Positions 1-33,017 of a DNA stretch of 33,017 nt are shown here, piece by piece. Each line of letters begins with the position of its first letter. Position 1 is the stretch's first letter. Both the position numbers and the translations under genes were made by a program. The notes beneath the pieces are model-generated. The model was not told the origin of the DNA, did not search any database, and worked only from the letters and a program-made list of their open reading frames with translations. Source of the DNA: Candidatus Brocadiaceae bacterium (GTDB lineage Bacteria; Planctomycetota; Brocadiia; Brocadiales; Bathyanammoxibiaceae); contig JASEHG010000002.1 in assembly GCA_030018855.1 (NCBI GenBank), positions 1 to 33,017 on the forward strand, written 5' to 3'.

Positions 1-392
1 AGGCTGGCCCTATGCCTGAGGAGTTCCTTTTGGAGCCAGGTTTCCCTGTCCGGGATATAGGCCTCTGGCAGTAGGTTAGTCCTGAGGAGATGGGCCAGGA
101 CAGTAGAGTCAATCTTATCGGTCTTTACCCTGGCAGAGGCGATGGCCTTGACCCTCTTGGGGTGGGCAAGGTGGACGTTTATGTCCAGGCTGTCAAGGAG
201 TTCGTAGAGCCAGTACCAGCTAGGGCCTGCCTCCATGGCGAGTTCCTTTAGCTCACTGCCGATGGACTCTATGTACTCTGTTATTGAATCCTGGTCGTTA
301 GGGAGTTTGCCCTGAGATACTATTTTGCCTTGTTCATCCATAACTGTAACGTATGAAAATTTCTTGTGTAGGTCTAAACCAGCATATAACAT
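1..392 (-). CDS. IS110-family transposase/recombinase, N-terminal DEDD (RuvC-like) domain; runs off the window edge
   Basis: Not in the ORF track. Manual translation from ATG at 392: MLYAGLDLHKKFSYVTVMDEQGKIV...LAMEAGPSWYWLYELL...VHLAHPKRVKAIASARVKTDKIDSTVLAHLLRTNLLPEAYIP. The GLDLHK, MEA and KTDKID motifs are typical of IS110. AGGAGG SD at 401-406. Confidence 0.93.
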   Translation of the reverse strand, partial: MLYAGLDLHKKFSYVTVMDEQGKIVSQGKLPNDQDSITEYIESIGSELKELAMEAGPSWYWLYELLDSLDINVHLAHPKRVKAIASARVKTDKIDSTVLAHLLRTNLLPEAYIPDRETWLQKELLRHRAS

Positions 393-393
393 T

Positions 394-468
394 GGCTATG
401 CCTCCTGTAAAGAGTTTCAACCCCTCTGACCTACAGAATTTACCCTGTAGGTCAGCAGGAGGCTAGCC
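394..468 (-). promoter_or_regulatory. Structured 5' leader of the IS110 gene that sequesters its SD
   Basis: Outer stem GGCTA(T)GCCTCCTG 394-407 pairs with CAGGAGGCTAGCC 456-468. Inner perfect 11-bp inverted repeat CTGACCTACAG 426-436 / CTGTAGGTCAG 445-455. Confidence 0.7.
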
Positions 469-528
469 TTTTCATGACATCAGATATGGATAGGGGCAAA
501 GTCACTTTTCCAGAGCTCTCTTTATTAA

Positions 529-556
529 ATTATAACATCAAGAAAGCGTTTTGCAA
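529..556 (-). promoter_or_regulatory. Sigma70-type promoter facing the IS110 gene
   Basis: Minus strand reads TTGCAA (556-551), 16 nt ending in TGt, then TATAAT (534-529): a perfect extended -10. Confidence 0.65.
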
Positions 557-645
557 CTGATATTCAGTTGCTTTCCCTGAGACATCTTACTGGGTCAGCC
601 CCTCCTTGAGTGTCTTGCCTCTTCACCCAGACAGACTCCAGGAGA

Positions 646-1095
646 TTAGTCCCTTGTCTTCTTCGCATACAGGGCAATTATCTCTTCCTGTTCGGGGGTC
701 TCAATAGAGCCTGGCCTCTTGCGTCTGACCTCTTCAATGGCCCGCCGGGCCGAGTAACCCTTGTACACCAGATAGCAGGCCAGCATGGTACCCGTCCTGC
801 CTATACCTGCTCCGCAATGGACCACCAGTTTCTTGCCTGCTCCGCAGACCTTTGTGGCAAACCTCACGAACTCGTCTATCTGTTCCAGGGAGGGGGCGGT
901 AAGGTCTTCTACGGGGACGTGTTTATACTCAAAACCAAACTCTTCTATTAATGCCTTTTGGAGGGGATATTCAGTAAGCGAGACGATGGCATCTATGCCC
1001 AATTCCCTCAGGAACTCAAAGTCTGGCACGGCGGAGGCTGGCCTTGCCATGCCTGCTATCTCATTGGGGAGGAGCCAACTGAAATTCCTGGGCAT
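646..1095 (-). CDS. Dual-specificity / tyrosine protein phosphatase family protein (DUSP23-like)
   Basis: 149 aa with the HCGAGIGRTG (HCX5R) P-loop, an N-terminal P-x-NFSW, a general-acid loop VEDLTAP and C-terminal RPGSIET-x-EQ. Confidence 0.9.
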   Translation of the reverse strand: MPRNFSWLLPNEIAGMARPASAVPDFEFLRELGIDAIVSLTEYPLQKALIEEFGFEYKHVPVEDLTAPSLEQIDEFVRFATKVCGAGKKLVVHCGAGIGRTGTMLACYLVYKGYSARRAIEEVRRKRPGSIETPEQEEIIALYAKKTRD

Positions 1096-1113
1096 AAGTC
1101 TACAGTAGGGGCC

Positions 1114-1189
1114 AGAAGAAAAAAGAATACAGAATTCAGTAGTCAGAATTCAGAATATTCTGTATTCTAAATCCTGTATTCTGTATTCT
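1114..1189 (-). terminator. Possible intrinsic terminator formed by the heptamer hairpin
   Basis: Imperfect ~33-bp inverted repeat right after the HIT stop, followed on the minus strand by TTTTTTCTTCT. The stem is AT-rich, so it is atypical. Confidence 0.35.
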
Positions 1190-1197
1190 AAATTCTA
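1124..1197. repeat. Heptamer tandem array (AGAATWC-like x5) followed by its inverted copies (RWATTCT-like x5-6)
   Basis: agaatac agaattc agtagtc agaattc agaat|attct gtattct aaatcct gtattct gtattct aaattct, with the dyad centre at 1156/1157. Confidence 0.85.
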
Positions 1198-1620
1198 ACC
1201 CTTAATCTCTTCTAAAACCTTTAGGACTTCCTTACGGAGACCTTCTATCTCTCCTTCTTTGTACCGTCCCTGCCTCCAACCAAAGGAGAACCCGTCCCTT
1301 CGGTATCGGGGTATTATGTGTATATGCACGTGGGGGACGGTCTGGCCTGCGCAGGGTTTGTTGGTCTGGAAGAGATTCAACCCCTCCGCCTTTGTTACAT
1401 GGGCTATAGCCCTGGCAAGCGGAGGCACCACCTCCATAAGTCTACCCAGTTCCTTCCCCGGTATGTCCATAACCGTCTCGTAGTGCTTCTTTGGAACGAC
1501 CAGGGTGTGGCCAGGATTCAGGGGATTGATGTCTAGAAACGAGACCTTTTCATCGTCTTCCAGGAGTTTGCAGGCAGGTAGCTCACCACGGACAATCCTG
1601 CAGAAGACGCACTCCGTCAT
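1195..1620 (-). CDS. HIT (histidine triad) family nucleotide hydrolase
   Basis: CVFC N-terminus, FLDINP, GHTLVVPK and GQTVPHVHIHIIPR (HxHxH). ATGA overlap with the rplQ stop at 1617-1620. Confidence 0.95.
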   Translation of the reverse strand: MTECVFCRIVRGELPACKLLEDDEKVSFLDINPLNPGHTLVVPKKHYETVMDIPGKELGRLMEVVPPLARAIAHVTKAEGLNLFQTNKPCAGQTVPHVHIHIIPRYRRDGFSFGWRQGRYKEGEIEGLRKEVLKVLEEIKG

Positions 1621-2213
1621 CCCTTCTTTTCTTCCTGTCTGGAGGTGGTGGAGGTTTCTGCCTTTTTGGCCTCTGGCTTGGGCGCCTCTTTTACTACCTC
1701 ACCGGCCCCTTCCACCAGCTCAAGGAGGGCTAGAGGTGCGTTATCGCCCAGGCGGTGGCCCACCAGACGTACTTTTCTCTCCTGCCCTTCCATCTTATAG
1801 TTCAATACTGGTATCTGCCCTATCTTGCTCCCGGTCAATATGCCCAGACGGCTGCCGCCCAGTCTCATTATCCTGGTGTATCCCCCGTTCCTGTTGAGGA
1901 ACCTCTCGGCGATACATCCCTTCTCCCGCCACTGGCCCTCGCCTACCAGCTTCTGGGTCAATGCCTTATCCTGGAGCTGGGAGAGTATCTCCCGGTAGTA
2001 GTGGACATAAGCAGGTCTATCCGTCCCTTTTCTGCCAAAGGCCTTTCTGGCAAGGGTGATGAGCCTTTCCACAAAGGGCCTGATTTCCTTTGCCTTGGTA
2101 ACGGTGGTAATTATCCTGCCGTGGGTGAAGAGGGCCTTGGCCAGGTTACGGCGCAGGGCCAACCTGTGGCTGGAGGTCCTTCCGAGGTGTCTCCCTGTCT
2201 TCTGGTGTCTCAT
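1617..2213 (-). CDS. rplQ: 50S ribosomal protein L17 (198 aa, with insertions)
   Basis: MRH...LGRTSSHR, ITTVTKAKE, RNGGYTRI and RLGDNA motifs. Start moved to the ATG at 2213, which forms a TGATG overlap with the rpoA stop. Confidence 0.95.
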   Translation of the reverse strand: MRHQKTGRHLGRTSSHRLALRRNLAKALFTHGRIITTVTKAKEIRPFVERLITLARKAFGRKGTDRPAYVHYYREILSQLQDKALTQKLVGEGQWREKGCIAERFLNRNGGYTRIMRLGGSRLGILTGSKIGQIPVLNYKMEGQERKVRLVGHRLGDNAPLALLELVEGAGEVVKEAPKPEAKKAETSTTSRQEEKKG

Positions 2214-3226
2214 CAGGACTTTCCTCCTACTTCTGCCTTCTTCATCCCCAGAGTCAGTCCCCATTGGGCAAGCTTCTTCTTTATCTCATTGAGGGTGGTC
2301 TTGCCAAAGTTTCTGACCTCCAGGAGTTCTTCCTCCGCCATGCTCGCCAGTTCGTCCACGGTCTTGATATTAGCGGCTTCCAGGCAGTTAGAGGCACGTA
2401 CGGAAAGATCCAATTCTGACACAGGCTTGTTAAGTTTGACCTCCAGTTCTCCGCGGGCCTCCTTCGGTGCATCTACCGCTCCCGGGGCAAGCTTACGGTC
2501 GCCCATCGGCAGTTCCCTGCCTAGCTCAAAGTACTGTACAAAGGGTGTCAGGTGCTTTCTGAGTATCTTTGCCGCCTCTACCAGGGCCATTTCCGGACCT
2601 ATCACGCCGTTGGTCCATATCTCCATTACCAACCTATCGTAATTGGTCCGCCTACCTACCCTGGTATCTTCCGTGTAATACTTTACGTTCCTTACCGGAG
2701 AGAACACCGAATCTATTGCAATGAGGCCTATCTCGGCCTCTTCTGGCTCATTCTCTTCAGCGGTAACATAACCCCTCCCTTTCTTTACCTCCATCTCCGT
2801 AACAAAGCCCTTGTCTTCCGAAAGGGTGACTATATGCTGTTCGGGGTTGATTATCTCTACGGCACCACCCGTGGTGATATCCTTGGCCCTTATCGCTCCT
2901 TTTTTATTGGCTTCTATGCGGATCTTTTGGGGCTGGTCGTCCAGCAGTTTCAGCACCAGGGACTTGATGTTAAGGATAATGTCTGTGGTGTCCTCTACCA
3001 CTCCGGGGATAGTGCTGAACTCATGCTTCACCCCCTTAATCTTTACAGAGGTAACGGCACTACCTTCCAGGCTGTTCAATAGCACCCTTCGTAAGGAATT
3101 ACCGATAGTAACCCCGTAACCCCTCTCAAAAGGCTCAATTATGAACTTGCCGTAGGTATTGCTAAGGGTTTTCTGGTCGACGGTGATGCGAGTCGGCAGT
3201 TCAAAACCCCTCCACCGAATTCGCAT
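2213..3226 (-). CDS. rpoA: RNA polymerase subunit alpha
   Basis: EPFERGYGVTIGNSLRRVLL, HEFSTIPGVVED and CTD LDLSVRASNCL...RNFGKT. Start moved to 3226, where a GGAGGT SD lies upstream. Confidence 0.98.
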   Translation of the reverse strand: MRIRWRGFELPTRITVDQKTLSNTYGKFIIEPFERGYGVTIGNSLRRVLLNSLEGSAVTSVKIKGVKHEFSTIPGVVEDTTDIILNIKSLVLKLLDDQPQKIRIEANKKGAIRAKDITTGGAVEIINPEQHIVTLSEDKGFVTEMEVKKGRGYVTAEENEPEEAEIGLIAIDSVFSPVRNVKYYTEDTRVGRRTNYDRLVMEIWTNGVIGPEMALVEAAKILRKHLTPFVQYFELGRELPMGDRKLAPGAVDAPKEARGELEVKLNKPVSELDLSVRASNCLEAANIKTVDELASMAEEELLEVRNFGKTTLNEIKKKLAQWGLTLGMKKAEVGGKS

Positions 3227-3289
3227 ATACTTACCTCCCCTCTGACTCTTCCAGGCCATCGTGTAGCCTGAAGTCTTTGTCTGTTTTGT

Positions 3290-3919
3290 TTATCTGGAAC
3301 AGAGTTCTACTACTAATTGTTCTTGTACGGGCGAAGAGGTCTCTTCCCTCGTGGGGAAACGGAGTACCTTTGCCTGTGGAGTATCCTTATCAAGTTCTAA
3401 CCATGCCGAATTGAACCGAGTGGCATAGCTCGCCAGGTTGGTCTTTATCAATTCCTGGCTCCTTGGGTGCTGGTAGGGTGTGATGATGTCTCCCACCTTC
3501 ACAAGGTAGGAGGGTACGTCCACCCTCTTTCCACTGACCACTATATGTCCGTGATGAATAAGTTGGCGGGCCTGTTTCCTGGAAGCGGCGTAGCCCAGCA
3601 GATAAGCAACGTTGTCCAACCTCCCTTCCAACAATACCAGGAGGTTCTCCCCGGTATGACCCTTCCGCCTCTCGGCCTCATGGAATAGCCTCAAAAACTG
3701 TCCTTCTAATATCCCATAAAACCTTTTGATCTTCTGTTTCTCCCTGAACTGCACCCCATATTTTGACATCTTCTTCCCACCCCTCCAGTAGTGCATCCCA
3801 GGGGCGGTCTTCCTCTTGGTAACGGGACACTTAGCTGAAAAACAACGGGTACCTTTCAGGTAGAGCTTTATCCCTTCCCTCCTGCACAACCTGCAAGATG
3901 GCCCTAACAGTCTGCTCAT
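3290..3919 (-). CDS. rpsD: 30S ribosomal protein S4 (Zn-type)
   Basis: CRLCRREG-x-KLYLKG-x-RC, REKQK, LEGRLDN and ARQLI-x-HGH. Confidence 0.98.
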   Translation of the reverse strand: MSRLLGPSCRLCRREGIKLYLKGTRCFSAKCPVTKRKTAPGMHYWRGGKKMSKYGVQFREKQKIKRFYGILEGQFLRLFHEAERRKGHTGENLLVLLEGRLDNVAYLLGYAASRKQARQLIHHGHIVVSGKRVDVPSYLVKVGDIITPYQHPRSQELIKTNLASYATRFNSAWLELDKDTPQAKVLRFPTREETSSPVQEQLVVELCSR

Positions 3920-3926
3920 GTATGCC

Positions 3927-4301
3927 CTATACCCTCCTTTTCTTCCTGGGACGACATCCGTTGTGTGGGAGCGGGGTCACGTCTTCAATAGATTTCACGC
4001 TAAGCCCGGCAGACTGGAGGGCTGTGATGGCTGACTCCCTTCCCGAACCTGGCCCTTTTACCCTGACCTCCAACTCCTGGATTCCCATCTTTCTGGCCTT
4101 GTCTGCAACGCTCTCCGCCGCCCGCGTGGCGGCAAAGGGCGTACTCTTCCTGGAGCCTTTAAACCCCACAGTCCCGGCGCTCGCCCAGCACAGAGACTCT
4201 CCATTGAGGTCTGTAATATTGATGTAAGTATTGTTAAAAGTAGCCTTTATATAGGCAATCGCCCTGTTAACATTACGTCTTACCTTTTTAACTTTGGCCA
4301 T
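3927..4301 (-). CDS. rpsK: 30S ribosomal protein S11
   Basis: [28 protein letters not shown] and [12 protein letters not shown]. Confidence 0.99.
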
Positions 4302-5137
4302 TAGTCTTTATCTCCACCGAAGAGCCCTGGTAAAAGTCCCTCTAAGGGAGAATGCACCCCCAGGAGATTGCTCAGTTCTTTATAACCTCCTACGCCCTTC
4401 TTACTGGAACGGGTCTTCCTGGCGGTGAGCACTAAATTCTTAGGGGTCACCGTTGGGGGTACTATCTCGTGCATCTCTACATAATAACCGGCCCCTCGCA
4501 GTACCTGGGCCCTTATGGCCTCCGTCAGGAGGTCCGCAAACCTGTACCTCAGGAGGCCAAACTCTGTCAGCCTCTCCAGGGGCTGAGGGGACCTTATCTG
4601 TCCCCTAATCTGATTCTGACAGCATGGCACCACCATGATATACCTTGCCCCTAACTGGATGCCCCTGGCTATTGCCTCATCAGTTGCCGTATCACAGGCA
4701 TGTAAGGCCAGCACCATGTCCACATTAGTCGGTGGCACAAATTCACACGTCCTACCCTGCCAGAAGGACATATTCTCATAGCCCAAGAAAGCAGCCATGG
4801 TCTTACACCTCTCTATAAGGACTTCAGAGGTGTCCACGCCGTAGAAAGTGGCCTCTAGACCATACATCTCCCTCAAGAGATAGTTAAGGACAAAGGCAAG
4901 GTACGACTTCCCGCAAGAGCAGTCCAGGCACACCAGGCCCTCTTTCAAGAGTTCGGGGGACATCTTGAAGATGTGGCTGGAAAAGCCTACTACCTCCTGG
5001 AATTTCTTGGTCCCGCTCTGGTACAACTGTCCATCGGGACCTGCCCAGCCCAGGGTACGGAGTAGTCTTCCTGCGGAATACAAGAGTTCTTGTATCCTGC
5101 CCTCTTCCGATCCAGTCCTTTCTAGAGCAAATGGCAT
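4301..5137 (-). CDS. Class I SAM-dependent methyltransferase (Methyltransf_32-like)
   Basis: 278 aa with motif [11 protein letters not shown], motif II YGVD, and [18 protein letters not shown] and TPKNL motifs. It fills the rpsM-rpsK gap exactly. Confidence 0.88.
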
Positions 5138-5138
5138 G

Positions 5139-5516
5139 TTAGGCCCTTTCTATCTTCCTTCCAGCTACGGTCTTCTTGCGACCCTTCCTCGTACGGGCAT
5201 TGGTCCGCGTGCGTTGACCTCTGACCGGGAGTCCCACCTTGTGTCTATACCCCCTGTAGCAGCCCAGACTCCTTAAGAGGGCAATATTCTGGGTCTCCTG
5301 CCTGCGGAGGGCGCCTTCGGTCGTGTAATTCTTCTCTATGTAGGAGGCCAGGGTGCTGAGCTGGTCCTCGTGAAGGTCCTTGGCCCGGATGTTCTCGTCA
5401 ATACCTACCGCCTTCAGTATCTTCTGGGAGAGGGCCTTCCCTATCCCATAAATGTACGTAAGGGCTATGACCATCCTCTTGTTGGCTGGTATGTCTACTC
5501 CAGCAATCCTGGGCAT
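5139..5516 (-). CDS. rpsM: 30S ribosomal protein S13
   Basis: [19 protein letters not shown] and YRGYRH-x2[15 protein letters not shown]. Confidence 0.99.
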
Positions 5517-5532
5517 CTAGAGAATACCTCCT

Positions 5533-5646
5533 TTAACCCTGCCTCTGTTTGTGTCTGGGGTTATCGCATATTACCCTAACGACGTTCTTACGCCTTACTA
5601 TCTTACATTTTTCACAAATACGCTTTACCGAGGCCCTTACCTTCAT
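5533..5646 (-). CDS. rpmJ: 50S ribosomal protein L36 (Zn-type)
   Basis: Below the ORF-track cutoff. Manual translation: [37 protein letters not shown]. Confidence 0.98.
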
Positions 5647-5660
5647 CCTATGGACTCCTC

Positions 5661-5879
5661 TTAGACCTGTCTGTAGACAATCCTGCCCCTCTCCAGGTCA
5701 TAAGGCGACATCTCTATGGTCACTTTATCCCCGGGGAGTATCCGTATGAAGTGCATCCTCATCTTTCCGGAGACGTGGGCCAGCACCTGATGGCCGTTAG
5801 GCAGTTCCACCCTGAACATGGCGTTGGGAAGTGCCTCCCTTACCACAGCCTCCACCTTTATAGGTTCCTCCTTGGGCAT
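5661..5879 (-). CDS. infA: Translation initiation factor IF-1
   Basis: [12 protein letters not shown]-x-NGH and [17 protein letters not shown]. Confidence 0.99.
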
Positions 5880-5880
5880 G

Positions 5881-6636
5881 TTACTCTACCGTAAGTACTT
5901 CCACCCCTGTATCGGTAACCACTACCGTGTGCTCAAAATGGGCAGAGAGCTTACGGTCCTTCGTCACCACCGTCCACTTATTCTCCATGACCTCGGTCTC
6001 ACCACTCCCCATGCATATCATGGGTTCTATTGCCAGGGTAGTCCCAGAGAGGAGGACGACGTCGTTGGCCAGGAGTTCTTCGCTTACATAATTAGGTACC
6101 TGGGGTTCCTCATGCATGCACCTACCTATCCCATGCCCGGCATAGTCCTTCACCACCGAATATTCATGGCCCTCTACGTACTCCTGGATGCAACCAGCAA
6201 CCCAGGAGAGCATAACCCCTGGTCTTATACCCTCAATGGCCTTATTGAGGGCCTTCTCGCATACCTCCATCAATCTCCTGGTCGCAGGGGGGACCTTGCC
6301 GATGGGTACCGTTATGGCACCATCAGCCATGTACTTCTTATATTCTACCCCCACGTCTATACTAAGGATATCTCCCTCCCTCAGTCTCCTGGGGCCTGGT
6401 ATCCCATGTACCACCTCTTCGTTTATTGAGGTACACGTACTCCTGGGATAACCCCTATAACCCTTGAATATGGGTGAGCCATGCTTTCCGCGTATATATC
6501 TTTCCATCTCCGTATCTATATAATCTGTAGTTACGTCACAGACAGCCAGTTCCCTGGCCAATCGCAAGGCGCCGGCCACAATCTTTCCTGCCTGTCGCAT
6601 AAGACCGACCTGCCTTGCACTCTTGCATTCTATCAT
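5881..6636 (-). CDS. map: Type I methionine aminopeptidase
   Basis: [16 protein letters not shown]...DGAIT, GHGIG-x2-MHEEP, AIEPM and SAHFEHTV. Confidence 0.98.
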
Positions 6637-6637
6637 G

Positions 6638-7297
6638 CTACCTTTCCCTATTAAGCGAGTCCAGGGCCTTCGTCACCTCCTCGTAGACCTCCTTTACGTC
6701 CCTGTCGGCATTTATCTTTATGAGGAGGCCTTGCTTTTCGTAATAGTCAATGAGGTCTGCTGTCTGTTTTCTATAGACCTTTAACCTCTCCTTTGCCGTT
6801 TCTACCTTATCGTCTGGCCTCTGCTGGAGGGCCTTCCCACATTTATCGCACACCCCTGGTTTCTTGGGGGGCATGTAGTGTTGATGGTAGTTGCTCCCAC
6901 ATCCTGAACATATCCAGCGTCCAGTAAGTCTTGAGACAGCCGTCTCCTCCGAGACTGCAAAATAGAAGACCACATCCAATCTATCCTTTAGACCACTCAG
7001 GGTCTTATCCAGGGCCTTTGCCTGGTTTAGATTCCTGGGGAAACCGTCTAATAAAAAATTTTTACAGCATCCATTCTTACCGATACGTTCCGCTACTATA
7101 TCTACCACTACATCATCTGGCACCAATGCCCCTTTCTCCATATATTTCCTGGCCCGAAGGCCCACGGGGGTACCTGCATCAATGGCCCCCCTTAGCATCT
7201 CACCCGTAGAGATATGTTCCATACCTCTCTGCTTACTTAGCGTCTCGGCCTGGGTGCCCTTTCCCGCCCCCGGGGGTCCCAGAAATACTACGTTCAT
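6638..7297 (-). CDS. adk: Adenylate kinase (Zn-binding LID)
   Basis: GPPGAGKGTQA P-loop, LDGFPR and LID CSGC...CDKC. Confidence 0.98.
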   Translation of the reverse strand: MNVVFLGPPGAGKGTQAETLSKQRGMEHISTGEMLRGAIDAGTPVGLRARKYMEKGALVPDDVVVDIVAERIGKNGCCKNFLLDGFPRNLNQAKALDKTLSGLKDRLDVVFYFAVSEETAVSRLTGRWICSGCGSNYHQHYMPPKKPGVCDKCGKALQQRPDDKVETAKERLKVYRKQTADLIDYYEKQGLLIKINADRDVKEVYEEVTKALDSLNRER

Positions 7298-8676
7298 CCT
7301 CTCCGCCCTCTTATCCTTGAGGTACCTCCCAGGAGACCGCTGTAATGTCTCATCAATAAATGGGATTCTATCTTCTGCAGGAGGTCCAGCGCCACCCCTA
7401 CCACTATAAGGAGTCCGGTGCCTCCGTAGAACCCTGCAATGGCCCTGTTTATCTCAAAGCCCTTTGAGACCATATTCGGCAGGAGGGCTATTATTGCCAG
7501 GAAGGTGGCCCCGGCCAGGGTTATGCGGCTCATGAGATTTTCAAGATACTCTGACGTCCTGCCTCCAGGTCTTATCCCGGGGATAAAACTCCCGTAGTCC
7601 TTAAGGTTCTCAGACATCTCCTTGGGGTTAAACTGTATAGCCGTCCAGAAGTAGCAGAAAAAGGCAATAAGGAAACTATAGAGGGTGACATAAACTACAC
7701 CACCTTGCAAGGCATCTGCCAGCCTGGAGCTTATCAGGTAGCCAAAGCTCCCGGGCTCCATCCGCACCTGTACCCCCTGGATTATGGCGGCAGGAAATAT
7801 AATCAAGGACTGGGCAAATATTATGGGCATTACACCTGCCTGGTTTACCCTGAGCGGGAGGAAGTGCTTCTGTCCTCCGTATACCCTGTGGCCCCTGGTA
7901 TGTTTGGCCTGCTGGATGGGGATGCGTCTCTGCCCCTGGGTGATATAGACTATCCCTGCCACAATCGCCACAAAAGAGGCCACCAGGAGGAGTAGCCTGA
8001 ATATCCCTATCTCATGTTCTGCGGGGGTGACCGAAAAGGTGAAGTTGGAAAGCACCTGCGAAAAGGCCCACGGCAGACGGTCTACTATCCCCACCATGAT
8101 AACCAATGATATCCCGCTCCCTATGCCGTGCTCATCTATTTGTTCGCCTATCCACATAAGGGACATGGTCCCGGTAGTGAGGAGGAGGGAGGCCATTAAC
8201 TGGAAACTCATCCCCTGGAGATATACAGGCACCACTGGCACACCACTTATATCAATAGTATAGAGGGTGCGGGTAAGGACAAAGGCCTGAAAGAAACACA
8301 GCCCCACTGTGGCCATCCTGGTATACTGGTTAATCTTCTTTCTCCCAGCCTCTCCCTCTTTATGCAGGCGTTCCAGGGAAGGGAGGACCCCTACCAGCAG
8401 CTGGAAGATAATAGAGGCACTTATATAGGGCATTACCCCCAATCCAAAGACAGCCCCTGAGGTCATAGCCCCCCCTGAGAAGAGGTCCACCAGACCCAGG
8501 AGTTGTCCTACGCCTGTATGGGAGACCTGTTGGAAGTAACCCTTCAAGACCCCGGTATCTATCCCTGGAATAGGGATGTACACACCAACCCGGCAGAGGG
8601 CAATAAGGCCAAGGGTAACCAGTATCTTCTGCCTGAGTTCGGGGATATTGTAAATAGTCTTAATCTTGTCTAGCAC
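7294..8676 (-). CDS. secY: Preprotein translocase subunit SecY
   Basis: LGVMPYISASII, GEAGRKKINQYTR, AGVMPIIFA, FIPGIRPG and GGTGLLIVVGV. Confidence 0.98.
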   Translation of the reverse strand: MLDKIKTIYNIPELRQKILVTLGLIALCRVGVYIPIPGIDTGVLKGYFQQVSHTGVGQLLGLVDLFSGGAMTSGAVFGLGVMPYISASIIFQLLVGVLPSLERLHKEGEAGRKKINQYTRMATVGLCFFQAFVLTRTLYTIDISGVPVVPVYLQGMSFQLMASLLLTTGTMSLMWIGEQIDEHGIGSGISLVIMVGIVDRLPWAFSQVLSNFTFSVTPAEHEIGIFRLLLLVASFVAIVAGIVYITQGQRRIPIQQAKHTRGHRVYGGQKHFLPLRVNQAGVMPIIFAQSLIIFPAAIIQGVQVRMEPGSFGYLISSRLADALQGGVVYVTLYSFLIAFFCYFWTAIQFNPKEMSENLKDYGSFIPGIRPGGRTSEYLENLMSRITLAGATFLAIIALLPNMVSKGFEINRAIAGFYGGTGLLIVVGVALDLLQKIESHLLMRHYSGLLGGTSRIRGRRG

Positions 8677-9116
8677 GGGATAACCTTCGCCTCTCCACCG
8701 GCCGCAACTATCTTTTTAAGGGCACCTTGACTAAACTTATGGGCCTGGACAGTAACTGCCACCTTTAACTCCCCCTTCCCTAGCACCTTTATGCCGTTTT
8801 TTCCCCTACCCCTGATAAGACCGGCCCCTTCAAGGACCTCCGGTGTTATCTCCTTTTTATTGAGTCCTGCCAGGGCTCCGATATTTATAAGGTTGTATTG
8901 CTTCTTGAAGATGTTCTTGAAGCCCCTTTTGGGGATACGGCGCACCAGAGGCATCTGTCCGCCTTCAAAGTAAGGGGCAGTCTCCGTACCAGAACGGGCA
9001 CCAGCCCCTTTAGAGCCGCGACACGCAGTCTTCCCGTGGCCAGAGCCTAACCCGCAACCCAGCCTCTTCTTCCTCTTTCTCCTCAGGTCAGCCGCCTTAA
9101 CGTCTTGCAAATTCAT
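8670..9116 (-). CDS. rplO: 50S ribosomal protein L15
   Basis: GSGHGKTA-x-RG-x-KG and FEGGQMPL-x-RRIPKRGF. Confidence 0.98.
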   Translation of the reverse strand: MNLQDVKAADLRRKRKKRLGCGLGSGHGKTACRGSKGAGARSGTETAPYFEGGQMPLVRRIPKRGFKNIFKKQYNLINIGALAGLNKKEITPEVLEGAGLIRGRGKNGIKVLGKGELKVAVTVQAHKFSQGALKKIVAAGGEAKVIPC

Positions 9117-9604
9117 CCCTTTTGTGCCCCTTTAAGAGAGTTTACCTCTTCAATAGACCTCAGGCCCTTTAGCCCTTCCAGGGTGGCCTTTACTACGTTC
9201 ATAGGGTTTCTAGAACCATAGCACTTGGTTAATATATTCCTCACCCCTGCCAGCTCCAGCACTGCCCGTGCCGCTGCCCCTGCCTTAATCCCAGTACCAG
9301 GGGCTGCTGGCCTCATGTATACCCTGCTGGCCCTATAACGCCCCCAAACCTCGTGGGGTATGGTATCTCCCTTAAGGAAGACGTTCGCCATGCTCTTCCT
9401 GGCATCCTTAGAGGCCTTAGTCACGGCACTGGGCACCTCCCTGGCCTTGCCAAAGCCAAGGCCTACCTGGCCTTGCCCGTCCCCTGCCACTACAAGGGCG
9501 CTGAAACTCAGGCTCTTCCCACCCTTGGTCACCGCAGTGCAACGATTAATGGCCACTACGGTATCTTCTATTGCGGCCCTTCCTCGTACTGCTTCCTCTG
9601 CCAA
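9113..9604 (-). CDS. rpsE: 30S ribosomal protein S5
   Basis: INR-x4-TKGG, FSALVVAGD, GKAREVP and PAAPGTGI. TTG start with an AGGAGG SD. Confidence 0.98.
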   Translation of the reverse strand: MAEEAVRGRAAIEDTVVAINRCTAVTKGGKSLSFSALVVAGDGQGQVGLGFGKAREVPSAVTKASKDARKSMANVFLKGDTIPHEVWGRYRASRVYMRPAAPGTGIKAGAAARAVLELAGVRNILTKCYGSRNPMNVVKATLEGLKGLRSIEEVNSLKGAQKG

Positions 9605-9628
9605 CGAATGCCTCCTAAAAATCTAATA

Positions 9629-9683
9629 GTTTAAAGGTTCAAGAGTTTAAGGTTCAATAAAGTTCAAGGGTTTAAAAGTTCAA
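9629..9683. repeat. Direct-repeat array of GTTYAA, 7 copies with ~8-nt period
   Basis: Copies start at 9629, 9637, 9645, 9652, 9662, 9670 and 9678. The last two overlap the rplR terminal codons and stop. Confidence 0.8.
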
Positions 9684-10040
9684 TTTGGCCTGTCTGACTG
9701 CCTCTGCCAGCGTCTTTATCCTTCCGTGAAATTTATACCCCCCCCTGTCAAAGACCACCTTCCCTATCCCCAACTTCTTTGCCTCCTCGGCTATCTTCTG
9801 CCCTACCAGTTCTGCAGCCTTCTTGTTCCCTCCGTAAGGGGACCGGCCCTTTATATCAGGAGAAAGGGTAGAGACTGAGGCCAGGGTCTTCCCCTGGGTA
9901 TCGTCTATGAGCTGACAATAAATATTATTAAGGCTCCTGTAGACCGACAGTCTGGGGCGGTCCTTAGTACCATAAACCTTCTGCCGCACCCGTAGATGTC
10001 GGGTGCGCCTCTTCCGCCATTTCTCTCTCTGCAGGTCCAT
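9672..10040 (-). CDS. rplR: 50S ribosomal protein L18
   Basis: [17 protein letters not shown] and [14 protein letters not shown]. Confidence 0.98.
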
Positions 10041-10041
10041 C

Positions 10042-10608
10042 TTATGTAGCCGCTCCGCCGGCGAAGGCCTTACCAGCCTTCTTCCTTACCACCTCGCCCT
10101 TATATCTAACACCTTTTCCTTTGTAAGGCTCCACTTTCCTGATTGACCTTACTACGGCGGCAAACTGCCCTACCAACTGCTTGTCCACACCCTTTATAGT
10201 AAAGCGTGCCGGGTTAGTGGGCTGGGCTATCTCTACCTTTAGCCCCTGCGGAATCGTCAGGTGGACGGGGTTTATGTACCCCACCGCAAGGACAAGGTCT
10301 TTGCCTTGTAGTTTGACGTTGTAGCCAAGCCCATGAATCTCCATTTCCCTGGAGAAGCCCTTAGTCACCCCCTCCACTGCATTGAAGGCCAGGGTCCGGC
10401 TCAGGCCCAGCAGGGCCTTCTGTCTCGGTTCCTCGTCGGCCACCTTTGCACGTAGTAGCCTGCTGGCCTGGTCAAACTCAAACCTCACGGAGGGATGGAA
10501 CCTTTGAGCCAGCTCCCCTAATGGCCCCTTTATCTTAAGGGTCTCATCCTCTATCTTCAGGTCTACCGTCTTAGGGACGGCAACAGGTAATCTTCCAATC
10601 CTTGACAT
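10042..10608 (-). CDS. rplF: 50S ribosomal protein L6
   Basis: [25 protein letters not shown] and [10 protein letters not shown]. Confidence 0.98.
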
Positions 10609-10616
10609 CTCTCTCC

Positions 10617-11009
10617 CTACCAGACCTTACACAAAAATTCACCACCAACGCCTGCCTTCTTGCATTCCTTGCCGCTCAGGATACCCTTATTGGTGGAGTA
10701 GACGGCAATACCTATCCCCCCCAATACGGGCCTCATCTCTTCTACCTTCTTATATATCCTCCTCCCGGGCTTGCTCCCCCTGGAGAGGCCATTGATAATC
10801 GCCTCTTTTTGTGGTCCATACTTGAGATACACCTTAAGGACCCCCTGCTTCTTGTCCTCAATCTCTTTGTATCCCCTTATGAAGCCCTCCCTTTCCAGCA
10901 CATTTATAATCTCTTTCTTTACGTTAGAGCGGGGGATTTCCACACTTTCCCTCTGCCGCATAATGGCGTTTCTGATGCGTGTGAGCATATCGGCAATAGT
11001 ATCGGTCAT
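10617..11009 (-). CDS. rpsH: 30S ribosomal protein S8
   Basis: TDTIADMLTRIRNA, SKPGRRIY and GVGGE. Confidence 0.98.
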   Translation of the reverse strand: MTDTIADMLTRIRNAIMRQRESVEIPRSNVKKEIINVLEREGFIRGYKEIEDKKQGVLKVYLKYGPQKEAIINGLSRGSKPGRRIYKKVEEMRPVLGGIGIAVYSTNKGILSGKECKKAGVGGEFLCKVW

Positions 11010-11019
11010 AGAACTCCTC

Positions 11020-11205
11020 CTACCAACTGGCCTTCTTTACCCCTGGGATTTCTCCCCTTGAGGCGAGGTTCCTGAAACATATCCGGCATATCTGGAACTT
11101 CCTGTAATACGCCCTGGGCCGCCCACAGAGTTTACAACGATTGCGATGACGGGTACTAAACTTAGGGGGCTTGTTGGCCTTCTCTATCCATGCCTTTGTT
11201 GCCAT
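11020..11205 (-). CDS. rpsN: 30S ribosomal protein S14, Zn-binding type Z
   Basis: 61 aa with [10 protein letters not shown]...ICRICFR...PGVKKASW. Confidence 0.98.
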
Positions 11206-11210
11206 ATCCG

Positions 11211-11750
11211 TTACTCTCCGAAAGGCGCTCCTAAAAGACGGAGGAGTTCCTTAGACTCCTCCTTACTCTTCCCAGAAGTTACTATGGTGATATCCATGCC
11301 CTGGGTGAACTCTATGTCCTCAATATTAATCTCAGGGAAGATAACCTGCTCGCTTATCCCCAGGGTATAATTACCCCTCTCGTCAAAACTGTTGGGGGAG
11401 ATACCCCTGAAGTCCTTTAGCCTGGGGAGGGCGACGTTAAAGAGCCTGTCCAGGAACTCGTACATCTTCCGTCCCCTCAACGTAACCTTACATCCTATCG
11501 GATTACCTTCTCTAAGTTTAAACCCTGCCACCGACTTCTTGGCCTTAGTAGCCACAGACCGCTGTCCTGTAATAAGGGCAAGGTGTTTCTGTGCATCCTC
11601 CAGTATCTTCCTGTTTTCTATTGCCTTGCCCACCCCCATGTTTACCACCACCTTCACCAACCTGGACACTGCCATGGGGTTCTTATGTCTGAATTTCTCT
11701 TTAAGCTCAGGGAGCAATTTCTTTTTATAAAGTTCCAATAACCTAGCCAT
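11211..11750 (-). CDS. rplE: 50S ribosomal protein L5
   Basis: [28 protein letters not shown] and LPRLKDFRG. Confidence 0.98.
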
Positions 11751-11753
11751 GCC

Positions 11754-12095
11754 CTATTTCTCCGTAGCGGCTGTAATGGCAGAACCACACCTGGCGCATA
11801 CCCTGACCTTCGTGCCATCCTCGCCCAATTTCCTACGGGTCGTTACGCCTTTACCGTATTTTTTGCAACTCTTGTTTGAGCAGACTACCAGTACCTTTGA
11901 GACGGCGACGGACGCCTCCTTCTGTATCCTGCCGCCCTGGGGGTTTTTGGGGCTGGGGCGGACGTGCTTCCAGATATAATTAATCCCCTCTACTACTATA
12001 CGCCCCTTTTGGGGCATTACTGCCAGCACCTTTCCCGTCTTTCCGCGGTCATCACCTGCCAGCACTTCTACTATATCATTTCTTACTACGTGCAT
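11754..12095 (-). CDS. rplX: 50S ribosomal protein L24
   Basis: KOW-like D-x-VEVLAGDDRGKTGKV, VVEGIN and GGRIQKEA. Start moved to the ATG at 12095, 1 nt after the rplN stop. Confidence 0.96.
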   Translation of the reverse strand: MHVVRNDIVEVLAGDDRGKTGKVLAVMPQKGRIVVEGINYIWKHVRPSPKNPQGGRIQKEASVAVSKVLVVCSNKSCKKYGKGVTTRRKLGEDGTKVRVCARCGSAITAATEK

Positions 12096-12096
12096 G

Positions 12097-12465
12097 TTAA
12101 ACCACCTCTGGCGCCAGGGACAAAATCTTGGTAAAGTTCTTCTGCCTGAGTTCCCTTGCCACTGCCCCAAAGACTCTGGTACCCCTGGGGTTGCCGTCGT
12201 TATCAATCAAGACCACGGCATTCTTATCAAACCTCACGTAAGAGCCGTCTTCTCTGGACACATCATGTTTGGTCCTTACTATCACGCCTTTCACTACTTC
12301 TCCCTTTTTCACCTCTCCCCCGGGGATGGCCTTCTTTACCGAGGCGACGATGACGTCTCCCACAGAGGCATATCTCCTGGAAGTGCCTCCCAACACCTTT
12401 ATACACATCACCTTTTTGGCGCCGGTATTGTCCGCCACGTCCAGCCGGGTAAACTCCATAATCAT
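12097..12465 (-). CDS. rplN: 50S ribosomal protein L14
   Basis: [27 protein letters not shown] and SLAPEV. Confidence 0.99.
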
Positions 12466-12466
12466 C

Positions 12467-12724
12467 CTAAGCGGCCTCCCCCAGGATGCGTACCAGTCGC
12501 CAGCATTTAGTCTTGCTTATGGGCCTGGTCTCCATTATTTCTACCTTGTCCCCTACCCTGGCCTTCTTCTCCTCATCGTGGGCCTTATAGACGGTAACCC
12601 TCTTCACATACTTCCCATAAATGGGATGTCTTACCAGCTTCTCCACCTTAACGCTTATGGTCTTGTCCATCTTGTCGCTGGAGACAACACCCACAATCCG
12701 TTTCCTCTGGCTTCTTTTCTCCAT
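12467..12724 (-). CDS. rpsQ: 30S ribosomal protein S17
   Basis: [22 protein letters not shown] and ETRPISKTK. Confidence 0.98.
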
Positions 12725-12726
12725 CT

Positions 12727-12951
12727 CTACTTAGGCTTCTCTTTATTGGGTTCTTTATGGATTCCTAGTTCCATTTCCCTGAGGATAGTCTTCACCCTGG
12801 CTATTCCCCTTCGGGTCTTCCCGTACTGGGCAGAGTTCTTTAATTCCCCTGTCTGCCACTGGACCCTGAGGTTCAAGAGTTCCCTCCTGAAGCCCTCCAG
12901 TTCCTGAAGGAGCTCTTCCCTGGACTTACCCCTGAGTTCAGAAAGTTTCAT
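12727..12951 (-). CDS. rpmC: 50S ribosomal protein L29
   Basis: MKLSELR...ELLNLR...[10 protein letters not shown]. Start taken at the ATG at 12951. Confidence 0.95.
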
Positions 12952-12955
12952 CCCA

Positions 12956-13369
12956 CTAGGCACTTCTGGATACCATCCTCACTTTTACAGAAAGTTTGTG
13001 GGCAATGCGATTAAAGGTCTGCTTTGCCATATCCTCCGGCACCCCTGTCAGCTCGTAAAGGATGGTACCGGGTTTTATCACTGCGGCCCAATACGCAGGC
13101 TCTCCCTTTCCCTTCCCCATCCTGGTCTCTATCGGTTTAGCCGTTACAGATTTATGCGGGAAGACCCTGATGAAGAGTCTCCCTGATTTCCCCAGGAAAT
13201 GACTGGAGGCTACCCTGCCTGCCTCTAGCTCTTCGGCGCTCACCCAGCCCGATTCCAGGCTCTGGAGTCCGTACTCCCCCATAGCCAGGGTATTGCCACG
13301 GGTGGCCTTGCCCTTAATCCGCCCTCTGTGGGACTTCCTGAACTTAACCCTTCTGGGCATCAGCCGCAT
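12956..13369 (-). CDS. rplP: 50S ribosomal protein L16
   Basis: MPRRVKFRK-x-HRG, IRVFPHK and ETRMGKGKG. Overlaps the 3' end of rpsC. Confidence 0.98.
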   Translation of the reverse strand: MRLMPRRVKFRKSHRGRIKGKATRGNTLAMGEYGLQSLESGWVSAEELEAGRVASSHFLGKSGRLFIRVFPHKSVTAKPIETRMGKGKGEPAYWAAVIKPGTILYELTGVPEDMAKQTFNRIAHKLSVKVRMVSRSA

Positions 13370-14015
13370 GAGCAGTCTCCTTTACAGGTACAGGTTTTTC
13401 TCCCGTATACACCCACACCTTTATCCCTATAGTGCCGTAAGTCGTAACGGCCCCGTGGAAACCATAATCAATCTTCGCCCTGAGCGTGTGGAGGGGTATC
13501 TTCCCCTGACTGGTGGTCTCCGTCCTGGCTATCTCTGCCCCGCCGAGCCTCCCGGATATCTGGATTTTTATGCCCTCGGCCCCGGCACCCCTGGCCGTGT
13601 CTACAGCCCTCCTCATGGTCCTACGGAAGGCCGCCCTTTTCTGCAACTGCTCCGCTATCCCTTCGGCTATCAGTTGGGCGGTCAGCTCTGGTCTGTCTAC
13701 TTCCTTAATCTTTATGTTAATTTGCCGGCCCGTAATTGCCTCTAACTCCTCCTTCAGCTTGTCTATACCAGCGCCTTTCCGGCCTATTATAAGCCCGGGA
13801 CGGGCCGTATGGAGGGTTACCCTGGCCTCCTCCCTCGTCCTATCAATCTCCACGATGGGGATGCCTGCAAAACCATAGTTCTTCTTGACGTGCTTTCTTA
13901 TCTTCTGGTCCTCTACCAGGAGTAAACCAAAATCCTTCTTGCTGGCATACCACTGGGAGCGCCACTCCTCAGTTATTCCCAGTCTAAATCCTGTAGGACA
14001 TACCTTCTGGCCCAT
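13344..14015 (-). CDS. rpsC: 30S ribosomal protein S3
   Basis: MGQKV-x-PTGFRLG, RPGLIIGRKG, SGRLGGAEIAR and PLHTLRA-x-IDY. Confidence 0.99.
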   Translation of the reverse strand: MGQKVCPTGFRLGITEEWRSQWYASKKDFGLLLVEDQKIRKHVKKNYGFAGIPIVEIDRTREEARVTLHTARPGLIIGRKGAGIDKLKEELEAITGRQINIKIKEVDRPELTAQLIAEGIAEQLQKRAAFRRTMRRAVDTARGAGAEGIKIQISGRLGGAEIARTETTSQGKIPLHTLRAKIDYGFHGAVTTYGTIGIKVWVYTGEKPVPVKETAHAADAQKG

Positions 14016-14018
14016 AGC

Positions 14019-14366
14019 CTACCCCTTCCCCTTTCTCTCATCAGAAAGGACTACCGTTATATGGCTGGTCCTCTTCTTCAACGGGGCCCACATCCCTCTG
14101 GGCCTGGCCCAGTGCCACTTCCTTATGGGCCCGCCATCTACCCTGGCCTCTACCACCTTCAGGTTGTCTGGGTCTACTTCCATATTCTCCTCTGCACTGG
14201 CCAGGGCCGCCCTGAGGGTCTTATCTATCATGGAAGCCGCCCTCTTGTGGTTGAACCTGAGGGTCTCCAGGGCGTCATTTACCGACTTGCCCCTTATCAG
14301 GTCTACCACGAGCCTGGCCTTTCTGGGAGATATCTTGGCGTACTTGTATATAGAACTTACACGCAT
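14019..14366 (-). CDS. rplV: 50S ribosomal protein L22
   Basis: SPRKARLVVDLIRGK, VDGGP and KRTSHITV. Confidence 0.98.
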   Translation of the reverse strand: MRVSSIYKYAKISPRKARLVVDLIRGKSVNDALETLRFNHKRAASMIDKTLRAALASAEENMEVDPDNLKVVEARVDGGPIRKWHWARPRGMWAPLKKRTSHITVVLSDERKGKG

Positions 14367-14369
14367 ACC

Positions 14370-14660
14370 TTAAGTCCCCGGGGGTTTAATCTCCTTCTTC
14401 TTCACGCCGCCGTGTCCCCTGAAGATACGGGTAAGGGAGAACTCCCCTAACTTATGCCCCACCATGTCTTCGGTAACGAAGAGTTTGTTGAATACCTTGC
14501 CGTTGTGGATCAAAAAGGTGTGTCCCACAAAGTCTGGAATAACGGTACAGGCCCTGGCCCAGGTACGGATGGGTTCTTTGTTCCCTGTGTCCTTTTGCTT
14601 CGTCACCTTTTCCAGGAGCTTTGCATCCACGTACGGTCCCTTCTTTACGGAACGTCCCAC
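14370..14660 (-). CDS. rpsS: 30S ribosomal protein S19
   Basis: RSVKKGPYVD, HNGK and MVGHKLGEFS-x-TR. GTG start. Confidence 0.99.
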   Translation of the reverse strand: MGRSVKKGPYVDAKLLEKVTKQKDTGNKEPIRTWARACTVIPDFVGHTFLIHNGKVFNKLFVTEDMVGHKLGEFSLTRIFRGHGGVKKKEIKPPGT

Positions 14661-14662
14661 TG

Positions 14663-15487
14663 TTATTTTTGCCTCCTGCGGATAATAAACCTGTTGCTAA
14701 TGGCCCTCCTGTGGCGTGTCTTTCCCCCCTTGGAGAGGACACCCGTACGAGAACAGGGGGGACGTCCTCCATGGGCCCTTCCCTCCCCTCCACCCATGGG
14801 GTGGGATACCGGATTCTGGGCGACTCCACGGACATGGGGTCTCTTCCCCATGTGCCTCCTTCTACCCGCCTTCCCATAGGTCACGTTAATGTGGTCCAGG
14901 TTGCCCAACTGCCCAATCGTAGCCCTGCAATTCTCATGCACCTTGCGTATCTCCCCAGAGGGGAGTATCACGTGGGCATATCCACCTTCCCTGGCCAGGA
15001 GGGTGGCTACACCCCCCGCTGACCTGACCATCTGGGCGCCGCGCCCAATCTGCAACTCTACGTTGTGTATCTGCATCCCTAGCGGGATATTCTTCAGGGA
15101 CATGGTGTTGCCCACTTTGGGTTCTACCTGCTCTCCCGAGACCACCGTATCGCCTACCTTTAGTCCCTCGGGGGCCAGGATATACCGCTTCTCACCGTCC
15201 TTATAATGCAGTAGCGCAATCCTGGCAGAGCGGTTGGGGTCATACTCTATGGACGCCACACTGGCTGGGATGCCGTCCTTGTACCGCTTAAAGTCTATTA
15301 TCCTGTAAAGACGCTTAGCCCCCCCTCCACGGTGTCTGGCAGTGTAATTGCCAGCGTTGTTCCTCCCCCCCGACTTCGGGAGGGCTTCCAGGAGGGCCTT
15401 TTCAGGTTCCTTGCGCGTAAGCTCAGAAAAAGCTACGACGCTTGCAAAGCGTCTGCCAGGAGAAGTAGGTTTATAGTATTTGAGCAT
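14663..15487 (-). CDS. rplB: 50S ribosomal protein L2
   Basis: [21 protein letters not shown] and [21 protein letters not shown]. Confidence 0.99.
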
Positions 15488-15489
15488 CT

Positions 15490-15771
15490 CTAGTATCCTA
15501 AATCTATGGTATTACCTTCTGCCAGGGTTACAACGGCCTTTTTCCAGGTATTGATTTTTAAGGGGCCGTATTTGGTCCTTCGTGGTTTGCCCCTCTTGTT
15601 CATAGTCCTCACCTTAAGGACCTCCACCTTGAAGAGTTTCTCTATCGCCTCTTTTATCTGTATCTTGTTGGCCTTCCTGTCCACCTCAAAGTGGTAGGCG
15701 GCCTGCTTGTCTCTGTCGGTAACGCTCTTTTCTGTATGTAAAGGCTTCCTGATTATCTGATAGATATCCAT
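15490..15771 (-). CDS. rplW: 50S ribosomal protein L23
   Basis: P-x2-[18 protein letters not shown]-x-V and WKKAVVTL. Confidence 0.98.
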
Positions 15772-15773
15772 GT

Positions 15774-16385
15774 CTACTGTATGCCGCTTAGCTGGTCCTT
15801 CGTAATAAGGAGTCTTTTCCTTCTTAGAATCTCATAGGCGTTAAGTTGGGAGGCAGGCATGAGGGCCATCCCGGGGATGTTCCTGACAGACTTCCAGAGG
15901 GCATGGTTATCGTCCTTGGCTACTATCAGGCAACTCTCATGGATACCCAATGTCTTTAGAAGTTGGACCATCTTTTTGGTGCGGGGGGCATCAAGCTCTA
16001 ACCTGTCTACCACCGTAACCTCTCTATCCAGGAGTTTACCCAGGAGGGCAGAATGCAGGGCCGCCTTCTTTGCCTTCTTAGGTATCTGGTAGGAATAGTC
16101 TCTAGGCTTGGGACCGAAGACCACCCCCCCCTTTCTCCACAGCGGGGAGCGGACCGTACCGGCCCTTGCCCTACCGGTGTGCTTCTGGGCCCAGGGCTTC
16201 CTGCCAGAACCATGGACCTCTGCCTTGGTCTTGGTACAGGCCGTGCCCACCCTCTTGTTGGCCTCGTACATGAGGACAGCCTCCTTGAGGAGGGCCTTCT
16301 TCACCTCTACTCCAAGGCGTTCCTCTGCCAAAGAGAGCTTTTCCACTTCCTTTCCCTGGCTGTTATATACTGCCAACTCTATCAT
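15774..16385 (-). CDS. rplD: 50S ribosomal protein L4
   Basis: GRKPWAQKHTGRARAG and SPLWRKGGVVFGPKPRDY. Confidence 0.98.
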   Translation of the reverse strand: MIELAVYNSQGKEVEKLSLAEERLGVEVKKALLKEAVLMYEANKRVGTACTKTKAEVHGSGRKPWAQKHTGRARAGTVRSPLWRKGGVVFGPKPRDYSYQIPKKAKKAALHSALLGKLLDREVTVVDRLELDAPRTKKMVQLLKTLGIHESCLIVAKDDNHALWKSVRNIPGMALMPASQLNAYEILRRKRLLITKDQLSGIQ

Positions 16386-17021
16386 CTATTTCTTTCCCTT
16401 TATACTCCGCCTGATTATTACGTAGCCCCCATCAACCCCTGGCACTGCTCCTCTGACCATGAGGAGGTTCCTCTTGGTATCTACATTTACTACCTTCAAG
16501 TCCTGGACGGTTACCCTCTCCACACCCATGTGCCCTGCCATGCGCTTGCCCTTCCAGACCCTGCCTGGATCGGTGTTGGAGCCTATTGACCCAGGAGACC
16601 TGTGCCTTGTTGAGCCGTGGGTGTCTGGGCCTCCACGAAAGCCCCACCTCCTCATACCTCCTTGAAAACCCTTTCCCTTGGTCAGCCCTATGACGTCCAC
16701 CTTCTTTATCTCCGCAAAGACTTCAACACCGAAGGATTGTCCAGGCTGAGGTGGTGTCTCGTCTGTGTAAGAGACCTCTCGGATAAACCTTTTTGGAGTA
16801 GCCGCGGCCTTCTTGGCGTGTCCTATCTCTGGCTCTGAGGCACTCTTTTCTTTCTTGTCGTCAAAACCCAATTGTACGGCAGGATACCCATCCTTCTCCC
16901 TGGTCTTCACCTGGAGGACATGACATGGTCCTGCCTGTAAGACGGTAATGGGCACTAGCAGACCGTCCTTTTGGAAGAGCTGGGTCATGCCAATTTTTTT
17001 CCCTAGTATTCCACTAATCAT
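16386..17021 (-). CDS. rplC: 50S ribosomal protein L3
   Basis: GKKIGMTQ, DGY-x-AVQLG, KGKGFQG, HR-x-PGSIG and GKRMAGHMG. Confidence 0.99.
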   Translation of the reverse strand: MISGILGKKIGMTQLFQKDGLLVPITVLQAGPCHVLQVKTREKDGYPAVQLGFDDKKEKSASEPEIGHAKKAAATPKRFIREVSYTDETPPQPGQSFGVEVFAEIKKVDVIGLTKGKGFQGGMRRWGFRGGPDTHGSTRHRSPGSIGSNTDPGRVWKGKRMAGHMGVERVTVQDLKVVNVDTKRNLLMVRGAVPGVDGGYVIIRRSIKGKK

Positions 17022-17049
17022 CTGAAAGTCTCCAGCAGATTCTCTAAGG

Positions 17050-17364
17050 CTAGACCTTGATCTTTATCTCTATCCCGGCAGGCATATTGAGCCTGTTCAG
17101 GGAATCCACCGTCTTAGCAGTGGGTTCTACGATATCTATGAGGCGTTTGTGGGTGCGGATTTCAAATTGCTCCCTGGACTTCTTATCCACGTGGGGAGAC
17201 CTCAGTACGGTGTACCTCTCTATGCGGGTAGGCAGTGGTATAGGTCCAAAGACCTTGGCCCCGGTCCTCTTGGCCGTATCTACTATCTCACTGGCGGCCT
17301 GGTCCAGCACCTTGTGGTCATAGGCCTCCATCCTTATCCTTATCTTTTGGTCAATTACCATCAT
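17050..17364 (-). CDS. rpsJ: 30S ribosomal protein S10
   Basis: GPIPLPT and [24 protein letters not shown]. Start is either 17364 or 17361 (tandem ATG). Confidence 0.99.
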
Positions 17365-17385
17365 TCACCTGTGGAAAAGCTTTGT

Positions 17386-17413
17386 ATCTTAACAATTTTT
17401 CTTTCTATGTCAA
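17386..17413 (-). promoter_or_regulatory. Internal sigma70-type promoter for the S10 block
   Basis: TTGACA (17413-17408), 16 nt ending in TGt, then TAAGAT (17391-17386), inside the AT-rich 52-nt fusA-rpsJ gap. Confidence 0.7.
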
Positions 17414-17416
17414 CCA

Positions 17417-19474
17417 CTAACTGGCTGACACGCAAAGTTCTTTTGGAACGGCCCTGTACTCAAAAGGTTCCATAATGTAGCTCCCGCGTCCACTGGTGAG
17501 AGACCTTAAGGCCGTGGCATAGCCAAACATCTCCGACAGGGGTACATGGCCCTTGATTACCCGTACTCCGCTCCTGATATCCAACTCCATAATGTTAGCC
17601 CTGCGCCCATTAAGGTCCCCAAGGGTGTCGCCGAGATACATCTCTGGTACGGAGACCTCTACCTTCATCACAGGCTCTAGTAATATAGAGCCAGCCTCTT
17701 GCACTGCACGGCTCACGGCCCGGGCGGCTGCGGTATAGAAGGCCAGGTCGGAGGAATCTACCGGATGATGAGAACCATCCTTGAGGGTGGCCTTGACGTT
17801 AATCAACGGGTAGCCGCCCAGGACTCCCCCCTGGGTAGTCTCTTTTACGGCGTTTGCTACTGCCTTGATGTAGGGCTTGGGAATGGCCCCTCCCACTATC
17901 TCATCCTCAAAGAGGACCGGATGGGCGTCTTTACAGGGTTCAAAGAGGATTACCACGTGGCCGTACTGGCCATGCCCTCCTGTCTGCTGTACGAACTTCT
18001 CTTCTATGAGCACTGCCCTGCCCAGGGTCTCCTTATAGGCTACCTTGGGCGAGCCCACGTTGGCATCCACCTTGTATTCGCTGAGCATACGGTTCTTCAG
18101 CACCTCCAGGTGGAGTTCCCCCATGCCTGAGATTATGAGCTGTCCTGTCTCTTCGTTCATCTTGACGCCAAAGGTGGGGTCTTCCTTCTTTAGTTTGTTG
18201 AGGGCGTATATGAGTTTCTCCTTCTCCGCCTGGGTCTTGGGCTCTATGGCCATGGAGATGACCGTCTCAGGGAACTGTACAGGCTCCAGGAGGATTTGAT
18301 GCTGGCGCTCACAGAGGGTGTCCCCCGTGACCGTATCCTTCAGGCCGACGGCGGCCACGATATCCCCTGCCGTAGTCTCTTCCACCTGCTCCCTCGTATT
18401 GGCGTGCATCTTGTAGATGCGGCTTATTAACTCCACCTTGTTTTTCCTGGAATTAAAGACCCTCTGTCCCGAACGTAATCGCCCGGCATACATCCTTAGA
18501 TAGGTAAGGTCGCCGTGTTTGTCAGTCATGATTTTGAAGGCCAGAGCGGCCAGGGGCTCCTCCTCGGAGACCTTCCTGACTATCACCCCTTCCTTATCGG
18601 GATGGGTACCCTCTACAGGGGGGACGTCCATCGGGGAAGGGAGATAGTCGCATACTGCGTCAAGGAGCATCTGTACCCCTTTGTTCTTCAGGGCAGAGCC
18701 ACACAGTACCGGGACTATCTTGGTACTGATGGTAGCCTGGCGTATGGCCTTCTTAATCTCCGCCTCCCCTATGGGCTCCTCCCTGAGGTACATCTCCATA
18801 AGCCATTCCACCTCTTCTGCCACCTTCTCTATCATCTCTTCACGCATCTTCTTGGCGAGGGGCAGGTCTTCAGAGGGTATGTCTACCTCTTTATACTTTG
18901 TACCCAGTTCCTCTCCCTCGTACGCCCATGCCTTCATTTCTACCAGGTCTATACAACCCTTGAAATCCTGTTCTTTTCCAAGGGGTATCTGTATGGGAAC
19001 TGGTTTTGCTCCCAACTTCTCCCTGACCTCTTGCACCACCTTAAAGAAGTCGGAGCCTACCCTGTCCAGTTTGTTTACAAAACATAATCTGGGCACCCGG
19101 TACCTGTCAGCCTGACGCCATACGGTCTCCGACTGTGCCTCTACCCCCCCTACCCCGCAAAATACGCATACGGCCCCATCCAGTACCCTTAAGGACCTTT
19201 CCACCTCCGCCGTAAAATCTACGTGGCCCGGGGTATCAATAAGGTTTATCTGGAAATCCTTCCAACTGCAAGAGGTAGCGGCCGCCGTAATGGTTATTCC
19301 CCTCTTCTGCTCCTCCTCCATCCAGTCCATGGTAGCAGTGCCTTCATCTACCTCGCCCATCTTGTAGGCCTTCCCTGTGTAATAGAGGACCCTCTCGCTG
19401 AGGGTGGTCTTCCCTGCATCTATGTGGGCAGCAATCCCGATGTTCCGCAATTTCTCTAAAGGTTTCTTCTCCAC
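17417..19474 (-). CDS. fusA: Elongation factor G
   Basis: [33 protein letters not shown] and GMGELHL. Start moved to the GTG at 19474 with an AGGAG SD (685 aa). Confidence 0.98.
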
Positions 19475-19490
19475 GGTACTCCTTGACTCC

Positions 19491-19964
19491 TTACCACGTA
19501 AAGTGGGCAAAGGCCTTATTGGCCTCGGCCATCTTGTGTGTGTTCTCTCTCTTCGTATAAGCGGCGCCTTGTTTCTTGCAGGCGTCCGCAAGTTCGTCGG
19601 CCAGTCTCTGTGCCATGGTACGTCCCTTCTTTGCCTTGGCGGCCTGGATTATCCACCTGAAGGCCAGGGAAAGCTGTCTCCTCCTTTGGACCTCTATCGG
19701 GACCTGGTAAGTTGCCCCACCGATGCGCCGGGAGCGCACCTCTACCAGGGGCTTTACGTTGTTCACCGCCGTTTCCAGGACGTCTAAGGAACCTTTGTCT
19801 GGCAGGCGCTTCTTAACCAGTTCCAGGGCGCCGTACAACGTCTTCTCTGCCAGGCTCTTCTTCCCTTTCTTCATCAGGTTGTTAATAAACTTGGAGACCA
19901 GCTTGCTCCCGTACACCACGTCGGGTTTAAGGAAGGCCTCTGTACTCCTGTATTCTAAAGCCAT
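19491..19964 (-). CDS. rpsG: 30S ribosomal protein S7
   Basis: [22 protein letters not shown] and [13 protein letters not shown]. Confidence 0.99.
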
Positions 19965-19978
19965 AAAGTTTTACTCCT

Positions 19979-20350
19979 TTACTTGGGACTCTTGGCCCCG
20001 TACCTGGAGCGACTCCTTCTCCTGCCTTCTACCCCGGATGAGTCCAGGGTGCCTCGGATGATATGATACTTTATACCAGGGAGGTCTCTCACCCTCCCTC
20101 CCCTAACCAGGACAATGGAGTGTTCCTGGAGGTTATGGCCCTCCCCCGGGATGTAGGCAGTAATCTCTCTACCATTAGAAAGTCTGACCCTGGCCACCTT
20201 CCGCAGGGCAGAGTTGGGCTTCTTGGGGGTCCTGGTCATAACCTGCAGACATACGCCCCTTTTTTGAGGGCAATGGGAGAGGTCAGGGCATTTGCTCTTC
20301 TTACTTACCCTTTTCCTCCCTTTTCTTATCAACTGGTTTATCGTAGGCAT
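19979..20350 (-). CDS. rpsL: 30S ribosomal protein S12
   Basis: [30 protein letters not shown] and [10 protein letters not shown]. Confidence 0.99.
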
Positions 20351-20397
20351 AAAAGGGGCTTTCCTCCTCTTTAAGCTTTTCTTTTCAACTGGATTCC

Positions 20398-23300
20398 TTA
20401 GGGGGCCTCCAGCTCCGTCTTCCTCACCTCCAGGCCCGCGAAGGCCTTAAAGCCCGTGCCGGCGGGGACCAGGTGCCCCAGGATGACGTTTTCCTTAAGA
20501 CCCTGGAGATTGTCCCTCTGTCCTCTAAGGGCGGCTAAGGCAAGGACCTTGGTAGTCTCCTGGAAGCTGGCCGCTGAGATGAAACTCTCGGACTGCAGAG
20601 AGGCCTTAGTTATACCCATAAGCAGGGGTTTGGCTGTGGCAGGTTTGCCTTTAGACTCTTTTGTCCTTTTGTTCTCTTCTTTAAACTTGAACTTGTCTAT
20701 AATCTGCCCCGGCAGGAAGGTAGTGTCCCCTGGTTCGTCCACCTTTATCTTCCTGAGCATCTGACAGATAATAATCTCTATGTGTTTATCGTCTATAGGT
20801 ACGTTCTGGGAGCGGTAGACGTTCTGCACCTCTTTTAACATATACTGCTGCAGGTCTTCTTCTCCACACACGCGCAGGACGTCCTGTATCACGAGGGGAC
20901 CTTCTACCAGTGGGTCTCCAGCCTTCACGCGGTCACCCCTGTGTACCCTGAGGTGCTTTCCCCTGGGGACCAGGTGTTCCCTTTGGTGGCCTGAGACCTC
21001 GTCCGTAACGATTATCGTCCTCTTACCCCTCCTCTTTTCTCCCAACTCCACCATGCCGTCTATCTCGCTGATTACGGCCGGGTCTTTTGGCTTCCTCGCC
21101 TCAAAGATTTCCGTCACCCTGGGCAGCCCACCGGTGATATCCTCCGTGCGTGCTATCTCTCTGGGGGTTTTGGCCAGGAGGACGCCCGGGTTCACCTCTT
21201 CGCCTTCTTCTGCCTCTATATAGGCCTTTTCTGGTATGGGATCGGCACTGAGTATCTTCCCAGAGGCGTCTTCTATAATAATCTGTGGGTGGAAGTCCCC
21301 TTTGTGTTCTATTATGACTTTCCTCTTAATGCCTGCCTGGGTGTCCACCTCCGTGCGCATGGTCTTGCCTTCCAGGATGTCCTCAAAGCGTATGAGTCCC
21401 TTGAACTCTGCCAGTATGGGGGTCATATGCGGGTCCCACCTGGCCAGGAGGTGCTGTGCCCCTACCTTCTCCCCATTCTTTATCAGAAGGGCTGCACCCA
21501 GTGGCACCATATATTTATCTATGAGTCTCCCCTTCTCATCCAGGATGTTAATCTCACCATTGCCTACCAGGGAGACTATCTGGCCCTCGGGATTCTTTAC
21601 TACCTTCAGGTTAGAGGCAAACTCTACCACCCCTGCCCTCTTTGACCTGAGTTCAGACTCTTCAACGGAACGGGCGGCCGTACCTCCTATATGGAACGTC
21701 CTCATGGTGAGCTGAGTACCTGGTTCTCCTATAGACTGGGCCGCTATAATACCCACGGCCGTACCTTCCTCTACCGGCTCACCCCTTGAGAGGTCCATCC
21801 CGTAACACATACTGCACACCCCTAAGGGCATCTCGCAGGCCAGCGGGGAGCGGACCTTTATCTTGTCAAGGCCCAGGGCCTCTATCCTCTTGGCCTTGTC
21901 CTCCGTTATTAGCTCGTCCTCTTTAACTATGACCTCGTCCTTTACCAGGTCCACTATGGCATTCCTGGCAACCCTTCCCGTGACGACCTTGCTCAGCGGT
22001 ACTTCCACCTTGTCCCCTCTATAGACGGTGCTCTTGGTAATACCACCAAGGGTACCACAGTCTCTTCCAGTAACTACCACGTTCTGTGCCACGTCTGCCA
22101 GCTTTCTGGTGAGGTAGCCGCTATCGGCCGTCTTAAGGGCAGTATCAGCCAACCCCTTTCTTGCGCCGTGGGTGGAACTGAAGTATTCTAACACCCCCAG
22201 CCCCTCCCTGAAGTTGGCCTTTATAGGCGTCTCAATGATGCGTCCCGAAGGTTTGGCCATAAGGCCCCTCATGCCTGCCAGCTGACGCATCTGCTGGCCG
22301 CTCCCTCTGGCACCAGAGTTCATCATAAGAAAGACGGGATTAAGGTGTGGTCTGCCTTCTTTTGTGTCTGTCTCCAGTTCTTTTAGCATCTCCTCAGCCA
22401 CGATGTTGGTGGCGTCGGTCCAGGTATCTATGATTTGGTTGTAGCGTTCCCCCTCGGTGATGGCCGCCTTACGGTAGTGCTTCTGGATCTTATCCACCTC
22501 TGCCTCCGCCTTGGCTATGATTTGGGGCTTCTTCCTGGGCATCTTGAGGTCGCTTATACTGATGGAGAGACCTGCCTTGGTGCATTCCTTGAAACCCAGG
22601 CTCTTGATACTGTCCAGGAGTTCAATGGTCGTCTCTCTGCCCAGGTTTCTGTAGCAATCGTGTATGATACGGTTCAGGCCCTTCTGGTCCAGGTTGTAAT
22701 TATAAAAGGGCAGGTCCTCTGGAAGGATGTTGTTAAATACAACCCTCCCTACGGTAGTCTTGAGTAGCCCGTTGGTAGTCTCTTGAGGCCCTTCCTTGCT
22801 CATAACTGTCTTTCCCTTAGGAAGTCTGACCTCTATATGGGTGTGCACCTTTACCTTTTTCTCGGCATGGGCCAGGAATACCTCCTCTATGGAGCTAAAG
22901 ACCCTCCTGGGTTTTTCAAACCTCTCGTCTTCCATCCAGAAGGTGAGGTACGCACAACCCAGCACTATATCCTGGGAGGGTGTGATGATAGGTTCTCCTG
23001 AGGCAGGGGAAAAGATATTATTAGTGGATAGCATGAGTGTTACGGCCTCTATTTGAGCCTCGTAGGAGAGGGGCAGATGGACGGCCATCTGGTCACCATC
23101 AAAGTCGGCATTAAAACCTTTGCATACGAGGGGATGGAGCTTTATGGCATTACCCTCTACGAGGACAGGCTCAAAGGCCTGGATGCCAATTCGGTGCAGG
23201 GTGGGGGCCCTGTTAAGTAACACGGGGTGATGGCATACCACCTCTTCCAGGATGTCCCACACCACCTCTTCTTTCTTGGCTAGTATGCGTTTGGCGCTCT

Positions 23301-24468
23301 TTATTGCATCGGCCAGACCCAGTTCCCTGAGTCTACGGATGACGAAGGGCTGGAAGAGTTCCAGGGCTATCTTTTTGGGGATGCCTACCTGGTGGAGTTT
23401 GAGTTCAGGGCCTACCACTATCACTGAACGGGCGGAATAGTCTACCCTCTTGCCCAACAGGTTCTCCCTGAAGCGCCCCTGTTTACCCTGGATCATGTCC
23501 GTGAGGCTCTTCAGCGGCCTATTATTACTGCCCAGTACCGGACGTTTGGAGCGCTCGTTGTCAAAGAGGGCGTCTACGGCCTGCTGGAGCATCCTCTTCT
23601 CGTTCCGTATGATGACCTCCGGGGCATTTAGCTCTATAAGTTTTTTCAGTCGGTTGTTGCGGTTTATAATCCTCCTGTAGAGGTCATTGAGGTCACTGGT
23701 AGCAAAATTACCACTCTCAAGGAGGACCAGCGGCCTGAGGTCTGGGGGTATAACCGGTATTACCCTGAGGACTAACCACTCGGGTTTGTTCCCGGAGTCC
23801 CTCATTGCCTCTACAAGCTCCAGTCTACGGATAATCTCTCTCTGTCGCTGGCGGGCAGAGGTATGGGCCAGCGTCTCCCGCAGTTCTTTAGAGAGTTGTA
23901 CCAGGTCCAATTTCTTTAAGAGGGCCTCAAGGGCCTCGGCCCCCATCCCGGCCTTGAAACTGTGTTCCCCATACTTCTCCTGGCAGTCGCGGTGTTCTTC
24001 TTCGCTGAGTAACTGGTATTCCTTAAGGGGTGTATTCCCGGGGTCTATGACCACGTAGTCCTGGAAGTAAATAACCCTTTCCAGTCTGCTGGTCTTCATC
24101 CCCAGAAGGATGCCCAACCTGGAAGGCATAGCCTTAAAGAACCAGATGTGGACCACTGGGGCGGCCAGGTTTATGTGGCCCATCCGTTTCCTTCTCACCC
24201 TGGAATGGGTAATCTTTACGCCGCATCTATCGCATACTATCCCTTTATGTTTTATCCCCTTATACTTACCGCAGAAGCACTCCCAGTTCCTTTCTGGTCC
24301 AAAAATTTTCTCGCAGAAGAGACCGTCCTTCTCCGGCCTGTAGGTACGGTAGTTGATGGTCTCCGGCTTCTTCACCTCTCCGTAAGACCAACTGCGGATG
24401 TCCTCCTGGGAGGCCAGGCGTATCTTTACGGCGTCATATTCGTTTATCTTTTCTAACAGGTTTTCCAC
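20398..24468 (-). CDS. rpoC: RNA polymerase subunit beta'
   Basis: Catalytic NADFDGD, Zn-finger CFCGKY...CDRC and [20 protein letters not shown] start. Confidence 0.99.
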
Positions 24469-24481
24469 AAATTATACCTCA

Positions 24482-27400
24482 CTAAAATTTCTTCTTCTCT
24501 AACTCCAGATTGAGACAGAGGCCTTGTACCTCTCTGGATAACACCTCAAAGGAGGCAGGGGTCCCGGCCTCCAGGCAATTCTCTCCTTTGACCATGGCCT
24601 CGTAAATCTTCGTCCTGCCCTCCACATCATCACTCTTGACCGTAAGTAGTTCCTGGAGGTTGTAGGCGGCACCGTAAGCCTCCAGGGCCCATACCTCCAT
24701 CTCTCCAAACCTCTGCCCACCAAAACGGGCCTTTCCACCCAGGGGTTGCTGGGTGATGAGAGAGTAGGGACCGGTGGCCCTGGCATGCACCTTGTCATCT
24801 ACAAGGTGGTGTAGTTTCATCACATACATGTAGCCCACGGTAACCTTCTGTTCAAACGGCTCTCCAGTACGCCCGTCGTAGAGGGTTACCTTTCCATCTT
24901 CCGGGAGCCCCGCCTCATTGAGGGTGTTCTTTATCTCTTCTTCCGTGGCCCCTACGAAGACAGGGGTGATGGCGCGGAATCCCAGCTTCCTGGCCGCCCA
25001 ACCAAGGTGGGTCTCCAGGATTTGCCCGACGTTCATCCTGGAAGGTACCCCTAACGGGTTAAGCAAGACGTCCACTGGGGTGCCGTCTTCCAGGAAGGGC
25101 ATGTCTTCCTCCGGGAGTATCTTGGCAATTACCCCTTTATTACCATGCCTCCCTGCCATCTTGTCTCCTACGGAGAGCTTTCTCTTGGTGGCAAGGGATA
25201 CCTTAGCCACCTCCAGGACACCGCTTGGGAGTTCGTCACCCCTCTTGAGCTGGTTTGTCTTTCTGTTCCTCTCGTCCTCAAGGGTCTCTATCCTCTGTAG
25301 GAAAGGCTGGCAAAGGGCTATTGCCTGCTCCCTCTTCTTGTTGGTGCTGAATGCGATATTTTCTACGTTGAAGGTCTCCACTACCTCCAGCACCTGTTTG
25401 GACGTCATTCCTGCCCTGATTTTGAACTCTTCGCTGGTCTGGCTATCCACCAGGGGCTCGTGTATCTCTTTCTGCAGGGTATGGAGCATGGCCGTAAACT
25501 CACTGGCTATCTCTTTACCATAATGGTTCTCCAGCCTGTTTATTTCTTGATTTATACTCTGTCTTTCTTCTTCGGGGAGATAGGCCTTGCGTGAGAACCT
25601 CTGGGTACCCATTACAATCCCTTCTGCCCCGGAAGGCACCTCAAAGGATTCGTTCCTGACGTCTTCTCCAGCCCGCCCAAAGATGGCGTAGAGGAGCTTC
25701 TCCTCTGGGGATAGTTCACTGCGGCTCTTGGGGGCAATCTTTCCCACCAATACCTCCCCTGGCTTGACCTTTGTGCCTTCCAGGACTATGCCGTGCTCAT
25801 CCAGGTTCTTCAATACCCTTTCCGACACGTTGGGTATGTCCCTGGTAAACTCCTCTTTCCCCAGTTTGGTCTCTCTGACCTCTACCTCAAATTCCTCTAT
25901 GTGGATGGAAGAGAAATAATCGTCCTTGAGGAGTCTCTCGCTCACCACGATGGCGTCCTCAAAATTGTAGCCATCCCAGGCCAGGAAGGCGACAAGGACG
26001 TTCTTGCCCAGGCTGAGTTCCCCATTACAGGTAGCAGCCCCATCGGCAAGGATGTCTCCCTTCTTTACCTTCTGGCCCTCTGAGACTATGGGTCTCTGGT
26101 TAAGGCAGGTGCGCTCATTAAGCCCCACAAATTTTCTCAGGGAGTAGACGTCTCTATCGTCTATAACGATGGTATCACCCGTGACTTTAGTAACCGTACC
26201 GGAATTCTCGGCCTTCAAGGTCATGCTGGAGTTCTTGGCGACCACTTTCTCCATCCCGGTGGAGACTATGGGTGGTTCCGTCTTAAGGAGAGGTACCGCC
26301 TGACGCTGCATGTTAGAGCCCATGAGTGCACGGTTAGCGTCGCTGTGCTCCAGGAATGGGATAAGGCTAGCTGAGACCCCTACGAGCTGTCTAGGGGAGA
26401 CGTCTACAAAACTCACCTCTTTGGGGCCAGTCACCTGGAAATCTCCGTTGTATCTGGCCAGTACCTTTTCAGGTAATCCCTTTCCCTGGCCATCCAGGCC
26501 GGCCAATGCATCTGCGGGGGCCAATATCTTGCCTTCCTCCTCGTCGGCCCTTAGATTCTGTATCTCCCCGGTGGGTTTCCCGCCTTTTACCTTCTGATAG
26601 GGGGTGATCAGGAACCCATATTCGTCCACGGTAGTAAAGATGCTCAAGGAGGCGATAAGTCCGATGTTAGTACCTTCTGGTGTCTCAATGGGACATATCC
26701 TCCCGTAGTGGGAGACGTGCACGTCCCTTACCTCAAACCCTGCCCTCTTGCGGTTAAGCCCTCCAGGGCCCAGGGCGCTGAGACGCCTCTCATGGGTAAG
26801 CTGGGCCAGGGGGTTAGTCTGGTCAAGCACCTGAGAGAGTTCTCCCCTGCTGAAGAAGTAGTCTATGGTGGACATAATGGTCTTACTGTTGATAAGTGCC
26901 CTGGGAGTGAGTTGTTCAGCTTCCTTCCCGCTCATCCTCTCCTGCACCGTCCTGCGTAGCTTCAAGAAGCCCCTGCGGAGTTCCTCCCCCACCAATTCAT
27001 CTATACACCTCAACCTCCTGTTCCCCAGGTGGTCTATGTCATCTACTACCCCCTCCCCCCTCCTCAGTTTTATTAGGTACTTGATGGAGTTTACTATGTC
27101 CTCCTTCTGGAGGGTCATCTCTGAATCTGAGACCTCCTGGGAGAGTTTTCTGTTCAGGCGGAACCTGCCCACCGACCCCAGCTGATACCTGTTGGGGTCA
27201 AAAAATTTCTCGTAGAAGAGTTGTTTGGCCTTGTCTAGTTGCGGAGGGTTACCTGGGCGGAAACGGGCATAGAGCTTCCTGAGGGCCTCTTCGTGGCTCT
27301 TTGTCTTGTCCTCTTCCAGGGAGTTTAAGATTATTGGGTCATCTACTTTCTTTACAACCTCTATCTCTTTTAAGTCCAGCTTAATGAGCGTATCTAATAC

Positions 27401-28159
27401 TTCGTCCGTAATAAGGGCCTCTGCCTTAAGGACCACCTCTCCGGTCTTGGGGTCAAAGACCGTCTGGGCAGAGTAGCTCCCTTTCAGTCTGGAGGGGGAA
27501 GTTAATTTAACTACCTCTGTTTCATAAAAAAGTCGCAGTATATCCTCGTCCCTGGAGAACTCCTCCGTCATGGCCCTCAGGAAACAGGCGGCAGGAAAAC
27601 GCCCGCTCTGGTCTATGCGGATATGGAGCGTATCCTTCTTACTCACCTCTATCTCTACCCAACTGCCCCTTTCAGGGATTATCCTGCAGGAGTGGAGCCT
27701 CTTCTCTGCGTACACCTCCTCAAGGAAGTCTACGCCTGGGGAGCGGTGGAGCTGGATGACGACGACCCTCTCCTTGCCATTGATGATGAACTCCCCCCCG
27801 CCCACCATTACCGGCATCTCTCCTATGTAGGCGTCCTCCTCTACACTCTCTTGCTTCTCCGTATTAGTAAACCTCAGGCGGAGTCGTAAGGGTCTCCCAT
27901 AAGTAAGCCGCAACTGTTTGCACTCCTCTGCGGTGTACCTGGCCTTCCCCAGCTCGTACTTTACGTACTCAAGTACGAGTTTTTCATCGTAACTCTTTAT
28001 AGGGAATATCTCCCTCAGAATGGCCTCTAACCCCTTGTTCCCTCGCCTTGAAGCAGGGACGTCTGCCTGGAGGAAGCTCCTGTAGGCCCCTGTCTGTATC
28101 TGAGTGAGGTTGGGCACCTCAAGAACTTCAGCGACTTTACTGTAATCTCTTATTTCCAT
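24482..28159 (-). CDS. rpoB: RNA polymerase subunit beta
   Basis: [39 protein letters not shown] and GGQRFGEME. Confidence 0.99.
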
Positions 28160-28193
28160 TTTGCTTTCCTACTTAGTCCTGAATACTCCGTCT

Positions 28194-28607
28194 CTACTTG
28201 ACCTCCACTGTGGCCCCGGCCTCTTCCAGTTCTTTCTTGATCTTGGCAGCGTCTTCCTTGCTAACGCCTTCCTTCAGGGGCTTAGGTGCAGAATCTACCA
28301 ATTCCTTTGCCTCTTTAAGGCCAAGGGTAGTGTGGACCCTTACCACTTTAATAACCTGGATCTTGTTGGCCCCTGCGGATTTGAGGATGATGTCAAAGGT
28401 GGTCTTTTCCTCGGCTGGGGCGGCGGCTGCTGCCGGTGCTCCCGCAGCGGCTACAGCTACTGGGGCTGCTGCCATGGCGGTCACATCAAAACGTTCCTCA
28501 AAGGCCTTCACCAATTGTGAGGTCTCTAGTAAGGTCAGCCCGCCTACCAGATCCAGTATCTGGTTTATTTTTTCCGAGGGGGCTGCCTTTGCTGTCTCAG
28601 TAGTCAT
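28194..28607 (-). CDS. rplL: 50S ribosomal protein L7/L12
   Basis: Ala-rich hinge, [16 protein letters not shown] and [10 protein letters not shown]. Confidence 0.99.
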
Positions 28608-28682
28608 CTTTTATCCTCCAGTATTGCTTAGTACCGTTTCAACTCTTTTTCTATCCAATGCCATCCCAGCTTTTCACCTAAT

Positions 28683-29228
28683 TTAGCTAGCTGGGGCGGC
28701 ACTAGTACTTTCTTTCTCCCTCTTGTCCTTAAGGGCCTCTAAGTCGCCCCGCAGCTTGTGGAGAGGGGCGCTCAGTACCGCAGCCAACCTACTTAACGGG
28801 GCCTGCAGGAGTGTGACGAACTGGGTGTGAAGGACGGGTTTAGTTGGCAGCCTGGAGAGTACTTCTACCTCCGGGCTTGATATTACATTGCCCTCTACCA
28901 TCCCTCCCCTTATCTTCAGGGCAAGCACCTTCTTTGACCACTCCACTACGGTCTTGGCCAGTACCGCTGAGTCCATTGGCCCAGTTACCAGGGCAGAAGG
29001 CCCTTCCAGCAGCCTCCCCATCCCTTCCAGGCCTATCTCCTTGAAGGCCAGAGAGGTCAGGGAGTTTTTTACTATCTCCAAGTGTATCTTCTTCGTGTAG
29101 AGGTCTTTCCTTAGCTCGTTAGCCTCCAGGGACTTCAGGCCTTGATAGCCTACCACCATGCAGTTTCTGGTATGCTGGTACCTCTGGGCCAGTTCTTTTA
29201 CTATCGCCTTATTTATTATGCTGACCAT
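28683..29228 (-). CDS. rplJ: 50S ribosomal protein L10
   Basis: YQGL, LRK-x-L, VKNSL, L-x-GPSA and GG-x-VEG motifs, positioned between rplA and rplL. Start moved to the ATG at 29228. Confidence 0.95.
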   Translation of the reverse strand: MVSIINKAIVKELAQRYQHTRNCMVVGYQGLKSLEANELRKDLYTKKIHLEIVKNSLTSLAFKEIGLEGMGRLLEGPSALVTGPMDSAVLAKTVVEWSKKVLALKIRGGMVEGNVISSPEVEVLSRLPTKPVLHTQFVTLLQAPLSRLAAVLSAPLHKLRGDLEALKDKREKESTSAAPAS

Positions 29229-29233
29229 AGTTT

Positions 29234-29914
29234 TCAGATAGTTAGTTTTATGCCAGGACTCATCGTAGCAGAAAGACATATCCTCTCTATGAATGTCCCC
29301 TTGGCTGAAGGGGGCCTGGAGGCCACGATGTGGGATACAAAGGCATGTATATTCTCTTGCAGGTCTTCCGCAGAGAAGGAGAGTCTTCCTACCAGTGCAT
29401 GTACGTTTCCTCCTGCATCGCTCCTGTATTCAATCTTCCCTGCCTTAAACTCCCCTACGGCCTTTTCCACGTCTTCTGTAACAGTCCCGGATTTGGGAGA
29501 TGGCATTTTCCCCTGCGGCCCCAGTACCCTCCCTAGTTTTCCAATCTGTCGCATCATGTCAGGGGTGGCTATGGCCACGTCAAAATCCATCCAGCCCCCT
29601 TCTACCTTCTTTATAAGCTCATCAGAGCCAGCCTCTTCTGCGCCGGCCTTAAGGGCCTTTTCCGCACGTTCACCTGTGGTAAAGACTACTACCCTTCTAG
29701 ACTTGCCTACCCCTTTGGGCAACGAGAATGCGTCTCTTAACATCTGGTCCGAACGTTTTGGGTCTATACCCAACTTAAAGGAGAGTTCCACGCTCTGGTC
29801 AAATTTTGCCGGTGGGAAACCCTTCAGGATGTCCACGGCCTCTTTTATGGAATACTCCTTATTGCCATCAAACCGCTTCTTGCTCTCAATGTATCTCTTG
29901 CTCCGGGCAACCAC
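29234..29914 (-). CDS. rplA: 50S ribosomal protein L1
   Basis: AKFDQSVE, LGIDP, ATPDMM, LGRVLGP-x-GKMPSPKSGTVT and SATMSPG. GTG start. Confidence 0.98.
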   Translation of the reverse strand: MVARSKRYIESKKRFDGNKEYSIKEAVDILKGFPPAKFDQSVELSFKLGIDPKRSDQMLRDAFSLPKGVGKSRRVVVFTTGERAEKALKAGAEEAGSDELIKKVEGGWMDFDVAIATPDMMRQIGKLGRVLGPQGKMPSPKSGTVTEDVEKAVGEFKAGKIEYRSDAGGNVHALVGRLSFSAEDLQENIHAFVSHIVASRPPSAKGTFIERICLSATMSPGIKLTI

Positions 29915-29917
29915 TAG

Positions 29918-30346
29918 TTAATCTCCTACCGTCAGGCCCATACTCCTTGCCGTCCCTTCCACCATCTTCGCCGCCTCCTGGAGGTCTTTGGTGTTAAGGT
30001 CTGAGAGCTTGGCCTTGGCTATATCTAAGACCTGTTGTTTTGTTACCTTGCCCACCTTCTCCTTGTTGGGAACCCCTGAACCCTTGGCTATGCCTGATGC
30101 CTGTTTCAGTAGCACAGCGGCTGGGGGAGACTTCAGTACAAAATCAAAGGTTTTGTCTTTATAAATAGTTAATTCTACTGGAGTTATAATACCAGGACTA
30201 CTCTTGGTCTTCTCATTAAATTTAGAGACGAAGAGCCCAATATTTACCCCATGCTGGCCCAGGGCTGGCCCCACAGGAGGGGCTGGTGTGGCCTGACCTG
30301 CTGGTATCTGGAGTTTTACCTTCGCTATTACTTCCTTCTTTGCCAT
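29918..30346 (-). CDS. rplK: 50S ribosomal protein L11
   Basis: [27 protein letters not shown] and GTARSMG. Confidence 0.99.
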
Positions 30347-30895
30347 TTATACCGTCTCTACTTGCCAGTATTCTAGCTCTACCGGGGTTGCCCTTCCAAA
30401 GATGGTGATAATTATCCTCACCCTCCCAGTCCCTTCCATAATCTCTTCCACTATGCCCTCAAAGTTCTCAAAGGGGCCTTCCTTGACCCTGACCCTTTCT
30501 CCTTCCTTGAAATGTATCTTGGCCTTGGGTCTCTCCTCGCCCTTTTCCACCTCAGAGAGCATCTTTTCTACCTCATAAGTGGCCATGGGTACTGGCTTGG
30601 TGCGTTCTCCTCCCAAGAAGTCCCCTGACCCTGGGGTTTCTCTTATGAGGAACCATACATCGGAAGGCATGTTCCCCTGTTCGTCCACCTCTACTTCTGC
30701 CATAATATAACCAGGGAAGACCTTCCTTTCGCTAATCCTCTTTTTACCGCCTTTAATCTCAGAGACCTTCTCCGTGGGCACCAAGACCTTGGAGACCTTG
30801 TTTTCTAGGCCCCTGGCCTTTATGCACTCCTCCAGGGCCTTTCTTACCTTATCTTCTTTGTTACTCTGTACCCTCAGTACAAACCACTTCTTCAT
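30347..30895 (-). CDS. nusG: Transcription termination/antitermination factor NusG
   Basis: NGN domain WFVL...FPGY...ETPG and KOW domain GERVRVKEGPFENFEG...IFGRATPVEL. Confidence 0.98.
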   Translation of the reverse strand: MKKWFVLRVQSNKEDKVRKALEECIKARGLENKVSKVLVPTEKVSEIKGGKKRISERKVFPGYIMAEVEVDEQGNMPSDVWFLIRETPGSGDFLGGERTKPVPMATYEVEKMLSEVEKGEERPKAKIHFKEGERVRVKEGPFENFEGIVEEIMEGTGRVRIIITIFGRATPVELEYWQVETV

Positions 30896-31038
30896 ACGAT
30901 TACAAGCACACTCAATGTGGATTAGTGGGATACCTTTCTTGCCGATAGATACCTAGAGGCCGGACTGGAGGAATATTACTACGAGATTTGGGGTATTCCT
31001 CTTAGATGCTAACCCGCCCTGCCCAAGGCAGGAGGCCT

Positions 31039-31497
31039 TCATAGAAAGCCTATCCATTGCATGACCCTTGTTATTACCCAATCTACCCCAAAGATGTAAA
31101 TACCCAATACGATTACCGAGAATATCACCACCACCGTGGAGCCTGTAAGTTCCTCTCTAGTGGGCCAGGAGACCTTCTGGAGTTCTCCCTGTGTATCTAT
31201 TAGGAACTCCACTACCTTTTTACTATTACTATCCAGCGTCCCGAGGCCTGTCTCAAGGCCCGTAGTCAGTGCCCCAATAATAACCGTGCTGATGATAAAA
31301 AATACAATGGCACTGGCAAGACCCCAGGTGAGTGGCATCTCTACCAGTGGTACTCTGGCACCCGCATACACCTCAGGGGATTCTATGAAGCTCCCGTATA
31401 AGGCATGGGCGGCCATCAGGGTCAGGAGCCCAAGACCTGCCCCCATAAAAATCCTTGCATGAATCCCTTGGTTTTTTTTATAAATCTCTAGAGCCAT
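31039..31497 (-). CDS. secE: Preprotein translocase subunit SecE (long, three-TM form)
   Basis: EFLIDTQGELQKVSWPTREE followed by a C-terminal TM helix. Start moved to the ATG at 31497 because the longer ORF runs through tRNA-Trp. Confidence 0.93.
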   Translation of the reverse strand: MALEIYKKNQGIHARIFMGAGLGLLTLMAAHALYGSFIESPEVYAGARVPLVEMPLTWGLASAIVFFIISTVIIGALTTGLETGLGTLDSNSKKVVEFLIDTQGELQKVSWPTREELTGSTVVVIFSVIVLGIYIFGVDWVITRVMQWIGFL

Positions 31498-31514
31498 TCC
31501 CGGCCCGATGTTAA

Positions 31515-31590
31515 TGGCAGGTCCGGAGGGACTCGAACCCCCAACACCCGGATTTGGAGTCCGGTGCTCTACCATTAGAGCTACGGACCT
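31515..31590 (-). tRNA. tRNA-Trp (CCA)
   Basis: 76-nt cloverleaf: acceptor AGGTCCG/CGGACCT, anticodon arm CCGGA-CTCCAAA-TCCGG, T-loop TTCGAGT and encoded 3' CCA. Confidence 0.98.
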
Positions 31591-31596
31591 AGTTCC

Positions 31597-31749
31597 CTAT
31601 TTCTTGTGTTCCTTATGCACCGTATGTTTCCTACAGTAGCGACAGTACTTCTTGATCTCCAACTTCTCGGTAGCCCTGGCCTTCCGGGTACTCCGGTAGT
31701 TCCTGCCGGAACACTCGGAACAGATTAGGGTTATAGCTTCACGTACCAT
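31597..31749 (-). CDS. rpmG: 50S ribosomal protein L33 (Zn-type)
   Basis: Manual translation: [50 protein letters not shown]. Confidence 0.97.
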
Positions 31750-31756
31750 TATACCA

Positions 31757-32959
31757 TTATTTAAGTATCTTGGTAACTACCCCAGCCCCCACGGTATGAC
31801 CACCCTCTCGGATAGCAAACCTGAGGTTCTCTTCCATGGCTATCGGGGTAATGAGTTCTATGGAGAGCTTTACGTTGTCCCCAGGCATAACCATGTCCGT
31901 CCCCTGGGGTAGGTTTGCTACGCCGGTAACGTCCGTAGTCCTGAAGTAAAACTGTGGCCTGTAGCCCTTGAAGAAGGGGGTGTGCCTGCCTCCCTCTTCT
32001 TTGGTCAGGATGTATACCTCAGCCTCAAAGTCCGTATGGGGGGTGATGCTTCCTGGAGCCGCAAGTACATGTCCCCTCTCAAGTTGTTCTTTCTCTATCC
32101 CTCGGAGGAGTATCCCCAAATTGTCCCCGGCCTGACCTTCATCCAGGGTCTTATTAAACATCTCCACCCCTGTCACCACCGTCTTCTTTATCTCCCGGCT
32201 GAGGCCCACTATGTCTATCTCTTCTCCAACCTTTACCTTGCCCCTATCCACCCTCCCGGTACCCACGGTGCCCCTGCCCTTTATACTGAAGACGTCTTCT
32301 ATAGACATAAGGAAGGGCTTTTCTATCTCCCTCTTGGGGGTGGGGACATAGTTATCCACGGCGTCCATTAACTGCCATATTGGCCCGCACTTTGGGCACT
32401 CCCTCTTGGCGCAACCACAACCACTGGCATTCAAGGCCGAGCCCCTAACCACTGGGGTCTCGTCCCCCGGGAATTTGTACTTCTTTAATAGTTCCCTGAC
32501 CTCCATCTCCACCAAATCCTGGAGTTCCTTATCCTCTAAGGCATCTAGCTTGTTCATAAATACCACTATGGCAGGTACCCCTACCTGACGGGCCAGGAGG
32601 ATATGCTCCCTGGTCTGGGGCATAGGCCCATCCGGGGCGCTAACTACCAGTATAGCCCCGTCCATCTGGGCCGCCCCTGTAATCATATTCTTTATGTAGT
32701 CTGCATGGCCGGGGCAGTCCACGTGTGCGTAGTGTCTCTTTTCCGTCTCATACTCTACGTGAGAGATAGCAATGGTGATACCCCTTTCCTTCTCCTCCGG
32801 GGCATTGTCTATGGTATCAAAGGGCCTCTCCTTGGCCAGTCCTGCCTTTGCAAGGATGTGAGTTATCACGGAGGTCAGGGTAGTTTTGCCGTGGTCTATG
32901 TGTCCAATAGTTCCAACGTTTACGTGAGGCTTCGTTCTCTTAAATACTTCCTTTGCCAT
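31757..32959 (-). CDS. tuf: Elongation factor Tu
   Basis: [26 protein letters not shown] and RFAIREGG. Confidence 0.99.
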
Positions 32960-33003
32960 ATCACCTTCTCCTTAAGTTTAAATCTGTGGCCCGCTTATGA
33001 AGC

Positions 33004-33017
33004 TGGAGCTGCTGATG
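33004..33017 (-). tRNA. 3' end of a tRNA cut by the window edge (tRNA-Thr expected from synteny)
   Basis: Minus strand reads CATCAGCAGCTCCA, consistent with an acceptor 3' strand plus CCA just upstream of tuf. The anticodon is not visible. Confidence 0.5.

Follow-up and report, generated by a model that had tools for sequence, protein, structure and literature searches.

The locus analysed here raises the question of why a gene for a putative methyltransferase should stand between rpsM and rpsK, two genes whose adjacency is known as one of the best conserved in bacteria, and on what its product may act. The window, i.e. the whole analysed stretch of DNA (33,017 nucleotides from a Candidatus Brocadiaceae bacterium), carries on the minus strand an open reading frame of 278 amino acids with an ATG start (positions 4301-5137), preceded by rpsM (ribosomal protein S13; 5139-5516; 125 aa, with the stop TAA at 5141-5139) and followed by rpsK (ribosomal protein S11; 3927-4301; 124 aa). 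Upstream in the same transcription unit lie infA (5661-5879) and rpmJ (5533-5646), downstream rpsD (3290-3919) and rpoA (2213-3259), all of them on the minus strand. The identity of the neighbours was confirmed with Pfam, i.e. S13 (PF00416, 106.3 bits), S11 (PF00411, 154.3 bits), S4, L36, IF-1, RpoA, L17, Map, Adk and SecY. At the end of rpsM the sequence reads GGCC TAA C ATG CCA, a single base separating the rpsM stop from the methyltransferase start (junction TAA-C-ATG, minus strand, 5137-5141), and at the end of the methyltransferase gene it reads GAC TAATG GCC, where the A at 4301 belongs both to its stop and to the start of rpsK (junction TAATG, minus strand, 4299-4303). The intact frame coupled on both sides, as described in the original prediction, can thus be read directly from the junctions.

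An arrangement of this kind might reflect an assembly misjoin or a recent mobile insertion confined to the window's genome, a possibility that had been raised together with a call for a synteny survey. That survey recovered the order S13-methyltransferase-S11 in 59/59 fetched loci holding an orthologue—39 from the order Brocadiales and 20 from the families f104 and f107, thus across two orders—including the closed genomes G016 and G026, and the same arrangement is found in three named GenBank records. The locus is also covered by contigs from other studies: in run X8, record 25 (9583 nt, ~9.6 kb) covers positions 3300-5900 gap-free, with 57 differences, and contigs of run X7 bridge both the rpsM and the rpsK junctions. 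Concerning composition, the methyltransferase gene (GC 0.527, GC3 0.613) is native and matches its neighbours (0.50-0.55 and 0.56-0.71, respectively, in nine flanking genes), in agreement with the earlier impression gained by eye, and its dN/dS of 0.10-0.15, similar to that of rpsM and rpsD, indicates purifying selection. With all these observations standing against it, the probability of a misjoin or of such a recent insertion is practically negligible.

As for the distribution, the extended order IF1-L36-S13-methyltransferase-S11-S4 was present in 39/39 loci of Brocadiales, the window's order, and in 20/20 loci of the families f104 and f107 of the same class. Elsewhere S13 adjoins S11 and the slot is empty: within the class this applies to 5/5 further genomes, and among further Planctomycetota to 40/40. 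Of the best 80 loci of the family in species genomes, ribosomal protein genes adjoin just 3, all of them Brocadiales records. We propose that a single insertion between rpsM and rpsK took place in the ancestor of Brocadiales and of its sister group within the class, and that it would have been retained since then. One gene thus lastingly splits the rpsM-rpsK pair across two orders, anammox bacteria included, and the insertion could be used as a marker delimiting the insert-bearing clade within the class. A literature search over titles and abstracts, with most subscription journals outside its coverage, returned no account of an rpsM-rpsK insertion; in an anammox core-genome paper, rpsM and rpsK serve as phylogenetic markers (PMC7814187).

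The tightness of the junctions is more narrowly distributed than the insertion itself. Within the window's family, the gap between rpsM and the methyltransferase gene is 0-7 nt in 12/12 loci (starts having been picked heuristically) and the overlap with rpsK is -1 in 10/12, whereas beyond that family the two intergenic gaps amount to 7-137 nt and 26-289 nt, so that tight coupling is no general feature. No promoter-like site was found in positions 3200-6000, and the terminator-like sites consist of a single one within rpsD (2.3 being expected from shuffled sequences), with none between rpsM and rpsK. A search for runs holding positions 3300-5900 listed none recorded as RNA. One contig of run X17, which provided short contigs only and is of uncertain kind ('RNA? 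probably DNA'), bridges the rpsM junction. The gene would be placed for co-transcription with infA-rpmJ-rpsM upstream and rpsK-rpsD-rpoA downstream and, in the window's family, for translational coupling to S13 on one side and S11 on the other, through which the enzyme would be made whenever ribosomal proteins are made.

With regard to its family, the protein was matched by the Pfam profile PF13679 (Methyltransf_32) with E 5.1e-34 and 117.7 bits (cut-off 27), residues 44-179 covering model positions 1-142 of 143; the suspected Methyltransf_32 likeness is thus borne out. The window protein represents a short form of the family without an N-terminal extension. PF13679 matches 39/39 aligned relatives, and the TRM13 profile PF05206 matches 22/39 of them at E <= 0.01; the window protein itself reaches 10.7 bits with the latter (E 0.37), below the cut-off of 26, which is passed by two relatives (L038, 28.1 bits; L103, 36.9 bits). 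The protein is a class I SAM methyltransferase of PF13679, related to TRM13, and is predicted to bind SAM and to transfer a methyl group. The family is large, with 2589 representative clusters at E <= 0.001; no NCBIfam family matched the protein at a useful score, and a phmmer search of PDB sequences returned nothing below E 0.26. To call the locus an undescribed system, as had been done, was an overstatement: what is found there is one enzyme from a family already known.

Conservation was followed in three alignments, of 39 (A1), 12 (A2) and 51 (A3) sequences, and all three sequence motifs named in the original prediction are present. Motif I (LDCSCG, residues 71-76; D72-C-S-C-G76 at 4910-4924, minus strand) follows strand 1 and, judging from the class I fold, is the putative SAM-binding loop. 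It had been regarded as atypical; DCSCG is indeed there, but it is merely a habit of the lineage, since the residue at the first glycine position varies throughout the family (S, G, N or A), with C75 conserved in at least 90% of the 39 sequences and G76 invariant. Motif IV (L145-H-A-C-D-T-A-T-D153; 4679-4705, minus strand) lies at the end of strand 4 and is a hallmark of the family and its presumed active site; A1 shows no variation at L145, H146, C148, A151, T152 and D153, and the block recurs in A2 and A3, A147 and T152 falling short of invariance in A3. Motif VI (P171-C-C173, within VPCCQ, residues 170-174; 4619-4627, minus strand) comes after strand 5 and is invariant in A1 and A3, while in A2 both cysteines, but not P171, are invariant. 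Selenocysteine at a conserved cysteine was considered and rejected: the in-frame TGA of genome G012 corresponds to the codon of window residue R240, and the TGA of G373 is situated upstream of the start.

The AlphaFold2 model (pLDDT 91, pTM 0.90) contains the seven strands in the expected order, preceded by ~40 helical residues ahead of the catalytic domain. Class I methyltransferases match this model at Z 13-15 over 150-198 residues; both Foldseek and VIA-align returned generic members of the class that were mutually tied, and the structural matches are therefore silent on the substrate. It should be added, as a point against an RNA substrate, that the window protein is not of basic character (pI 6.9), although for 39 orthologues the median pI is 8.75.

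What, then, does the enzyme act on? The gene could be a passenger, i.e. a housekeeping gene placed in the operon for strong constitutive expression, with a substrate outside translation, such as a small molecule or some other protein. The genes adk, map and secY, which are not ribosome-specific, share the operon, so operon position alone is no pointer to a ribosomal substrate; the small-molecule methyltransferases TmtA, Coq5, OxaG and UbiG match the model at Z values equal to those of RNA enzymes; and the genes next to family members in other phyla (ATP synthase, ABC transporter, hydrolase) are uninformative and have no connection with translation. Such a role is nevertheless unlikely, given that the insertion has stayed unmoved in all 59 loci of the two orders, that the SpoU 2'-O-methyltransferases have been lost in the insert-bearing lineage (see below), and that the family's characterised members are, in the accessible portions of the reports, tRNA enzymes.

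A ribosomal-protein substrate, as suggested in the original prediction—the N-terminus of S11 or the basic tail of S13, modified perhaps while the neighbouring gene is being translated—would fit the tight coupling on both sides seen in the window's family and the class-wide linkage to exactly rpsM and rpsK. The class I fold includes protein methyltransferases as well, and PrmC and an L11 methylase turn up at Z 14 in the group of structural matches that are tied. Moreover, the N-terminus of S11 is methylated in E. coli, and the enzyme is given as 'Not determined' in Table 1 of a 2011 review, in the part of it that was available (PMC3347575), in line with the background given in the original prediction. 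The coupling is, however, limited to the window's family, and the S11 N-termini vary within the lineage (MAK, MGKKK, MSS, MSK, MTNA, MAEK; residue 2 being A, G, S or T) and, as is true also of the S13 tail, match those found in 40 Planctomycetota devoid of the gene. Neither PrmA nor any other family of protein N-terminal methyltransferases was matched in Pfam or NCBIfam at E <= 1, and the characterised members of PF13679 and TRM13 that were found all have substrates other than proteins, namely tRNA ribose, as far as the accessible text of the sources extends. A complex prediction for the methyltransferase with S11, run with the alignments A1 and A4 and without controls, scored 0.00 (mark 0.32) and is evidence neither way. 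Taken together, S11 or S13 as the substrate finds no support and appears very unlikely, and the gene leaves the question of S11 methylation in E. coli unsolved.

RNA can be considered with two chemistries. The invariant cysteines that directly follow strand 4 (C148) and strand 5 (C172 and C173) invite the thought of a base methyltransferase of tRNA or rRNA that would modify not the ribose but, for instance, C5 of a pyrimidine in a cysteine-dependent reaction; their positions would correspond to those of the catalytic cysteines in RNA m5C methyltransferases, and they are reminiscent of m5U enzymes as well. The m5U methyltransferase RumA is among the Foldseek matches, albeit no better than dozens of others. 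Against base methylation stand the two tRNA enzymes from the related families. The knock-out of TrmS, a PF13679 protein of Pseudomonas aeruginosa, leads to the loss of Gm and Cm and, in the accessible text of the two reports, of no base methylation (PMC12300143; PMC13547223), and TRM13, which targets tRNA and is called eukaryote-specific, is listed among the experimentally verified 2'-O-methyltransferases (PMC12155479). Base methylation is thus regarded as very unlikely.

The second chemistry, ribose 2'-O-methylation, is made more attractive by the repertoire of other enzymes in the lineage. The presence of SpoU enzymes was taken as a match of the SpoU_methylase profile over its cut-off, which was positive in 14/14 controls. 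The profile found no match in the window's genome (93% complete), and it was matched in 3/41 genomes of the Brocadiales order vs 88/97 in the remainder of the phylum sample, as well as in 17/113 genomes of the insert-bearing families vs 8/8 in the other families of the class. Where a single SpoU enzyme survives, it is RlmB-like in the four f104 examples checked, the outgroup f103 having also a TrmH-like one (with scores below the cut-off). To be set against this, the methyltransferase gene and a SpoU enzyme coexist in three genomes of the order and in 13/31 f104 genomes, and the SpoU-less Planctomycetota G046 and G049 contain no homologue of the methyltransferase. The pattern essentially concerns one clade and hence one or a few events. 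Loss of RsmI was also tried as a lineage-specific signal and discarded: RsmI passes its cut-off in 0/41 genomes of the order, yet in only 14/101 in the phylum. Its absence from most of the phylum shows the group to be poor in 2'-O-methyltransferases in general. In a lineage almost without SpoU and without RsmI, the gene becomes a candidate for any ribose methylation that may remain in tRNA or rRNA.

Based on the above results, the protein is probably an RNA 2'-O-methyltransferase, for tRNA or rRNA, that is co-expressed with ribosomal proteins. Of its two possible targets, tRNA is placed only slightly ahead of rRNA, and either of them can be put forward no more than tentatively. The enzyme would transfer the methyl group from SAM to a ribose 2'-hydroxyl in some structured RNA that takes part in translation, the SAM pocket presumably being lined by the invariant residues K45, H146, C148, D153, C172, C173, R209, E224 and N234. 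It may have replaced the lost SpoU-type 2'-O-methyltransferases, as TrmS appears to have done for TrmH in Pseudomonas from what is accessible of the reports.

A bolder and rather doubtful version would have the enzyme dedicated to the 30S subunit: an enzyme of the Trm13/TrmS type, having lost the family's usual N-terminal domain and being produced together with S13 and S11, would act on the assembling 30S, either 2'-O-methylating 16S rRNA near S13 and S11 or methylating one of these two proteins. If true, this would be the first ribosome-directed member of the Trm13/TrmS superfamily, and the anammox bacteria and their kin could have dropped the near-universal SpoU enzymes upon its arrival.

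The position of the gene has a precedent in known systems. In E. coli, the operon rpsP-rimM-trmD-rplS holds a tRNA methyltransferase gene within ribosomal protein genes, co-transcribed with them. The likeness consists in a methyltransferase gene flanked on the same strand by ribosomal protein genes, and it means that an embedded position need not imply a ribosomal-protein substrate; TrmD itself is, however, a SPOUT enzyme forming m1G37, encoded in another operon and another slot, and far more widespread than the window gene. Methylation of S11 would, on the other hand, resemble the activity of PrmA, a class I SAM methyltransferase of the N-terminus of ribosomal protein L11 that has its own substrate-recognition domain (PMC10293735); the structural match of the window protein to an L11 methylase (Z 14.0) stands level with dozens of further matches.

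As to relatives in Eukaryota, human METTL25 and METTL25B (RRNAD1), the latter carrying Methyltransf_32, are longer than the window protein and offer no functional clue, their function being given as unclear (PMC8662637). TRM13 (PF05206) has a related catalytic domain acting on tRNA ribose, and, as mentioned above, the window protein scores below the cut-off of its profile. Eukaryotic Trm13 possesses N-terminal zinc-finger domains; no zinc finger of the TRM13 type is among the seven Pfam matches of the window protein at E <= 1.

A further comparison is provided by the long-form PF13679 proteins of many bacteria (~380-400 aa), which share with the window protein the catalytic domain and the invariant motifs at 33-44% identity. 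They differ by an extra N-terminal alpha/beta domain of ~120-130 aa without a Pfam match, which the window protein lacks and most relatives (~130 aa) carry, and by not being located near ribosomal genes. Since both forms occur together in 14/31 f104 genomes, they are distinct paralogues, and owing to the absence of the N-terminal domain, substrate recognition by the short form may differ from that of the long ones.

The only bacterial PF13679 member for which a function was found in print is TrmS (PA14_68100) from P. aeruginosa. According to the accessible parts of its two reports, it is a tRNA ribose 2'-O-methyltransferase with a class I Rossmann fold, its site mapped to position 39 (Gm39/Cm39), that accounts for all Gm and ~25% of Cm in tRNA and for none in rRNA (PMC12300143; PMC13547223). 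It is alike to the window protein in PF13679 membership, in the class I Rossmann fold and in a domain start near the N-terminus, what is shared in sequence being the membership of the Pfam family. A further parallel, seen in the same portions of the reports, is the absence of TrmH-type SpoU enzymes, since TrmS occurs, in its authors' words, 'with the absence of TrmH' (PMC12300143; PMC13547223) and the window's genome and order show this condition too. The two differ in that TrmS is, per its authors, largely restricted to Pseudomonas and Pseudomonadota, whereas the window gene belongs to Brocadiia, and in that the accessible text reports no tie of TrmS to ribosomal protein genes (PMC12300143; PMC13547223), unlike what is seen for the window gene. 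If confirmed, the enzyme from the rpsM-rpsK slot would thus be, after TrmS in Pseudomonas as it is described there, the second independent PF13679 enzyme to be found where SPOUT enzymes are missing.

The gene studied, an intact open reading frame (ORF) for a methyltransferase (MTase) of 278 amino acids (4301-5137, reverse strand), is situated between rpsM (S13; 5139-5516) and rpsK (S11; 3927-4301), in a series supported by both ORFs and Pfam matches that also comprises infA (5661-5879), rpmJ (5533-5646), rpsD (3290-3919) and rpoA (2213-3259), all on the same strand. The junction with the rpsM stop reads TAA-C-ATG and that with the rpsK start TAATG, one base being common to both genes; the ORF coordinates, the sequence and the Pfam neighbours thus bear out the arrangement originally predicted. 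The absence of a promoter or terminator between the genes, also part of that prediction, agrees with simple scans of 3200-6000, which yielded no promoter-like site and a single terminator-like one—inside rpsD, and below the shuffle count. Nor is the ORF compositionally foreign, its GC (0.527) and GC3 (0.613) both keeping to the limits set by nine genes on its flanks. It is single-copy in its genome, with a dN/dS of 0.10-0.15 against three close orthologues, similar to rpsM and rpsD.

Concerning the surroundings, the window (1-33017) appears, by ORF sizes, to be filled by a single long series of genes for translation and transcription, all on the reverse strand—tuf, tRNA-Trp (31515-31590), rpoB, rpoC, fusA and the S10, spc and alpha operons—and among the 11 Pfam-checked genes from rplQ to secY the MTase gene is the only one unusual for such a cluster. 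The rplQ (L17) frame (1617-2264, reverse strand) encodes 215 amino acids, with the Pfam L17 domain covering residues 38-139 only; its listed start overlaps the rpoA end by 52 nt, the true start lying probably further in, and the ~75 residues following the domain suggest a C-terminal extension.

A homologue was found by genome search in 39 of the 41 genomes of the order Brocadiales, the other two being 61% and 85% complete, and the gene order IF1-L36-S13-MTase-S11-S4 is retained in all 39 loci. Moreover, a 9583-nt contig from another public run covers 3300-5900 gap-free and with 57 differences, and contigs from a second study extend across each of the two junctions. The insertion is therefore neither a misjoin nor a peculiarity of one assembly, the objection anticipated in the original prediction; it is real and conserved, and the MTase is a gene under selection, not an artefact. 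It should be mentioned that one orthologue (locus L012, G012:C126) is interrupted in frame by a TGA at the codon aligned to window residue R240, the gene being truncated or the sequence in error (genome G012 is rated 6% contaminated); there is no sign of selenocysteine, the TGA falling outside the conserved cysteine positions. At least half of the sampled words of 3300-5900 occur in 13 runs, among those listed, labelled as groundwater or soil metagenomes; a subsurface habitat is hinted at for the non-reactor lineage of the window.

Outside the order, 121 genomes sampled from the class contained orthologues at 42-52% identity in two families, f104 (30/31) and f107 (1/1), all 20 loci fetched from them having the order S13-MTase-S11. 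S13 directly adjoins S11 in three further families of the class, f102, f103 and f105 (5/5 genomes, gap 46-150 nt), as well as in other Planctomycetota (40/40 loci fetched of 68 found, gap 14-309 nt). With the slot filled lineage-wide in the order, f104 and f107 and empty in the loci fetched from elsewhere in the class and phylum, the synteny survey proposed originally leads to the conclusion that the insertion arose once, within the class, and never moved afterwards. A literature search found no published description of it. The very tight coupling is a trait of the window's own family, with an upstream gap of 0-7 nt in 12/12 loci and a downstream one of -8 to +10 nt; gaps in the other families span 7-137 nt and 26-289 nt, all start codons having been picked by heuristic.

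The protein matches the Pfam family PF13679 (Methyltransf_32) with 117.7 bits, as the original family call had it, and, with lower scores, two general families, Methyltransf_31 and _25; NCBIfam gave no useful match. Instead of the undescribed system suggested at first, it thus represents a single enzyme from a family already known. When 1.84 billion representatives were scanned in full, 2589 clusters were retrieved at E ≤ 0.001, the identity dropping to ≤44% beyond a handful of Brocadiia-like clusters, and 102 of the 148 clusters listed (P0121-P0268) are 350-420 residues long. In the 20 long-form copies from Planctomycetota that were examined, the protein has an N-terminal extension unmatched in Pfam, for which a confident model shows an alpha/beta domain with seven strands and two helices (e.g. 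residues 1-118 of L103:1677-2852, pLDDT above 90). In a quick FastTree tree of 162 rows, calculated without bootstrap, the 17 Brocadiales rows group together in one clade, nested within a larger clade of 29 rows (support 98) consisting of short forms only, i.e. lacking the extension. Of the 31 f104 genomes, 14 have a long-form paralogue in addition to the short form in the operon, so that the two are not interchangeable copies; the paralogues (second matches in the L183-L202 genomes; 36-39% identity, frames of 351-889 amino acids) are located elsewhere in the genome. A language-model atlas places the window protein among PF13679 clusters of 258-301 residues, commonest in Pseudomonadota, Myxococcota and Bacillota.

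The distant homologues of the phylum (≤38% identity) have no S13, S11, S4, L36 or IF1 gene within ~4 kb (20/20 loci), and among the best 80 family loci, one genome per species, three lie beside ribosomal protein genes, all being Brocadiales records. Such surroundings would suit a passenger with an unrelated substrate, rather unlikely though this is for a gene that has kept one slot throughout its lineage.

The AlphaFold2 model (39-row alignment) is confident (pLDDT 91, pTM 0.90) and exhibits seven strands; helices account for ~40 residues at the N-terminus, and strands 5 and 6 are separated by a long inserted helix (194-215). Foldseek and VIA-align returned class I SAM methyltransferases only, of all substrate classes, tied at TM 0.36-0.47 and Z 13-15; no solved close relative was found by sequence. 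Invariant in the 39 relatives (alignment A1) are K45, G76, L145, H146, C148, A151, T152, D153, P171, C172, C173, T205, R209, L213, G217, E224 and N234. Two further family alignments also show conservation of the LHAC..ATD block and of the cysteine pair, PCC being seen in A1 and A3. The motif I originally regarded as atypical is a lineage habit, because its first glycine position varies (S, G, N or A).

A ribosomal protein, S11 or S13, was among the substrates first proposed. The premise of an S11 N-terminal methylation lacking an assigned enzyme is fair, since the entry in a 2011 review reads 'Not determined' (PMC3347575). The S11 N-termini of the lineage (MAK, MGKKK, MSS, MSK, MTNA or MAEK) are, however, alike in 40 relatives without the gene, no lineage-specific feature was found in the S13 tail in the same comparison, and neither Pfam nor NCBIfam links the protein to PrmA-type enzymes, which makes a ribosomal-protein methyltransferase improbable. 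As Adk, Map and SecY share the operon (Pfam), a ribosomal substrate does not follow from location by itself. In E. coli, trmD lies between rpsP and rplS, a precedent for a tRNA methyltransferase gene embedded among those for ribosomal proteins.

The protein is probably an RNA 2'-O-methyltransferase, co-expressed with the ribosomal proteins and presumably acting on tRNA or rRNA. The genome of the window (93% complete) gave no match to SpoU_methylase (PF00588) or RsmI and only a weak partial one to FtsJ. SpoU_methylase exceeds the cut-off in 3/41 order genomes (none of the closed ones rated 100% complete), in all 14 controls and in 88/101 genomes of a phylum sample, or 88/97 outside the order, as four Brocadiales in that sample all lack it. 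RsmI (TIGR00096) was rejected as a lineage-specific signal, being over the cut-off in 0/41 order genomes and just 14/101 phylum genomes. The SpoU and RsmI counts suggest that the order's repertoire of known 2'-O-methyltransferases is unusually small. In the class sample, the window's genome left out, SpoU occurs in 0/8 (f1), 4/25 (f2, one genus), 0/1 (f3), 0/45 (f4) and 0/1 (f5) genomes of insert-bearing families, in 13/31 (f104) and 0/1 (f107) of those outside the order, and in 1/1 (f102), 4/4 (f103), 2/2 (f105) and 1/1 (f106) of families without the insert; the arrival of the MTase thus preceded a stepwise SpoU loss. The loss concerns essentially one clade, some genomes carry both genes, and no PF13679 homologue is present in other SpoU-less Planctomycetota. 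The sole SpoU remaining in four f104 examples is RlmB-like, and the outgroup f103 has one RlmB-like and one TrmH-like copy (only RlmB of G019 reached its equivalog cut-off, the other calls falling below theirs); the pattern leans slightly to a tRNA target.

With regard to characterized relatives, a METTL review calls the function of human METTL25 unknown and that of METTL25B 'less clear', with an annotation-inferred rRNA m6A role (PMC8662637). The TRM13 model is matched at E ≤ 0.01 by 22 of the 39 aligned relatives, and two relatives pass its cut-off; as TRM13 figures in a list of verified tRNA 2'-O-methyltransferases (PMC12155479), an RNA base methyltransferase seems a poor prospect. The only bacterial PF13679 protein with an assigned function found in a literature search is PA14_68100 (TrmS) of Pseudomonas aeruginosa. 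Its knock-out abolishes Gm in tRNA and lowers Cm there by about a quarter, with no loss from rRNA (bioRxiv version and PMC12300143); in a later paper its sites are mapped to position 39 of tRNA-Gln and tRNA-Glu, and TrmS is described as present 'with the absence of TrmH' (PMC13547223). The window protein resembles TrmS in belonging to PF13679, a relation at the family level that implies no claim of orthology, and the SpoU pattern of its lineage resembles the TrmS/TrmH case in Pseudomonas.
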